IMG/VR virus record: IMGVR_UViG_3300046740_000358
Span: 11,173 to 75,172 of that record
Length of the DNA stretch: 64,000 nt
DNA from: a virus
Strand: one strand, 5' to 3'
Positions 1 through 64,000 of the stretch are shown here, in pieces. Positions within the stretch are counted from its first letter, which is position 1; each line of letters opens with the position of its first letter. The notes beneath the pieces are model-generated. The model saw nothing but the letters and a program-made list of their open reading frames with translations, was not told the DNA's origin and did no database searches. Position numbers and translations under genes: made by a program.

Positions 1-1003
1 GTGTCGCAGGCGGGTGCCTGTCGTTGAAAGTGTTTGTCGCCGGCGCTCGGTGCGGCGCGGTCGCAATCAGGACCTGGCCGCCCTTGATCCCTTCGTGCGA
101 CGTCACCACCCGAGCGGGTTCGTCGGGCCGGCTGCAGACGGACTCGTCGCCGCCATTCGGGACGTATGCCATCGGTTCCGGCGCCGGCACGCCCGCGATC
201 AAGATCTGGCCTCCCTTGTGGTGCTGGCGCGCGGTGACGGTTCGCGCCGCCTCGTCGCCCGTCGAGCATCGCGTGTCGTCGCCGCCGTTCTTTCGCCCGT
301 CCTCTCCCCGCGCGCGCATCCGCATGTTCACCGGGCGTCCGAGCTCGGCCAGGGGGAGGTGTTCCAGCGCCTGGCGGCAAGTCACGTAGGGCAGCAGCGC
401 GTGCCCGTCGAACGATGCTTGTCCCGTGGCGGGGGCGTGGGTCGGCGCCGGCCACTTCACGCACGGGCCGTCGAGATGGCCGAACCAGAACGGGCGGGAC
501 CGGAATTGCGGCACGCCGAACGAGACCGCGTTGAGAGACGCGAAGTCGCGAACGCAGTACCCGACCGCCGCGAGCGGGGCCAGCACCTCTTGCACCACGT
601 GCCACGACGTCGAGTCCTCGAGCCCCGGCACGTTGCCGATCAGGTACGCGCGCGGCCGCAGCAACCGAATGATCTCGGCGGTGACGTGGAGACAGTCCCG
701 CTCGTCAGCGGTCCCCAAGCGCTTCCCGGCCCGGCTCCAAGGGGTGCAAGGCGGGTCGGCAACGATCAGGTCCAGCCGATCGCCAAACTGCGCCGGCGTG
801 TGCCCGTCCAACGTCGGGCGCCATCCGTGGCGGACCATCTCCGCCAGATCGTTCACGTCGATCTGGATCGGCCGGTGCCCGTGGTTGCGCTCGTACGAAT
901 CGCAGGCGTCGGCGTCTTTGTCGAAGGCCATGTGCATCTTCACGCCAGCGCGGCGAAGGCCCTCCGCCAATCCACCGCTGCAAGGGAATAACTCTATGTT
1001 CAC
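1..1003 (-). CDS. DNA (cytosine-5)-methyltransferase, 3'-truncated by window edge (absent from ORF track)
   Basis: Hand translation from GTG at 1003 gives VNIELFPCSGG (motif I), LIVADPPCTPWSRAGK (catalytic PC), LIGNVPG (motif VI variant) and FGVPQFRSRPF (motif VIII). Confidence 0.9.
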   Translation of the reverse strand, partial: MNIELFPCSGGLAEGLRRAGVKMHMAFDKDADACDSYERNHGHRPIQIDVNDLAEMVRHGWRPTLDGHTPAQFGDRLDLIVADPPCTPWSRAGKRLGTADERDCLHVTAEIIRLLRPRAYLIGNVPGLEDSTSWHVVQEVLAPLAAVGYCVRDFASLNAVSFGVPQFRSRPFWFGHLDGPCVKWPAPTHAPATGQASFDGHALLPYVTCRQALEHLPLAELGRPVNMRMRARGEDGRKNGGDDTRCSTGDEAARTVTARQHHKGGQILIAGVPAPEPMAYVPNGGDESVCSRPDEPARVVTSHEGIKGGQVLIATAPHRAPATNTFNDRHPPAT

Positions 1004-1190
1004 TGGTCGGTCTCCTCGTCTTCAATCGGTTCCCGCTCGCGCGGCAGTCGCTTCCTGGGGCGCAGCAGTTTCACATGCGATGCCCACACCACGAACGTGT
1101 ATCCGGTGATCAGCCGCGGTGCCGCCCGCCAACCGATGCCAGCGCTGGATAGGCGGACGAGATCGCCAACGCGGAGTTCGGCGCGCGCCA

Positions 1191-1424
1191 TCAGGTCCAC
1201 TTCGCGATCAGTTCCGGGGTCAGGCCCTGGCACATCAACCGTTCGGCCACCCTTGCCCGCGAGGTTCCGTGCAGCCCCGTCTTTGCAAGTTCGTCCAGCA
1301 TGGCCGCCACGACAGGGGCGACCGTCATTGTCACCCTGACGCCGCGGTCGTACGCGCGCCCAGTCGCACGCATATGACGGCGGGCCTTCGCCAGTTCCAG
1401 GGCGACTCGAGAAGCCGAAGGCAT
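1191..1424 (-). CDS. small ribbon-helix-helix-like DNA-binding protein
   Basis: VRVTMTV..VAAMLDELAKTG..GTSRARVAERLM fits an RHH strand-helix-helix pattern. Confidence 0.5.
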   Translation of the reverse strand: MPSASRVALELAKARRHMRATGRAYDRGVRVTMTVAPVVAAMLDELAKTGLHGTSRARVAERLMCQGLTPELIAKWT

Positions 1425-1835
1425 CTACTCGTCTCGCCCTGGAACGCTAGAGCGCCGTGCGGCCTTCATCGCCCCGTTGACCTTGACCAACCTGGCGCCC
1501 TGAGCGTCGGCCTTCACCTTGTCGAACCGGAGTTGCTTGCACGTCGGGCACGTGATGCCGGCGCCGGACATCGAGAAGCGGAGGTGAGACCCGCGCTCCG
1601 TGCACGCGGCCACGTCCATCGCAGGACCAACGCGGGCGTGGACGGGCACGCGCTCGAGTTCGGCGATGGCTGCAACGATGGCCGCCTGCAACCCGGGGAG
1701 AGACGCGATCCTTTCGGGAGACAGCACCTGGGCAGCTAGTCCCGACGTCAGCGACTGCTCGATGTCGGCGATGACGATGGTCATGCGATCGATCACCCGG
1801 CGCTTCATCGGCGCCGGGACGTCGAGCCACTTCAT
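1425..1835 (-). CDS. hypothetical protein with C-terminal CxxC
   Basis: Starts MKWLDVP with an ATGA overlap to the upstream gene; contains TCPTCK. Confidence 0.55.
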   Translation of the reverse strand: MKWLDVPAPMKRRVIDRMTIVIADIEQSLTSGLAAQVLSPERIASLPGLQAAIVAAIAELERVPVHARVGPAMDVAACTERGSHLRFSMSGAGITCPTCKQLRFDKVKADAQGARLVKVNGAMKAARRSSVPGRDE

Positions 1836-2113
1836 GGTCGCGCCCCCAGCGGGTTCTCGTCGTCGAGTTCCAGTCCGAGACCCGCCAGCCAGTCCACGTA
1901 CGCCGGCAGCGGCGACCCCAGCAGGTACCGCGACCCGCTGTGCGTGGTGACCGTCCTCCCCTCGGCCGCGACCACCTTGGACGTGATGATGCACTCCCCG
2001 TCGAGGTCGACGAACCCGGACAGATGCGCCGGGGCGAAGTGCGGGCGCACCCGCTGGGCCCGGCTGCCCACAAGTTCCCAGTTCGCGAGGGTGATAACGG
2101 ACTTCGAGCTCAT
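1832..2113 (-). CDS. phage hypothetical protein
   Basis: MSSKSVITLANW...IITSKVV..EGRTVTTHSGSRYLLG; coupled start and stop. Confidence 0.6.
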   Translation of the reverse strand: MSSKSVITLANWELVGSRAQRVRPHFAPAHLSGFVDLDGECIITSKVVAAEGRTVTTHSGSRYLLGSPLPAYVDWLAGLGLELDDENPLGARP

Positions 2114-2356
2114 CGAAACCACTCGTCAACGATGAAGCCGTGCCGGCTGGCCCAGCGCCGGAACAGTTTGGCTTCCTTCCGCGCCTTCCGGTTCGACCTT
2201 CCCCGGTGTAGGTAGTGGACTTGTCGGCGCGTCTTCATCGGCACACCAGCCACGAGGCCACGCCTGCCAGCGCAGCGAGAACCAGCAAGGCCCGGCCCTC
2301 TCGTCGGTAGCGCCGGGAACGCTGGTCGGGGGTTTCGGTCACAAGTTGCGGGGGAT

Positions 2357-2935
2357 TCAAGATGCCACCTCCTGTTTCAATTCTTCCATCGCCGCTCGCA
2401 GGGCCCGCACCTCACGGGACCGCTCCGCCGCTCGCCTGTAACGCCCCAGCGCCGCCACCACCGCCGTCACCGGGATGCCGTACCGCCTCCCCAGGTCGAT
2501 GTAGACGCCGTAGTAGCGCCCCTCGTGCACCACCGCCCCCATCTCCCGAATGAACCTCGGCAGGCCGCGGGCGGCGTACTGCTCGGCCGCGAGGATTGCC
2601 GCGTCCAGCGTGGCCACGCGGGCGGCGAGCTGCGCAGTCGACACGAGGTCTTCTGGTGACGGGGCGCGCCCGGCCGACGTCGGTTCGAAGGCCACCGCTC
2701 GAATCGTTGCGAGGTCGTACCCCCTCGCCAGTCGATTGTCGTCGGTCACGCTCACCGGCAGGGCCCAATGGGTCACGCGGCGCAAAACCTCCTTGCGCTG
2801 GAACCCGTCGAAGCGTCCGGCGTCGAGCGCGACGAGGGTGGCCTCCTGGGCGATGTCATCGCGGGAGACGCCCTGCCATCGGCGAGCGGCCCAGCTGGAA
2901 AACTTGGTGATTGCAAGGGTTGTTGAGGGGGTCAT
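2357..2935 (-). CDS. sigma-70/ECF-like factor (region 2-like N-terminus, HTH-like C-terminus)
   Basis: SRDDIAQEATLVAL resembles ECF region 2; PSPEDLV linker; YIDLGRRYGIPVTAV is HTH-like. Confidence 0.5.
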   Translation of the reverse strand: MTPSTTLAITKFSSWAARRWQGVSRDDIAQEATLVALDAGRFDGFQRKEVLRRVTHWALPVSVTDDNRLARGYDLATIRAVAFEPTSAGRAPSPEDLVSTAQLAARVATLDAAILAAEQYAARGLPRFIREMGAVVHEGRYYGVYIDLGRRYGIPVTAVVAALGRYRRAAERSREVRALRAAMEELKQEVAS

Positions 2936-3210
2936 TCTGACGGCTCCAGATGCCGGGCAAGATGCTTTTCGATGACGTCCGCAAGGTGAAGGTGCTCGTC
3001 CCAGTCGTTGTCGCCGTGGTCGGCGCAGACGGAGCGGAGCGCGGCTACGGTCGCTTCCCGCTCCAAGATCCACTTCGCCCGCGTGGCCTCCGTATCCTCG
3101 TAGCCAAGCTCCATCAGGCACCGCTGCAGCACCGACGTCCACGCCGCGCGGTGTCCCCGGATCCAAACCCGCTCCCCTTCGTCGGTTCTGTCGGCTTCGA
3201 TGGTGCTCAC
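2932..3210 (-). CDS. hypothetical protein
   Basis: 92-aa ORF with GTGA/ATGA coupling at both ends. Confidence 0.65.
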   Translation of the reverse strand: MSTIEADRTDEGERVWIRGHRAAWTSVLQRCLMELGYEDTEATRAKWILEREATVAALRSVCADHGDNDWDEHLHLADVIEKHLARHLEPSE

Positions 3211-3485
3211 GGCTTCACCGCCCGTGCGGCGTCCGCCTGCCCGGCGAGCTTCGCGGCCCGTTCAAGGACATCAGGGTCTGTCCACGACTGCGCCACGCCA
3301 GCCCGATTGTTTCTCTCGGCCGCACGTCGAAGAAAAGCCAGGCCGAATTCGCGACAAGCGTCGAGGCCCATATTCACCACGGACGGCGCGTGGAGTTCGT
3401 GTGCAAGCTCCCGCGCATCCTCCTGCGTGCCGCACGCGAAATAGGTTCCGTGGTGACACACGACGGGATACCCGCTTTCGGTCAC
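3207..3485 (-). CDS. hypothetical protein ending in repeat-encoded DAARAVKP
   Basis: GTG start overlaps the upstream stop (GTGA). Confidence 0.6.
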   Translation of the reverse strand: MTESGYPVVCHHGTYFACGTQEDARELAHELHAPSVVNMGLDACREFGLAFLRRAAERNNRAGVAQSWTDPDVLERAAKLAGQADAARAVKP

Positions 3486-3775
3486 GGCTTCGCCGCCCGT
3501 GCGGCGTCTCGCCACGCTTCGATCCCGCCGGCCCTGATCTCGATAGCGCACGCCTGCAGTTCGAGCTTTCGCGCTACCGCGCCATCATGCAGGGCCGCCG
3601 CCTTTGCTTCGAGGTATGCGGCCACCTGGTCCGTCGTTAGGCCAAGGACCGGAGGATTCGCCGAGTTCAAGCGTCCGCACGCCCGCCCCCATCGGTGCGC
3701 CAAGAAAGCGGCACCAGCCCACAGCACGGAGAGGATCGCTCCGAAAGCAAGAAACACTCGCTCCGAAACCATCAC
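3482..3775 (-). CDS. small membrane protein
   Basis: N-terminal hydrophobic VFLAFGAILSVLWAGAAFLA; ends DAARAAKP. Confidence 0.6.
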   Translation of the reverse strand: MMVSERVFLAFGAILSVLWAGAAFLAHRWGRACGRLNSANPPVLGLTTDQVAAYLEAKAAALHDGAVARKLELQACAIEIRAGGIEAWRDAARAAKP

Positions 3776-4272
3776 GGCGCCTTCCGTGCGGCGTCTAGGG
3801 CCGCGAGGATGGTTGCCGCCGCCCGCTCGCCCTTGTTATCCGCTGGGCTGTGGCCGGAGCCGTACTCTCGGAGTTCTCCGAGCGTCAGACGCAGCGCCGC
3901 CTCCATCTCAGGCGCCAGCCGGATCATCTCGCGGGCGAGGGGAGATGCCAGTTCAATCCAGGAAGCGTCGTTGGTAAGTGTCAAGACGTCCGCACAGTTG
4001 GCGTCTTCCAACCCCCAGGCCATGCCGTACTCTCGCCACCGCCACGGCGCGGGGTGCTCGCCTGTGCCGGCGCGCGACGCGACCTGCGCCGGATGCTCGG
4101 TCGGATGCGATCCGGCGCCCGCGATGCCCTCGGACGCGACGTAAGTCTGGTTGCCGCCCACTCCCCCCACTGACACGACGAACGCCTGTGGGGCATGGCC
4201 AGCAACGATGGTCGCCTCGTCATGTGGTCGTTTGACGGCCTCGCCGCCCTCGTGCTTCTCTTCGTCTGACAT
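3772..4272 (-). CDS. hypothetical protein, paralogue of 51323..51694
   Basis: AGGAG RBS before MSDEEK; shares HPAPW, LEDAN, LASPLA.E.IRLAPEMEAALR and TILAALDAAR with the paralogue. Confidence 0.7.
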   Translation of the reverse strand: MSDEEKHEGGEAVKRPHDEATIVAGHAPQAFVVSVGGVGGNQTYVASEGIAGAGSHPTEHPAQVASRAGTGEHPAPWRWREYGMAWGLEDANCADVLTLTNDASWIELASPLAREMIRLAPEMEAALRLTLGELREYGSGHSPADNKGERAAATILAALDAARKAP

Positions 4273-4315
4273 CGGGTCTCCTCCGTTCAGGGGACTTGCG
4301 GGTGAACCTGGAAAG

Positions 4316-4346
4316 CCCCGGGGGCGCGAGTGAGGCGCCCCCGGGG
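4316..4346. terminator. GC-rich intergenic hairpin
   Basis: CCCCGGGGGCGC...GCGCCCCCGGGG inverted repeat just after the stop at 4347; no U-tract. Confidence 0.4.
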
Positions 4347-4838
4347 TCAACCTTTCGGGGTGGTAACGATTCGCGTGAGGATCACTGTCGTGGTGTCCGA
4401 AGCCACCTGGCCGTGGTCGTAACTCCGCGTGCGAATGACGTCGTCGACGTGGAATTCGTCGCCTTCGATCACCAATGGCTTGCCACTAGTCTGGAGCGCC
4501 GCGATCGTTTCGTAGGCGCGTCTCTGTCTAGCCTCGCGATCGTCCGCTGGTTTGCGGATCGGTTCGGTCACGTCCTCGCGCATCGACACGTGGAAGTCGG
4601 AGAGGATGTCACTGGCGATGGCTTCAGCGGGTTCGGTGTTCTCCGTGGTCGGCAGTAAGCCACCGAGAACGGCATCGACCAGCGCCTGGCGGTCTGTCTT
4701 CATCTCCTCGTCCTCGGCGGCACGGAGGGCGTCGAGGGCAACGATTGCGATACCGCAGAAGGACAATGACGCCGATCCTGACATCGCATCTCCGACGGCC
4801 CGCTCGACGGCCTTGATCAGCGCCTTGGAGTGCCTCAT
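4347..4838 (-). CDS. hypothetical protein
   Basis: MRHSKALIKAVE start with ATGA overlap; protein-like composition. Confidence 0.55.
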   Translation of the reverse strand: MRHSKALIKAVERAVGDAMSGSASLSFCGIAIVALDALRAAEDEEMKTDRQALVDAVLGGLLPTTENTEPAEAIASDILSDFHVSMREDVTEPIRKPADDREARQRRAYETIAALQTSGKPLVIEGDEFHVDDVIRTRSYDHGQVASDTTTVILTRIVTTPKG

Positions 4839-4920
4839 CGCGGCCACCGGAATGGCCACCACGTCACGAGGACCGCGGCGACGATGCAGTCCAAGGCGCC
4901 CACCACGGCCTGGGCTGTGG

Positions 4921-5103
4921 TCACGACTCCACCGAAGGGCGGACCGGGTAGGCCGCGACGGAGCGGCGGATCAGTTCGGCGATCCCCACCCCGTGGGCGC
5001 GCGCCTTCGCCCGCAGGCGGATGTTCTCGGACTTCGTCAACCGGAACACCGGCCCGACAAGCGGGCGTGGAATCCTTGACCTCGGCTCCATCTGTTTCTG
5101 CAT
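4921..5103 (-). CDS. RHH/MobC-like DNA-binding protein, leaderless
   Basis: FRLTKSENIRLRAKARAHGVGIAELIRRSV; ATG lies 7 nt after a -10 box. Confidence 0.65.
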   Translation of the reverse strand: MQKQMEPRSRIPRPLVGPVFRLTKSENIRLRAKARAHGVGIAELIRRSVAAYPVRPSVES

Positions 5104-5110
5104 GCGACAG

Positions 5111-5139
5111 ACGGTATCGTGATATCGCGACCTCGTCAA
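5111..5139 (-). promoter_or_regulatory. sigma70-type promoter TTGACG-N17-TACCGT-N7-ATG
   Basis: Read on the reverse complement; the spacer contains a GATATC palindrome. Confidence 0.6.
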
Positions 5140-5144
5140 ATGCC

Positions 5145-5582
5145 TTATGCGTCGACCGTCGTCAGGTAGATCACGACACGCGGGTTCGCGGCGTCTTTCA
5201 GGCGGCGGCTTCCGTCCCAATGCGCGATCAGGCTGTCATTCATGATGACGCCCGCGTTCTGGAGCGCGTCCCCGATCGCCTGGTAGTAGCCGTTGGCATC
5301 TCCCGTGGCCCGATCGCGGAAGATGCCCGCACGCACCGTCACCGGCTGGTTGATTGCGCCGGCCCTATGCCACTGCTGGCGGAGTTGCCGGATCGCGCTG
5401 TCCGCCCAGTCCTTCGTGAAACTGGCGCTCATGATGAACGGCGTCCCGTCGCGCTTGCGTGCGATGCGCTGGGACGTCTTCTTTGTCCGGGGCGGGCCCA
5501 AGATCTCGAACCGCCACCGCTCGCCGATGGGCTGTAGGTCCAGAGCGGGCGGCTTCGGTTTCTTCGGCTGGCGGCGTGACAT
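5145..5582 (-). CDS. rusA: RusA-like Holliday junction resolvase
   Basis: GPPRTKKTS, GDANGYYQAIGDALQNAGVIMNDSLI (D-x-x-x/DAL/ND acidic pattern), NPRVVIYL. Confidence 0.75.
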   Translation of the reverse strand: MSRRQPKKPKPPALDLQPIGERWRFEILGPPRTKKTSQRIARKRDGTPFIMSASFTKDWADSAIRQLRQQWHRAGAINQPVTVRAGIFRDRATGDANGYYQAIGDALQNAGVIMNDSLIAHWDGSRRLKDAANPRVVIYLTTVDA

Positions 5583-5681
5583 CGCCGACCACCGTGCGCC
5601 CGCCCGCGCGGCGGTGTCAACCACAAACGCAAAACGGGGCCCGACCTGGGCCCCGCATGCTTCGATCTCGACCGGCCTACG

Positions 5682-6440
5682 TCATTCCGCCGTCCACGCC
5701 CCCGGGCCGTTGCCGGGCAAGATGTAGACGCGATCGTTCCGCAGGTCATGCCGGTAGGCGGTCCTGCTGCGCTCGTCGGCCTTCTTGACGGTGACGGCCG
5801 CGATGTACTCGACGCTCGCCTTCGAGCCGAACACGTTGGACGTCGAACCGTCGTCGTTTTCGACGATGATGTACCCATGGCTGTAGTCGCCGGGCTCCGT
5901 GCACGTCCCCATGAAATCCAGTCGTCCAACGCCCTCGCCGAACCACGCGGGGCAGACGAAGTTCGACACCTCGACGTCGCGCGTGACCCGGCCAATGGTT
6001 GCCGCGATCGTGTAGTGGTCGTTTTCCACCGCATCACACACCTCGAGAGCCGTCACGATCCCGGACGCCATCCGCACCCAGCGATCCCCGTACGGATCGC
6101 CAATGAGCTCGAGCGCCTCGTGCCCCATGACCGTCGGGATCGGCTGGCTCCGCCCCCAGGCAAGATCGGGCAGCGCCAAGCCGCCGTGGTCGCCGAGGTA
6201 GCCCGGCGTCTCCAGTGACGGCACGATCTGAATCGGCGCGAAGGATCCGGCGGAGAGGTTGTCGGAGTTCGAATACCCCACCACCTCCACCGGCCTCTTG
6301 ACGGGCAGGTAGTCCTGCCACAGCGGGAGAAAATCGCGCTCGACCTGGATGCGGAGCGCCTCCACGGCGAAGGCGAAATCGTCGGGCTTCATCAGGCCGC
6401 GGTCATTCAGGAACGCGACCTCGCGGACCATGTCCATCAT
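5682..6440 (-). CDS. putative zinc metalloprotease-like protein
   Basis: GHEALELIGDP, LEVCDAVE and VSNFVCPAWF form an HExxE...DP...E-x-x-D pattern. Confidence 0.6.
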   Translation of the reverse strand: MMDMVREVAFLNDRGLMKPDDFAFAVEALRIQVERDFLPLWQDYLPVKRPVEVVGYSNSDNLSAGSFAPIQIVPSLETPGYLGDHGGLALPDLAWGRSQPIPTVMGHEALELIGDPYGDRWVRMASGIVTALEVCDAVENDHYTIAATIGRVTRDVEVSNFVCPAWFGEGVGRLDFMGTCTEPGDYSHGYIIVENDDGSTSNVFGSKASVEYIAAVTVKKADERSRTAYRHDLRNDRVYILPGNGPGAWTAE

Positions 6441-6943
6441 GGGACGCAGATTCCCCAGCCCGGTTTCGGCGCAGGACCCGTCGGCACGCGGCACACCAGC
6501 GGGGGCACGCACGCCGGTGAACAGAACGGACCGGACGCGAGACCAGACGCAAACCGCACCTCGCGCGCCGTCAGGTAGGCCATCGCGTTGGCCGTGACGA
6601 CGTCCGCATTCGGCTGGGCGCTGCCCGGGTGGGCCGCCTTCCGGTTCTCGGCGGCCGTCGCCGCCAGCGCCACCGCGCACACCACCGCATCGTCACCCAC
6701 GCGCTGCGCGAGCTTGGTCAGCAGGCCGACGTAGTCCTTCGACAGAAGGTCGGTGGTGACGTCCGTGATGATGCTCGGCAATTGGCTCTGCACCTTGTCG
6801 GCGGCGCAGTCGACCACGTCGACCACCTTGGTCAGGACGGGCGTCGCTGGCGGCGGCGTCCCCGTGGTTGTGCACCCTGGAACCGCCATCGAGACGGACA
6901 GGAGGGCCAGGAGGAGGGCGGCGGTTCGAATGGACGTGTTCAT
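6437..6943 (-). CDS. putative lipoprotein
   Basis: Signal peptide with lipobox-like VPGC; Pro-rich linker; GGAG RBS. Confidence 0.6.
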   Translation of the reverse strand: MNTSIRTAALLLALLSVSMAVPGCTTTGTPPPATPVLTKVVDVVDCAADKVQSQLPSIITDVTTDLLSKDYVGLLTKLAQRVGDDAVVCAVALAATAAENRKAAHPGSAQPNADVVTANAMAYLTAREVRFASGLASGPFCSPACVPPLVCRVPTGPAPKPGWGICVP

Positions 6944-6964
6944 GGTAGTGGCTCCCTTGCGATT

Positions 6965-7600
6965 TCAGTTGATCCAGGCGGCGAAGTTCCCGCCAGCAGT
7001 GAGCGACACAGTTGCCTGCCAGCACCCCGTCGCGTTTCCACAACTTGCAGGCGGACGGTAGGTGATCGCGCCAGCGACGGCTGTGCCCCCACCCTTGTAG
7101 GTCCAGGTCCCGCCAACGGCGTGGGTGTAGACCGAACACTGGACCCAACTGACGCTGACGAGTTGCGGGTTGTACTGCGGAGCCGGTCCGAGAGCGTCGC
7201 TCATCCCCATCGACTGGCACCGAAGCTGAATTTCAGCAACGGCAGGATTCAAGCTGTAGGTCGCAAACGTGGATGGGGCGACGGGGGCGATGTCCCCGCA
7301 GGTGCCGATGCCCGTCCCGAAAACCTTCATCATCGTACCGGCCGGCTGCGTGGGCGTGTACGGAGGAGGGGGCAGCGGGTAGGGCGCGTAGCCCCAGGAC
7401 TCGACAACCGTCTGGCGAAGCGCGAACGGTCCCTGCCCGCCGAAGTAGTACGCGCCGGCCGGCGTGAACACGCCGCCCACGTTCCACGCGGGGCTCAAGT
7501 ACACCACCGCTGGGTTGACGTAGGCGCGGGCCTCGGCGGCAAACAGACTCACGGCACAAAGCGCGGCGATGGCGAGGAGCGATTTCAGTCGTGGGATCAT
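6965..7600 (-). CDS. secreted protein with signal peptide
   Basis: MIPRLKSLLAIAALCAVSLFAAEARA (AxA cleavage site); GAAAGGA RBS. Confidence 0.65.
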   Translation of the reverse strand: MIPRLKSLLAIAALCAVSLFAAEARAYVNPAVVYLSPAWNVGGVFTPAGAYYFGGQGPFALRQTVVESWGYAPYPLPPPPYTPTQPAGTMMKVFGTGIGTCGDIAPVAPSTFATYSLNPAVAEIQLRCQSMGMSDALGPAPQYNPQLVSVSWVQCSVYTHAVGGTWTYKGGGTAVAGAITYRPPASCGNATGCWQATVSLTAGGNFAAWIN

Positions 7601-7995
7601 GTGATGGGTCCTTTCGGTTGGTCGTCTTGACGTGGAGGGATGGGCGGACGGCGGCGCTCGACTCCGACGTCTCGCATGGTGGTGCGACGGTCGGGCCCGA
7701 AATAGAACTCGTGCCCCCCCAAGCGGATCCAGAAGGAGACGGCACAAAGCGCCCAGTCTCCCCGCTTGCTGGCGATGCACGTGGGCAGCCGGCCAACCTC
7801 GAAGGTGGAGGTCGGCGCCGGCGCGTCGATGACGACGGCGTCCACGCCGCACTTTCGGAAGCACGTTGACGGCGCGGACGTCGGCGTCTGGTCGCCATCC
7901 TCTTCGAACGGCTCCTCGAGGAGATCGTCCGACGGCAGATTGGTGCCATCAGGGACAGTGATCGGGTCGTCCTGGAAGTCGTCGGGCTTGGTCAT
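7597..7995 (-). CDS. hypothetical protein with acidic N-terminus and Cys motif
   Basis: 132-aa ORF with ATGA overlap to the downstream gene. Confidence 0.5.
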   Translation of the reverse strand: MTKPDDFQDDPITVPDGTNLPSDDLLEEPFEEDGDQTPTSAPSTCFRKCGVDAVVIDAPAPTSTFEVGRLPTCIASKRGDWALCAVSFWIRLGGHEFYFGPDRRTTMRDVGVERRRPPIPPRQDDQPKGPIT

Positions 7996-8407
7996 GGGGT
8001 CCGGGCCTAGCCGGGGATTCTACTATCCCTTGCGCCCGGGGGACGAATCGTCACGCCCTGCAGCCCGCTTCCGTCGAGTTTCCGAGGTCTCGTCCGGTGG
8101 ACTGAGGCGTCCGCTCGCGATGTCGAGCGCGTCAGCCTGCGCGATCGCCAGCGTGGCCGCCTGCTCTTGCAGCGGGATCGACTTCCTTATCGCGCTCGCG
8201 GCAGCTCGGAGAACCCACGGGAGATCAGGGCCCTCAACTCCGTTTGTTCTTCGGAGAGTCTCGCAAATAGTATCGACATGGGCTCGGAGGACTTCCCAGG
8301 TTTTGGGATCGATCGCCTTGCGCTGAACCGGCGCACCCTTGACCCCAGATCCCGAACTGCCGTTGCTAGATGACCCATGCGCCATGTCTCCTCGCGTTCG
8401 TTGATCG

Positions 8408-9043
8408 TCACGGCTTCGCAGGGGAAGCGTCGGGGGGGATCTGCTGCACAGCCGGCGCCGCAGCGATGGGCGCTAGCTTGGCCGGCGCCGGCGGCAGTTC
8501 CGGGGGCGGCGCCGCGATCACGGGGGCTGGCTTCGCCTTGCGCAAGGCCAGCTCCTTGCTGTCCCTGGCGGCGTTCTCGCGGACGGCCTTGACCAGGCCG
8601 GCGTCGACCCGCTTCCGCCGCGCGGCCGCCGGCTGGCCCTCGACCACGAAGTCCCGGCCCATCGACTCGATGACCGCGCTCTGCGCCTTGGACGTCGCTT
8701 CAGCCGCGGTGACACGCGCCTCGAGGGCGGCCAACTCCTTCACCAGGTCCCTGGTGGGCGTCGCGAGCTTCTTGTATGCGCGCTTGGTGGTGGCCTCGGC
8801 TTCCACCTCCACCTGGTCGACCTTCTTGTCCGTGTCGGCCTTCCCAGACTGGGAATGCAGCACGGCCAAGACGAGCGCCGCAAGTGCGGGGCCTGCCGCC
8901 ACGGCAATCTTGGGCAGCAGCGGGACCACGGGCTTGATGACGATCCGGAGGCTGGCCCAGACGATGGCCTTGTCCTTTTTCGACAGGAGCGTGTTCGGTG
9001 GCGTCTTCTCGACCCGCTCAAACTCATTGGTCTCAGGCGCCAT
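8408..9043 (-). CDS. membrane-anchored coiled-coil protein (possible lysis/spanin-like component)
   Basis: TM segment IAVAAGPALAALVLAVL followed by coiled coil and a Pro-rich tail; lies directly after the tail fibre. Confidence 0.55.
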   Translation of the reverse strand: MAPETNEFERVEKTPPNTLLSKKDKAIVWASLRIVIKPVVPLLPKIAVAAGPALAALVLAVLHSQSGKADTDKKVDQVEVEAEATTKRAYKKLATPTRDLVKELAALEARVTAAEATSKAQSAVIESMGRDFVVEGQPAAARRKRVDAGLVKAVRENAARDSKELALRKAKPAPVIAAPPPELPPAPAKLAPIAAAPAVQQIPPDASPAKP

Positions 9044-9088
9044 TGGTTAAGTGAAGCACATACGGACTGCACCCGAAAGCGGTGGGTC

Positions 9089-10129
9089 CTAGACGTACTC
9101 CTCAAGGATGATCAAGCCCGGCGATCCGGCTGCGCCGGCGCGGGAGTCGGCGGTGACATCAGCGATCGATCCACCCGAGCCACCGGAACCGTACCCCGAC
9201 GCCGCCGTTCCAACGGCCGTCGTCACGGGGCGCGACCTGGGCCGGCCGCCAACCCCGTAGGGCAACAGTGACGCCCCGCCACCGAGGTCTCCGTAGGAGG
9301 TGGCGTACGCCCGGAACCACCCCTGCTGCCCGTAGACGCCGGGCAGTGCCAACTTCAGAGCCCCCGGGCCCGCGGTCACGGAAGCCGCAGCGCCCGGAAC
9401 GCCACCTGTGCCAGCCGGGGCTGGTGACGAGGACACCAAATTGACCCGCGTGCCGCCGCCACCTCCGGGAGCCGTCCAGGTCGTCGCGCCATCAGTGAAG
9501 GTGGTCGGGCCACCCGCGCCGCCATCGCCGGGCGTAGCGTTGCCAGCGATCCCGGCGGCGCCGAGCGTGTACCCCCAGGTAGCCGGGATGGTCGCGGTCT
9601 CGAACATGCCCCAACTTCCGGTAGCCCCGCCGCCCGCGATGCCTTCGCCGATATTGCCGTCTCCGGCGGCGCCGCCGCCTCCGCCACCACCCCCGCAGAA
9701 CCAGACGCGCGCGTAGCCGCACCCCGTCGCCTTGGCGAGCGTCGTGCCGCTGGTGAGCCACGACGTCCGGATCAAGGACCCCGCCTGCGGCAGCACCATC
9801 AACTCCCAGTGGGTCGTGTCGACTGTCGGGTTCGTACCCGCCGGCGACGCGGTCTTGCAGCGGAACCCGACGCCGCCGTAGGAGACGAAAGACCCGACCA
9901 CGTAGTTGGTCTCGCTGGCGTCCCACTCGGGGAGGCCCTGGGCCATGTAGTAGCGCAGTCCTTGGTGGAACTTCTGCGTCAGCCAGTTCAACGTGCCGCG
10001 CTTGAGTTTCACCGGGAACGGGAGGTACCCGGTGTTGATCAACCCCGCGCTGGGCGCGACGATGTCCGGCGAGCTCGAGACGCTGTTCGCCCACGTGGCG
10101 GAATCGACTGTCGGTTTCGTGATGGCCAT
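9089..10129 (-). CDS. tail fibre protein
   Basis: LNWLTQK fibre N-terminus, CBM-like WDASETNYVVGSFVSYGG, Gly-rich GGGGGGG...GAAGSPGLIILEEY; follows the wedge gene. Confidence 0.8.
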   Translation of the reverse strand: MAITKPTVDSATWANSVSSSPDIVAPSAGLINTGYLPFPVKLKRGTLNWLTQKFHQGLRYYMAQGLPEWDASETNYVVGSFVSYGGVGFRCKTASPAGTNPTVDTTHWELMVLPQAGSLIRTSWLTSGTTLAKATGCGYARVWFCGGGGGGGGAAGDGNIGEGIAGGGATGSWGMFETATIPATWGYTLGAAGIAGNATPGDGGAGGPTTFTDGATTWTAPGGGGGTRVNLVSSSPAPAGTGGVPGAAASVTAGPGALKLALPGVYGQQGWFRAYATSYGDLGGGASLLPYGVGGRPRSRPVTTAVGTAASGYGSGGSGGSIADVTADSRAGAAGSPGLIILEEYV

Positions 10130-10144
10130 GGTGCGCGGTCCCTT

Positions 10145-10858
10145 CTAGATGAACTCGGCCAAGTAGCCGCCGATTGAATCGTCGCCAATTTCGCTCAGGC
10201 CAACGGCGCCCGGGTCGGGGTCATCGTCCCAGCCAACGAAATTTCCCGCAACGTACCAACTCGCGTCGAGGCCGACGCCCATGGGCCGCGGGATGAGATC
10301 GTCGTGGATGGCGGCGACCTCGAAGGCGGTCGGCTGTCGGGCCATCTGCAGATCGATGTACATCATCCCGGGCGACGTGTACGTGATGAGCGTGGCATCG
10401 TTCACGAGCGCGCGCAGGGCCTCGATGATTTCGGGGCCCGAGCCGATGGAACGGTTTCGGATCTTCCGCAGCGCGATCAGGATGCGCAATTCCGCATCAG
10501 ACGCGACGTAATACCCCGCCATCACGCGGCCCTGGCCCACGAGGGACGCCGTCACGTCGAGGTTGACGCCGCTCGCTTGGTCGGGGTCATCTAGCAGCGG
10601 GATCAGCATCAGCGCGTTGGCAACGTCCTGCAGGAGGTAGACGGTCAGCAGGATCCGCGCGGTCAACTTGGGCTTGCCCTGGTACTGGCTGATCAGGCGC
10701 GACAGGGCGACCGTCACGAGATCGGGCGCACCGTTGGCGGCCGTGACGGGGGCGACGCCAGGAATGAACGGAGGCGGGTCCGTGCTGGGCGGTCCGACGA
10801 AGCCACCGCCGCCGGCCCCACCAGGCCCAAACGGGAGCGGTGCGAAAGGTCCGGGCAT
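10145..10858 (-). CDS. baseplate wedge protein (DUF2612-like)
   Basis: LISQYQGKPKL, DQASGVNLDVTASLVGQGR and IPRPMGV. Confidence 0.75.
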   Translation of the reverse strand: MPGPFAPLPFGPGGAGGGGFVGPPSTDPPPFIPGVAPVTAANGAPDLVTVALSRLISQYQGKPKLTARILLTVYLLQDVANALMLIPLLDDPDQASGVNLDVTASLVGQGRVMAGYYVASDAELRILIALRKIRNRSIGSGPEIIEALRALVNDATLITYTSPGMMYIDLQMARQPTAFEVAAIHDDLIPRPMGVGLDASWYVAGNFVGWDDDPDPGAVGLSEIGDDSIGGYLAEFI

Positions 10859-10864
10859 CCGCGC

Positions 10865-11467
10865 CTACTGTTGGGTCGGGTTCGCGACGCCTTCGTCAAT
10901 GACGGCGTAATCGTCCATGCGCACGCCGTTGAGGGAACTGCTCGAGGAGATGCCAGCCCAGAAGTCGAGCGTGTTGACGATCGACATGTCGAAGCCGCCG
11001 CCGAGAACGGGGTTGACCTGCGGGGCGTGAATCACCTGGTCGCCCTGCAGGCTGTCCGTCTGCCCCGACGTCTTCGTGATCTGGATGCCGCGGAAGATGC
11101 CACGGCCGAACAACTTGCCGGTGGTGGCGTCCCCCATGTTGTCCTTGTCGGTCCGCAGCCAGATATCGAACGAGAACGGCAGGACGGCGTGCGCGGACGC
11201 ATTGAACTGGAGCGCCCCAGAGTCGTACACCGTGACCGGACTGGCGATGGTCCCGAGCTTGACCAGAAACTGGATCGTCGGGTTGCCCGTCGTGTTCTTG
11301 AGCGCCCCCCCGCCGCGAAGCCAGATGCCGCGCTTCGTGACCCAGAACCCGCGGTTGAGGTCAACCCGGTCCTCGGGATTGATGATGCTGACGGCGGTGG
11401 TGTAGGTGTCCTGGATAGTCCGCGCCCGGGACTGCCGGGCGAGACACGACGGGAAGAAAAGCGCCAT
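10865..11467 (-). CDS. putative virion-associated beta-rich protein
   Basis: 200-aa ORF within the tail region; has its own leaderless promoter. Confidence 0.55.
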   Translation of the reverse strand: MALFFPSCLARQSRARTIQDTYTTAVSIINPEDRVDLNRGFWVTKRGIWLRGGGALKNTTGNPTIQFLVKLGTIASPVTVYDSGALQFNASAHAVLPFSFDIWLRTDKDNMGDATTGKLFGRGIFRGIQITKTSGQTDSLQGDQVIHAPQVNPVLGGGFDMSIVNTLDFWAGISSSSSLNGVRMDDYAVIDEGVANPTQQ

Positions 11468-11473
11468 TCCTCT

Positions 11474-11502
11474 ATCGTCGGGCCAGAGGGCCCCGGTGTC
11501 AA
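11474..11502 (-). promoter_or_regulatory. promoter TTGACA-N17-GACGAT-N6-ATG (leaderless)
   Basis: Perfect -35 box with canonical spacing, read on the reverse complement. Confidence 0.55.
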
Positions 11503-11524
11503 ACTGGCGCGCGCGAGACGCGGC

Positions 11525-11686
11525 TCAGGCGTCGTCGACGGGCGCAGGGTCGACCACCGCCCAGCCGGCCTCGGTCTTCACGAACGGGGCCCCCCCGAAC
11601 CAAACGAGGTCGCTTGGGCGCACCTGGGCGGCCTCCTCCTCCGTCAGCAGGAGGCGAACCGGGTAGGTCGGGCGGGTGTCGGACAT
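11525..11686 (-). CDS. 53-aa hypothetical protein (below ORF-track cutoff)
   Basis: MSDTRPTYPVRLLLTEEEAAQVRPSDLVWFGG...; preceded by TTGACG-N17-CATGGT. Confidence 0.45.
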   Translation of the reverse strand: MSDTRPTYPVRLLLTEEEAAQVRPSDLVWFGGAPFVKTEAGWAVVDPAPVDDA

Positions 11687-12117
11687 CTGGACGAGGGGCA
11701 CAACGGTCGAACCATGCGCACTGGACCCGATGCCGTCAACCCCCTGTTCCGATTTTGCCGTCAGGAATGAGTGCCGATCGACCGGGCGGCCTCATTCGAA
11801 CGCCAAAAACAGGAAGTAACCGCCTGAACGTCAGGCGTTAAGTCGGGAGGCGCCCGCTCGCATGCGGGTGGTCCGGCGTGCTGCGACCAATGGCCGACTT
11901 ACGACCTGGCCGTGTCCGGGCGCTTCGGGCGCCTCCCCACCTATTCAATCGCGCCAGCCACGCCAACCCGGAAAGACATTCTTCCTCTTTTTCGCCCCCC
12001 GGCGATGGTCCCAAAAGAGGAAGTGAGCATGTACCCCCGCCGCCCTCGTGGCTCCTTTCTTGCCGACTCGCTTGGACGGCGGGGGTGCGGCCTGCGAGTG
12101 GGCCGCGCTGTGCGTGG

Positions 12118-12192
12118 TGGTTGCAGGGGCTGGGATCGAACCAGCGACCTTCGGGTTATGAGCCCAACGAGCTACCGCTGCTCTACCCTGCA
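12118..12192 (-). tRNA. tRNA-Met(CAT), initiator type, CCA encoded
   Basis: TGCAGGGTAGAGCAGCGGTAGCTCGTTGGGCTCATAACCCGAAGGTCGCTGGTTCGATCCCAGCCCCTGCAACCA folds as a cloverleaf with a GGG/CCC anticodon stem and TTCGA loop. Confidence 0.95.
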
Positions 12193-12457
12193 AAAGCCGC
12201 CCGGGTCGACTGGGGACCGAATGCAACGGCAATCCCTCTGCCCGAGCGTCGGACCTCACTGTACCAGAATAGAAACCCCGTAAAAACCACGTATCTATGG
12301 GGGTGGGCGCCACCCCGGGCCCGCCCCGCTGAGCGGTCAGGCGAGGCCCGGAGCGCCGGGCTTGCTCCCCCGGCTGAGGCGTGCGCACCCTACCAGAGCC
12401 GGAAGCCCGCGCGCGACCACTGAACACCCGTCACGTATCGACCAATGTCGATTCGCG

Positions 12458-12486
12458 TTGCACGGCTATCATTCTCGGCCCATGCT
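12458..12486 (+). promoter_or_regulatory. promoter TTGCAC-N17-CATGCT-N6-GTG (leaderless)
   Basis: Spacing read directly from the sequence. Confidence 0.5.
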
Positions 12487-12492
12487 TGATCT

Positions 12493-12708
12493 GTGAGCAA
12501 GACGAACCCAAGACGCGGCGGCAAGCGGCCCGGAGCTGGCCACCCGATCACCACCGGCAGCAACGCGACGGCGAGGGTGGTCTACCGCGTGTCGGCCGCC
12601 CAGCGCGCCGAACTCGCGACCGAGGCCCAGCGCCTCGGTCTGTCCTCCGCCGACCTTGCGGCCAAGCGCCGCGCGTTCCCACCGTCCACCCAAGGAGAAT
12701 CAAAATGA
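12493..12708 (+). CDS. small DNA-binding protein (RGGKRPGAG hook plus RHH-like domain)
   Basis: RGGKRPGAGHP; VVYRVSAAQRAELATEAQRLGLSSADL. Confidence 0.6.
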   Translation: MSKTNPRRGGKRPGAGHPITTGSNATARVVYRVSAAQRAELATEAQRLGLSSADLAAKRRAFPPSTQGESK

Positions 12709-12824
12709 AAATGTCCCGAGTCCTATTCGCCGTTGCCTTTGTCCTCGGCCTCGCCTACGGCGGTGCGGTTGTGGCGAAGTCGGTTTCTGATCTGGTCGTC
12801 GAAGCCAAGGAGTCCGCCCAATGA
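12705..12824 (+). CDS. 39-aa membrane/secreted peptide
   Basis: AAGGAG RBS; MKMSRVLFAVAFVLGLAYGGAVVAK; ATGA overlaps at both ends. Confidence 0.5.
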   Translation: MKMSRVLFAVAFVLGLAYGGAVVAKSVSDLVVEAKESAQ

Positions 12825-13258
12825 ATGCCAAGAAACTGTTCGCGCTGTCGCTCGTCGTTTCGGTTCTTTCAGTCCTGGGATGCAACGATGCACCCGAAGA
12901 CCAGGCCACTGCCGAACTTCGCCTCCCGGGGATCTGCGGGTTCCACGTCGGCCGCTACATCTTCGCGCTGGGCGAACGCCTAGATAGCGGCGCCGGCTGC
13001 CAGTATGCGCCGACCACCGAAGACCTCATCCTGCCTACCGAGCACGCGGGGGTGGCGTGCTCGACGTTCCTGAGCCACTACGCCGCAGAACCCGCCAGCG
13101 GGTACAGCCGCTTTCTGGGACAGGATCAGACGTGCAACTGGTCCAGAAACGGCGACGTGGGAACCTGCGTGATTAATCAAAAGGCCCGCGTCGCGGGCGT
13201 TGAGTGTGCGTCCAAGTTCGCGATGACTTACAAGCGCGTCGAGGTCATCGCTTGGTAG
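12821..13258 (+). CDS. Cys-containing lipoprotein (moron-like)
   Basis: MNAKKLFALSLVVSVLSVLGC lipobox; AAGGAG RBS. Confidence 0.7.
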   Translation: MNAKKLFALSLVVSVLSVLGCNDAPEDQATAELRLPGICGFHVGRYIFALGERLDSGAGCQYAPTTEDLILPTEHAGVACSTFLSHYAAEPASGYSRFLGQDQTCNWSRNGDVGTCVINQKARVAGVECASKFAMTYKRVEVIAW

Positions 13259-13259
13259 G

Positions 13260-14510
13260 TCAGATCTCGGTGGAGATGTTCGTCGTGAAGTCGGCGACCG
13301 CGATCCTGCTCTGACCGCCGGTCGCGATCGTCCCGAACGCGCGCTCCCACGTCGGATATTTGTTGAACGGGATCGCTAGGTCTTCCTGCTGGATGATGTT
13401 GTAGACGTACCCGAGGTAGATCGACTGGACGGCGGGCGCGTCTCCGATCGCGTTGACTGCGGCCAGCACCACGCCATACAGCGGTGCTAATTGTACCGAC
13501 TGCCCCGTCCTAGAATTGTCCTCGCCGTAGTCTGCCAATGCGTTTCTTATCGCAGGCCCCAGCGCCGAAGACACCGCTTGCCCAGCATATTTCTGCTTGA
13601 GTCGCACGTAGTAACAGACTCCGAGCGCGATCGGCCTGTCGAACTTTATCGGCTGCCCGTTCCCTTGCGCATCGATGATGGAGGCGGTGACCGCCCCCAC
13701 CAGCGTCACGCCGCCCGAAGCCTTCGCCCAGATGGCCGCCGCGATGTCGGCGTCGAGTCCCCCGCGCACGACTGCCTGAATCGAGTTGGGCGGGAGGTCC
13801 GTGCTTCCAGGCCGCGCGATGGGAGAGCCGGTCTTGTTCTCGAATACCGCCGCATCCGAGACGCCTTGGATGTTCGCCAGCGCGGCGTAGAGGGAGTCGA
13901 CCACCGACTTCCCCGTCAGCGCCACGGAGGCCGCGCGCCGAATCCGCAGGGCCGCGTCCGTCTCGATGTTCGACCCGAGGTTGACGCCCAGCGCGTTGGT
14001 GCAGCCCGTCCACCCCGAGATCACCGTCTTGATGGCCGTGATGGTGCCGGCGCCGGCGAACACGGGCCCGGTGGTGGTCGCGCGCACGGCCCCGGGCGTC
14101 GCCCCGCTGGCGTCGATGGTGACGTCGGCCAGCGTCTGGAAGTGCGCGGGATCGGCATCGGTGTTGTCGACCAGCGAGCCAGCCGGGATGAAGGTCCCCG
14201 GCGTGCCCGTCAGAATCACGTCGTCCGTGCTGTAACTGGCCCCGTTGCGGGTGATGCCGTTGATCTGGACGAGGCGGGAGAGCGCCGCGCGCTGCGCTCC
14301 CGCGGGTGACCTGGCGACGAACACCGCCTCGGCGAGCTGGCTCACGGTGTCGATGGCCTCTGCCGTGATGCCGTCGTACTGTCCATCAGGCGAGCTCGGG
14401 GTCGTGTCGTAGTCCTGGCCGTAAATGGTCTTCATCGCGGCGTCGACGTTCGCCAGGATGACGTCGAGGCGGTCGCGCGTGAACCCGGTTGCGTCGATGA
14501 CGGTTGCCAT
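13260..14510 (-). CDS. baseplate J-like protein
   Basis: SSPDGQ, LTGTPGTFIPAG, ETDAALRIRR and VFENKTG motifs; position in the operon. Confidence 0.9.
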   Translation of the reverse strand: MATVIDATGFTRDRLDVILANVDAAMKTIYGQDYDTTPSSPDGQYDGITAEAIDTVSQLAEAVFVARSPAGAQRAALSRLVQINGITRNGASYSTDDVILTGTPGTFIPAGSLVDNTDADPAHFQTLADVTIDASGATPGAVRATTTGPVFAGAGTITAIKTVISGWTGCTNALGVNLGSNIETDAALRIRRAASVALTGKSVVDSLYAALANIQGVSDAAVFENKTGSPIARPGSTDLPPNSIQAVVRGGLDADIAAAIWAKASGGVTLVGAVTASIIDAQGNGQPIKFDRPIALGVCYYVRLKQKYAGQAVSSALGPAIRNALADYGEDNSRTGQSVQLAPLYGVVLAAVNAIGDAPAVQSIYLGYVYNIIQQEDLAIPFNKYPTWERAFGTIATGGQSRIAVADFTTNISTEI

Positions 14511-14522
14511 GCTGGTCAGCTC

Positions 14523-14921
14523 CTACGGGCTCAAGGGGTAGAGGTCGGACACGGACCATGCATCGCCGTCGACGTCCTTGCCGCTGGCGTTGATGGTGAC
14601 CATCCTGGTGTTGCGGTCGAAGACCAGATCAAACGACGTGATGCTGGCCACCCCGTTGGTCGTCAGGATGCGAGCCTTCAGCGTGGCCTCGGCGTAGGCG
14701 GCGTTGGCGGGCATGTGGCCGAGGATCGGCTCGACGTCGGTCCCGTCCTGGTACCACGGGACGCCTTCGTTGGCATCGAGGAACCACTCCCCCAAGATCA
14801 CCTTCAGGTTGCACTCGAGGCGCTGGGCGGTCGCGCGTGAGCCGTAGTGAAAGTTGGCCATACCCCGTCCGCGCATTTCGTCGCCGTTGGAGTCGAGCTT
14901 GCGGACGTGCATCGTGGCCAT
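14523..14921 (-). CDS. baseplate wedge / sheath initiator (gp25-like)
   Basis: VRKLDSNGD, LGEWFLDANEGVPW and ILTTNGV. Confidence 0.8.
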   Translation of the reverse strand: MATMHVRKLDSNGDEMRGRGMANFHYGSRATAQRLECNLKVILGEWFLDANEGVPWYQDGTDVEPILGHMPANAAYAEATLKARILTTNGVASITSFDLVFDRNTRMVTINASGKDVDGDAWSVSDLYPLSP

Positions 14922-14933
14922 GCGGTTGCGGCC

Positions 14934-15143
14934 TTAGGCGTCGAGGGCTTGGATCACGAAGTGAAAGACCTCGTCGTACATCTCGAGGAGAGGGCCATCG
15001 GCCACGAGAGACCCGCGGCGTCCCGTGCGCTTGAAGACCCGATCGCCGAGGGCGACGGTATCCGGCACCAGGTCGGGGACGTCGGCGGTCCCGACGGCGC
15101 CCGCCTCGCGGTTGCTGACCAGCATGATTTTCGCCATGGTCAC
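14934..15143 (-). CDS. small hypothetical protein
   Basis: 69-aa ORF co-oriented within the baseplate operon. Confidence 0.4.
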   Translation of the reverse strand: MTMAKIMLVSNREAGAVGTADVPDLVPDTVALGDRVFKRTGRRGSLVADGPLLEMYDEVFHFVIQALDA

Positions 15144-15165
15144 GAGGATACCACCGCCTAGGGCG

Positions 15166-15636
15166 TCAGTGGATCGGCGCGACCGTCGGCGTGGGGGTCG
15201 TCGCCGTCGTGACGATGACGGTCAGGGCGTGCGCGTGCAACTCGGCAGCGATGGCCGCGCAGGCGTCGGCGGCCGATTTCATTCCCGCGATGTTGCCCGC
15301 GAACACCGGCGCGAGGTTCGGACCGGCCCCGGGTGATGTGACCACGCCCGCGAACGCGCCCGCAAACGCGATGGGGGGGGCACCCCAGAACGCCACGAAC
15401 GCCGCCTGCATGGCTGGCGCAGCGGCACCGCCAGACGCGAATGCAGCCCCCAGCGCGCCCGCGAGCACACTCACGGCCCCCGCCACGCTTGGCACACCAT
15501 TGATAGACGACCGGGCGGCCGCCGCATACCCGCCGTACGCCTGCGCCCATCGCTGACCAGCCTCGGCGTGTGACGCGGGGAACGACGTGGCGATGTCCTC
15601 TAGTGCGCTTGCGAGGCTGCCCTGATCCAGCGCCAC
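15166..15636 (-). CDS. Ala-rich virion protein, possibly spike-associated
   Basis: Follows the spike gene; C-terminal LHAHALTV. Confidence 0.55.
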   Translation of the reverse strand: MALDQGSLASALEDIATSFPASHAEAGQRWAQAYGGYAAAARSSINGVPSVAGAVSVLAGALGAAFASGGAAAPAMQAAFVAFWGAPPIAFAGAFAGVVTSPGAGPNLAPVFAGNIAGMKSAADACAAIAAELHAHALTVIVTTATTPTPTVAPIH

Positions 15637-15640
15637 CTGA

Positions 15641-16318
15641 TCACGGCCCCACGAACGCGGTCATTGATTTTATCTTTGCCTTGAAGGCCGCCATGTTGAG
15701 CGGACCGACTCCCGTCGGCCCCATTCCGGTAGCGAAGCTCATTTCGGCGATGCACTCGAGGATCGCTTCCGACAGCACCGCTGCCTGGGCAGACCCCTGC
15801 CCCGTGCCGCCGCCCTCCGGTGGTGTCGCTCGGAAGATGATCGCCCCCTCGCGCGTCCGGAGCTCGGCGGAGGTCATGCTGAACGTGCCGATCGCCCGCG
15901 GCTCGCTCGAGATCCCCGGGATGAACATCGCGTCCGACGGATCGTGGAACCGGATCTCGCTCGGCTCCTGGGTGCCCCCCTTGGCCAGCCAGTGGTCGAT
16001 CGCGCGATCCCCGAAGACCAAGATCCCCTCGTCTCCCTCCTTGATCGGGAACGTGAGGATCAGCGGGCCGCCAGCGGGGAATTGCACCGGCACGTTCACG
16101 CACGGCTGGGCGTCGCGCACCTCGGACCCGCGGAACTTTTTCTTGATGGCCGGCTGCACGCTGGCGGTCTGGGTGACGGGGTCGAAGGACATCACGATCC
16201 CGGGACCGGAGACACAGATCCGCTTGAGCATCGCGCGCGCGGCCGCGCTGTGGGCATCCTCGTCCGAAGCGTTCAACTCCTCGTCGGTGCGGTCTTGGTT
16301 GCTCTCGTCTTCAGCCAT
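15641..16318 (-). CDS. baseplate spike (Gp138-N/gpV-like)
   Basis: PGIVMSFDPVTQTASVQP, VPVQFP, FPIKEGDEGILVFGDRAID and RFHDPSDA. Confidence 0.85.
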   Translation of the reverse strand: MAEDESNQDRTDEELNASDEDAHSAAARAMLKRICVSGPGIVMSFDPVTQTASVQPAIKKKFRGSEVRDAQPCVNVPVQFPAGGPLILTFPIKEGDEGILVFGDRAIDHWLAKGGTQEPSEIRFHDPSDAMFIPGISSEPRAIGTFSMTSAELRTREGAIIFRATPPEGGGTGQGSAQAAVLSEAILECIAEMSFATGMGPTGVGPLNMAAFKAKIKSMTAFVGP

Positions 16319-16321
16319 GGG

Positions 16322-17278
16322 TCACGCCGCCTTTTTCGCTGGGATCGGCTTGCTGAGGGACACGCACAGCGATTCCGTGTGCCACTCCTTGCCGAGAGTA
16401 TCGCCTTTGTGGGTCAGGCTGATCACCTTGTAGAGCCCGTCGGGATCCATGCGGGCCGGGCCGTGCTTTTTCTTCGTGACCTTCTTGCCGGGTTTCTTTG
16501 CGCCGGCGGCCTGCTCGGTGATGGTCCGCAGTTCCTCCTTCAGATCGTTGTTGTCGAGTTGGACCACGCCGCCGATCTTGATGGCCGGGTTCAACAGGCA
16601 CCACGCCTTGATCCCCTTGTCCGTGACCTCCGGCGCCTTCAGCATGCCGGTGTCGGCGCGGATGACGATCGCTTCCCCGGGGAGAGTGCCCTCGAACGGG
16701 ATGAAGTGGAGCACGCCGTTCTGGATGGACCAGTCGCACTCGGCCGCCGCGGCGATCTGGTGGAGGTAGTCGCGGGCCATCCCGTTCATGACCTTGGCCC
16801 TCGAGCGCTTGCCCTTGTTGGCGGCGACCGCCGCCGCGTTGCCAAGCTTCGTCGACTTGAACTGGCTGACGATGTGGTTCAGGACATCCGAGTCCGTGGT
16901 CCCCGCCGCCAGGACGGTGTTGATGACCGTGCCGTAGTAGTCGCCATCGCCGTCGCCCGCGATCAGTTGGGTGATCTGATCGTTGCCCTCCCGGTACCGC
17001 CGCGGGCGAACGAGGTTCCCCGCGAACACGAGGCGGGCTTCGCGCTGGTAGCCGGCGTTGCACTGGACCTCGTCGAACTCCCCCTTGATCCGAGACTCGG
17101 TGTCGTCGGCCAAGTTGTAGATCAGGAACTCGGCGTGATTCGGCGTGTGCTTGATGGTCTTCGTGATCTCGAACTTGATCCGGAAGTCCTGGTTCGCTAC
17201 CGCGCCGTCCCCCGTACTCGCCTTGCCGATCAGGAGTTCGAAGACCCGCCGGTACTGCAGGACCGGATCGGTGCTCAT
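16322..17278 (-). CDS. baseplate hub protein
   Basis: IKFEITK..PNHAEFLIYNL, AGYQ..LVFAG, DGDG, WSIQNG, CLLNPAIK and HKGDTLG. Confidence 0.85.
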   Translation of the reverse strand: MSTDPVLQYRRVFELLIGKASTGDGAVANQDFRIKFEITKTIKHTPNHAEFLIYNLADDTESRIKGEFDEVQCNAGYQREARLVFAGNLVRPRRYREGNDQITQLIAGDGDGDYYGTVINTVLAAGTTDSDVLNHIVSQFKSTKLGNAAAVAANKGKRSRAKVMNGMARDYLHQIAAAAECDWSIQNGVLHFIPFEGTLPGEAIVIRADTGMLKAPEVTDKGIKAWCLLNPAIKIGGVVQLDNNDLKEELRTITEQAAGAKKPGKKVTKKKHGPARMDPDGLYKVISLTHKGDTLGKEWHTESLCVSLSKPIPAKKAA

Positions 17279-17628
17279 GCGCTGGCGTCCGCCGCCGCCT
17301 CGGCCATCTCCTCCGCGCTCAGCCAGTAGACGTTGACGCGCACGCCGAGATCTTCCGACCCGGCGTCGACGTCCGTGTTCGCCTCGTCGAACGGGATCAG
17401 CGACCCGATGCCCAGCGCGTAGGGCGCGAGGATGTCCTGCCCCAGCAGGATCGGCACGCCCGACAGCAACTTGACTTGGTCGATCTGGCGCGTGATGTCG
17501 ACGGTCCAGAACCCGGGATCCCCTGGAATTCCTTCGTTCCAGCGGGTCTCGAAGTCGTACTTGGCCCCGTCGCCCAGGGCGCACGTGAAGACCCTCGAGG
17601 GCTCGCTGTTGAACGGGATGAGGAGCAT
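17275..17628 (-). CDS. small baseplate (plug-type) protein
   Basis: MLLIPF..YDFETRWN..WTVDI..GVPILLGQDILAPY. Confidence 0.7.
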   Translation of the reverse strand: MLLIPFNSEPSRVFTCALGDGAKYDFETRWNEGIPGDPGFWTVDITRQIDQVKLLSGVPILLGQDILAPYALGIGSLIPFDEANTDVDAGSEDLGVRVNVYWLSAEEMAEAAADASA

Positions 17629-18284
17629 CAGAGGACCCCCGTCGCCTGGCCACCGCGCAGGAACACCGACTTCCGCTTGGCGACCGTCTGCTCGGGCGCC
17701 TGCTTGGCCCCGCTGGTGGTCTTCGGGTCGGCCTTGCGCGCGGTCGCCTTGTCGGCCCGCGGGGTGTACTTGACCGTCCTGGTGCTGACGATCCGCACCT
17801 CGCGCAGCGTCGCCCGGAAGAGAAGCGCGCCGCCCGTGCGCTTGTCCTGAGTCGCCCCGAGCTTCTTCAACAGCAGGCTCTCCCGGAGGCCCAGCCCCGT
17901 CTGGTACGAGAACGGGTTCCCCGACGCCTGCAGGTTCAGCATGTTCTGCAACGCTCGCGCGTGGCGGCTCAAGGTGTCGCCGCCGGCTGCAGGCACGAGC
18001 CAGTCGTAATCGCGCGCCAACTCTAGGACTCGGTCCCGGTCGGACTGCCGCATCCCAAGCCAGATCTCCGACACCACCGCGTACATCTCGATCACCTTCG
18101 GCATCAGGACCACGTGGTCCGAGACGATGAAGCCGGTTTCGACCGGGTTGTCCATGATGTCGAGCTCGGAGGTGGTGTCCTCCGAGATCACGGTGTCGAA
18201 CTCGAAGGGCGGCTGGCGCAGGCCGTTCTCGTCGGTCCCCATGATCCAAACGCTCCGCATGGGAGGTGCAGTCATCACCGGCAT
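17628..18284 (-). CDS. baseplate/tail-tube initiator protein
   Basis: FDTVISE..DNPVETGFIVSDHVVLMP; directly after the tape measure gene. Confidence 0.75.
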   Translation of the reverse strand: MPVMTAPPMRSVWIMGTDENGLRQPPFEFDTVISEDTTSELDIMDNPVETGFIVSDHVVLMPKVIEMYAVVSEIWLGMRQSDRDRVLELARDYDWLVPAAGGDTLSRHARALQNMLNLQASGNPFSYQTGLGLRESLLLKKLGATQDKRTGGALLFRATLREVRIVSTRTVKYTPRADKATARKADPKTTSGAKQAPEQTVAKRKSVFLRGGQATGVL

Positions 18285-20563
18285 CAGTATTCCTCGGCGG
18301 TGCTGAGGTTGCGGATCACTCGGGCGTTTTTGGTCTTGGCCTCGTCGCGGACCTGGGCGGCCACCCGCTGGGCGAACCGCTCGACGTCGGCGGGCTTCAT
18401 GGGATCGCCCTCGAACTTGAGATCGCCGAAGGTGAAGTGCTGGTCAATCTTGGTGTCGCCGCCGAGTTTGGACTTGACCAAGTCCAGCATCGCCTGGGGA
18501 GGAGCGTTGGCGGAGCCGCCGTAGGCCGCTCCCTGCATCCCGCCGACGCCGCCCAGCATGGAAGCGATGTCGATGCCGCTGCCCCCGCCGAACTTCCCGA
18601 ACATCTCCTGGAGGCCCGCGACCAGCCCGGTCTTCTTTTCGTCTGCCAGCGCCGACGGGCGGAACCCGGGGCCCTCGGCGGTACCAGCCGCCGGCAGCGC
18701 CCCGCGGGGGGCGTACGGGCTATTCCACGCCCCCTGGGGGCCGGTGTCCTGGCCAGGCAGGCGGACGCCGTCTCCCGCCGCCAGTTCCGCTTTCTCCGAG
18801 AACGTCGGCAGGGTCACCAGCCCGGTGGCGTTCATGGTCTCGGCGAAGGAGTTCCACGCGGCCTTCATCTTGGCCACGAGGTCGTCGAAGTGCGTTCCGA
18901 TCGACACGATGGCCGCGAGGATGGGTCCGAAGACCGGGATGTTCACCAAGAACGCGGCGAAGGACATCCAGTTCTCGCGCATGAAGCCGGTGACCGCCTG
19001 CCAGTTCTGCCACAGCAGGTAGACCGTCGCGCCGGCGGCCAGCAGCGCGGCGATCACCAGGTAGACAGGCGACGCCACCAGCAGGAACGCTGCGGCCGCC
19101 TGCAGGGACGCCACCAGCGCCGCCGCCTTGAATGCGATGAGCACGCCGGCCAACGTCGACACCACCGTGATGACGCCGACGATCGCCACCTGGGCGGCCG
19201 CGCCGAACTCGCTCCAGTGATCCTGGAGGTACCCGACGACCTTGATGGCGCCGTAGATGGCCGCGCCCAGCAGCAGGACCGGGGCGAGAATCCGCGCCAT
19301 GCTGAAAACGGCCGCGAGCGCCGTGCGCACGAACGCGAAGCGCAGCGCGGCCAGGCCCAGTACCAATGTCCCGAGCACGGTCTTGGCCAGCCACAGACCC
19401 GCCGGCCCGAGCTCGGTCACGATCATGCCGGTGACTGACTCCCCCCCCGTGTAGAACGTGTAGAGGTCCTCGGCGATCAGCCCGATGGCCACCAGCAGAG
19501 CCCCGGTGAAGAGGCGCTTGAGGTTCATCAGGCTGTAGACCAGCAGCCCCACGCCCTTGGCCACCTTCTCGAAGGCCAGCCCCGCCATCGCGAACCCCAA
19601 CAGGACCGCCGTCGCCTTCACCGCCATCATCGCGGTGTCCGACTTCAGGAACCACTCCACCAGCGCGGCCACACTCTCCACCGCCTGGGTGACCATACCG
19701 CCGATGCTGTTGCCGACATCGACGACCCGCTTCCCCAGCGCGGTCATCGCTCCGTCCGCCGTGAAGAACGCGGCGTTGAGCTTGGCGATCCCGCGCTTCA
19801 TGCCCTCGAACAGCACCTCGCCCCCGCGGCGGGTGAGCATCTTGGCTGCCGAGATGATCGCGCCCTTCATGGCGTCGAAACTCGAGGCGGACCGCTTCAG
19901 CATCGGGTCGAGCTTGGAGAAACTGGCCTTGAACAACTCGAGCCGCTCGGGAGCGGTCATCTTGTTGAAGGATTCCTGGGTCAGTTTCGCCTGCCCCTGG
20001 ACCTGACGCAGGAACGGCAGGAACCGCTTGAACAGGATGTTGATGCGGGTGGCGTGACCTTGGCCAGCGACGAACAATTCCTGCATCTCGCGGGCGGCCA
20101 CCTGGTGCGGCACCTTCAAGGTGTGCCCGATGGCGGCCAGCTTGTTGGTGAACTCGGTAATCTGCTCGACCTTCCAATCGGGCACGGCGTCCTTGATGAC
20201 CGGGAGCCCGCCGCGGAACATCTCGATGTATTCGTCAGCCTCGCCCGGGAGGAGCGCCGCATCACGGATGATCTGGTCCATCGTCGTCGCGGCTTCCTTC
20301 ATGCCCGCGTTGAAGTCGCTGGAGATGCCGAGGGCGTCGAAGAACCCGGCCAGCGCGATGGTGTTCTGCTCGTATTCGTCGCTGATGTTGGCGATCGCCT
20401 TGACGGCCAGCCCGCCCAGGACGGCGCCGGCGGCCGCGCCGTAGGTCAGGAGTTGCGTCGAAGCCTCCTCGGCTCGCTTCTTGAAGGTCTCAAGGCCGGA
20501 GAAGTCCGGCGCGAAGCCCAGGGCGATGAACAGGCTGTCGATGATCGTGCCGCCGACAGGCAT
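18284..20563 (-). CDS. tape measure protein
   Basis: 759 aa; IIDSLFIALGF N-terminus, hydrophobic/aromatic repeats; follows the chaperones. Confidence 0.9.
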   Translation of the reverse strand: MPVGGTIIDSLFIALGFAPDFSGLETFKKRAEEASTQLLTYGAAAGAVLGGLAVKAIANISDEYEQNTIALAGFFDALGISSDFNAGMKEAATTMDQIIRDAALLPGEADEYIEMFRGGLPVIKDAVPDWKVEQITEFTNKLAAIGHTLKVPHQVAAREMQELFVAGQGHATRINILFKRFLPFLRQVQGQAKLTQESFNKMTAPERLELFKASFSKLDPMLKRSASSFDAMKGAIISAAKMLTRRGGEVLFEGMKRGIAKLNAAFFTADGAMTALGKRVVDVGNSIGGMVTQAVESVAALVEWFLKSDTAMMAVKATAVLLGFAMAGLAFEKVAKGVGLLVYSLMNLKRLFTGALLVAIGLIAEDLYTFYTGGESVTGMIVTELGPAGLWLAKTVLGTLVLGLAALRFAFVRTALAAVFSMARILAPVLLLGAAIYGAIKVVGYLQDHWSEFGAAAQVAIVGVITVVSTLAGVLIAFKAAALVASLQAAAAFLLVASPVYLVIAALLAAGATVYLLWQNWQAVTGFMRENWMSFAAFLVNIPVFGPILAAIVSIGTHFDDLVAKMKAAWNSFAETMNATGLVTLPTFSEKAELAAGDGVRLPGQDTGPQGAWNSPYAPRGALPAAGTAEGPGFRPSALADEKKTGLVAGLQEMFGKFGGGSGIDIASMLGGVGGMQGAAYGGSANAPPQAMLDLVKSKLGGDTKIDQHFTFGDLKFEGDPMKPADVERFAQRVAAQVRDEAKTKNARVIRNLSTAEEY

Positions 20564-20826
20564 CAGTGCTTCTCCTTGGCTTTGCGCTGGCGCTCCATCT
20601 CGACCCGATACCTCCTATGGTACTCCGCTTCCTCGTCCATCAGTTCCCAGAAGTCCGCCAAGTGGTTGATGGTGTAGGTCCCGTCGAGGAGTTCCCTCCG
20701 GCTGCACAGCGGCGGGTCGCGCGCGATGACGCGCATGATTCGCCAGTCGATGTTGGCCGAGACGATCGGCTTGATGTCTACGTCAGGGGGAGCGGGCTCG
20801 AAGGCGAGTCCGCGTCGGAGAAAAAA
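20563..20826 (-). CDS. C-terminal (GT) part of frameshifted tail assembly chaperone
   Basis: -1 frame gives FLRRGLAFEP..IDWRIMR..ELLDGTYTINHLADF, ending at the TMP start. Confidence 0.7.
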   Translation of the reverse strand, partial: FFLRRGLAFEPAPPDVDIKPIVSANIDWRIMRVIARDPPLCSRRELLDGTYTINHLADFWELMDEEAEYHRRYRVEMERQRKAKEKH

Positions 20827-21287
20827 TCGCGGTAATTCTCCCGCAGAGCGGGGAGCAAGACCTGCCACACGAGTTTGGGCCGCCCGCCGAAGACGGTCTG
20901 AAACATGGCGCTGTCCGCCAAGGGGGCGTGTGAGGCGTTCCCCTTCCCCGGCTCCCGCTCGGCGGTGACGTGCGCGAACACCGTCTTGACGATGGCCAAG
21001 TATTCGTTCGGGTCTGCCGTCTGCAGGATCGTCGAGATGGCCTTGAGCGCGCTGGCGCCGCTGGCCTCGTCGGCAGAGAACATCTCCATGACCTGGGCCA
21101 GTGTCAACTTCCGGACGTCCCCCTGTTGGGAGGAGAACGCGATCAGGAGGCGAAAGGCCGTCTCCCCGATCTGCTTGACGATGCGAAGGGAAATGAGAAA
21201 GGACGTCTCCGCCGGCATCACGCCGAACGAAAACGTCCTCCCACCGATGGTCTCTTGGGGTGCGCTCATGGACACCAGCGTATCCAC
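20778..21287 (-). CDS. tail assembly chaperone
   Basis: Lies between tube and TMP; ends LRENYRDFFSD. Confidence 0.8.
   Translation of the reverse strand: MDTLVSMSAPQETIGGRTFSFGVMPAETSFLISLRIVKQIGETAFRLLIAFSSQQGDVRKLTLAQVMEMFSADEASGASALKAISTILQTADPNEYLAIVKTVFAHVTAEREPGKGNASHAPLADSAMFQTVFGGRPKLVWQVLLPALRENYRDFFSDADSPSSPLPLT
20820..20826 (-). other. programmed -1 frameshift slippery site T TTT TTC
   Basis: XXXYYYZ heptamer in GAT TTT TTC links the chaperone to the downstream -1 frame. Confidence 0.75.
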
Positions 21288-21314
21288 GAACGCTCCCCAT
21301 GGTCAAACCAGCCC

Positions 21315-21758
21315 CTACAGGTCGAAGATCGACGCCCCGCCGTAGGTGTGGTCGGTGCGCTCGATGACGAGGGTCCATTCCATGTCGCTGGGCTTCTCGC
21401 CGCGGCCGAAATCGGCGGGCTTCTTGATGTAGCCCACCGTCCCGATCGCCACGTCCTGGAGGGCCTGGTCCTTGGCGTAGAAGCGGATCGGGACGAAGGT
21501 CGCCGGCCCGCCCTCTTGGAGTTCGCACAGCGTCCCCAGGTAGGTGTTCGAAGCGCTGTCGGCGGCGAACTTGAAGGTCACCTCGCCGCTGCGATCGCGG
21601 CTGCGAAAGACGGTCATGCGACCGTCCGCCCCCACCTCGTCGCTGAATGAATCGGTGCGTCGCTTGACGGTGACGACGTCGTCGCCCTTGGCGAACCCCC
21701 CGAGCGTCACCCCGTTGAGGATCCACGTCCAGGAGGCAAAGTCATATGGCATTTTCAT
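21315..21758 (-). CDS. tail tube protein (DUF3277-like)
   Basis: YDF..GFAKGDD..VGADG..SGEVTF..SASNTYL; follows the sheath. Confidence 0.85.
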   Translation of the reverse strand: MKMPYDFASWTWILNGVTLGGFAKGDDVVTVKRRTDSFSDEVGADGRMTVFRSRDRSGEVTFKFAADSASNTYLGTLCELQEGGPATFVPIRFYAKDQALQDVAIGTVGYIKKPADFGRGEKPSDMEWTLVIERTDHTYGGASIFDL

Positions 21759-21788
21759 TGGTCAGGTCTCCTTGGAGGAAGGTCCGTT

Positions 21789-23279
21789 TCAGCGGTCGAA
21801 GACGAAGGTGATGGCCGCGCCGTGGAAGGCGCCAGCGCCCTTGGCGGCGATGGTGATGGGCGGGGTGATGCGGATCGCCCGGTCCGATACCGACTGAGTC
21901 GCCATCGGCTCCATGCGCAGGCGGTAGCCGGTCTTCATGAACTCGCCCTGGGTGACGAGGTTGGCGATCGAAGCGCTGAGCCACGTGCCGGGGGCGAAGA
22001 ACCCGTTTCTCACGAACTTCTCGCAGGCCGGGATCGCCCCCTGCAAGACCTGCTGGCCGCCCGCGTCGGTCTGCTTGACCTTGGTGGTTGGGGTCGCCAG
22101 CGCGGTGAAGACGCCGTTCTGGACCTCGGCCGAGAAGGCGTCGAGGCCAAAGCGCTCGTCCGAAAACACCCCGTCGGCCATCTTGCCGTTCTCGAGCTCG
22201 TTGAGCCCGGTCGCGCCCGGGGCCGCGCGGGTGACGTAGAAGTTCCCGTTTTTGGCCTTCATCGCCGCGATCTGGGTGGGGGTCAGGTTGCTCGCCGTGA
22301 CGCCCGGGAGCTGCTTGAACATCAGCGTCCCCATGCCGTCGATCGCGTTCAGGTTGGTCACCTGCTCGCGCGCCATCGCCGACACCGCCGCGTAGGGCGT
22401 CTCCTGGTAGAGCACGAACGTGTAGCCGTACGATGTCGCCTGGGCGTAGTACATCAGGTCGGTGGTCGACGCCGGGTCGTAGCAGGTGACGTCCGGCGTG
22501 GTGCACCAGAACTTGATCTTGTTGGTCTGGCAGAACGCCATGCAGTCCTTGTTGTCCTGCACGCTGTTCTGCTGGGGAATGGCCAGGCCGTACCAACCGG
22601 CATCGAGCGCCAGCGTGGCGGTCAGGCTGGCGGTCATCGACTCGATGGCGATGCCGTCGACCTTGCGGGCGCCCGTGGTCACGGTGATCTGCAGGAGCGC
22701 CGTGATGTCCACCGGGGCGCCGCCGCCGGTGGGAGCCACCGCGTACGACACGAGGCTGGTCGCGCCGGTGGTGGGGCTGTTGATGACGAAGCGCCCGTTG
22801 GTGAACGTGCACGTCGTCGAGGCGAGGCCCGCGGCGAGCTTGGTCTGAATCAGCGCCGCGACGGCCGCCATGCTGGCCGCGCCCGACAGGTTCAAGGCCG
22901 TGACCTGGATCAGGGTGGCGTTCACCGTGATGTCGAACCCGCCGTTGGTGATCGCGGTGTACGAGGCCAGCACCTGGGTCACGCCGCCGCTCAGCAACTT
23001 GCCCGACTGCGCGGTCAAGAACTGACGACCGATCTTGAACGGACCCGCCGGCCGCGGGATCTGCGCGTAGTACATGTTGGTCGCGAGGTACTCCTCGCTG
23101 GTCGCCGAGAAGCCCGCGGCGGTGGCGTCCGACGGCTGGGCGGTGATCAGCACCCGCGACTCGAGGGGAAGGACGGTGGACCGCCCGACGAACATGCCGG
23201 CGCCGAACCCCTGCACGCCGGGAGGGATCGCCGAGGCAAGCACGGTGACGGGGACGATCGAATCAAGGGTGACGCTCAT
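21789..23279 (-). CDS. tail sheath protein (DUF3383)
   Basis: 496 aa; SEEYLA, TLMFKQLPGV, KVKQTDAG and AGAFH. Confidence 0.9.
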   Translation of the reverse strand: MSVTLDSIVPVTVLASAIPPGVQGFGAGMFVGRSTVLPLESRVLITAQPSDATAAGFSATSEEYLATNMYYAQIPRPAGPFKIGRQFLTAQSGKLLSGGVTQVLASYTAITNGGFDITVNATLIQVTALNLSGAASMAAVAALIQTKLAAGLASTTCTFTNGRFVINSPTTGATSLVSYAVAPTGGGAPVDITALLQITVTTGARKVDGIAIESMTASLTATLALDAGWYGLAIPQQNSVQDNKDCMAFCQTNKIKFWCTTPDVTCYDPASTTDLMYYAQATSYGYTFVLYQETPYAAVSAMAREQVTNLNAIDGMGTLMFKQLPGVTASNLTPTQIAAMKAKNGNFYVTRAAPGATGLNELENGKMADGVFSDERFGLDAFSAEVQNGVFTALATPTTKVKQTDAGGQQVLQGAIPACEKFVRNGFFAPGTWLSASIANLVTQGEFMKTGYRLRMEPMATQSVSDRAIRITPPITIAAKGAGAFHGAAITFVFDR

Positions 23280-23291
23280 GGGCTTACCTCA

Positions 23292-23945
23292 TCAAGGGGT
23301 GATTGTTTTCGTGGTGACGCCGCCGGCCGGGTTCTCGACCGTGATGCCGGTGCTGCCGAGCGAAGCGAAGGTGGAGACGGGAGCATTCTCGGACGCGATC
23401 ACGGAGATGTACAGATCCACCTGCCCGCGGCTCTCGCGGTGGGCGTCGGCGATGCCCGACAGGTTGCGCGCCTTGCTGGCCCCGATGAAGCCGATGTTCG
23501 CCGCGCGCAGCAACTCCGCGAACGTGGTCAGGCGCAGGCGTAGGGGCAGCCGCTTCGCTCGGTCGTAGGCCGCCGTCGTGAAGACGGGCAGCCCCTCGTC
23601 GTCGGCCGCCGGCGCCTTGCCCCGAAAGAAATTGACCGACACGGTCAGGTACTGCTGGACCGTCACGGCCTCGAGCTCGGAGCCGTCCTCCTGGGTGGCG
23701 TTGACGGCCTCCGGGATCGCGGCGTCTTCGTTGTCGATGAACGTGAAGGTCGCGAACTCCTCGCCGACGTTCCCGGTCGGCGCGTCCTGGCCCGCCCACC
23801 GCACGCTGTTCGGCGCCATCTCCATGGCCGCCTCGATGATGTCGCCGATGGCGCGGCCCAGCCGGTCAGACCCGGGGACCTCGAGCCCGACGGGGGGCTC
23901 GCCGCCGTAGTCGGAGGCCCAGCCCTCTTGCCATGCGGTGGTCAT
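23292..23945 (-). CDS. tail terminator / neck protein
   Basis: VRWAGQDAP, VSVNFFRG and ESRGQVDL; directly upstream of the sheath. Confidence 0.7.
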   Translation of the reverse strand: MTTAWQEGWASDYGGEPPVGLEVPGSDRLGRAIGDIIEAAMEMAPNSVRWAGQDAPTGNVGEEFATFTFIDNEDAAIPEAVNATQEDGSELEAVTVQQYLTVSVNFFRGKAPAADDEGLPVFTTAAYDRAKRLPLRLRLTTFAELLRAANIGFIGASKARNLSGIADAHRESRGQVDLYISVIASENAPVSTFASLGSTGITVENPAGGVTTKTITP

Positions 23946-24244
23946 GCGGGAACCCACTTCCCCTCGCGGATGAAACCGTGATGCCCGCACGTCGTGCAGA
24001 GCACGGAGGGGGACAACGTCAGGGGCTCCTCGCTCTCGACGGCCCACGATGGCCTCGTGGTGGTGTCGTTGAGCGGGATGCGAAGGCGCACGTACCCAGA
24101 GCATCGCGCTCCGGCATTATCGTCATGCTCCTCGATGAGCCCGACCACCTGGCCCTCGTAGACCATGGGGATGAGCGTCACTCCGTGGCCGATGTCGATC
24201 TTGCCCTTCTTCTGGTTCTCCAGAACGAGGTAGTCGAGGCTCAT
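23942..24244 (-). CDS. DUF6527-like metal-binding protein
   Basis: W..EPLTLSPSVLC..CGHHGFIREGKW; ATGA coupled on both sides. Confidence 0.65.
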   Translation of the reverse strand: MSLDYLVLENQKKGKIDIGHGVTLIPMVYEGQVVGLIEEHDDNAGARCSGYVRLRIPLNDTTTRPSWAVESEEPLTLSPSVLCTTCGHHGFIREGKWVPA

Positions 24245-24609
24245 GCTGACCTCGGAGGCAAGAAGCCCTCGGCGACGGCGTAGGTGTACCCGTGGGCCTG
24301 CCACGCCTCGGCCTTCATGACCCGGTAGTGCTTGTCCCCGTCGATCACCACGTCCGACAGGACCGCGGCCCCGTCGCCCTTGCGGATCGCGGTGGCGCTC
24401 CAGATCTCCACCAGTTCCGTGGAGCGCTCGCCCTCGGCCATCTGCTCGATGGTCTCCGGCGACGCCGGCTGGATGATGCCCACGGCGGGGATCTCGTCGT
24501 ACCCCTGGACGCGGAACGCTCTCGAGGCGTCGAAGTCCCCGCGGGGTCGCTTGATCGTGAATGACCGGGCGAAGTCCGGATCGGTCATCATCTCCGAAAC
24601 GTCGATCAC
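24241..24609 (-). CDS. head closure/head-tail joining protein
   Basis: IDVSEMMTDPDF..GIIQPAS..EGER; position in the neck region. Confidence 0.75.
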   Translation of the reverse strand: MIDVSEMMTDPDFARSFTIKRPRGDFDASRAFRVQGYDEIPAVGIIQPASPETIEQMAEGERSTELVEIWSATAIRKGDGAAVLSDVVIDGDKHYRVMKAEAWQAHGYTYAVAEGFLPPRSA

Positions 24610-25058
24610 GGCGTCACCTGGTAGGTCACGGTCTGCAGCACTTGCGACGTGTCGATCAGGGGCTTGCTCGACCCCTTACGTCGGATGGTCGACGGGGCGT
24701 TGGGCACCCACGGCCCAGCCACGATCGCCCGCTGGACCTCGCTCTTGCCGTACTCGCCCAGCAGGCCCAGCGCGCGCGATGCCGCCATGCGACCGTCGAT
24801 CACGCCCTTCAGGTTGGCCTTGTTGAGCGCGCGGACCCCGGGCTGCGCCCGCTTGATGCCCGTGCGCAGCGCCGGCCGCTCCGGGATGGTCTCGGTCCCG
24901 AACTCGTTCCACGCGGCCACCTGAGCGACCGACGTCCCGTCAGCGTACTTCGGGCCCTGGGCCCAGCCGATCTTCACGGTGGCGTGCGCCAGCGCGCGCA
25001 AGCGAGCCTCCACGGCGCCCAGGCCGGGGAGTTTCGAGCTTTGTGCATTGGTGCGCAT
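24606..25058 (-). CDS. neck/tail completion protein
   Basis: VAAWNEFGTETIPERP, PNAPSTIRRKGSSKPLIDT. Confidence 0.8.
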   Translation of the reverse strand: MRTNAQSSKLPGLGAVEARLRALAHATVKIGWAQGPKYADGTSVAQVAAWNEFGTETIPERPALRTGIKRAQPGVRALNKANLKGVIDGRMAASRALGLLGEYGKSEVQRAIVAGPWVPNAPSTIRRKGSSKPLIDTSQVLQTVTYQVTP

Positions 25059-25060
25059 GG

Positions 25061-25447
25061 TCAACAGACCGGAGCCGCGAGCGTCGAGCCGCCGAAGACG
25101 AGCTCGACGAGGTAGGTGTACCGCTGGCCGAACCGGGTCCAGCCGTACGGGTTGTTCATGTTGGCCAAGATGACCTGGGCATCGCGCTGGACCAGCACCC
25201 GCCCGACTTGCTTCATCGTCTCGGTCCCGCTGGCGGCGCCGACCGCGCCGACGGTCGCCAAGATCTTGTTGGCCACCAGCCGGTCAGCTACCCAGTTGGT
25301 GACGCCCTCGACGTAGAAGGTGCCCCACTCGGTGACCGACAGGTAGGTAGCCGACGCGGTCAGAGCGGCCTGCACCGTCGGGTCCGGCCACTCCGTGACC
25401 GAATCGAACAGCGGTGTCATGGCCGCCCTGAATTCCGCGACGGTCAT
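25061..25447 (-). CDS. head-tail adaptor (DUF4054-like)
   Basis: MTVAEFRA..WPD..TRFGQRY. Confidence 0.75.
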   Translation of the reverse strand: MTVAEFRAAMTPLFDSVTEWPDPTVQAALTASATYLSVTEWGTFYVEGVTNWVADRLVANKILATVGAVGAASGTETMKQVGRVLVQRDAQVILANMNNPYGWTRFGQRYTYLVELVFGGSTLAAPVC

Positions 25448-25449
25448 GG

Positions 25450-25761
25450 TTACTTCTTGGGCTGCCCCTTGTCGGCTTCCTTGCCCTCGGTAACCGCCTC
25501 GACCACCAGTTGCGGGCGGCCGCGGTGATCGTTCTTCAGCCACGACGCCGTGACCGGGTGGCCCTTCATCCGCTCGATGACGGCCGAGTCGACCTCGACC
25601 TCCCCGGGCGTCTCGATGCCGACGCCGTCCATCCCCGTCCGAATCCCAAGGCGAGGAAATTTGATGAGCCCCGACGCCGCGCCCCCGGGAGCCGCCGCAC
25701 TGCTGACGCCCGGGAGGTCGAAGTCGTGCTCCGCGAAGTTCTTGACGATCACTTTTGCCAT
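25450..25761 (-). CDS. small protein downstream of capsid
   Basis: AAGGAG RBS; MAKVIVKN...HPVTASWL. Confidence 0.65.
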   Translation of the reverse strand: MAKVIVKNFAEHDFDLPGVSSAAAPGGAASGLIKFPRLGIRTGMDGVGIETPGEVEVDSAVIERMKGHPVTASWLKNDHRGRPQLVVEAVTEGKEADKGQPKK

Positions 25762-25874
25762 GGGTCGGTCTCCTTGAAGTCTGGTCTCAGGCGGCGGCCG
25801 AGGACATTCGCGACCGCCACCTGTACGAGATTGGGCGACGAGGCCCGGAGCCGTCAAACCGGCCCCGGCTCCTG

Positions 25875-27002
25875 CTACGTGGTGCCGTCCATGTAGTACA
25901 TGTTGGTGACGCGCTTCACCTCGACACCGGAGAGGCGGAACTCGCCGGGGACCTTGACCTTGGTGTTCTCGAGTTGAGGCGCCAAGTAGGCCAGCGGCAT
26001 CGGGATGTGGAAGACGAGGGTGTCTTCGTTGTTGACGTAGAACGTCGTGCGCCCCGTCGAGCTCGCGCCGGCGGTGGCCGCGGCGAAGATCGGGAGGATG
26101 GTCAACGGCTTGTTGGTGCTGGCCGTGTAGATGTTGTTCTCCTGGAGGAACTTCAGGATCGTGATGTTCGTCGAGTTCGCCGTGTTCAACGGCGTGACGG
26201 ACAGGTACTGCCAAGCCAACTCGGGCAGGCCGACGGTGTCGGGCATCACGTTGAAGCCCGAGTTCGCGTAGACCTTCTGCATCCCGAAAGCGAAGTCGGT
26301 CAGGATCTCCGCCACGGAAGCGGCGGTACTGCCGCCGATGCCGGCCGCGCCGGTCCAGTTCTTCGTCGAAGGGGTGACGGCCGACGTCACGCCCGCGTTG
26401 TTCAGGAGTCCCGTGAGGGCCTTCGGGGTGTCGCCCAGCAGGCCGACGCGGTTGCAGAAGCGCTGGTACGCCTGCACCGACGCCTGGAACCGGCGCTCAG
26501 ACAGCGGCGCCTTCAGCAGGGCCGTCGTCCGGATCTCCTGCTGCGTGAACATGTACCCGACCTCGGCGCCGTGGATGTTGAAGGTCTTCTCCGACCAGGA
26601 CACGTCGGCGTTGCCCGTGTCGTTGGCCTGAGAGTCAGCCCACTTGGCCTGACCGACCTGGTCTTCGATCTGGTAGCGGATCGAGGTTGCCGCGGGCCCT
26701 GCTTCGCCCGTGATCGGCAGGAGCCGCGTGTACTGCATCGGCTCGTAGTACCGGGGCAGGATCTTGGCCTCGGTGTACGCGAGTTGCGAGACGAAGAAGG
26801 CATAGCCTTCCGCCGCGTCACCCGCGCGCGGGCGCCGGCGCAGCATCGCCTGCTGCTCGGACGGGCTCCCGACCACGGTGTACAGCAAGGGCCGGAACAT
26901 GGCGTCGAGGGCTTCGACGCGGTCCTGGTTCACCCACGCTTCCTTCAACTCGCCCGGGGCAAGCTGCTCGTCGGCGACCAGCACTCTCTTCAGGTTCTTC
27001 AT
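25875..27002 (-). CDS. major capsid protein (DUF2184 family)
   Basis: FFVSQLAYTE, GLLNNAGV, TILKFLQENN, IPMPL and YMDG. Confidence 0.92.
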   Translation of the reverse strand: MKNLKRVLVADEQLAPGELKEAWVNQDRVEALDAMFRPLLYTVVGSPSEQQAMLRRRPRAGDAAEGYAFFVSQLAYTEAKILPRYYEPMQYTRLLPITGEAGPAATSIRYQIEDQVGQAKWADSQANDTGNADVSWSEKTFNIHGAEVGYMFTQQEIRTTALLKAPLSERRFQASVQAYQRFCNRVGLLGDTPKALTGLLNNAGVTSAVTPSTKNWTGAAGIGGSTAASVAEILTDFAFGMQKVYANSGFNVMPDTVGLPELAWQYLSVTPLNTANSTNITILKFLQENNIYTASTNKPLTILPIFAAATAGASSTGRTTFYVNNEDTLVFHIPMPLAYLAPQLENTKVKVPGEFRLSGVEVKRVTNMYYMDGTT

Positions 27003-27052
27003 TTTGGTTGTCTTTCGCTTTGTGGTTGAAGGTGGTGGACTGGACCGGCCGA

Positions 27053-27604
27053 TTAGGTCGTGACGCGACCGCGGACGCCGAGGCCCTGGACGAGGAGACG
27101 CGCCAACGCGCCCGACGCCACCGTGTCGAGGTACTTCGAGTTCAAGAGAACGATGCGGCCCGTGGTGGCCACGCCGCCCTTGCTCGAGGCGAAGGCTCCG
27201 GCGGTGGCGTTGCCGGCGCCGCCCGCGGTGATGATCAGGCCCTCGTCGCCTTCGCGAACGGCCTCAGCGACCTGGACCCAGATGCAGCCCTCGATCAGGT
27301 ACGGGACGTTCTGGTACTGGGCGTACGACACCACGCCCGCCACCGAAGATGGCGCCACGATCGCGTTGCGAACGGAGATGCCCGCGTAGCGATCGCCGTC
27401 AGCCGCCCAGGGCTTGACCTGCTGGTCGGTACCAGCCGCCGGCGCCGCCGCTCCCGTCGCGGCGATTGCCACGCCGAAGTCGATGCCCGTCGCGCTGCTG
27501 TTGATTCCCGTGAGGACCCGCGCCGGGAACTGCGCCGAGATCATACCCGCGTAGGCGATCTCGAATTCCCGTCCGCCAGCCGTTGCCAAAGTCGCAAGTG
27601 CCAT
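27053..27604 (-). CDS. capsid decoration/cement protein
   Basis: AYAGMI..IDFGVAI..GISVR..EGCIWV; between protease and MCP. Confidence 0.75.
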   Translation of the reverse strand: MALATLATAGGREFEIAYAGMISAQFPARVLTGINSSATGIDFGVAIAATGAAAPAAGTDQQVKPWAADGDRYAGISVRNAIVAPSSVAGVVSYAQYQNVPYLIEGCIWVQVAEAVREGDEGLIITAGGAGNATAGAFASSKGGVATTGRIVLLNSKYLDTVASGALARLLVQGLGVRGRVTT

Positions 27605-27661
27605 TGCTCATTCTCCTTGTAGTGGGGCCCGTTGTCCGTTTCGTTTCGTGGAGCGCGGGCC

Positions 27662-29011
27662 CTACTGCCGCGCCTCTTCGAGAACCGCTTCCGCCTCGGC
27701 GACCTTGCCCAGCCGGTGCAGCCGGTTGGCCTCGGTGACCGCATCCATGCCGGTGAAGCGCGGGGGCTTCCCGGCCTTCTGCGGCGCGCTGGTCGACGTC
27801 TCGCCGGCGCCGGCGCTGCCACCGCCAGCCAGCGCGGCGTCGCGGGCGCGGACGTCGGCGTCGTTGGCGCTGGCGTCACCCGTTCCGCGGAGGCGCTTGG
27901 CGATCGCGGCCGTCGTCGAGAACGTCGCGGTCACCACCTCGGCAGGAGCCTTGTCGAGCGCCACGGCCCCGAGGCCAGCGGTCACGATCGGCTTCAACTC
28001 TTCATCGTTCGCCATGATGGCCCCCAGCACCTCGAGGCGGATCGCGGGGACCGTCTTCCCCTTGCTGTCGAAGTCCTTCACCAAGATCATCGCGTCGCCG
28101 ACCACGGAGGTTCGTTCGATGGCGGCGAGCTCGACCAGGGCGGGGATGCCGTCCAGTTTCTTCTTGGCCTCGTCCAGCGCCGCGTCGGTCGCGCGCTTGG
28201 CGGCCTCGGCCGTGGACAACTTGCCCTCGGCAGCGTCGGCGCGCTCCTTCTCCATGTTGCGGCTCTTGGTCATGGCGTCGTGGGCCATGTAGCAGTCCTG
28301 CAGGCCGGTCATGTGACGGTCGTAGGCGTCCTGGACGTTGGTGACCTCGTTCTCGGCGACAGTGAACGAGAACCCCGGGACGGTGATGTCTCCGATCTTC
28401 TTGTCCTTCACGGTGATGCGCATGCTGGTCTCCTTGGTTGGCTGGGTCGGGTTGCGGTCCGCGATTCGAAGGGCGGGACCGCCCCGAGCCGCATCAACGA
28501 TCGCTACGTGGTTGCCTGTGATCCCTCGCTGGATGCCGTCGTACGCCTGGCCGTTGAACGTGCCAGGCGTCATGTCGAGGTCGAAGTCGTACCCGCACGA
28601 AAGCTGTACGGTGCCCTCTTTCTCGACGACGTCGATCGCGGTCTGGTCGCGGATCAGCAGCACGGCGGCGGTGGTGTCTCCGGCTGGCCGGACCTCGTGG
28701 ACGTCGCCAGCGGCCACGCGCTTCCACTCTTTCGAGTCCACGCCCTTGGTCGGGTGCGTGACGGTGAGGGTGGCGCGCTCGAAGCTGGCCAGCGTGTCCT
28801 TCGAGAAGACCTCCGCCCGGGGGCGGAAGAGGCGGACCACGCGGTCGGGATCGCCGTCCGTCAGCCCGAGCTCGCGTGCGCGGTACGGCTGCACGTTGTC
28901 GGCCGTCGAGATCAGAGCAGGCGCAGAGAGGAATCCCTCGCGCGTGCGCGTCCGCTGGCTGGCGGTGCCGCGGAGATCCCACGTCGACAGGTCGACGACG
29001 GTGATTTTCAC
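27662..29011 (-). CDS. prohead protease/scaffold (DUF2213)
   Basis: REGFL, RPRAEVFS, TVTHP, QLSCGY and NHVAIVDAARGG, then a coiled-coil scaffold. Confidence 0.9.
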   Translation of the reverse strand: MKITVVDLSTWDLRGTASQRTRTREGFLSAPALISTADNVQPYRARELGLTDGDPDRVVRLFRPRAEVFSKDTLASFERATLTVTHPTKGVDSKEWKRVAAGDVHEVRPAGDTTAAVLLIRDQTAIDVVEKEGTVQLSCGYDFDLDMTPGTFNGQAYDGIQRGITGNHVAIVDAARGGPALRIADRNPTQPTKETSMRITVKDKKIGDITVPGFSFTVAENEVTNVQDAYDRHMTGLQDCYMAHDAMTKSRNMEKERADAAEGKLSTAEAAKRATDAALDEAKKKLDGIPALVELAAIERTSVVGDAMILVKDFDSKGKTVPAIRLEVLGAIMANDEELKPIVTAGLGAVALDKAPAEVVTATFSTTAAIAKRLRGTGDASANDADVRARDAALAGGGSAGAGETSTSAPQKAGKPPRFTGMDAVTEANRLHRLGKVAEAEAVLEEARQ

Positions 29012-29334
29012 GCGGCCCCCTTCGGGACTTCGTTCACGGCGTCTTCGGCGGACCTCTGGATCGCGTCGGCGCGCGGAGAGTTCACGATCGCAGCGCGAAT
29101 GCCCGTCAGCGCCCGGAGGGCACCGCCCGCATCCACCGCTTCGTTGGCCGCCTGTCGGATTTCATCCAATCTCGGGTACGAATGAGCAAAGGAGGACGCC
29201 GCCAGACGCCGAGCGCCCGCAATGATCCCGTCGTACTGCTCGACCTCTATGCCGATCACCTCAAGGAGGCGGCCAGTGCACGGATCGGCAAGCCACTTCT
29301 CCCACTGCGCGGGCGTGATCTTGAACTTGGTCAC
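29008..29334 (-). CDS. hypothetical protein inserted in head module
   Basis: GTG start with GTGA coupling on both sides. Confidence 0.55.
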   Translation of the reverse strand: MTKFKITPAQWEKWLADPCTGRLLEVIGIEVEQYDGIIAGARRLAASSFAHSYPRLDEIRQAANEAVDAGGALRALTGIRAAIVNSPRADAIQRSAEDAVNEVPKGAA

Positions 29335-30236
29335 GCGGCCTCGCCCTCGCCGAACTCGTCCGGCAGATCGCCGAGGTTGATGATCGGGCGCGCGCCGCAG
29401 CGGCAGTTGATGTCCTCGCCCGGGTGGACGTGATCGCCATCGACCAAGGGGCGCGCATCCCACCGGCACCGCTGGCCCTCCATGTCGAGGTGGGACTTGC
29501 GCTCGCGCTGGTCCAGCACGCCGGCCCAGGTGTACTCCTCGATCCCCAGCGACGTCTGGCGGACCTCATTGAAGGCCGCGTTCATCTTCGAGGTCTGGTC
29601 ACGGGCGATCAGGCGAGCCCGGCGCTCGGTGATGTGGCCGATCTCGACGAGATCCTTCGCGAGGTCTTCCCAGCGCTGGCCGTCCACCCAGGCCCGCGTG
29701 ACGGCGTTTCGCACCCGGCCGAGGTAGCGCTCCGGGATCGTGGTGATCAGGTCGGCGGCCGCCTGGGCGGCGTCGCGCATGGCGGGAACGATGGCATGGC
29801 CGATCGCGCTCGAGGGCTTCAGCAACTGCGAGACGTCCACGCGCACCGACTCGAAGATCGCCTTGGTCAGGCGCTCGTCGACGTTCGCCAAGTTCTTCTG
29901 GACCGCCAGCGCCGCGAGGTATTCGGCCTGCGCGCGGGTGTTGCCGATCTGGGCCGCCAGCGCGTCGAGGCGGCGTGTCCCGTGTCCCGGGAGGCTCGAC
30001 CGCGGGCGCGGCGCCGCATCCCATGCGTGGGAGGGCTCCGCGAACATGGCCCGCAGATCGGCGATCGCGGCGGCGCCGGCGACCGTCATCCGCTTGACCA
30101 GTTGCAGGAGTTCCCAGCGCAGCCAGATCTCGCTGGCCATGCTCCTTGAGATCGCCCGCAACCGCCGCTCGCGGTTTCGCAGCCGCGCCACGTGCGGGTG
30201 CGGCAAAACGAAGTGTCGGATCAGGGCGTGAGGCAC
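29331..30236 (-). CDS. head morphogenesis protein (Mu gpF/SPP1 gp7 family)
   Basis: RARLIARDQTSKMN, YTW..DQRERKSH and HPGEDINCRC. Confidence 0.9.
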   Translation of the reverse strand: MPHALIRHFVLPHPHVARLRNRERRLRAISRSMASEIWLRWELLQLVKRMTVAGAAAIADLRAMFAEPSHAWDAAPRPRSSLPGHGTRRLDALAAQIGNTRAQAEYLAALAVQKNLANVDERLTKAIFESVRVDVSQLLKPSSAIGHAIVPAMRDAAQAAADLITTIPERYLGRVRNAVTRAWVDGQRWEDLAKDLVEIGHITERRARLIARDQTSKMNAAFNEVRQTSLGIEEYTWAGVLDQRERKSHLDMEGQRCRWDARPLVDGDHVHPGEDINCRCGARPIINLGDLPDEFGEGEAA

Positions 30237-30246
30237 GGCTCGCGCA

Positions 30247-30276
30247 ATGATAGAGGCACCGTCCGAGGCGCCTCAA
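30247..30276 (-). promoter_or_regulatory. putative late promoter TTGAGG-N18-TATCAT of head-tail operon
   Basis: Same architecture as 49767-49796. Confidence 0.55.
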
Positions 30277-30291
30277 TGCACGGGACGTGCC

Positions 30292-30480
30292 TTATGTACG
30301 TACAACGGGAGGCAAGGCGAACGCTTTCAGGGCGGATTCGATCGCGTCTGTCAGCGTCATCTCCCGCGCGCGCGCTGCCTTTTCGGCCGCTTTTCTGACG
30401 TCGACAGGGATCCAGACGTTCACGCGGACGTAGTTGCCGCCCTTGCTCCGATCGATGGTTTGCCGAGACCGTCGCGCCAC
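30292..30480 (-). CDS. RHH-like DNA-binding protein, leaderless
   Basis: VRVNVWIPVDVRKAAEKAARAREMTLTDAIESAL; TTGACG-N17-TCGGAT-N7-GTG upstream. Confidence 0.65.
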   Translation of the reverse strand: MARRSRQTIDRSKGGNYVRVNVWIPVDVRKAAEKAARAREMTLTDAIESALKAFALPPVVRT

Positions 30481-30516
30481 TCCAAGGATCCGACACCGTT
30501 TTCGCCCCGTCGTCAA

Positions 30517-32170
30517 GGCGGGTTACCATGACGTCCATGGCCACATTCTGGGATCGGGTGTTCCGCCGCCAACCTACAGCCGACGCGAGCTCCCTGGCTC
30601 CCCGGGCCCCCAGTGACGCGATGCTGGCCGCCATCGGGCGCGACAGCGCAGTGGCAGCGACGGCGCCGAGCCGCCCTGGCGTGTGGGACGGGATCCAGAA
30701 CTGGGCCGCCGGCATCGGTGCCGGTCCCGACAAGCGCCTCGGGAATGCGTTCAACCCGATCGCGTTCCTGACCAGGCAGGAGTGCGAGGCGTACTACAAC
30801 GGCGACTGGGTGATGGCCGCCGCGGTGGACAAGCCCGTGGAGGACATGACCAGGAACTGGCCGACCCTCGTGTGGCCGGGCAAGGACAAGGACGAAGCGG
30901 CAACCAGCGCGCTCGCGGACGTAGAGGACGAACTGCAGATCCGCGAGCACGTCGTCGAGGCCATGACCTGGGGGCGACAGTTTGGCGGCGCCGCCCTGAT
31001 CCTCATCATCTCGGGTGAGGATGACTGGTCGCTCCCGATCGGGTACAAGCGCGGCGCCATCGTCGCCCCCGGGACGCAGCCCAACTATGACGCGATCGGC
31101 GTTGGGGATCTCGACCTCGTCTACCCGGTAGACCGCCACCGCCTTGCCCCCACCGGCATGGCCGACAACGCGCGCCGCGATCCCAGGACGGGCAAGTCCA
31201 ACCAGAACTTCGGGCAGCCGCTGGCCTACAGCTTCACGGACGAGGCGGGCATCAGCGAGTACAACGTCCACTGGTCGCGGGTGATCCGCTTCCACGGCAA
31301 GCGCCTGTCCCGATACGACTGGTGGCGGAACGGCCGCTGGCACGCGAGCGTGTTCCAGAAGATTCAGACCGACGTGATGGACTATGCCGCCTCCCGCGCT
31401 TCGACGGCGACGCTGGGCCTCGAGCAGGCGGTGGACATCCTGAACATCCCGGGGCTCGCCGAGAAACTGTCGACGCCCCTGGGCCGCACGCAGGTGATGG
31501 ACCGCATCGCCTTCGGCGCGAACCTCAAGGGGCTCAACCGCGTCTGGCTGCTGGACGGCGGCAACAAGACCGTCAACCGTGACCCCGAGATGTACTCCCA
31601 GAAAAAGGTCGACTACAGCGGGTCGGCAGCGGCGTTGGAAAGTTGGATGTACATCATCAGCGGCGCGACGGGCGTGCCGGTCACGCGGCTATTCGGGCGC
31701 TCCCCGGGCGGGCTGAACAGCACCGGGGACAGCGACATGAAAAACTACCGCGAGCAATGCGCGAACGGGCAACAGACCGACATGCGCCCCGCGCTGCTGC
31801 GCCTGTACGAGGTGGTGATTCGCAGCGCCATCGGCTACATGCCCGACGACCTCAAGATCGTGTTCCCCCCGATCGACGATCCCAGCCGCTCGGAGGCGGC
31901 CGAGATCTTGGCGAAGGAAGCGACGGCCTACAAAGCCTTCGTCGACATGGGGATGCCCCTCGGGATCGTCATGCGGGAGTTGAAGTCGAAGGGAACCTCG
32001 TTCACGACCCTCGAGGACGCCGACGTCTCGGCCGCAGCGGACCTCGACAAGCAGGACGCGGAGCTCGCCAAGGCGGGCGCGAAGGCGCAGGCGGCGGCGT
32101 TCAAGAAGGGCGAGGTACCGGGGGCGCCCGGCAAGACGAGGCCGGCGCCGGCGGAGTAGGGTCACCCGGC
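30517..32170. repeat. imperfect inverted repeats GGCGGGTTACC (30517-30527) / GGTCACCCGGC (32160-32170) abutting portal ATG and TAG
   Basis: 9/11 match, read directly. Confidence 0.6.
30528..32159 (+). CDS. portal protein (DUF1073 family), inverted relative to its operon
   Basis: AVDKPVEDMTRNW, WGRQFGGA, VHWSRVIRF and IPV/VPVTRLFGRSPGGLNSTGDSDMKNY. Confidence 0.92.
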   Translation: MTSMATFWDRVFRRQPTADASSLAPRAPSDAMLAAIGRDSAVAATAPSRPGVWDGIQNWAAGIGAGPDKRLGNAFNPIAFLTRQECEAYYNGDWVMAAAVDKPVEDMTRNWPTLVWPGKDKDEAATSALADVEDELQIREHVVEAMTWGRQFGGAALILIISGEDDWSLPIGYKRGAIVAPGTQPNYDAIGVGDLDLVYPVDRHRLAPTGMADNARRDPRTGKSNQNFGQPLAYSFTDEAGISEYNVHWSRVIRFHGKRLSRYDWWRNGRWHASVFQKIQTDVMDYAASRASTATLGLEQAVDILNIPGLAEKLSTPLGRTQVMDRIAFGANLKGLNRVWLLDGGNKTVNRDPEMYSQKKVDYSGSAAALESWMYIISGATGVPVTRLFGRSPGGLNSTGDSDMKNYREQCANGQQTDMRPALLRLYEVVIRSAIGYMPDDLKIVFPPIDDPSRSEAAEILAKEATAYKAFVDMGMPLGIVMRELKSKGTSFTTLEDADVSAAADLDKQDAELAKAGAKAQAAAFKKGEVPGAPGKTRPAPAE

Positions 32171-33601
32171 GTTCGGTCCGAAGGCGTCGAAGATGGACGA
32201 GGGCCCCTTCGCGATGTTCCAGCCGTTCGACATGGCATCCACCTGGTCGTCGTGGGCGTCGCCAACGCCCGTGAACTTCGAGCACTCGTCCAAGAACTTC
32301 CCCAGCCATTTCGGGGCGTCCTTCAGTTCGAAGGCGGGCACCAGCAGCCGACCGATGTTCCAAGCTGCGGCGGCCGGCTGGGCGCGGGTGAACTTGTCGC
32401 CGATAGGGACCACCTCGACGATCCGCTCGACGCCAAGTTCTCGGAGCATCTGCGGGATCGCCAGGAACGCCCCCACGCACTCTACCCCGATGGGGGTCTG
32501 CCCCCACTCCTCCTGGATGGCCAGCAGGTCACGCACGAACGCTGGGATCGTCTTCTGCTCGCGGTAGACGTAGCGAACGTAACCGATGATGTAGCGGCGG
32601 CCGTCGTCTTCGACGACATCCCGGATCGACATGACCACCACCGCGCTGTAGTCGGCCGATGTCCTTTGGCTGGCAGCGGGGTCGGACATCAGGATGAGAC
32701 GACACCCCTCGAAAGACGTTGTCGCAGGATCGTAGTAGTGCGCCTCTCCGAATACGGATCCGCCGCGTGGGCGGGGGGCGCCCTGGTAAAGGGAGGCGAA
32801 CGCGAACTCTCCGAGATCTTCCTCTCGTTCCTCGAGCTTCTTGAGCGGGTAGAGTTCGGGCCACAGCGCTTCGCCGGGCTGACGGTTGAGTGGATCGTCC
32901 TTCTCGGCGATGGCCGACAAGTTGATCACCTTCCAGCCCTCGCGCTTGGAAAGGCGCCCGATCAGGTCGTCTTCATGCCAGCGGGTGTGGATGACGAACA
33001 CCGACGCGCCCTCGAGCCGGGTCAGCGCCACCGTCTTGAACCAGTCGTCTACTTTCTCACGGAATACCTCGCTGTAGGCGTCAACCGGGCCCTTGAATGG
33101 GTCGTCGACGACCAGCATGCCCTTTATGCGCTGGCCCGTGAGGCCCGATCCGATGCCGCCGGCAAGCAGGCCACCTCCCTGCGTGGTGCGCCACTCGCTC
33201 TTGTTGTCGGTTGACTTCGAGATCTTGATCCCAGCGCGCCCGGCGAGCTCGCGCGCCAGCACGCTTTTCGAATGCGCCTGCTGGGAGTTGTAGGAGAAGT
33301 AACCGTTCGGGTCGGACGGGTGCCGGGACAACCACCAAGCGATCGCGTTCACGAACAGCGTGGTCTTGGCGTGTCCCGGGGGAAGCGAGATCAGGACGCG
33401 GACGGGCTCGAGTTGCGCGCGCTCAAGTTCCGCGATGATGGGGTAGAGGTGCCGCGGCGCCGGGTGGTGCGGGGACATCCGCGCGATGAAGTCGCGAAGC
33501 GACTCCCCGCCGCTCATCCCCTCCAAGCATGTCAGAAGTTCGTTCTGCTCAGACTCAGAGAGGGTCGCCCACTCCTCAGGTGTCAGATCCGGAATGTCCA
33601 T
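32162..33601 (-). CDS. terL: terminase large subunit
   Basis: PPGHAKTT (Walker A variant), LVVDDP (Walker B), TRWHEDDL, YQGAP and HDDQVDA. Confidence 0.95.
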   Translation of the reverse strand: MDIPDLTPEEWATLSESEQNELLTCLEGMSGGESLRDFIARMSPHHPAPRHLYPIIAELERAQLEPVRVLISLPPGHAKTTLFVNAIAWWLSRHPSDPNGYFSYNSQQAHSKSVLARELAGRAGIKISKSTDNKSEWRTTQGGGLLAGGIGSGLTGQRIKGMLVVDDPFKGPVDAYSEVFREKVDDWFKTVALTRLEGASVFVIHTRWHEDDLIGRLSKREGWKVINLSAIAEKDDPLNRQPGEALWPELYPLKKLEEREEDLGEFAFASLYQGAPRPRGGSVFGEAHYYDPATTSFEGCRLILMSDPAASQRTSADYSAVVVMSIRDVVEDDGRRYIIGYVRYVYREQKTIPAFVRDLLAIQEEWGQTPIGVECVGAFLAIPQMLRELGVERIVEVVPIGDKFTRAQPAAAAWNIGRLLVPAFELKDAPKWLGKFLDECSKFTGVGDAHDDQVDAMSNGWNIAKGPSSIFDAFGPNAG

Positions 33602-34040
33602 CCGGCTTCTTTGTTCGAGCCTTGGCCCGTGCGATCAGTTCTGCCGCGCGGTCGCGCTTCTCCGCGGAACTCATCATCTGCACTTGGGCGATGGACAGGG
33701 GCGCTCCGTCCGGGCCAGCGACTTCGATCTTGCGAGGACCCGTGACGTCCATCGTCTCGAAGACCATCTCGATCGACGGCTCGCGGCCGAGGAGAGCGTT
33801 CTTGTACAGCGACGCCATCACGTTCTCGACACGGGGGACCTTGCGCGATCCGCTCTTGTCGGTGATGTCCTGAGCATCTGCAGCGAAGTAGTCCTGGACC
33901 TTTTGGCGCCAGTTCACGCCGGTCTTTCCGAGTGGGTTGAGCACCTGGCCTGGCTTGATGGGCCGTAGATTGGCGATCCGCCGCTCACGGGCCTCCGGCG
34001 TCTCCGTCCTCTTGCGCCGCGTCTTGGGTTGCCGTGCCAT
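33576..34040 (-). CDS. terS: terminase small subunit
   Basis: GGAGG RBS; NLRPIKPGQVLNPLG and KIEVAGPDGAPL; directly upstream of terL. Confidence 0.75.
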   Translation of the reverse strand: MARQPKTRRKRTETPEARERRIANLRPIKPGQVLNPLGKTGVNWRQKVQDYFAADAQDITDKSGSRKVPRVENVMASLYKNALLGREPSIEMVFETMDVTGPRKIEVAGPDGAPLSIAQVQMMSSAEKRDRAAELIARAKARTKKPDGHSGSDT

Positions 34041-34130
34041 CGTTTCGGTGTCTCCTCCCGCCCATGATACCCTGAGACCTTGACACCCCGTCAATCTGAC
34101 CGGGGGAACCTCACGTGAAGGAGCGCAACC

Positions 34131-34241
34131 ATGGCGACGAAGAAGGCGAAGAAGACCGGGGCGAAGGGCAAGAACGGAAAGACGGGCGGCGGCAAGGGCG
34201 GCAAGCGTGCCGCGGGTGGTGGCGGCAAGGGCGGGGGCTAG
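34131..34241 (+). CDS. 36-aa Lys/Gly peptide ending GKGGG (not in ORF track)
   Basis: AAGGAG RBS at 34118-34123; MATKKAKKTGAKGKNGKTGGGKGGKRAAGGGGKGGG*. Confidence 0.75.
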   Translation: MATKKAKKTGAKGKNGKTGGGKGGKRAAGGGGKGGG

Positions 34242-34252
34242 ATAACCCTGGA

Positions 34253-34282
34253 GCCTCCCTCCTTTTGATTCAGGAGGGGGGC
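34253..34282 (+). terminator. hairpin between the two peptide genes
   Basis: GCCTCCCTCCT-loop-AGGAGGGGGGC, 11-bp stem with one G-U pair. Confidence 0.5.
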
Positions 34283-34296
34283 ACCCGAGGCACGCC

Positions 34297-34485
34297 ATGC
34301 CAACGAAATCCGGGATGCCCACGGCTGCTGAAAATAGGGCCGGGAACGAGTTCTTCAGAAAGAACGCGCTGAACAACGCCAAAATGCGCGCGCGGTACGC
34401 GGCCCGGAAGGCAGCAGCCGGAAAAGGCCGGGGCGCCAAGGGCGCGAAGCGCTCTGGCAAGTCCGCAGGCAAGGGTGGGGGCTGA
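34297..34485 (+). CDS. 62-aa basic peptide ending GKGGG
   Basis: GAGG RBS; ...GKGRGAKGAKRSGKSAGKGGG*; stop abuts the next gene's GTG. Confidence 0.75.
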   Translation: MPTKSGMPTAAENRAGNEFFRKNALNNAKMRARYAARKAAAGKGRGAKGAKRSGKSAGKGGG

Positions 34486-35160
34486 GTGAGTCAGCTTTCA
34501 GAATCGCTCGCGGTCCTCACGAGGGGCCGCGAGCTTTCTGATTCTGTCCTGGTCGCCTACTCGGGTGGCAAGGACTCGATGGTCGTGCTCGACATGTGCG
34601 TGAACACCTTCAAGCGCGTCGAGGCGTTCATGATGGAGTTCGTTCCCGGGATGCCCATGAATGACGAGCGCTGCGCCTACGCCAAGTCGCGCTGGGGCGT
34701 CACCGTCCGCCGCGGCTACCCGGATCCCTCGGGCGTCGCCGCCCTCGAGGAGGGCATCTTCTGCGACTACCCAAAGAAGAAAGGGAAGCCGCTCCACTAC
34801 CGTCAGGTCCACGAGCTCGCCCGGCGTGACAGCGGCGTCACCCTGGTAGCCACCGGCCACAAGCGCAGCGATTCCATGGGCAGACGGGCCGAGTTGCTTC
34901 GCGTCGAGAAAGACCCCCTGCGCCTGACCCCCCTCGCCGCCTGGAACAAGGCCGACGTGCTGGGCTACCTGAAGGCCAAGAACATCCCCCTCCCCCGTGA
35001 CGAGGGGCGCAACAGCAACGCGATCGGCCTGGGGGACAAGTTCCTCCTGTGGGCCTACGACCACAGCCGGCCCGACTTCGACCGGATCGCCTCCGTCTTC
35101 CTGTACGCCCCCGCATTGATCTGGCGCCGGACGTTCTACCCCGAGACTGCTGAGGACTGA
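34486..35160 (+). CDS. PP-loop (PAPS-reductase-fold) adenine-nucleotide alpha-hydrolase
   Basis: VAYSGGKDS, TGHKRSDS and PLAAWNKADV; lacks the C-terminal ECGLH of true PAPS reductases. Confidence 0.85.
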   Translation: MSQLSESLAVLTRGRELSDSVLVAYSGGKDSMVVLDMCVNTFKRVEAFMMEFVPGMPMNDERCAYAKSRWGVTVRRGYPDPSGVAALEEGIFCDYPKKKGKPLHYRQVHELARRDSGVTLVATGHKRSDSMGRRAELLRVEKDPLRLTPLAAWNKADVLGYLKAKNIPLPRDEGRNSNAIGLGDKFLLWAYDHSRPDFDRIASVFLYAPALIWRRTFYPETAED

Positions 35161-35165
35161 CCACC

Positions 35166-35916
35166 ATGGCCAAGGCACCGCGCGAGCCGACGACGTCGAA
35201 GGCGCCCAAACCTCCCAAGGCGGCGGAGCCCGTCCCCCACCTCACGAACGAGACCTTCAAGATGGAGGTCGTCCCTCGGACGAAGATCAAGCCAGCTCCG
35301 TACAACCCGCGGTCCATCACCAGCGAGGCCAAGCGCAAGTTGGGGGCTGTGATCGACTCCCTCGGGATGCTGATGCCCTTGGTCTGGAACAAGCGCTCCG
35401 GCAACCTGGTCAGCGGGCACCAGCGGCTCAACAAGCTCGGACAAGACCATGGGGTACCCGTCGAAACAGAAGGACTACACGTTGACGGTGGCGGTGGTCG
35501 ACCTGGACGACGCCCACGAGCGGGCCGCCAACGCCGCGATCAACAACGCGGCCGCGCAGGGCGACTTCGACATGGAGGCGCTCGAGAACATGCTCCGCTT
35601 CCCCGGGGTCTCCGAGAACATCGAGGCCACCGGGTGGGACCAAGCCGACGTGATGCGGCTATTCGGGTCGATGGACACGTCCAGCAGCGACGCGGCCAAG
35701 GAAGCGCAGGCGGCTGCTGACGCTGCCCGAGCGCACGCCGAGAAGTACGACGCCGAGATGCAGGCCGCCCACCAGAAGAGTTCCGACGACTTCTTCATGG
35801 TCGTCATCTTCAAGGACTCGGACGCCCGGACCGCCTTCGCCACGAAGCACGGCCTCGACGACAACCGCTACCAGTCCGCGGCGGCCTTCGAAGCGCTGAT
35901 CGCCGGCGACGACTGA
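35166..35916 (+). pseudogene. ParB/Srx-domain protein interrupted by a 1-nt frameshift at about 35439
   Basis: PAPYNPR..PLVWNKRSGNLVSGHQRL continues as KLDKTMGY..TVAVVDLD..ANAAINN..GDFD if one G is removed (751-1=750 nt). Confidence 0.75.
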
Positions 35917-36068
35917 TCCGGGGCCCACGCCAGCACCGCCGCTCGGATCGCCGCGCTGACCGTCAGGCCGGCCACCGATGCCTTGCGCTTCAGGCCCTCG
36001 AGTTCGGACGGCGACAGCCGCACCCGGACGGGTGGGATCTCGGTCCGCTTGTGGTTGGTCCTGCCCAT
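35868..36068 (-). CDS. MobC/RHH-like DNA-binding protein
   Basis: VRVRLSPSELEGLKRKASVAGLTVSAAIRAAV; GGAGG RBS. Confidence 0.65.
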   Translation of the reverse strand: MGRTNHKRTEIPPVRVRLSPSELEGLKRKASVAGLTVSAAIRAAVLAWAPDQSSPAISASKAAADW

Positions 36069-36091
36069 GTGCCGTTTTCCCGCCTCCCGCT

Positions 36092-36107
36092 TTGTGTGGC
36101 CACACAA
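36092..36107. promoter_or_regulatory. perfect 16-bp palindrome TTGTGTGGCCACACAA, operator candidate in divergent intergenic region
   Basis: Read directly; adjacent to the + strand promoter TTGCGA-N17-CACGTT (36117-36145). Confidence 0.55.
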
Positions 36108-36151
36108 TCTCGCCCCTTGCGAATCCCCGCGATCGGCCCCACGTTCCCCCC

Positions 36152-36313
36152 ATGAACCTCGTAACCGTCTCGGGCCTCGTGATGCTGGTCGGTGGGCTCC
36201 TCTACTTGCTCCCGGGGGCCCCCGCTCCTGAGCGCCTGGGCCGGCTGTCGACCATGGGGCTGGTCATGTTCGGGGTGGGGTTGTTCTCGCTGCTCGTCCG
36301 CGCTTGGCGCTGA
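36152..36313 (+). CDS. 53-aa two-TM membrane protein, leaderless
   Basis: Two hydrophobic helices; ATG lies 6 nt after the -10 box. Confidence 0.6.
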   Translation: MNLVTVSGLVMLVGGLLYLLPGAPAPERLGRLSTMGLVMFGVGLFSLLVRAWR

Positions 36314-36638
36314 CGCCGTTCGCCCGGCACATCGCCTCGACGCTCGGGTAGAGCGCGTGCCCCCCGTCGCTCACCACCTCCAGCGCGGCGGCCGCCTCCC
36401 CGTCCGTGAGCACCTTCATCCGCAGGGCGATCGACGGCAGCCCGCGCGCCCTCTGGTCCAGCAGCCATCCCGCGCAGAACCCGCGCTCGGCGTCGGGCAA
36501 CCCGCCTTGCTTGTGGCAAGCGTAGGTGGCTACGATCTGGTCGGCCTCGGTCTCCAGCAGGCGTTCGAATTCCTCCCGGTCCCACAACTTCCTCGGCGCG
36601 TCCTTGCGGTACGGGCAGTTCTCACAGGGGGTCTTCAT
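36264..36638 (-). CDS. DUF6283-like Cys/His protein
   Basis: PCENCPYRKD..W..EEF..L..ACHK..CAGWL. Confidence 0.65.
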   Translation of the reverse strand: MKTPCENCPYRKDAPRKLWDREEFERLLETEADQIVATYACHKQGGLPDAERGFCAGWLLDQRARGLPSIALRMKVLTDGEAAAALEVVSDGGHALYPSVEAMCRANGVSAKRGRAARTTPPRT

Positions 36639-36646
36639 GTGGGCTC

Positions 36647-37033
36647 TCACGGTGCGGGCTCCACGTAGGGCTCGTCGAAGTCGAGCCAAGTATCAGCGCC
36701 TGCCGCAATGCTGACCACCCCGATACCGTGGGCCGCGCAGAAGGCATCAGCCGCTTGCAGGATGGCCGACCGTCTCTCCTGCGCTCTGTAGCCGTATCGG
36801 TAGCCTGCCTCGGCCGCCATCAGCACCAAGTCGATGGTGTTGGTTTCCCGGTCCGTGGTCCAGCAGCGCCGGCACAGCCGAGGGCGTTCGGTCACCCGGA
36901 TCGGGATGCCGCACGCCCTGCAGGTCCCGTTCGGCGTGTTCGCCTTCACCTCGGCCCACGCCAAGCGCTCGTCCTTCAGCTTGGCGCGCGCGGCCGCCCT
37001 CTCCTGGCAGTGGGGGCACTTGGGGCAACTCAT
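36647..37033 (-). CDS. Zn-finger hypothetical protein
   Basis: CPKCPHC, CRACG and LCRRC. Confidence 0.55.
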   Translation of the reverse strand: MSCPKCPHCQERAAARAKLKDERLAWAEVKANTPNGTCRACGIPIRVTERPRLCRRCWTTDRETNTIDLVLMAAEAGYRYGYRAQERRSAILQAADAFCAAHGIGVVSIAAGADTWLDFDEPYVEPAP

Positions 37034-37036
37034 GGC

Positions 37037-37786
37037 TCAGAACCGATCCGGCTCGAGGGCAGCGGGCTCCGCCTCGCCCGGCGATTGCTCCCCGGGCAAG
37101 TCCGGCATGCTCGGGTCCACCTCCCGCACCAGCGCCGCGATCCCCTTGGTGACCGCCTCGTCAGCCCCGGCCGACTGGGCCAGCGTCTGCGCGATCCTCG
37201 TCACGCAGTAGGCGTTCGCGTGGTACCCCCGGCGTGTGAACTTCAGCAGGCGCAGCATGGTGCCGCCGGCGGTGTTGCCGGCAGGCGCCATGAAGCGCAG
37301 CCGCTTGGCCGCCATGTCGACGTAGAAGCGCGGGTCGCAGACCGAGAGCCACTGCCCTGCGGCGGCGTCGCACCAGATGGCGGCGCGCGCGATCGTGAAG
37401 TCGAACGATTCGATCAACTTCCTCGGGTCGTCGAACGTCCACTTCGTGATGAACTGGATCATCAGTTCGCCGCGGGCGGTGAGGGAGATCGCGTTGTCGG
37501 TCTCGGTCCGTCGGTACTCGATAGGCCGCGCCTCGTCCTCGAGCGCGGTGCACACCAGCTTTCCAGCCATCACGGTGGCGGCGACCTCATTCGCGCAGAA
37601 CACGTCGACGTCGGAGGGCTTCTCGTTCGCGATCACCGTGCGGATGAACCCGCCGGCCACCACCAGCGGGGTGGTGCGGTTCTTGTCGGTCATCATCCAG
37701 CGCAACTTCGACGGCAGGCGGCGCGCGATGCGCTCCACGTCGTCGGGGTCAAGTTCGGTCGTTTCCATCGTCGCCCTTTCGCTCAT
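37037..37786 (-). CDS. nucleotidyltransferase (CCA/poly(A) polymerase head-like)
   Basis: VVAGGFIR..PSDVDVF, FDFTI and RLLKFTRRGY. Confidence 0.75.
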   Translation of the reverse strand: MSERATMETTELDPDDVERIARRLPSKLRWMMTDKNRTTPLVVAGGFIRTVIANEKPSDVDVFCANEVAATVMAGKLVCTALEDEARPIEYRRTETDNAISLTARGELMIQFITKWTFDDPRKLIESFDFTIARAAIWCDAAAGQWLSVCDPRFYVDMAAKRLRFMAPAGNTAGGTMLRLLKFTRRGYHANAYCVTRIAQTLAQSAGADEAVTKGIAALVREVDPSMPDLPGEQSPGEAEPAALEPDRF

Positions 37787-38244
37787 GGTCCCTCGATCTC
37801 CCCTCGGTACGTCCACAGCCCGAGCTGCCCGCGGACTGGAATCGGCGTCTTGAACAGCCGGGGTTTGGCCAACTCCCAAGCGAACCGGCCTAGCGTGAAG
37901 TCTCCCCACCCGAGGTGGTCTGTCCACTTGATGGCGCCGGCGGGTCGGCAGGCCACGAGGTCGACCGCGCCGAGGATGCAGCCCAGTCCCAGGGATTCGT
38001 TCTCGGTGAGTTCGCGGAACCTGCGCGCCAGCGCCGAGTCGTTTGTCCCCGTGTCTATCGCGGCGAACGGCGCGCCGTTGCGGACGCCATTCCGGATGAC
38101 CGAGAAGTCCACCGCCTTCCCCGCGTGGATCAGCAGCGGGCCGCGGTACTTCGTTGGCCAGGACCGCGTCTCGAAGCGCTTCAGCCCGGCGAAGATGGCG
38201 GCCACGTGGGGTTGCTTGATCGTGATGGTCTTGTGTTCGGTCAT
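37783..38244 (-). CDS. ASCH domain protein
   Basis: TIKQPHVAAIFAGLKRFETRSWPTKYRGPLLIHAG...PIPVRGQLGLW. Confidence 0.9.
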   Translation of the reverse strand: MTEHKTITIKQPHVAAIFAGLKRFETRSWPTKYRGPLLIHAGKAVDFSVIRNGVRNGAPFAAIDTGTNDSALARRFRELTENESLGLGCILGAVDLVACRPAGAIKWTDHLGWGDFTLGRFAWELAKPRLFKTPIPVRGQLGLWTYRGEIEGP

Positions 38245-39353
38245 CGGAACCTCCGGATCGTCCTGTCACGCCACACCTCCGGCTCGCGCTCCATCGCTTG
38301 GCCGCCGTACCGCGCCAGAAAGTCCGCCCGCCACGTTGCCCGCTTGCGCCGCGCCGCCGCTACGACGCGCCTATTCCAGGCCAGCGACAGGAGGGCGATA
38401 CCAGCCGTGAATGCCTCGTGGTGGGTGGCCAGCGCCATCCCGTGCGCGGCCAGCCACGCCAGTCCGTACAGTTCTGCCCCGACGATCGCCAAGCAGACGG
38501 CGAATCCGATCAGGAACAACCCGAGGCGTATCACCGCATCCTCGACATCTGGAGGCGGTATGCCTCCTCTTTCCATCCGTCGTCTGTGTCCACGTATCTC
38601 GGCGTCGGCCTGACCTTCGGCAGGACGGGGACCTCGGCCGTCACCTCGGCGCGCGGTTTGCGCTCGAGCTCGCGCGCCAGCAGGCCCATCACCCGTTCGA
38701 CCTCTTCGGGCGTCGCCTTGTACACCACCAAGGAGCGGCGGACCCAGTCCAGAGCCTTGTCACGCGCTCCGCACATCCACGCGGACTGAGTCCCCCACGT
38801 GACGTTGTAGCCGTTGCCGCCACCGGGGGAGCGCTCGATGACGATGACCACGGCCTGGGTCATCCGTGCACCAAGTTCGTCACGAGCGTATTCCAGTCGA
38901 GCCCCTGGTTGACGACCAACGCTTGAAACGCCGCCTCCCCGTAGGGCTCCGCGTGGCCATTGGCTGCGGCCTGGCGGTTTGCCGCCTCCATTCCTATCGC
39001 CTCGATCATTCCCGCTGCGGCCTGAGCGATGACCATCGCTGCCTTCTTCGCGTCGGGGCAATCCATCAGGCCACCATCCCCGCCGCCCGCGCGACCACCT
39101 GGGTTGCCAACTCCACGAGGTGCGCGCTCGCCTTCTGCAAGTCCTCGGCGGCGCACGAGATGCACAGCAGCCCCCCGCGCTTCGTCACCACCACCGCGAG
39201 TTCGTCGCAGCAGGCGCAGACGGCCGTCCCCTCGCGACAGCCAGCGTGGCACTCCTCGACGACCTCCTCCGTGTTCGGGTCTCCCGGGCCCAGGACGCCG
39301 ACGTCGAACACCACCTCCCCGCGTCCCTCACATTCGCTGCATTCAATCGGCAT
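38241..39353 (-). other. run of four small coupled hypothetical ORFs (about 38241-38576, 38531-38863, 38860-39066, 39066-39353)
   Basis: Overlapping start/stop junctions; one has a TM segment and one is Cys-rich. Confidence 0.55.
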
Positions 39354-39356
39354 GGC

Positions 39357-39611
39357 TCACCCCCTGACGTTCGTTACCCGCTTCATCGGCGCAGGCACCG
39401 GGCCGCGCTCCAAGCGCTCCCGGATCACCTCGGCCCGCGTGGTCTTGCGCCTCTCGGCGTCGGCGTCGATTTCCTCGAGGAGATCGCTCGACAGCCGCGT
39501 GTGGATCGGCGTCATCTTCGGCGTCTTCTCCCGCAGGAGTTCCGCCAGCGTGATTCCGCGTCGCCTCGCCTCGGCGGACAGCGCGGCATCCAGGTCGGTT
39601 GTCTTGCCCAT
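39357..39611 (-). CDS. CopG/RHH protein, possibly tandem RHH
   Basis: AEARRRGITLAELLR followed by IHTRLSSDLLEEIDADAERRKTTRAEVIRERL. Confidence 0.7.
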   Translation of the reverse strand: MGKTTDLDAALSAEARRRGITLAELLREKTPKMTPIHTRLSSDLLEEIDADAERRKTTRAEVIRERLERGPVPAPMKRVTNVRG

Positions 39612-39706
39612 GGCTACGTGCTCCCCGTGTTGTGCATCCCGTGTATCTATCACGACGATACCCGTCCTGCCAATACCGCCAAGAGGAGGGGCTTGGTGGC
39701 GGGCAT

Positions 39707-40272
39707 CTAGCGGTGTCCCCTGTCTGCCTGGATCTGACGCGCGGCTTTCGCGGCGGCTTCGCGCGCGTCGAACACGTCGACCTCACGCCCGGTGACCGTC
39801 GTGTGCAGGCCATTCGACCAGCGGACCCGCGCTCCCGCCTGGTCGACGGACACTACGACGCCGGAATCCGCGTCGTAGCCGTCGCCCACCCCTGGGCGAG
39901 TCGCGACCCAATTGCCAGCCTTGATCTCGATACCCGCGTGGTTGGTCATGGCTACGCGACCTCCGTGATTCTTGCGTGTTCGTTGCGGCAACGGATTCCG
40001 CCCGGTCCGACGCCGTGCTGCTGAATCGCCTCAATCGGCGAGAATGCGCAGCCTAGGCAAACGAACCTGTGATCGGATATCGCAACGGTCAACGCCGTCG
40101 TCTCGTGCTCACCGTTCTCGGAGCAGCAGCCCCGACGAAACACCCCCTGGGAGTCCTCTCCTACTCCACGCGATCCACAGTTGGTGCACGGCTCAGCGGC
40201 GAGCAACTGCACACCGGGGAGCAGAGGTCGCAGCGACAGGATGCCGATCAGGTCTCTATTCGAAGCGTTCAT
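39707..40272 (-). other. two small hypothetical ORFs (39707-39949 SH3-like; 39952-40272 Cys-rich)
   Basis: GGAGG and AAGGAG RBS before the ATGs. Confidence 0.5.
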
Positions 40273-40335
40273 GGTGGGTCTCCTTGTTTCCGTCGGGCTC
40301 AACCTCCCGACGCTTTGGGTTAGTTGGTTGTGGGA

Positions 40336-42279
40336 CTAGCCTCGGCCGTTGATTACGACCATGGCCACGCGAACGTCGGTGCCTTCGCTGCGAAACGATC
40401 CCGGGGGGAGTGGGCGGTACGAACCGCCGCACTCCTCAATCAGCGGCGCGAACGCCTCGCGACGCCCGGGCCCGTCGGCGCAGAGCGCGACCAGCCGGCC
40501 GTCGGGCTTGAGGAACGTATGCGCGTGAAGAATGTGCGCGATGTCCGCGCCCCGCACGAACGGGGGGTTCATGACGACCCGATCAAACCGTGCCAGCGCC
40601 ATGCCTCCGCCGGACACGCCGACGCTCGTGCTCAGGAAGTCCTCGACCACCACCGTTACGGCAAGGTGCCTCGGCAGCGCATGCGCAACGCTCGCGTTGA
40701 TCTCGACGGCTACCACCTCGGCGGCCTGCCCTCCGCCCGTGCGCGCTTGCTCGGCGTCGCCGATGGCCTCGAGGATTCGTCCCGTGCCCGCGCTGGGCTC
40801 GAGGACACGCATCCCCGGCCCGATGTCCGCGATCTCGACCATCCGCGCGGCCAGGGGGGCGGGGGTCGGGAACAACTGCGGCGCGCTGACCACCGTGACG
40901 CCGGCCTTCATGGACTGCTCGATGGCCTTGAACGGTGCGGCGGCGGCGTCCCGCTCGGCGCGGGCTGGCGCGGTCGCTGCGCGGTCTGCGGCGCGCTGTT
41001 CCAAGCGGGCCAACTCCTCGCGCGCCGCGCGGTCAACTTCACGCGCATGGTGATCGGCGCGCATCTTGGCTTCCTCGGCGCCCGGCTTGTCGTGCTTCTT
41101 TGAGTCGGTCAGATAGACGGCCGACTGCCCGTAGCCTACGCCGCTCACCTCAACGGCAGCGGCGCCACGCGCGGCCATGATGCGGCGCAAGGGGGAGTTG
41201 CAGACGATTCGGATCCGGTGCGTGCGGCACTCTGACAGCCGCGTGCCCTTGTAACTCGGGTCGACCTTGGCCAACTCCGCCTTGGTGACGCCGATCGCCG
41301 GCTCGCGGACAACGTCGCGGCCATACAGATACGCCACCTCGCCCGAGTAGTTGAGGATCGGCAGGTCTGACTTGGTCTTCGGCTTTGGGGGCGGCGTCCA
41401 CCCGGACTCCCCCAGCATGGTGCGCTCGTACGCGATGCGGTTCGTCAAGTGCTCGATCCACCGATTCGTGCTGGACTCCGGGTCCAGCGTTCGCCCAGCG
41501 TTCGCCAGCACGGAAGCGGCGGCCCACTTCTCGTCAACGATCCCGTCTTCCAGCGCCGACCACAGGCTCATGTCCCCTTCGTACTGCGATGCGGGGGGCT
41601 GGCGGGGGAACTCGGCCAGCGGAAAGCGTCGCGAGAAGTGGTTCATGTTTGCCAGCGCCAGCGCCTGGGCCTTGGTCAAGCCCTCTTGCGACCACGCCTT
41701 GACCGTCGCCTCGGCCTTGGCAATCGCTCGCTGGTACCCGCGGAGCTCGGCCTCGAGGGTCTTGATCCGCCGCGCCCGGACGGCCGGGAGTTCCTTGTAT
41801 TCGGCGTGCGCCAGCGCGGCGGCAGCTCGGCCCGTCCAGTAGGTCGACGTCTTCCACATCTTCACGGCCTTGGCCATGCCGCTCTGAATCCGTTCGGCGT
41901 CCTTCCGGGCCTTCCGCTCGGAGTGGTGACCGACAAGGATCGGCTGCCCGAACTCGAACCGCTTGGACACCTGTTCGACCTGGCGGCGGGCCCCGTCGGC
42001 ATCCGCCGCGCGGCGCTCGCTGTAGCCGTCGAACCGATCCGCGCGTGCCTCGGCTCGCTCGGCCAAAGTGGTGCTCTCGTCTTCGAGATCGTCTTGCCCC
42101 GACAGTTCGAGTGCCAGATCTTCGCGGGCGGGCGACCACACCGCATAGAAAACCTCCTGCTTGGGTGCCCACCCGTATCCCAGCGCCTTGACCCGCTGGT
42201 AGGTCTCGGTGTCGAGCTTCGCGCTGGCGCTGATTCGGATCTTGTCGTCGGCGGGGTCGTACGTTGCTGAAATGATCAT
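40336..42279 (-). CDS. DUF3560-domain protein fused to class I methyltransferase
   Basis: ATYDPADDKIR, FGQPILVGHHSERKARKD, then QLFPTP, VLEPSAGTG and VVMNPPF. Confidence 0.85.
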   Translation of the reverse strand: MIISATYDPADDKIRISASAKLDTETYQRVKALGYGWAPKQEVFYAVWSPAREDLALELSGQDDLEDESTTLAERAEARADRFDGYSERRAADADGARRQVEQVSKRFEFGQPILVGHHSERKARKDAERIQSGMAKAVKMWKTSTYWTGRAAAALAHAEYKELPAVRARRIKTLEAELRGYQRAIAKAEATVKAWSQEGLTKAQALALANMNHFSRRFPLAEFPRQPPASQYEGDMSLWSALEDGIVDEKWAAASVLANAGRTLDPESSTNRWIEHLTNRIAYERTMLGESGWTPPPKPKTKSDLPILNYSGEVAYLYGRDVVREPAIGVTKAELAKVDPSYKGTRLSECRTHRIRIVCNSPLRRIMAARGAAAVEVSGVGYGQSAVYLTDSKKHDKPGAEEAKMRADHHAREVDRAAREELARLEQRAADRAATAPARAERDAAAAPFKAIEQSMKAGVTVVSAPQLFPTPAPLAARMVEIADIGPGMRVLEPSAGTGRILEAIGDAEQARTGGGQAAEVVAVEINASVAHALPRHLAVTVVVEDFLSTSVGVSGGGMALARFDRVVMNPPFVRGADIAHILHAHTFLKPDGRLVALCADGPGRREAFAPLIEECGGSYRPLPPGSFRSEGTDVRVAMVVINGRG

Positions 42280-43330
42280 GAAAGCCTCGCGATCGTGAGA
42301 AACGCCGCCGCTGCGGCGTGGAGTCGTTGGTTGCTGTGCGGCTGCGGACAGAAAACATCGTGCCCGCCTGTCAACACCTGGATAACCTCCGTCGCGGCGG
42401 CGTGGTTCGCCTCCAAGGCTTCTCCTGCGATCTTCAATACCCACGCCTCAAGCTGCGCACGCGGCATCATGAAATCACCTCGGCTAGTTCTCGGCGCGCG
42501 TCATTGTGACACCGCTTCGAAGATCTCCAACAACTCGGCCCGCACCGCCTCCAGCCGTTGGAGCCGCGATCGGTGTTGGTCGCGCGCCATGGGGAACGCC
42601 GTGTCGCCGAGGGGGTAGTAGTCGCGCGCGTTCGGCGAGCACTCGGCCACCGCGTCGATCGCCAGCCGGACCGCGCCCTCGGCCTTCGCCAATTGCGATT
42701 CAAGCTCGTCGCGCGACGTGCCGTTGAGATGGACCATCGGCGCGATCCCGCCCACCGGCATTCCCGACCCGTCGACGACGTAATAGGTGTCTCCGGTTGA
42801 TGCCGCCATCCGCCCCGCCATCGCGCGAGCTTCTCCCAGATCCGTCGACTCGTGGACCGTCCTATCGCCGCGCTGGCGATTCCCGCGCTTCACGAAGTAT
42901 TCGCCCGTTAGCATTTCTCGACCTCCGAACACGTCGGACGGTGGAACCGCTCGCCGCCGCACTTCGTGCAGGCATAGCCGCCGACTACGCCGCAGATCGT
43001 GCAAGACCCCGTCTCGTCCACGCCACCCGCTACCGCGCAGTCCCCATCTGTGGTGTGCTGGACCGTCGCGGGGACCTCGGTGGTCGCCAATTGGTGACCG
43101 CACGCGCCGCATCGATAGCCGACGACGTGACAGATGTCTGCGCACGTTTCGGTTTCTTCGTAATCCCATTCCAACGGCTCGGCGCTATTCACCGTGATGT
43201 CCTGAGATGCGCCGATTAGTTGCTCCTCCACGAGATCTGATCCGATCACGTCGATGCCACACCCCGGGCACGTGTCCGGGAGTTCCATCTCCACCTCGGT
43301 AACGGTGACCTTGTCCATCTTGATCTTCAT
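42276..43330 (-). other. three small early-region ORFs (42276-42470, 42501-42914, 42908-43330 Cys-rich)
   Basis: RBS and coupled junctions; VHLNGTS...PNARDYY in the middle ORF. Confidence 0.55.
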
Positions 43331-43417
43331 GATCGGTGTCTCCTTAGTTCCTTTCGTGGTCTCGTCAGTACGCGCGTCACGCGCAGACCGGGGGCCTGCC
43401 CCTCCCGGTTTCGACCT

Positions 43418-44398
43418 TTACGCGGTTGCCCGCTGCTCTTCCTCTCCCTCGTCCGGCACCATCTCCACACAGTCGTACGGGTGATCGGCGTCCGGACTCG
43501 GATCCATCGCGTCGGCGTCCAGCGCTTTTTGAAGCGCGGCCCCGTCGATGAATTCCGCTTCAAAGATGTGAGTCACCTGGAACAGTTTGGCAATTTCCAA
43601 GTGAAACGCATTGTTACCAGGCGCCTTCTCCTTTCGCAGTAGCAGCACCACCCCCGACGCGCTTTTCGTGACGTTCACAACGTGCGCCGCTACATCCGCC
43701 AACGTCTGAGCCGTTCGGTAGCGCGTCCCGAACCGAGTCCGAAGCGAGTTTGACGACCAACCCTTGCGAGCTAGCGTGTTCGCCCGCGTATCCACGATCG
43801 CGGTGATGCCCAGCGCGGCAACGATCCGATCCAAGTGCTCGGGGAGCATCCCCTCATAGCCGATCGTGAAGACGGCCCGCGACAGACCGAAAAGCGGATC
43901 GGTCGGCGCGTCCTGCGGAACATCCGCCACAACAGCCGCGCGCGGTATCACCGCAAGCTCGGTTGACGGCTCGGCAACCACGTCGATCGCGCCCTTGCGC
44001 TTGCGCGATGCCTTTGTCGGCGTCTCGATCGGCACCACTTCCGGCCCAGACGTCGGCACCATGTCCGCCAGCGCGACCGGCGCCGATGCCTTGATCTCCC
44101 ACGTCCCGATCGCGTCCGGCGCATGTAGCGCGTCGCGCACCTCCGTCATCGTCGCTACGGCCTTTGACCCATCCGACATGACCCGCCAAACCACCTGCCC
44201 ACCGATCGGCGCCTTTAACCAGTCGAGCAATTCCTTACGCGCCCAGCCGAGACGCCGTGCCCGTGCCGTCATTGCCTCGTCCGTCTCGTTTTCCCCTCGG
44301 CGGAGATTGTCCACGCGGATCGTAGCTGTCATCCCATCGTCCAGCATTTCGTATGCCGCGACCGTCGGCGGACCCTGAACCTTCTTTGCTCGCTTCAT
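43418..44398 (-). CDS. hypothetical protein with degenerate DUF488-like C-terminus
   Basis: VFTIGYEG...ITAIVDTR...RKGWSSNSL. Confidence 0.6.
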   Translation of the reverse strand: MKRAKKVQGPPTVAAYEMLDDGMTATIRVDNLRRGENETDEAMTARARRLGWARKELLDWLKAPIGGQVVWRVMSDGSKAVATMTEVRDALHAPDAIGTWEIKASAPVALADMVPTSGPEVVPIETPTKASRKRKGAIDVVAEPSTELAVIPRAAVVADVPQDAPTDPLFGLSRAVFTIGYEGMLPEHLDRIVAALGITAIVDTRANTLARKGWSSNSLRTRFGTRYRTAQTLADVAAHVVNVTKSASGVVLLLRKEKAPGNNAFHLEIAKLFQVTHIFEAEFIDGAALQKALDADAMDPSPDADHPYDCVEMVPDEGEEEQRATA

Positions 44399-44418
44399 CT
44401 TGAATTCCCCTTTCTGTT

Positions 44419-45482
44419 TTACGGATATGTGTAGCCAAGTACCTTGCGGATCTGACGCTTGAACACCGCGCGTCGCGCGCTCGTCATTCCGTCGACGTTC
44501 GATCGTGCGGCGGCGAGCGCCTCTATCGCTGCGTCAATCTCGCGCGTCGCGCTAGAGCCGACCCACCTATTGCCGCCTCGGACGGCGGCGCGTGCGACGC
44601 GTATCGCATTGCGCGCATTTTTCAACCATTCGAGCGTTGCCTTTGTTGCGATCTTGTCCACGTCAGACCTCCACTTGCGCGTCGTGCGCGGCTAGAAATT
44701 GCTCCCAAAGTTGAAGCTTCAACTCGTGCCAGAAACCGAGAACGGCCTTCCGTGACAGCGCGCGGAGTCGGTTCGGATTCTTGCGGCAAGCCATGCCGCG
44801 CATCATTCGAACCACTGCGCGATACGAGAGACCCGTTCGGAATGCCGAGTATCCCGGCACCCCCCCTCCCCATTTCGCGTCCCTGTAAGCGTCTCGCTTG
44901 CTCACGGACCGCTTGCGTGCGCCCGTCATCGGCGGACCTTTCGCTTGTACGGTCCGACCATGACCCCCCCATCGACCCCCTCGCCCGTAACGGCGTCCAC
45001 TGCCGGAAAGTGCCGAATGTCCAGACACCCCGCCTCTGCTACGCGCTCTGAGAATGCGTTTCGCTCTGCGATCGTCGCAAATACCGCGTGATAGTCGGCC
45101 GGACCCATGTCTCCGCTATTCCACGACACCCCGAAACCGTTAGCCTCCGATGTCATCGGCGGACCTTCCCTTTGCACGCGGCGCAGAGCGATTCATCTAC
45201 CTCCGCCGCTTGCTTGCCGCACCCGTCGCAATCGTGAAACGGTTCACCCGTCCTTGCGTCAATCCCGCGTGCCGTCGCGAACGCCACGATCGCGCGGCGC
45301 AATCCCTTCGCCGTCCCACCTACGGACGGAAAGAGCACCCCAGCCTGCGCGGCGTATGCCCGCGCGCGACGCATTCCCTCGGCCCTCGACACGCCCTTGT
45401 CCATGCCCATCTCGCCCGTAGCGTGTTCGGTCCAAGAGAAAGCATCCTGCAAAACCAACCGGAGATTTGTCGTCGTCGCCAT
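44419..45482 (-). other. four small first-transcribed ORFs (44419-44661, 44663-44929, 44926-45156, 45153-45482)
   Basis: ATGA-coupled chain downstream of a near-consensus promoter. Confidence 0.55.
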
Positions 45483-45489
45483 GTAGAAG

Positions 45490-45517
45490 AGTATACAGAC
45501 GATATCGGCGCTATCAA
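45490..45517 (-). promoter_or_regulatory. near-consensus promoter TTGATA-N16-TATACT-N7-ATG with CGATATC boxes
   Basis: Read directly; CGATATC at 45500, 45530 and 45569. Confidence 0.65.
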
Positions 45518-45622
45518 TACCTCCTAGACCGATATCTATCTACAACGTCACTTTATGACGCCGTGCGCCGATATCGCTCTGAGCCCCTACAGAACGCGCC
45601 TAGACCCGCCGATGCCTCTCCT

Positions 45623-45772
45623 ATGCCCATGCCCCTCCCCGTCGTTTCCGTGCGCGTACGGCTCGCAACGTTGCTCACGTGCCGCGCCCTTGACCAACGT
45701 CTGCCTGCCGACGTGCGCGCGGCCTACCTGCGATCGGCGTGGCGCCTACTGCGCGACGTAGCTACCGAGTAG
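45623..45772 (+). CDS. small divergent ORF
   Basis: MPMPLPVVSVRVRLATLL...; weak support. Confidence 0.3.
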   Translation: MPMPLPVVSVRVRLATLLTCRALDQRLPADVRAAYLRSAWRLLRDVATE

Positions 45773-45794
45773 CCCGCCAGCGCGGCGCCTGCCG

Positions 45795-46190
45795 TCACGA
45801 CCGGAACGCGGGGGAGACCGCGAGCCAGTAGCCCTGGCCAGCGGGAGGGACCGTCTGCTGGTGGCCGGCGTTGTCCGTGATGACGAAACGGAGATCGTGG
45901 TTGCTCCCAGGAGGGACGACGGGCCCCCCGGTAGAAAGCCAGTCGATCCAGATGGTGCCGCGCTTCACTGTGGGCGAGGTCTGCCGGATGACCACGCCGC
46001 GGGTGACCTTGGGATCGGTTGTGACCCGGTTCTGGTACTCGACGACAACCGTCTTGAACGTCAGGTCGGCGTTCTGCAGGTTCATCGGCAGGCCGACGAT
46101 CGAAGGGGCCACGGGCGCGTCCAGGAGCACGATCTCCTCGAGGGGGCCGGTGTCGCCGGGGCCGAGGGCAATGTCGGGAACTGCGCTCAT
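45795..46190 (-). CDS. BppU-N-like virion adaptor protein
   Basis: IALGPGDTGP..LQNADLTF..GTIWIDW..DLRFVITD..QTVP; AGGAG RBS. Confidence 0.6.
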   Translation of the reverse strand: MSAVPDIALGPGDTGPLEEIVLLDAPVAPSIVGLPMNLQNADLTFKTVVVEYQNRVTTDPKVTRGVVIRQTSPTVKRGTIWIDWLSTGGPVVPPGSNHDLRFVITDNAGHQQTVPPAGQGYWLAVSPAFRS

Positions 46191-46202
46191 GTTGGTGTGC
46201 TC

Positions 46203-49019
46203 CTACGTGGCCTGTGGGTCGGGCTTCACAACGATGATAGACGCATGCCCCCCCGGGAACCTAGCGGCGGCATGACCGCGCGGGAAGACGGCGCCGGCGT
46301 GACGGCGAAGGTGGGCGATGGTATCGGGCAGGATCCAGAGCGCGCCCGCCGCAGCGAAGGACTTGACGATGACGGTCGCAGTGCCGGTGATGAAGGTCGA
46401 CCCGCTGACCCCGCTGGCGGTCACAGCGAAGGGGGCGAGCGCGGCGGCGACCTGGGCGACGTAGGTCTCGAGGCCAGAGCCAGCAGCACCAGCGGGCGGG
46501 ATAGCGGCAGATCCGCTCCCCGTGATGGTCTCAGTGCCGGCGCCAGCGGCGGCGGGGGAGCGCGCGGCCGCGCTGCCCGAACCCGAGAACGTCTGGACCG
46601 CGGCGGCCAAGGCAGCGAAGGAGGCCAAGGCGGCGGCTCCCGTGCCGGTGATCCCGTTGACCGCCGATCCCGTTGCGGTGGCGGCGAAGGGTTGCTCAGC
46701 GGCCGACCCCGTCCCGGTGAACGTCTCGCCCCCAGAACTCGCGGCGGCGAAGGCTTGGAGCGCGGCCACTAGCGCCCCCGTGAAGGTCTCCGCGCCCGAA
46801 CCTGCAGCCGCGAACGGGGACACCGCCGCGCTGCCGGCGCCGATGATGCCCCCGGTGGTGCCAGCGCCGCTGGCGGCGAATGCCTGGAGGGCGGCGGCCA
46901 CCGTGGCGGTGAACGTCTCCAGGGCGGCGGCAGACGCCCCGAACGGCGCCAAGGCGGCCGAGGCGGTGGCTGTGAAGGTCTCCGCCCCAGTGGCGCTCGA
47001 GGCGAAGGGCGAGGCCGCTGCCGAGGCGGTGCCGCTGATCCCGCTTCCGCTGACCCCGGTGGCCGCCGCCGCGAATGCCTGGACCGCCGCGACAGCCGCC
47101 GCCGTGAAGGTCTCGAGCGCGGCGGCCGCTGCACCGAAGGGCTGGGTGGCGGCGCTGGCCGTCCCCGTGAACGTCTGCGCGCCCGAGCTCGCGCCCGCGA
47201 AGGGCTGCTCAGCCGCGGATCCAGATCCGCTGTAGGTCTCGGCTCCCGCTCCCGCCGCGCCGAACGGAGCCTCGGCCGCCGATGCCGTGGCAGTGTACAG
47301 TTCCGTCCCGATGGCTGCAGCGGCGAAGGGGGACTCGGCCCCACTTCCGCTCCCAGAGAATGTCTCGGCGCCGGCGCCGCTCCCAGCGAACGGGGCCTCA
47401 GCCGCCGCGCCCGATCCGGCGAAGGTCTCGGCGCCAGCGCCGGCCGCGCCGAATGGCGACACCGCAGCCGAGGCGGTGCCCCAGATCGCAGATACCAAGC
47501 CAGACCCACTTGCAGAAAACGGCGAGACCGCCGCCGCCGCAGTCGAGGTGAACGTCTCCGCGCCAGCGCCAGCCACGGCCACGGGTGGGAGCGCCGCCGA
47601 CCCGGTGCCGCTGTAGGTCTCGGTGCCAGATCCCGATCCCCCAAAGGGGGACGCAGCGGCGGCTCCCGTGCCGGTGAAGCCGCTCGTGCCCTTGCGAACG
47701 CGAACCAATAGCCCAGGGCCGCGGAGGTTCGTCGATGTTCCGCCGATCGTGGCCGTCATCGTGACGGCGGTGCTGCCAGACGCGGCGGTGACGGTCGCGA
47801 CGGCCGCCAGCCCGCCGATGTCGTTGCCCGTGGCGATCTTGAAGTCGGCGATCTCGGAGACGGTCCCCGTCGTCAGTCCCGTGCCCGTGAACGCCTCGGC
47901 AGACGCCCCGCTGGCGATGTCCGTCGGAGAGCACATCAGCCCGATCAGGACGTCCGCCGCCGCGACGTCCACCGCCCCGAACGTCAGCGACACGTTGCCA
48001 GCGCTCGTGTCCTCGGCGTCGGACGTCGCGAAGTCGTAGGTGCCGTTGTTGGATCTGACCTGGATGAAGAACGCCCACGCGACGTTGTTAGTGCCGGTCG
48101 TGATCGTCAGCGTTCCGGACTCGCTCCCCGTGACCGTGTCCTTTTTGTAGAGGTATAGATTGGTGTTGCCAGTGTCAGCGCCGAGGGTCGCGCCGTAGCC
48201 TCCGGCCGCGAGCTTCGACGCCAGCAGGGTGAACCCGGCCGGCGTGGTGACGGTCCCCCCGTTCGCTGTCGACGGCTTCTGACCGACAACCAGCAGCAGG
48301 CCGTCGTCGGCTGTGAGAGACGGGTACGTCGGCGTGGGGTTCGTCGCGCTGTTGGCCACGGCGCTGATGGCGATGTACTCGATGTCACCGGGAACTGGCA
48401 GCCGCACCAAGTGCGCCTGCATCTTGACGGTGCCCGTCGTGTAGGTCGGGGTGACGCTGAACGTCCCCATCGCCCCCGCTGACAGGTTCTCCTTGGTGGC
48501 GACTGCGATGTTCGCCCAGTCTCGGTGAACGTCGGCGCGCTCCGTTGCGCTGTTCGTCCAGGACGCAAAACTGGTGTTCGAGCCGACGTTCTCGTCCGCC
48601 ATCATCACGGCAATGGCGATGTCGTCTCCGGCGACTGCGGTCACGTTGTTGGTCGGCGTCCCGGTCGCCCCGCTAGCTACGCTGGCGCCCGCCTTGAAGT
48701 CGACGACCCAGGCCCCCTGAGTGCGTCCGCTCCACGCGGTGGCAATCCAAGCGTGCTCCCAAGTGCCGCCGTTGAATGGGAATGACCACGGGGCGCTAGC
48801 GACCTCAGCCGCGTTTTTCTGGAACGTGTAAAGCGTCTGCCCGCCGACGGAGTCGGTGTCCTGGCGCAGGAGCGTGAACCCAGACGGCGCGGCGACGGTG
48901 TTGTCGACGTTCACCATCATCTGGACCAAGATCCTATCCCCCGCCGACGCGCCGGCAGGCGCCGACACGGACGCGGCCGTTCCCACCCCGGTCCCAGATG
49001 ATGCGCCTACGTACGCCAT
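46203..49019 (-). CDS. 938-aa fibre-like virion protein: two beta-rich N-terminal domains plus about 21 repeats of about 21 aa
   Basis: APSGFTLL/TPAGFTLL domains, then repeats such as AETFTGTASAAxxPFAAxGxG. Confidence 0.75.
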   Translation of the reverse strand: MAYVGASSGTGVGTAASVSAPAGASAGDRILVQMMVNVDNTVAAPSGFTLLRQDTDSVGGQTLYTFQKNAAEVASAPWSFPFNGGTWEHAWIATAWSGRTQGAWVVDFKAGASVASGATGTPTNNVTAVAGDDIAIAVMMADENVGSNTSFASWTNSATERADVHRDWANIAVATKENLSAGAMGTFSVTPTYTTGTVKMQAHLVRLPVPGDIEYIAISAVANSATNPTPTYPSLTADDGLLLVVGQKPSTANGGTVTTPAGFTLLASKLAAGGYGATLGADTGNTNLYLYKKDTVTGSESGTLTITTGTNNVAWAFFIQVRSNNGTYDFATSDAEDTSAGNVSLTFGAVDVAAADVLIGLMCSPTDIASGASAEAFTGTGLTTGTVSEIADFKIATGNDIGGLAAVATVTAASGSTAVTMTATIGGTSTNLRGPGLLVRVRKGTSGFTGTGAAAASPFGGSGSGTETYSGTGSAALPPVAVAGAGAETFTSTAAAAVSPFSASGSGLVSAIWGTASAAVSPFGAAGAGAETFAGSGAAAEAPFAGSGAGAETFSGSGSGAESPFAAAAIGTELYTATASAAEAPFGAAGAGAETYSGSGSAAEQPFAGASSGAQTFTGTASAATQPFGAAAAALETFTAAAVAAVQAFAAAATGVSGSGISGTASAAASPFASSATGAETFTATASAALAPFGASAAALETFTATVAAALQAFAASGAGTTGGIIGAGSAAVSPFAAAGSGAETFTGALVAALQAFAAASSGGETFTGTGSAAEQPFAATATGSAVNGITGTGAAALASFAALAAAVQTFSGSGSAAARSPAAAGAGTETITGSGSAAIPPAGAAGSGLETYVAQVAAALAPFAVTASGVSGSTFITGTATVIVKSFAAAGALWILPDTIAHLRRHAGAVFPRGHAAARFPGGHASIIVVKPDPQAT

Positions 49020-49045
49020 CTAAAGCGCGGCCTCCGCGCCGCGAG

Positions 49046-49339
49046 TTACTTGGCCTTAGGGGTGACGGTGCCAACCGCGCTGACGGCAGGACCTGCCACG
49101 CCGGCCGTGCCGGTGTTGTCGCCAGTGGCGACCGTGCCGGGGCGCTCCGGGAACACGGGCAGCGTCGACTCGTCTGTGATGAACTCGGCTTCGTGGATCA
49201 TCACCCAGCCCTCACGTCCGTGCATGCGCTCGCACTCGGCCTTGATGGGCGCCTGCTGCGCCTCCGTGGGAGGGGAGCGGAACGCATGGGAGGTCACGAT
49301 CCCCGCCTTCTGATGCCGAACAAAGTAGACCTTCGCCAT
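49046..49339 (-). CDS. small protein of displaced structural module
   Basis: AAGGAG RBS; 97 aa. Confidence 0.6.
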   Translation of the reverse strand: MAKVYFVRHQKAGIVTSHAFRSPPTEAQQAPIKAECERMHGREGWVMIHEAEFITDESTLPVFPERPGTVATGDNTGTAGVAGPAVSAVGTVTPKAK

Positions 49340-49348
49340 GGGGACTCC

Positions 49349-49759
49349 TTACGCGGCCTGAGTGATCGACAGGGAGGTGACGGCGACCGCAGCGCCGGCC
49401 GAGATGGCTACGCTGTTCAGGTTCAGGTTCGCGCCCGACGTCCCGACGCTGCCGTCCAAGACCGCGTCTCCGCGGGTGCCTCCCGACTTCACCAGCGAGA
49501 ACCAAGTGGCGGTCCCGGCGGCGTTCGCGCTCGAGTCGGAGGTGATGGCGTTGGCGGCCTTGGCCCCGGCGGACGCAGCGGCGAACGCCGTGGCGTTCAG
49601 GGTGAGTTCGGCCAGCAGGACCTGGGCGCCCAGGGCGGTATCCGCGTCCGTTGGCTGGGTGCCGTCATAGATCCGAAGGAACCCACCGTTGAGCGGGTCG
49701 AAGCCGGCGTTAAGGGCGAGGTTTCGCGATGCCGCCGCGGTCTTCGGGTTGAGCGCCAT
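49349..49759 (-). CDS. small beta-rich virion fibre/decoration subunit
   Basis: LRIYDGTQP..LLAELTL..GTATWF..DGSVGTSGANLNL, a motif set I recall from phage structural proteins. Confidence 0.7.
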   Translation of the reverse strand: MALNPKTAAASRNLALNAGFDPLNGGFLRIYDGTQPTDADTALGAQVLLAELTLNATAFAAASAGAKAANAITSDSSANAAGTATWFSLVKSGGTRGDAVLDGSVGTSGANLNLNSVAISAGAAVAVTSLSITQAA

Positions 49760-49766
49760 GCCAGCA

Positions 49767-49796
49767 AGGATAGGGCCGGGGGCTCGGACCCCTCAA
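49767..49796 (-). promoter_or_regulatory. putative late promoter TTGAGG-N18-TATCCT-N7-ATG
   Basis: Matches the head-operon promoter at 30247-30276. Confidence 0.55.
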
Positions 49797-49831
49797 CAAC
49801 GGGGCCGAGACTTGCGTACGTACCAGCATGG

Positions 49832-50445
49832 TCAGGTCATCAAGATCGGCTCGAACCAGTGCCGGATGTTCCCAGTCTTGCCGGTGGCCTCTTCGGCTCC
49901 TGGCATCCCGAAGGCCGTCAGGACACGCGCGCACTCCGTATCATCAGGTGGCCGCCCGCGCTTCTCGATAGCCAGCCACCAATAGATGGCGTCCGCCTTC
50001 TCTGGCGAGGTCTCCTTGCCCAGACGCGACACGACCACAAGCCCGCCATACGACCACGCTTCCGAGTCCGCTGGCGCCGGCAGTCGGGTCCAGTGCGATG
50101 GCGGGCGGCGTGGCCGCCGCGGGTCCGCTGGCGGGTGGTGCGACGCCCGGAACATCCGCTCGGCGAGCTTCTCCACGGCCGCGCGCTCGGCGGCGGCGCC
50201 CTTGAATGGCTCGTCTTCGACTCGGTAGCGGCGCGTTTTTGTCTTCATATCGTCTGCTCGAGGCGCATGCAGTCTGGGCAAAACACCTTCGGGTAGTGGT
50301 CGACGTCCCAGCCGCCTGCTGCGGCGTTACCGATCAGGGCGTCGTCGTTTTCCCCGGGCTGGGAGACCTCGATCTCTTTGCACGGCTTGCCCGCGTCGTC
50401 GGTGCCGTCGCACCGCAGGACGCGGACCATCTCCAGCGTGATCAC
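49832..50445 (-). other. two small ORFs (49832-50248; 50245-50445 with CD..C / FCPDC Zn-finger)
   Basis: Coupled junctions. Confidence 0.55.
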
Positions 50446-51326
50446 TTCGACTCCCCCATGGCCGCGCGCAGTTCGCGGACGTAGGGCTCATAGACGACTC
50501 GGATCGTCTCCTCAGCCAGCGCGTATTCTGGGTTGGCGTACTGGGTGACCTCGCCGCCGGGGGACATGCGAAGGGACGAGAAGTGCCAGGCTACGAGTGT
50601 TCCACCGGCAACCGACGGTCCGTGCCGAGGTTCGTCCGGTCCGATCGCAGCCGCTTGGCTAGGCGCGAACTTCTTCGAGGTCCACGGCCCCGGGAACGCC
50701 CACGGGGGCAGGATGCTGGCCCCGCGAATAAGTGACAGCTCCTCCAGGAACTTCTGGTCCGCGAACTTCCCGTCTTCGGCGCGGAAGTAGCACCACGCGC
50801 GGGTCATGTCCGCCCAGCGACGGGCGATCTCCGCATCCCGCATGATGACCGACCCGCTGTTGTGGACGCCGTACAACTCGGCGTGGCTTTCGTGGGTGAT
50901 GCCGGGGAGGCCCTCGGCGGCGCACGCGAAGTAGTGGGGCATGAGGCCCATCGGCGCTTGGTGCAACTCAACTTGTTCGAACAGCGGCTCGGGCGAGGAG
51001 AAGAAATAGAGATCGGCGTCGAGTTGGCACACTGAATCGACAACGCCCCCGCGAAGTAGCAGCGCGGTCAGGTCGCCGCGCGCCGACCACATGCGCTCGT
51101 GCAGCGTCCGCGGCGGGCCCGGCAACTTACAGGTCATCCACGCCTCGGCGAGCTCGGGATGCGCCACCACGCCTCCCGCGTTCGGGCCCTCGGCCCAGGC
51201 CGTGACGTCGTCATCCCACGGCAGAACGTTGAGGGTGAACGGCGCGCAGTGCCGCACCATCGAGGCGTGCAGCACCTTCAGGCGTGGAATGAACGCGCGA
51301 TCGCAAACCGTGACGTAGTGTCTCAT
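50442..51326 (-). CDS. GT-A fold glycosyltransferase
   Basis: LHASM, QLDADLYFFSSP (DxD), HNSG, FADQKFLE and WHFS. Confidence 0.8.
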   Translation of the reverse strand: MRHYVTVCDRAFIPRLKVLHASMVRHCAPFTLNVLPWDDDVTAWAEGPNAGGVVAHPELAEAWMTCKLPGPPRTLHERMWSARGDLTALLLRGGVVDSVCQLDADLYFFSSPEPLFEQVELHQAPMGLMPHYFACAAEGLPGITHESHAELYGVHNSGSVIMRDAEIARRWADMTRAWCYFRAEDGKFADQKFLEELSLIRGASILPPWAFPGPWTSKKFAPSQAAAIGPDEPRHGPSVAGGTLVAWHFSSLRMSPGGEVTQYANPEYALAEETIRVVYEPYVRELRAAMGESK

Positions 51327-51694
51327 GTTGCCTTCCTAGGAACGGTCACCGCCCGTGCGGCGTCGAGGGCCGCGAGGATTGTTCCGATCGAACAGCCAGT
51401 CTCGTGGGCAGGCGCCGGTTCGAATGCGTGAAATACGACGCCACATTCGTAACACGCCGTTTCTTCGCGGTCGGAGATCCATTCCAGCCGGCGCAGCGCC
51501 GCCTCCATCTCCGGGGCGAGGCGGATCAACTCACCAGCCAGGGGCGACGCCAAGCGGACGTTCGGATCGTCGAAGTCGAACTCTCCGGAGATGACCTCGC
51601 GTCCATTCGCATCTTCGAGCCGCCAAGGCTTCCGAATGCCTCCCGAATCCGTCGTCATGGCCCACTGCCACGGCGCTGGGTGCTTGTCGCTCAT
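51323..51694 (-). CDS. hypothetical protein, paralogue of 3772..4272
   Basis: Shared HPAPW / LASPLA / IRLAPEMEAALR blocks. Confidence 0.7.
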   Translation of the reverse strand: MSDKHPAPWQWAMTTDSGGIRKPWRLEDANGREVISGEFDFDDPNVRLASPLAGELIRLAPEMEAALRRLEWISDREETACYECGVVFHAFEPAPAHETGCSIGTILAALDAARAVTVPRKAT

Positions 51695-51981
51695 CTGCCT
51701 TCCGCCCTTCTGTTGACCGCTTCGATTTCATCCCTTGGGTAGCCAAGCACCATCATCAACGTTGCGATCTGCACGTCGAGGCGCATCCGGATCAGGCGCC
51801 TCTCGTCGGCGTCGGGCTCCGTGGGAGTCAGCCACCCGTCCGGCTCAATCCAGCCGACGCGCGCCTCGTCCTGGATGTACAGCAGCGATTGCAGCAGTTC
51901 CTGGCTGGCCATCGTCCGCACGGGCCCCGGTGTGCTGATGGCTGCCGCGGCGATGACGCCGATGTCTTCCATCCGCGTCAC
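51691..51981 (-). CDS. hypothetical protein
   Basis: Coupled start and stop. Confidence 0.5.
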   Translation of the reverse strand: MTRMEDIGVIAAAAISTPGPVRTMASQELLQSLLYIQDEARVGWIEPDGWLTPTEPDADERRLIRMRLDVQIATLMMVLGYPRDEIEAVNRRAEGR

Positions 51982-52757
51982 CGCGACACCAACGTTCTTT
52001 CCGCCCAGTGGATAGGGCTGTCATCCTTGGACGACGCGAGCCACGCCGTTTCCTTTGCGATCGCCCCCAGCACCCCCGGGCCGTAGCCGCGGCCCGAGTA
52101 GATATTCTTGATGACGTTCGACGGCTGGCACTCCGAGGCGAAGGCTACCCGGTGGAACACGTCCCATGCTTGCCCATTCGGCGTGACGTGGATGCTCGGG
52201 CGGTCGACCCACATCGACAAGTGCAGCAGCATCGACCCGTTCACGTGCTGACCAGGGCCTGGGCGGTCCATCAGGCAGCCGGTCACGCGCTTGCCGTTGG
52301 CCAAGGCGCGATCGTGCTCGATCCTCAGCCGGTCAATCCAGTCGACCGACAGGGGGCACCCGTCGTGCTCGATCGTGAACACGGACGGGCGCCCGTGGCC
52401 AGCCTGCCATTGCTCGGCGAGCGTCCACACCGTCCCTGCCCACAGCGCGTTCGCTCCGTCGGGGTGGCTAGTGCGGGGCTCTTTGCCGACCTCATCCATG
52501 GGGTCCTTGATGGCCAGCGCCATCGTCGGGATCTTCTCTCGGCACCGCGCCAGCGTCGCCTGCAGGTCCGGCGAGTCTGGGCAGTCGGCCCGCCGGCACA
52601 GCGCCAGCGCGACATCGCATCGGGGTTTTGCCTCGATGTCCGCCAGCAGTCGCGCGAGCCGGAGGGCGAGCTCGGCGTCACCGCTCCAGTATTGAAGCGC
52701 GATCACGAAACCTTCCATTGGCGTGTCCACGTAGTTGCTCTCCATCGGTGCTGGCAT
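51978..52757 (-). CDS. putative glycosyltransferase-like protein
   Basis: HPDGAN, FTIEHDGCPL..DW (ExD), HVNG and AWDV. Confidence 0.5.
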   Translation of the reverse strand: MPAPMESNYVDTPMEGFVIALQYWSGDAELALRLARLLADIEAKPRCDVALALCRRADCPDSPDLQATLARCREKIPTMALAIKDPMDEVGKEPRTSHPDGANALWAGTVWTLAEQWQAGHGRPSVFTIEHDGCPLSVDWIDRLRIEHDRALANGKRVTGCLMDRPGPGQHVNGSMLLHLSMWVDRPSIHVTPNGQAWDVFHRVAFASECQPSNVIKNIYSGRGYGPGVLGAIAKETAWLASSKDDSPIHWAERTLVSR

Positions 52758-52887
52758 TCTTGGTTCTCTGCTCGCTCGAAGTGGGCGCCGAAGGACGCGT
52801 GCCCCGGCAAGGGCACGTACCTCTCACGAAATGAGACAAAATGAGCGATACGAGTGCGCCTTCGGCGCCCACTACGGGCGCAACTGT

Positions 52888-53523
52888 TCAGTCCGTCCAG
52901 AGCTTGTCGTCGTCTTCCTTGCGCCGCGCCTCGTGGTCCTCGCCGCCGTCCGCGGTCTCGGGGGCCTTCGCCGCGTCCTTCTTCTCCTTCGCCGTGGCGT
53001 CCGCCTTCACCTGGTTCTCGTCCTTCACGGACGCCAGCGCGGTCACGGTGCCGGGCTTCTTGGGCATCATCTTTTGCTTCTCTTCGGCGGTCATAGTCCT
53101 CGAGGCGAGGATCTCCTCAGTGTCGAGGCGCACCGTGTGGACGATATTCGCCGCGAAGACTCCGAACAGGCCGACCTTGTGCTCCTGGTCTTCGATGCCG
53201 CTCTCCATCGCCCGCATGAGTTGATCGAACTCTGCCTTGGACTTCTTGATCTTCGCGTTGATATTGTCGTCGAAATTCTTCTTCTCCATCTCCAAGCCGC
53301 CGATCTGTTTCCAGACCTTGTTGTGCTTGTCGACGCGCTCGTCCTTCTCCTTGGCCGACAACTTGACCGGGATCGACTTCAGGAACGTCTCCAGCGGCTT
53401 GACGTCCTTCCCCTTGGTGTTGAAGGTCTTCACGGCCTTGGCTGGCTTGGCGGGCTTCGCTGCGGCGGCCTTCGGATCTTTGGCGGGCTTGGCCTTCGTG
53501 GTGGTCGGCTTCTTTGATGACAT
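52888..53523 (-). CDS. Lys-rich coiled-coil phage protein, possibly DNA-binding
   Basis: Histone-like KPAK N-terminus; VRLDTEEIL..RTMTAEEKQ; GAAAGGA RBS. Confidence 0.7.
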   Translation of the reverse strand: MSSKKPTTTKAKPAKDPKAAAAKPAKPAKAVKTFNTKGKDVKPLETFLKSIPVKLSAKEKDERVDKHNKVWKQIGGLEMEKKNFDDNINAKIKKSKAEFDQLMRAMESGIEDQEHKVGLFGVFAANIVHTVRLDTEEILASRTMTAEEKQKMMPKKPGTVTALASVKDENQVKADATAKEKKDAAKAPETADGGEDHEARRKEDDDKLWTD

Positions 53524-53559
53524 GCGGGGCGGTTCCTTTCGGGGTCGGTTGGTTAGGGG

Positions 53560-55362
53560 TTACTCGGTGAACACGTCGGCGATCGTGACGTCTCCCCCGC
53601 TTGGTCCATGTATCAGGTCGAGCGTGCGCAGCCCAGAGAGGCCGTTGGCGAATGTCGAACTCGTGGCGCTGTATCCGGTAACGGCGGAAAGGGCCTCGCG
53701 CGAAATCGTTCGCGCCCCATAGATGCGCGCCAGCATCACGCCTTCGCAGCGGTTCAACTTCGGCACCCAATATTCCAAGAGGGCGTGGCCACGCGGTGGC
53801 GGCTCGGACCCCAGTCCCATCGACGTCGCACGCTCTTTCCCCGCGTCGGTAATTCGCCGCCGCCCGTTGTCGCCGTCCAGCAGGCCAGCCACGCGGAGTT
53901 CCGACAGAGCGTTCGCGAACGTCGAACTGGTCTTGCGGTACCCGGACAGCGCCGAGATCGTGGGGTCGGACGCCACACCGCGTGACGCCAGCACGCCGAG
54001 GATAGCGCGACCGGCCCGAGACAGTTGCGTCGCGCTGACGGCATCGGCGTGCATTTCCCTCTGGCCAGCAACCGTTCTTACGCTCGGGTTAAGTCCGTTG
54101 ACGTGGTCGGCGACGGACGGCGGCAATGTCACCGTGCGCGGCGCCGAGTCGCGAATCCCAAGCGCCACGCCCACCTCGGGGAACGCTCCGATGATGCCCA
54201 GTCCGTGCGCGCGCACGTCGATCACAAGCGCCATCAACTTGGCCAATTCCTCGTCGACCTGCTTCCGGATTGCGGCGAACCTCGGCCCGGCCTTTGCCAA
54301 TTCAACATCGAACAGCCGTCGGATCTCCTTGGGGCATCGGTATTCGATCCGCACCTCCGCCTTGGCTGGGTTCTTTACCATTCCAGCCGGAGGCGCCTTG
54401 GTAGCGCGCTCGAGTTCGGCGATCCGGGCCTTCAGCGCCTTGGGGTCGTTTGCCTTCGCGTCGGCCACCACCTGGGCCATCGACGATTCCAGCGCGGCCA
54501 AGTCCAGCGGCTTCGTGGTGACGGCTGCCCGGCTGGCCCCCGGTGTCGAGCTGGCGTCGTAGGTCGTCTTAGCCGCCAACGTGTGCATCCCGTAGACGTT
54601 GAAGACCGATGGGCTCCAGACGATGGCGGTCCCCATCTTCAGGCTGGGCAGTTCCCCTGCAACCTCGGTGCGGCCGGCGATGCCCTTCTGCTGGACCCAG
54701 TCCGCGATCGTCTTCCGCTCCTGGGGACCCAGCATCCGGAAGCCGAACACGTTCTCGGAGAGGTTCAGGACACCTTTGTTCAACTTCTGCGGGCGCAGCG
54801 ACAGCAGGATCAATCCGATGCCGAAGTTCCGGCCGACTGACGCGATGTCATCGAACGACCCGAGGCACCGGGCCATGTCGGGGGAGGCGTGCTGCACCAT
54901 CTGCGGGATCACGTCCTGTGCTTCCTCGAGGATGAGAGACACCGCCGAAGGCTTGCGCTTCTTTGCGTCGATGAACGCCTCGGCGAAGTCGGCGCAGAAC
55001 CGGATCCGCTCCCCCTTCCGCATCATCGAAATGTCCAGGACCGCCGATGACCCGCTCGCTGCCAGCGCCTCGGCCACCTGGCGCCCCGCCTGCGGGGACA
55101 GCGTGATGTCGCCGTGGGTACCGCCCAGGACGGGAATCTTGAAGCGGCTCGGCGTCTTCCCGTCCGGCTGCAGGCGCAGGCCGAACCACGGCCCCACCTG
55201 GTCAATGACGATCACGGGAATCCCGGCGTCCATCAATCCCTCGGCGATGACGCCGGCAGTGGTGCTCTTGCCGCTCCCGCGGATGCCCAGCAAGGCGGTT
55301 ACCGACGTGGCCAGCGCCAGCGCGTCGAGGTCGAGGCCCTTACCAACGTGAACCTTTTTCAT
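53560..55362 (-). CDS. HerA/FtsK-superfamily ATPase with two C-terminal wHTH-like repeats
   Basis: GIRGSGKST (Walker A), LILEEAQ (Walker B), GRNFGIG and RPQKLNK; SSTFAN twice. Confidence 0.85.
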   Translation of the reverse strand: MKKVHVGKGLDLDALALATSVTALLGIRGSGKSTTAGVIAEGLMDAGIPVIVIDQVGPWFGLRLQPDGKTPSRFKIPVLGGTHGDITLSPQAGRQVAEALAASGSSAVLDISMMRKGERIRFCADFAEAFIDAKKRKPSAVSLILEEAQDVIPQMVQHASPDMARCLGSFDDIASVGRNFGIGLILLSLRPQKLNKGVLNLSENVFGFRMLGPQERKTIADWVQQKGIAGRTEVAGELPSLKMGTAIVWSPSVFNVYGMHTLAAKTTYDASSTPGASRAAVTTKPLDLAALESSMAQVVADAKANDPKALKARIAELERATKAPPAGMVKNPAKAEVRIEYRCPKEIRRLFDVELAKAGPRFAAIRKQVDEELAKLMALVIDVRAHGLGIIGAFPEVGVALGIRDSAPRTVTLPPSVADHVNGLNPSVRTVAGQREMHADAVSATQLSRAGRAILGVLASRGVASDPTISALSGYRKTSSTFANALSELRVAGLLDGDNGRRRITDAGKERATSMGLGSEPPPRGHALLEYWVPKLNRCEGVMLARIYGARTISREALSAVTGYSATSSTFANGLSGLRTLDLIHGPSGGDVTIADVFTE

Positions 55363-55841
55363 TGTGCCTTTCGTCCCCCACGGACACGCCGCCCGGCTCG
55401 CTCAGGGAGGGAGTCTGGTTGAACCGGACGGCGTGCCTCAATGGCGGAATCTCTCCACTGCAGCCACCGCGCGAGCCTATCGCGCAGTGGGACAAACTTG
55501 TATTCGTCGTGGTACCGGCAGAGCGGCACGTCTTCTGGTCCGTGCGACGGCGATTCAGCGCACAGCCGACACGTCGTCAGGTGGCCCTTTTCGTTCCGCT
55601 CCTGCGCGTATCTGTCGCGTCGACTGAAGATCAGGCGCATGGCCGCCATCCGATAGGCCACCGCTCTCCCAACCACGAACCGCGCGCGCCGCTTTCTGGT
55701 CGCTAGGTACTCGGCGCCTGTCGCTTCGTCGTAATAGAAAACGTGCCCGTCGTACTCCCATTCGACGCGGTACTGGACGCGCACCACGCGGGTGATTCTG
55801 ACGCACGGACGGGTGCCCAGCGGTGCGATCGGATTGTTCAT
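55359..55841 (-). CDS. hypothetical protein
   Basis: ATGA coupled; CRLC..CRYH. Confidence 0.5.
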   Translation of the reverse strand: MNNPIAPLGTRPCVRITRVVRVQYRVEWEYDGHVFYYDEATGAEYLATRKRRARFVVGRAVAYRMAAMRLIFSRRDRYAQERNEKGHLTTCRLCAESPSHGPEDVPLCRYHDEYKFVPLRDRLARWLQWRDSAIEARRPVQPDSLPERAGRRVRGGRKAQ

Positions 55842-56701
55842 TTTGACATGGCCACTTGGGCAGCCAGGGCGGAGGTCATGAAAAAGAGTTCCTTCACCTT
55901 GCCCCGCTTGGCGGTGTCGGAGTTGATGCTCCGCGCGGCCATGATGCTCTCGACCGCGGCCCCGTCGTAAAGTTGGCGGGCAAGGTCCACGTTGGCGTTG
56001 CAGGCCAGCGCCGACACGCCCGCTCGGTCGATGCGCGCGAACTCGGCCGCCAACCGCTGCTGGTCCTCGAGCACGAAGCCTCCCTTGGTGTACGACGTGA
56101 ATGACGCCGTTTTGCTGACCGGGAAGTACGGCGGATCCCATACGATCGCGTCGCCGAGGCGGGCCTTGCGCGTGACGTCGGCGAAGTCCGCGCAGACGAT
56201 CGTGACCTTCCTATCGTTCAGGACCTGGGCGCACGCCTTCAGCCGGGCCGGCGAGACGAATATCTCCATCTTCGCGTTGTCGCCATAAGGGATGTTCATC
56301 TCCCCCGCGGCGTTCACACGCCACATGCCGTTGAACCCGGCCTTGTTCAGGAAGATGTACCGCGCCCCCCTGGCCTCGTCGGTCATCTTCCCCGTCCGCT
56401 GGGCCCGCACCCGGAGGTAGTGGGACTTGCTGTGCCGGTGGCGGGCGAGCTCGCGCAGCACCCCCACATGGTTCCGCTGGATGGCGAGCCACGTCCGGAT
56501 CAACTCCTCATTCGCGTCCGCCAGCACCGCCGACCGGAAGCGCCCCGCCTGCGCGAGGGCCCAGAACAGCGCCCCCCCGCCCACGAACGGCTCGTAATAG
56601 GTCGCGATGGTCGCCGGCATCAACTCCAGCAGCCGCCAGACGCAATGGCCCTTTCCCCCCGTCGCCTTGATGAAGGGCGCGGCCTTCGATTCAGTCCCCA
56701 T
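55838..56701 (-). CDS. dam: DNA adenine methyltransferase (Dam/D12 class)
   Basis: GGK, YYEPFVGGGA, DANEELI, LNKAGFNGMWRVN and WDPPY. Confidence 0.9.
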   Translation of the reverse strand: MGTESKAAPFIKATGGKGHCVWRLLELMPATIATYYEPFVGGGALFWALAQAGRFRSAVLADANEELIRTWLAIQRNHVGVLRELARHRHSKSHYLRVRAQRTGKMTDEARGARYIFLNKAGFNGMWRVNAAGEMNIPYGDNAKMEIFVSPARLKACAQVLNDRKVTIVCADFADVTRKARLGDAIVWDPPYFPVSKTASFTSYTKGGFVLEDQQRLAAEFARIDRAGVSALACNANVDLARQLYDGAAVESIMAARSINSDTAKRGKVKELFFMTSALAAQVAMSK

Positions 56702-56709
56702 GCAGATAC

Positions 56710-59700
56710 CTATCGGCCCGGCGGGGGATATTCGATCGGAGTTTCTTCGGAATTCGACGACGGCGCCTCCGCCGTCCCGCCCGCCTTGGGCGCTGGCGTG
56801 CCGTCGCACATGCCTCGCGATGCTTGTACGTTCCTGCGGGCAGTGTCTTCCCAAAACCAGTACCACCACGCCATGCACCGTTCCCGTTCCTCCTCCACCG
56901 CCTCGGCCACGCGGGTATCAATCTGCGCCGTCCGCTCGCCCGCCCGTGAGGTCCATTCCGCCAAGTCATGCTCCAGCCGCTCCGCCGTCGAGTGAGCAAT
57001 CTTGGCCGCCTGTTCGTGGTCGCGCGCCTCGCGTTCAAGTAGGGCGACCTTGCGGGTCAGTTCGTCGTTCGACACTTCGAGACCATGGATGATGGCGTCG
57101 CGGGTGGTCAGCTGCGACTCAAGAATACCGATCGTGTCGTCGAGTTGCTGCGCCCCTTCCTCAGCGAAGTTCAGTCGGTCGGCGATGTCAGCGAATTGTC
57201 GCCTCGCTTCGTCGCGTTCGTCCGTGAGACCGGCGACGCGTTCACGAAACTCCTTCGTAACCTTGAAGTCGGCTTCACGTTGGCGGTCGGCCGCGTTCGC
57301 GTCGTCGTCGCGGCCTTGCTCCTCGGCTTCAAGTTGAGCCTCCAACCCGGCCGTGCGCTCCGTGAGACTGGCGACGCGGGCTTCGAGGGTGGCGAATTGC
57401 TCCCTGGCCTCACTGAGCGGCGTGGGGTGTCCAAGGTCCTGGTCGCACTCGGAATAGCCGCAGCGTCCGCCGCACTGGCACGGCGCAACGGGCGTGGCGG
57501 CTATAGCGTGAACGGCTCGTCCATCAGCGATCTTGGAACCCGTCGGACCTTCCGTAGATACGCGAGCACCTGCCGTATGGCTTTCAGGTCCCGAAGCATT
57601 CGCGCCTTCTCTTTCTTGGTCATTGGGTCCTTTCGCGGGCGTGGCGGCTGGCTCGGCGATGGGCGCATCCTTCGCGAGTCCACCAAATCGCATCGAACCC
57701 ATGCCGCCCACGTCGCGTGACTTGCGCTCCTCAAGGATTCGAGGCGCGACGCGAGCGCGGGCGGCGATTAGATCGGCCTCTACTCGGAGATATCCTCGAA
57801 CTTCAAGAGGTAGTGCTTCTTCGGAATGAAGACCCCGTGAGCGCCCTGGTTCGTTATGGACATCTCGATCTTTCCGCTCGGTGTCGCCTCCGACCATGAG
57901 GCATTCCCCGGGCCGCTCGCCGCCGTGAACTCCACCACCTCCTGGTTGTACTCGTTCTTCTTCACGCTCGTGCATCGGAACTTCGCCTGAATCGTCATCT
58001 TCGGTCCTTTCTGTTGGTCGTTGTTCGGTCGGTTGCGAATCTACCGGCGCGCTCGGCTCGGCGATGGGCTCCAAGATGTCGAAGCACCCAGCGTTCCACC
58101 ACGGCACGAATGCTGGCGACCTATGCGCCCAATTCACCTGCATTGGTGCGTCCATCGGACGATCTTCGCGCCGGTCGCGCGGCTGCCCTCCGACGAGCCT
58201 AGCCAGCACGATCCACGTCCCCCTCGGCGGGACCTCAACCCCCGGCCCGCTCCTCCCGACCACGCGGTGACCAGCCGGCGCGCTCGGCTCGGCTGCCTGC
58301 TTTTTACAGTTGCACCACTCCGGGCGAGTCTCGCCGCAGTTTGCGCACCTCGGCTGCTCGGCTGCCTGCTGGACCGGGGCGTCCTTCGCTTCGTTTCGCG
58401 CCCGGGTTCGGCAGAACTCGGTGCAGAAACATGGGTGCTCGTCTCCGCTATTTTCCGGCTTGAAGCAGGCTGCCCATTTCTCCCCGCCGCGCCCGGTGCA
58501 GTGGCGGTCGCCCGAGACGCCAACCTTCCCGCACCCATCCTTGCACGGCCCGCTCGGGTTGAACCCATCGGCCCATCGGCCGTCGGCGTGGCGGACGATG
58601 CGATAATGCGCGCGGTGAAATCGTTTCTCGCCGGCCAGTCGAACGGGGTCCTCGGTGCCTGTCGCCCAGCGACGAACAGACCCCGCACGACAACGCTTCG
58701 ACCACGAGGCAACGACCGTGCCCGCATCTGGCTCATCACGTCCGACGACCTCCGGAACTTCCCCCGTCGGCACGAACCGCGACCAGTCGACCTCCTCGGC
58801 GGGCTGGACGGGGACCAGCGCGCCCATCTCGACGGCGTGACGAGGGCAGGCGGCGCGTTCGTTGTTGGAATGCATGTAGGGCGAAGCGGCCACGCAGTCA
58901 GCGCGGCCCGTTCCCGTGCCTTGGTCGTATCCGTGGAAACACTTCCAGTGGTACGGGGATTGAAGGCGCCACCCCTCGCCCAAAACGAACCCATCGGGCA
59001 CGCCGCCAGTCGACGGGGGCTCCGGGCGATCGCACTTCATGGCGGCCCGGCGCTTCTGGATACGGTACCACTCTTCGGTTCCGTAGTGCGGGCGATACGA
59101 GCAATTCCCGGCGACGCATCCTTGCTCGGGCGTCGACCTGAGTGGCCAACCGCAGATTTCGCACTTGAACGGTTGCTCGGCTGCCTTCGTCTCGACTGCG
59201 CACCAGCCACAACCGGGGCACTTCGGTTGCTCGGCTGCCTGCTGGACATGCCCGAACCCATCGCACGGGCACCCCGAATCGCCGTCGCCCATGCAAGGCC
59301 CATTGCCCGCCTGGGAATGGTCGAATCTGTAGTGAGAACAGAATGCGCACGCTGCCCTGGCCGGCTCGGCTGCCTGCTGGACCGGGACCAGGGCGCCCAT
59401 TTCGACGGCGTGAGCGGCGCAGGCTCCGTGGACGCTGGTCCAGGCCGTCGCGGCTTTGCCGCAGTAGTATCGCGCTGGAAGATCTACGACGAATCCACAT
59501 ACCTGCGTATATCCAAGGCCCGCCTCCCACCCGCTTCCCAAGACGAACCCATCGGGCACGCCGCCAGCCGACGTGGGTTCCTTTTCCGGTGTCGTCGGTT
59601 GCTCCTTGGTAATCTCCCATGTCCTGCCGTCGATAGAACGGGCGTGGCAACCGGCGCAGACGATGAATATGCCGTCCTGTCGATGGACCGACGGGGGCTC

Positions 59701-60444
59701 CGGGCGAGACGGGGCGGGGGGATGCCAACTACACACGTAGCCTTCGCCGGGGTGACGGGCGACTTTCTGACAACCGGGGCACGGCTCTCCGGGGTGCTGC
59801 GGATGGTCGGGCATCGCCAACGCCGGCTCGACCTTGGGAGACGAGGCGGGCGTGTTCTTGAACCCGGGTAGGAACTGAACTCCGACGGTGTGCTCGACAG
59901 CCGGCCGCCACGTCAGTCCGCAGTTCTGGCACGAGTGCGTGTGGTGTGGCTTCGTCGCGAATTCCCCTTCGTCGATATGAAGCGTGCTGCACGTCGGGCA
60001 CGGGATACGCATCGGTATCGCCGAGGGCTTCGCCTGCTCGACCTTGGGCTCGGCGGGGCGGATACAGACGCCAGCGTCGCGACATTCCTTCGACGTGAAG
60101 TGCTGGCGCCGCGCCGTACGAAAGCACCTGGTCGGAAATTGGCAGTAATGCCCGTTCATCTCCAGGTCTTCGGTGTCGAGACGGCTCCCGCATTCCGGCG
60201 AGCACGTCGCCCCCGTCGTCGGTTGCGGCGGGTCGACCCGCGCGAGCCTAGACGTTTCCGCGCTGACGCGGTCAAGCAGCCGGTCAACTCTCGCCAGGTC
60301 ATACGGCTCACCCCCCGCGTCTCGCTTCGGGAGCGCCGCGAGGAAGGCGCTCACTGTCGCCCAGTTGACGTCTACCCACGCTGAGCCAACCGCGCGTAAT
60401 AGCGCCGCCTTGAAGTCGTCCACGCTGTACCGTCGGTCATTCAT
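56710..60444 (-). CDS. 1244-aa mosaic protein of Cys/His-rich modules with C-terminal coiled coil
   Basis: AGGAG RBS before MNDRR; repeated linkers QQAAEQP, GGVPDGFVLG, HAVEMGALVPVQ, RPEPPS, PKVE, PIAEP and AATP. Confidence 0.7.
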   Translation of the reverse strand: MNDRRYSVDDFKAALLRAVGSAWVDVNWATVSAFLAALPKRDAGGEPYDLARVDRLLDRVSAETSRLARVDPPQPTTGATCSPECGSRLDTEDLEMNGHYCQFPTRCFRTARRQHFTSKECRDAGVCIRPAEPKVEQAKPSAIPMRIPCPTCSTLHIDEGEFATKPHHTHSCQNCGLTWRPAVEHTVGVQFLPGFKNTPASSPKVEPALAMPDHPQHPGEPCPGCQKVARHPGEGYVCSWHPPAPSRPEPPSVHRQDGIFIVCAGCHARSIDGRTWEITKEQPTTPEKEPTSAGGVPDGFVLGSGWEAGLGYTQVCGFVVDLPARYYCGKAATAWTSVHGACAAHAVEMGALVPVQQAAEPARAACAFCSHYRFDHSQAGNGPCMGDGDSGCPCDGFGHVQQAAEQPKCPGCGWCAVETKAAEQPFKCEICGWPLRSTPEQGCVAGNCSYRPHYGTEEWYRIQKRRAAMKCDRPEPPSTGGVPDGFVLGEGWRLQSPYHWKCFHGYDQGTGTGRADCVAASPYMHSNNERAACPRHAVEMGALVPVQPAEEVDWSRFVPTGEVPEVVGRDEPDAGTVVASWSKRCRAGSVRRWATGTEDPVRLAGEKRFHRAHYRIVRHADGRWADGFNPSGPCKDGCGKVGVSGDRHCTGRGGEKWAACFKPENSGDEHPCFCTEFCRTRARNEAKDAPVQQAAEQPRCANCGETRPEWCNCKKQAAEPSAPAGHRVVGRSGPGVEVPPRGTWIVLARLVGGQPRDRREDRPMDAPMQVNWAHRSPAFVPWWNAGCFDILEPIAEPSAPVDSQPTEQRPTERTEDDDSGEVPMHEREEERVQPGGGGVHGGERPGECLMVGGDTERKDRDVHNEPGRSRGLHSEEALPLEVRGYLRVEADLIAARARVAPRILEERKSRDVGGMGSMRFGGLAKDAPIAEPAATPAKGPNDQEREGANASGPESHTAGARVSTEGPTGSKIADGRAVHAIAATPVAPCQCGGRCGYSECDQDLGHPTPLSEAREQFATLEARVASLTERTAGLEAQLEAEEQGRDDDANAADRQREADFKVTKEFRERVAGLTDERDEARRQFADIADRLNFAEEGAQQLDDTIGILESQLTTRDAIIHGLEVSNDELTRKVALLEREARDHEQAAKIAHSTAERLEHDLAEWTSRAGERTAQIDTRVAEAVEEERERCMAWWYWFWEDTARRNVQASRGMCDGTPAPKAGGTAEAPSSNSEETPIEYPPPGR
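57501..57623 (-). CDS. nested 40-aa ORF in alternative frame
   Basis: GAAAGGA RBS; MTKKEKARMLRDLKAIRQVLAYL; bounded by 14-bp direct repeats. Confidence 0.5.
   Translation of the reverse strand: MTKKEKARMLRDLKAIRQVLAYLRKVRRVPRSLMDEPFTL
57780..57998 (-). CDS. nested 72-aa phage-type protein in alternative frame
   Basis: GAAAGGA RBS; AKFRC..ATPSGKIEMSITN..F..K.Y..F, a motif I recall from stand-alone phage genes. Confidence 0.65.
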   Translation of the reverse strand: MTIQAKFRCTSVKKNEYNQEVVEFTAASGPGNASWSEATPSGKIEMSITNQGAHGVFIPKKHYLLKFEDISE

Positions 60445-60568
60445 CGGTCTTCTCCTGCTTTCTTGCTTTCTTGCTCTGTCGTTTCCGCCACAATCCGACG
60501 AACACCGCTGGCAGCGCGACCAGCAGAAACAGCGCCGGGAACGCGGCGCAGGCGACGATTTCACTCAT
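60437..60568 (-). CDS. 43-aa membrane peptide
   Basis: MSEIVACAAFPALFLLVALPAVFVGLWRKR; overlaps the 60444 start. Confidence 0.45.
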   Translation of the reverse strand: MSEIVACAAFPALFLLVALPAVFVGLWRKRQSKKARKQEKTDE

Positions 60569-62812
60569 CGGTCGTCCCCTTGTCGCTCGCGTCGGCCAGG
60601 AAGGTCGACGTGTCAATTTCTATTGTCGTCATTCCCGCGTTGAACCGCCATCGATACAGCAGCCCGCGCGCCGCTTCCAACTTCACCGCGAGCGCTCCGT
60701 GCGCAAGGGCAAAGATGTCCCGTTCGGCCTTCGCGGCGGCGAGATCGTCGGCGAGTCGAACGATGACGTTCGACACCACCTCGTGCCGCCACTCCCAATC
60801 CTCGCGCAGGCCCTCGCGTGCGGAAGTGACAACGGCGGAAACAAGTCCAGGGTCCTCGTCCGTCGGGCGGCTCATCGCGCACCGCCGAATCGAATCTCAT
60901 ACGTCCCGTTGTGCATCGACGCGGCGACCACGCCCCAGAAGTACCCGCACATCCACTCCCAACTCACCTCCCACCCCGCGACCAAACGCCGAACGGGCCG
61001 ATCTCCCATCGCTTCGTCGTGCTCATTTCGCTGCCCTCGCCTTCGCCAGTGATACGCCCTCCGGGTGCCCCTTCTTTCGCGAACCGTAGAACACGCGCCG
61101 CTTTCGCATCGGCATCGCGGCCAGTTCCTTGGCGACGCCAGGGTCGGATATCGACAGCATCGAAGAACGGGCGCTCTCCATGGACCGAACGGCTGCGCGC
61201 TTCTGCGGCCTATCGGACGGCGCCTCTGCCAACGCCGCTGCCAGATCGGGGCTTGCGTACAGGTGACCTCGTGAGTCCATTATCGTTTCGCCTTTCCCGC
61301 CCCGGGGCGCTTCGTGGGTTTCGTTGCCTGGTCGATGGTCGTGATGGCCTGGTGCCACCAGTCCCCCGTCTCGAATCCCTTCTTCGACCGGAAGTAGCGG
61401 TTCAGTTCCCGCAGCGCAGGCGCGATGGTGCGGCGGATTCGACGGCGCTCATCGTCGATGCCCACCACGAATCCCTCCGCGTAGTCGGGGCCTTCTTCCG
61501 CGCGGAGGCCCGCGACCAAGTCGCGTCGGCGCTTGTCGTCGCTCATTTCGTCCTGGCCTTTCTCGCGTTGACGTGGTCGACGTTCGCGACCTCGCATCGG
61601 CTGTTTTTGTCATCCCAGACGCTCAGCGGACCGCCCCATGCAAACTGGTTGAAGTGCTGCCCTGTCTCGCCGCTGTCACGGCACTTAAACCGAAAGTGGC
61701 CATCGCCAAGCGGCGCGAAGTCGATCAAGTGAACCGGACGAGGAGCGAGCTTCATCATCTCGCCTTTCTCGCCCCGGGGCGCTTCGTGGGTTTCGTTGCC
61801 TTGCAAACGAACGCGCGGCACGATGGGGCGCCGCAGTGAAAATGTTCAAGAGGAAAATCGAACGGACGTTTGCAGTTAGGGCACGTCTCGCGGTCCGGTT
61901 GCTTCGCCGGGCGCTTCGTGGGTTTGGTTGCCGAGTCGATGGCGTCCATCAGGGCGACCACTGCGGGGTAGGCGCGGTTCCAGGGTCGCTTGCTGTCTGC
62001 GGCTCCCCTCGCATTCCCCAGCGCGGGCGCGATGGCGAGGCGGATTTCCTTGGTGGCCTCCTTGCGGCCGTGCGCCACGCCTTCGTCGAAATGCGCCTTC
62101 TTCCATCGGCTGTACGACTCGGCGTTGAACGGCTTGTTGTCGAGGTTGCGCAGGTCGGTCGGAATTGTCGTGGACGTCATCCCGCAGAGGCAACTCGGAA
62201 TGGACAGTCCCGGCTCCCTCGGACGCTCGCCGCAAGCGTCGCACCGACCGTGCACGTCGAGGCGCTGGCCGAATGGACCGCGTTCGCATTGCTTCGTTGC
62301 CATCAGCCGCCCTCCTTCGCCCGCGCGTCTATGTTCAGCAGCCAAGCGAGCGCGTCTGCGCATCTGATAACCATTGCCGTTCGCTCGATCGGACAAGGAA
62401 CCGTGCGTGACATGTTGCGCGCCTCCCGTGAAACCTCGGCCCAAATGCCCGCCTCCGCCGCCGCGCGGTCGCCGTCGATGGGCGGGACGGCGGGGCGCCC
62501 GGTATTGCGGCACGCATCGGTATCGAACCACGTAAACGGGCCGCCTCGCTCCAATGGCTCCAGCACGAAGCAATGCTCACCGCGCGGAGGCAACTCGCCG
62601 GTACCGCACCACGGTCTGCATTCTGACTTCGCCGGCTCAGCTAGGCCGCGCTGGCAGAGGGCTTCTATGTAGCCCCAGGCCACGTCGGAGTTATGCGCAA
62701 GAGGAGGCGGAACGACGTCTGACTTCGACCCCCGGTATCGTCGATGCATCCGCGCCGACTCCACATCAGCCAGCAGTTCCTTCAGCGCGAGACGCGCGGG
62801 GTCGGTGCTCAT
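60561..62812 (-). other. chain of small ORFs (60561-60875, 61023-61280, 61280-61546, 61543-61758, 61755-62303, 62303-62812)
   Basis: Coupled junctions; shared ATKPTKRP ends. Confidence 0.55.
61288..61932. repeat. 42-bp direct repeat (61288-61329, 61760-61801; partial 61909-61932) encoding ATKPTKRPG
   Basis: Read directly; one mismatch between the two long copies. Confidence 0.85.
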
Positions 62813-62825
62813 GTCAGTAGCCCTT

Positions 62826-63236
62826 TCATCGTCGCGATCTCCTATTCCCCGCCGACAGGTAGCGAGACGTGGTCTCCGCGATCCACCCATCTTGCAACTC
62901 GCTCCGACCAGCGGCGCCCAACGCATCGAACACGCCGTACCCGCCCCACTTTCCCGTGATGTCCTCGTGGTGGCCGTCGCAGCAAGGTACTGTCGTGTCC
63001 TCGCCCGACTTCATCCCCATGCCCGGTTTCTTGCCAGCGTGGTGGGGAACCACGCGACCGCGGCACGGGCCCCAACCAACGCGGGCGATGCACTCTTGCT
63101 CGCGGCACCAGTCGCGTCGGGCGGTGTCGACGACGGCGATCTTGGTCTTGCTGCGCTGGTTGATGTACTTGCGGCGCTGCTGGCCAGGGCGCATGGGTGG
63201 CTTGCGCGGAAGGGGCTTCGGAAAGGCAGGCGTCAC
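62826..63236 (-). CDS. DUF968/HNH-like Zn-binding protein
   Basis: WCREQEC..VPHHAG..GMGMKS.D.TVPCCDGHH. Confidence 0.65.
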   Translation of the reverse strand: MTPAFPKPLPRKPPMRPGQQRRKYINQRSKTKIAVVDTARRDWCREQECIARVGWGPCRGRVVPHHAGKKPGMGMKSGEDTTVPCCDGHHEDITGKWGGYGVFDALGAAGRSELQDGWIAETTSRYLSAGNRRSRR

Positions 63237-63291
63237 TTGTGCGCCGCCTCTTTCTTCCGCGCCGCCTTCACGGCTGCTTCCTCGGGCGACA

Positions 63292-64000
63292 TCATGACCC
63301 GAACGCCTCCAGTCGCTTGGCGATGTCCTCGATGTCGGCGCACGCTCTGTCAAGCGCCTCCCCGGCCTCGTTCGAGACCAACCGGACGGGGGCGAACTGA
63401 ATCACCTTCTCGCGGATGGCCTGGGCGAACGCCGCCAACTTCTCCCTGTCTGGGCGCAGGGCCTCGGCCCGCTCTCGCTCGGCGATGGCGACCGCTTCGT
63501 CATCCGTCTGCAGGGCAGCGTGCACCACGCCGCACGCCTTGCCGTCCGTGATCGAACGTCCGCAGGATTCACAAGGGATAGCTCGCAGACGGGCGCGCTC
63601 GACGGCGGCCCGTTCTTGCAGGTCGCGCAACGCTGATTCCTGTGCCTCGCGCTCGGTGCGCTCCTTCTCTTCCTTGATCTTGCGCTCCGCCTCGGCCTTC
63701 TCGGCTTCGAACTTCCGCCGGTCCTCGTCGAGCTTCTTTCGCTCGGCGGCCTGGCGCTGCTCCTCTTTCTTGCGGGCCACCTCGAGCTTGGCGCTCTCCT
63801 GGTTGAGGCGGTCCTGCTCGATGCCCTGCAGGCGGGCGGTCTCGGCGATGGCCGCTTCCTGCGCGGCGAGCTCGGCGCGCGTGGCAGCCTCCGCGGCTTC
63901 CCGGGCCTCGCGCTCCACCCGTTCGCGCTCGAGGCGCTCGGCGTTCTCGACCAGGAACTTGGCGTGGGCCTCCTCTTTCTCGATGACCTTGATCGCTTCG
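63292..64000 (-). CDS. coiled-coil protein, 5'-truncated by window edge
   Basis: E/R/A/K-rich heptads; EALRPDREKL. Confidence 0.65.
   Translation of the reverse strand, partial: EAIKVIEKEEAHAKFLVENAERLERERVEREAREAAEAATRAELAAQEAAIAETARLQGIEQDRLNQESAKLEVARKKEEQRQAAERKKLDEDRRKFEAEKAEAERKIKEEKERTEREAQESALRDLQERAAVERARLRAIPCESCGRSITDGKACGVVHAALQTDDEAVAIAERERAEALRPDREKLAAFAQAIREKVIQFAPVRLVSNEAGEALDRACADIEDIAKRLEAFGS

What the first reader, a model, noticed from the sequence alone, without database searches (positions are those of the whole stretch)
57489..58069. Two complete genes with their own RBS nested out-of-frame inside the mosaic ORF
Seen: 57780..57998 (72 aa) and 57501..57623 (40 aa) each have a GAAAGGACC RBS like stand-alone genes here (cf. 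upstream of 7600 and 53523). They lie in a different frame from the host ORF, whose translation over them looks like off-frame text (ERTEDDDSGEVPMHERE). Each sits between direct repeats; for the 40-aa gene the cassette is essentially repeat-RBS-ORF-stop/repeat, 147 bp. Inference: whole genes were captured as cassettes into a coding sequence without breaking it, creating same-strand dual coding.
Basis: partly seen in the sequence, partly recalled or inferred. Interest (0 to 1): 0.75.

Follow-up and report, generated by a model that had tools for sequence, protein, structure and literature searches.

The report
Two small genes nested inside phage gene
In a soil phage, a long modular gene carries two small extra genes, each with its own ribosome-binding site and read one base out of step, without being interrupted; this rare gene-in-gene layout was published in 2025 only for selfish nucleases, and standard annotation mishandles it.

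Summary
The window is a 75-kb soil phage contig. On the minus strand a 1244-codon ORF (60444..56710) runs through two complete small ORFs in the +1 frame: 72 aa (57998..57780) and 40 aa (57623..57501). Each follows a GAAAGGACC Shine-Dalgarno. One sits between 15-nt exact direct repeats (spacing 405) and the other between 14-nt repeats (spacing 147).

Codon statistics switch frame at the cassette borders. The 72-aa ORF is a real gene: 311 homologue clusters, mostly stand-alone 70-80 aa proteins, and AlphaFold pLDDT 95.8. The 40-aa ORF has only its SD and codon bias in its favour.

The outer ORF is not a chance join. Four related contigs carry its HAVEMGA module and its coiled-coil tail (ERERC...DGxPAPK) in one ORF. 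Here the C-terminal domain has no SD-led start of its own. Two relatives have an HNH-AP2 endonuclease gene at the equivalent linker, and there it splits the gene.

Openness alone is weak evidence (about 15% by chance in this phase). Translation is untested and no empty-site allele was found.

It is a new variant of a known kind (ShiLan hidden HNH, 2025; Rz1 in Rz). This scan has noted similar nested small genes on other phage DNA before.

The parts
56710..60444 (-). Outer ORF, 1244 codons. AGGAG lies 7 nt before ATG 60444, and the stop is at 56712-56710. It is a string of modules: N-terminal region, Zn-ribbon, two HAVEMGA modules, Cys-rich mini-modules separated by Q/A/E/P linkers, and a C-terminal coiled coil.
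   Evidence: Family comparison.
59851..60030 (-). Zn-ribbon module in the outer frame (IPMRIPCPTCSTLHIDEGEFATKPHHTHSCQNCGLTWRPAV..FLPGFKN). It occurs as a stand-alone 65-130 aa protein on more than 100 other contigs.
   Evidence: 53-85% identity.
59365..59580 (-). HAVEMGA module, copy 1 (GGVPDGFVLGxGW...HAVEMGALVPVQ), outer frame.
58807..59022 (-). HAVEMGA module, copy 2, outer frame.
58275..58293 (-). Linker L0 (AEPSAPAG). It shares 19 nt exactly with L1. The next 231 nt are module A, which is 63% identical to L009 in frame.
58044..58069 (-). Linker L1 (PIAEPSAPV). Its first 15 nt are repeat R1, upstream copy (58069-58055). Its last 19 nt are identical to L0.
57999..58043 (-). A/C-rich leader and SD (AGAAAGGACC, 58012-58003) of the 72-aa gene. 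ACGACCAAC-N-GAAAGGACC matches the leader of the gene at 7615 in 19 of 20 positions.
57780..57998 (-). 72-aa gene in the +1 frame of the outer ORF. It encodes a small all-beta protein of an unnamed, widespread phage family.
57703..57765 (-). 63-nt imperfect hairpin just 3' of the 72-aa gene, with no U-tract. It lies in the 115-nt stretch 57779-57665, whose frame signal is ambiguous.
   Evidence: z -2.2 for the 141-nt stretch folded; frame score -6.7.
57636..57664 (-). Linker L2 (PIAEPAATP): R1 downstream copy (57664-57650) directly followed by R2 upstream copy (57649-57636). Together with the preceding AKDA it is the homologue of the family linker PAKGAPAEP.
57624..57635 (-). SD GAAAGGACC (57634-57626) and a 4-nt spacer in front of the 40-aa ORF.
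57501..57623 (-). 40-aa ORF in the +1 frame. The peptide is basic (pI 11.3) and looks helical. No homologues were found, so it is a candidate gene only.
57489..57502 (-). R2 downstream copy (linker L3, AATPV). It overlaps the TAG stop of the 40-aa ORF.
56710..57488 (-). C-terminal domain in the outer frame: a CQCGGRCGYSEC motif, a coiled coil, and the tail ERERCMAWW...DGTPAPK. There is no in-frame ATG/GTG/TTG between 57693 and 57345.

Best explanation
The outer ORF belongs to a hypervariable, modular family of phage genes. Its P/A/E-rich linkers are encoded by short DNA repeats.

At the last linker, just before the coiled-coil domain, two stretches of foreign DNA were gained. One is 405 nt and carries a complete, older, widespread 72-aa gene with its own leader and SD. 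The other is 147 nt and carries a 40-codon ORF with the same SD. Each is bounded by a duplicated piece of the linker.

The likely route (inferred, not shown) is short-homology recombination by the phage's own RecT/RecE pair.

Both inserts are multiples of 3 and lie in the one phase that is usually stop-free in this GC-rich genome. So ribosomes that start at 60444, or at a weak internal start near 57700, can read through them. They would add about 184 hydrophilic, linker-like residues and still make the conserved C-terminal domain, which has no start of its own.

The inner genes would be translated independently from their SDs.

Shown: the anatomy, the frame signatures, the reality of the 72-aa gene, and the single-gene ancestry of the outer ORF.

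Inferred: the recombination route, the read-through, and expression of the 40-aa ORF.
For: - The frame signature switches exactly at the cassette borders.
- Frame scores of 41.7 (72 aa) and 15.1 (40 aa) are typical of true frames. Only 1.0% and 2.6% of wrong-frame windows reach them.
- The 72-aa protein has 311 homologue clusters, mostly aligned end to end with 70-80 aa proteins.
- It keeps all conserved residues of the family alignment and folds at pLDDT 95.8.
- It stands alone in varied contexts in isolated phages.
- In L001, L004, L007 and L008 the HAVEMGA module and the ERERC...DGxPAPK coiled-coil tail lie in one ORF of 273-469 aa, with variable modules between conserved linkers.
- The window's AKDAPIAEP aligns at DNA level with the family linker AKGAPAEP.
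- Module A is conserved in frame in L009.
- There is no stop at the end of the N-terminal part and no SD-led in-frame start after the cassettes.
- The repeats are exact and local, and all seven within this ORF keep the frame.
- RecT-like (E 2.9e-72) and RecE-like (E 8.6e-61) genes are present in the same genome.
- In L002 and L009 an HNH-AP2 gene is inserted at the linker after HAVEMGA(I/L)V, so this family accepts gene insertions.
- The outer-frame translation of the inserts is hydrophilic and E/G/R/P/A-rich.
Against: - There is no expression data of any kind.
- No empty-site or cassette-bearing relative was found. The closest contigs end before the site.
- Given the phase, the open outer frame is not improbable: 27% x 55%, about 15%. 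In the phage's own genes 24-49% of 73-184-codon windows are open in this phase.
- The 40-aa ORF has no homologue.
- The C-terminal similarity to relatives is short (BLASTP E 0.046 pairwise) and rests mainly on two motifs.
- 14-15 nt of homology is short for RecT-type recombination.
- The source gene caller did not call the long ORF.
Confidence: 0.6

Rival explanations
1. The insertions are real but they killed the gene. The outer ORF is a fresh pseudogene or truncated product, and its remaining open across both inserts is coincidence. Only the inner genes, and perhaps the N-terminal modules, matter.
For: Openness given the phase has about 15% probability. The hairpin after the 72-aa gene could be polar. 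The outer gene has lower GC3 than the genome average. The finding was picked from a very large scan, so coincidences will turn up.
Against: For random phase and length I estimate roughly 0.2-0.7% that both inserts are in frame and stop-free. The C-terminal domain keeps a strong coding signature and the family motifs. Where an insertion does break this gene in relatives, the downstream half has acquired its own coupled start. Here it has none.
Confidence: 0.22
2. Chance read-through: the region is really four or more separate genes that happen to share an open frame, as often happens in GC-rich DNA.
For: The genome is 66.5% GC and long spurious ORFs are common. The source annotation called a 72-aa and a 327-aa protein and nothing of 706 aa or more.
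Against: The coding signature is in this frame for about 3.2 kb on both sides. The conserved Zn-ribbon, HAVEMGA and module A homologies are in this frame. Relatives have the N- and C-terminal parts in one ORF. The upstream part has no stop and the downstream part has no SD-led start.
Confidence: 0.06
3. The inserts are removed after transcription or translation (group I/II intron, intein, or long-range translational bypass between the matching repeats), so the mature protein lacks them.
For: The identical repeats at both ends of each insert resemble take-off and landing sites or splice junctions. Precise removal would restore ...PIAEPAATPVAPCQC... in frame.
Against: No Rfam family matched, introns included, even at E up to 1. 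No intein or other Pfam domain was found in the outer translation. At 147 and 405 nt the inserts are too small for an ORF-bearing intron and far beyond the about 50 nt of known bypassing (own knowledge, T4 gene 60). The inner ORFs have their own SDs.
Confidence: 0.03
4. Sub-claim rival: the 147-nt unit is just another in-frame linker module, and the 40-codon ORF with its SD is not an expressed gene.
For: No homologue in the phage records or the ESM Atlas. The SD spacing is short (4 nt). GC3 is only about 0.72. 2.6% of wrong-frame windows reach its frame score.
Against: The 9-mer GAAAGGACC is identical to the one in front of the 72-aa gene and the gene at 7615. By my own composition estimate about 0.5 copies of it are expected in the whole genome, against 3 counted in the window. 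The frame score of 15.1 lies within the true-frame range. The outer-frame text over it is low-complexity.
Confidence: 0.3

Closest known systems
ShiLan domain: hidden out-of-frame HNH endonuclease insertion in actinophage DNA methylase genes (Arsenault, Gosselin, Gogarten 2025, PMC11855218; Gosselin et al. 2023, PMC9957025)
   Same: A complete gene lies in a shifted frame inside an insertion in a phage gene. The host frame has no stop through it, and no intron or intein features are found. The host protein is presumably translated straight through.
   Different: In ShiLan the passenger is a homing nuclease that explains its own mobility, and no RBS is detectable. Here the passengers are a 72-aa non-nuclease protein and a 40-aa ORF. 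Both have strong SDs, they lie in tandem, and they are bounded by 14-15-nt duplicates of a linker in a modular non-enzymatic gene.
Embedded overlapping phage genes, e.g. lambda Rz1 inside Rz in the +1 frame (Kongari et al. 2018, PMC6139136); overprinting in viruses (Sabath et al. 2012, PMC3494269)
   Same: Same-strand +1-frame gene with its own start, wholly inside a longer gene. Both are expected to be translated from one mRNA.
   Different: Overprinted genes arise de novo inside an older gene and are usually functionally tied to it. Here the inner gene is the old, widespread one, and the outer reading over it is the new, signature-less one.
Free-standing homing endonuclease insertions that split phage genes ('genes in pieces'; Edgell, Gibb, Belfort 2010, PMC2988022)
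   Same: A foreign gene is inserted into a phage coding sequence. This is seen directly in this gene family in L002 and L009.
   Different: Those insertions end the upstream half with a stop and give the downstream half a new start. In the window the host frame stays continuous.
Morons (Hendrix/Juhala; own knowledge) and polyvalent multi-domain phage proteins (Iyer et al. 2017, PMC5512222)
   Same: A small accessory gene is found at varied genome positions in different phages. The host gene strings together modules that stand alone elsewhere.
   Different: Morons sit between genes with their own promoter and terminator, and none was found here. No enzymatic or anti-defence domain was detected in the outer protein.

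Membership tests
Out-of-frame nested insertion element (ShiLan type) | The host reading frame has no stop codon through the insertion | tested here: met
   135 + 49 outer-frame codons without a stop.
Out-of-frame nested insertion element (ShiLan type) | Complete ORF with start and stop in another frame inside the insertion | tested here: met
   both are in the +1 frame, with ATG, a stop and an SD.
Out-of-frame nested insertion element (ShiLan type) | Insertion-free alleles of the host gene exist | tested here: inconclusive
   Distant relatives (L001, L004, L007, L008) have one continuous ORF with no frame switch. No close empty-site allele was found.
Out-of-frame nested insertion element (ShiLan type) | The passenger is an HNH or other homing endonuclease | tested here: not met
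   No Pfam hit. The fold is a small beta protein with only weak OB-fold (SSB-like) resemblance.
Overprinted embedded gene (Rz1 type) | The inner gene is the evolutionarily younger one, restricted to the host-gene lineage | tested here: not met
   The inner 72-aa family has 311 clusters, mostly stand-alone. The outer frame over it lacks a coding signature.
Unnamed 72-aa small-protein family (weak match to the C-terminal end of phrog_6978) | Full-length alignment with the conserved A5 K6 N32 W35 T39 P40 G42 Y63 | tested here: met
   pLDDT 95.8.
HAVEMGA-module / coiled-coil modular phage gene family (defined here) | GxPxG(Y/F)xLxxGW...C..HAVEMGA(I/L)V module upstream of a coiled coil ending ERERC...DGxPAPK, in one ORF | tested here: met
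   The module is present twice (E 1e-8 and 4e-5). The tail match is short (E 0.046) but collinear.
Group I/II intron or intein | Ribozyme core or Hint/splicing motifs | tested here: not met
   no Rfam match; no Pfam domain.
Moron | Own promoter and terminator, located between genes | tested here: not met
   no sigma-70-like promoter or intrinsic terminator in the cassettes, which lie inside a gene. The consensus scan is weak evidence for an unknown host.

The most novel reading that the evidence does not exclude
The repeated linker-coding DNA of this gene family acts as a set of recombination landing pads. Through them the phage's RecT/RecE system captures whole neighbouring or foreign genes into a growing modular gene. 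Only frame-preserving, stop-free captures survive, so nested out-of-frame genes are intermediates on the route by which giant multi-module phage proteins absorb small genes.
Probability: 0.2. Interest if true: 0.75.

Novelty: new variant of a known kind. Interest (0 to 1): 0.55.

Why it matters
If the read-through is real, one stretch of phage DNA makes three proteins, and non-selfish accessory genes can settle inside another gene without splicing. Until now this has been published only for hidden HNH nucleases.

It also shows a concrete annotation failure. The source gene caller kept the 72-aa gene and a 327-aa tail, and no protein of 706 aa or more is on record for this ORF. So the upstream 2.4 kb in this frame, including a highly conserved Zn-ribbon module, seems to have gone uncalled.

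The locus gives a testable model for how modular phage genes gain parts at linker repeats. The relatives that carry a gene-splitting HNH-AP2 insertion serve as a natural contrast.

Tried and rejected
- Close relatives or empty-site alleles: none for the N-terminal part, the C-terminal part, the neighbouring ATPase or module A in viral contigs. None for module A or the HAVEMGA module in genome contigs.
- The metagenome scan gave only distant family members.
- Sequencing runs: one DNA holder, probably the source sample, kept as contigs only. No variants or joints were seen, and no RNA holder is listed.
- 40-aa ORF: no homologue in the phage records (E up to 10) or the ESM Atlas (best score 0.77). 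The DUF6221 hit (E 0.099) was rejected as noise.
- 72-aa family: no Pfam match, no PDB sequence match, and no significant Foldseek match.
- Alignment A1 was too diverse for the search for related loci.
- Rfam: nothing. Promoter and terminator consensus scan: nothing in the cassettes.
- Stop avoidance in the outer frame as a sign of selection: not significant.
- Plus-strand ORF 58064-58270 and inner-frame ORF 58739-58134 (SD GGAGGT): set aside, because the codon likelihood favours the outer frame there. The opposite strand was not scored, and the antisense ORF shares its third codon positions with the outer frame.
- Similarity of the outer protein to P0154 and P0186 beyond the Zn-ribbon: none.
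Full report
**Context.** The window is part of a 75,172-bp single-contig virus record. It comes from a soil metagenome, has 66.5% GC, and nearly all genes lie on the minus strand with GC3 of about 0.85. Around the finding are a HerA-like ATPase, a D12 Dam-type methyltransferase and many small genes of unknown function. RecT-like and RecE-like genes lie at the left end of the genome.

**Observation.** Read on the minus strand, the layout is as follows.
- The long frame encodes ...CFDILE-PIAEP-SAPVD....
- An A/C-rich leader ends in AGAAAGGACC, followed by 6 nt and then ATG 57998.
- The 72-codon ORF ends at TAG 57780.
- 115 nt follow, containing a 63-nt hairpin.
- Then come PIAEP again and AATP, then GAAAGGACC, 4 nt and ATG 57623.
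- The 40-codon ORF has a TAG that overlaps a second AATP copy.
- The long frame then continues VAPCQCGG... into a coiled coil.

The repeats are exact: 15 nt at spacing 405 and 14 nt at spacing 147. They occur nowhere else in the window without mismatch. GAAAGGACC occurs three times in the window, always just before an ATG on the coding strand. The 72-aa gene's leader matches that of the gene at 7615 in 19 of 20 positions.

**Which frames code.** I trained a codon model on 20 of the phage's own genes.
- It assigns the long ('outer') frame from about 60456 to 58060.
- It assigns the +1 ('inner') frame from 58056 to 57780.
- The outer frame returns weakly for the 115-nt stretch.
- The inner frame takes over from 57672 to 57500.
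- The outer frame is strong from 57480 to 56800.

The inner-versus-outer score is 41.7 for the 72-aa ORF. That is typical of true frames, and 1.0% of wrong-frame windows reach it. For the 40-aa ORF it is 15.1, the 16th percentile of true frames, reached by 2.6% of wrong-frame windows.

**The 72-aa gene is real.**
- A full HMMER scan of 1.84 billion representatives found 311 clusters at E up to 1e-3. Most are 70-80 aa proteins aligned end to end at 40-52% identity.
- The alignment has a clear consensus, and this copy keeps every conserved residue.
- AlphaFold gives pLDDT 95.8 for a four-strand beta protein. It has only weak resemblance to OB folds of SSB proteins.
- There is no Pfam or PDB sequence match.
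- In isolated phages it is a stand-alone 'hypothetical protein' in unrelated contexts: in the baseplate module of Rhizobium phage PPF1, and after Rz in Escherichia phage Fraca. That is how a mobile accessory gene behaves.

**The 40-aa ORF is only a candidate.** It has the strong SD and the codon bias but no detectable relative.

**The outer ORF is a real, single gene.**
- Its residues 139-198 are a Zn-ribbon module, 53-85% identical to more than 100 small stand-alone proteins.
- A roughly 70-aa module (GGVPDGFVLGxGW...HAVEMGALVPV) is present twice.
- Searching with that module recovered a family in soil viral and metagenome contigs.
- In L001, L007, L008 and L004 a single ORF of 273-469 aa carries, in order:
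  - an N-terminal CxxC plus coiled coil;
  - the HAVEMGA module;
  - the linker KVEPPAEQPA;
  - variable Cys-rich mini-modules;
  - the linker PPAPA(K/Q)GAPAEPLSAR;
  - a coiled coil;
  - the tail ERERC...DG(R/K)PAPK.
- The window's ORF ends ...ERERCMAWW...DGTPAPK.
- Its AKDAPIAEP aligns codon by codon with the family's AKGAPAEP.
- L005 matches residues 468-704 at 35% identity. L009 matches AEPSAP plus module A at 63%.

So the parts on either side of the cassettes belong ancestrally to one gene. The N-terminal part has no stop. After the cassettes there is no in-frame ATG/GTG/TTG until 57345, and none with an SD. The conserved C-terminal domain can therefore be made only by ribosomes that cross at least the 40-aa cassette in the outer frame.

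**A natural contrast.** In L002 and L009 an HNH-AP2 homing-endonuclease gene sits right after HAVEMGA(I/L)V. There the family gene is split: the upstream half gets a stop, and the downstream half has a new ATG of its own, which in L002 overlaps the nuclease stop as ATGA. So this family does accept gene insertions at its linkers, and the usual outcome is 'genes in pieces' (PMC2988022). The window shows the other outcome.

**How surprising is the open frame?** The outer frame starts on the third position of the inner codons, where T is rare.
- In the phage's own genes, 49% of 73-codon windows and 66% of 40-codon windows are stop-free in that phase.
- Synonymous resampling of the two inner proteins leaves the outer frame open in 27% and 55% of trials. 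The other shifted phase was never open, and the inner ORFs' own frame ends at their stop codons.
- So openness as such is not evidence of selection.
- What needs explaining is that both inserts are in the one permissive phase and are multiples of 3. From these numbers I estimate 0.2-0.7% for random insertions.
- Either only frame-preserving insertions survived, or the units moved between family genes already adapted to the frame.

**Mechanism (inferred).**
- The linkers share halves in a staggered way. L1 consists of the first 15 nt of L2 plus the last 19 nt of L0. L2 consists of R1 plus R2. L3 carries R2.
- All seven close repeats in this ORF keep the frame.
- Elsewhere in the genome, small genes also share junction or initiation sequences.
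- With RecT/RecE on board, recombination at short linker homologies is the most economical route. I cannot tell whether the event was a one-repeat circle integrating or an exchange with a donor gene of the same family that already carried the 72-aa gene.
- 14-15 nt is short for this chemistry, and no donor or empty site was found.

**Comparison and novelty.**
- The layout was published for hidden HNH nucleases in actinophage methylases (PMC11855218, PMC9957025). Embedded +1 genes such as Rz1 are classical (PMC6139136).
- This scan has also noted small SD-led genes nested in giant phage genes on other DNA.
- The differences here are these:
  - the passengers are not nucleases;
  - they have strong SDs;
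  - two sit in tandem at one linker;
  - the host is a modular non-enzymatic gene;
  - relatives show the alternative, gene-splitting outcome.
- I rate it a new variant of a known kind.

**Caveats.**
- There is no expression evidence.
- Only one sample holds the sequence, although two assemblies of it agree.
- The C-terminal homology rests on short motifs.
- The 40-aa gene is unproven.
- The dead-gene rival remains at about 0.2.

Noticed in passing
L002:8204-8755 and L009:377-886: An HNH-AP2 homing-endonuclease gene is inserted directly after the HAVEMGA(I/L)V motif of the family gene. It splits the gene into two ORFs. In L002 the downstream half starts at an ATGA overlap with the nuclease stop, and only about 5 nt (ATCGT) are repeated at the junctions.
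   Followed up: partly
L012:812-3025 (genome bases before the window): Adjacent RecT-like (E 2.9e-72) and RecE-like (E 8.6e-61) genes. A DnaB-like helicase lies at L012:5284-6915.
   Followed up: partly
window 59851-60030: A Zn-ribbon module (HIDEGEFATKPHHTHSCQxCG..WRPAV) is 53-85% identical to small stand-alone proteins on more than 100 contigs. Sources variously name them rubredoxin or DUF1610. Here it is fused inside the long ORF. Its function is unknown.
   Followed up: partly
window 58000-60444: For this ORF the protein collection holds only the 72-aa and a 327-aa (57693..56710) protein from this contig, and nothing of 706 aa or more. The upstream 2.4 kb of the long ORF therefore seems to be uncalled in this frame.
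   Followed up: partly
window 44925-44951 and 45152-45178: Two ATG start regions 227 nt apart share a 16-nt exact initiation region (AAGGTCCGCCGATGAC on the minus strand). It is related to that of the 72-aa gene (74% over 27 nt).
   Followed up: no
window 61282-61338, 61754-61810, 61909-61942: Three copies of a 32-50-nt repeat (32 nt exact) at spacings of 472 and 132 nt in a region of small ORFs. It may be a repeated junction or regulatory element.
   Followed up: no
I confirmed only the repeats themselves.
   Followed up: partly
window 57703-57765: A strong 63-nt imperfect hairpin directly after the 72-aa gene, with no U-tract. Its 3' arm overlaps the ATG codons (57702, 57693), one of which the source gene caller used for the 327-aa protein.
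   Followed up: partly
window 40336-42444: A 702-aa protein whose C-terminal 200 residues match segments of giant (1,200-3,900 aa) phage proteins annotated as DNA methyltransferases. It looks like a piece of a polyvalent protein.
   Followed up: no
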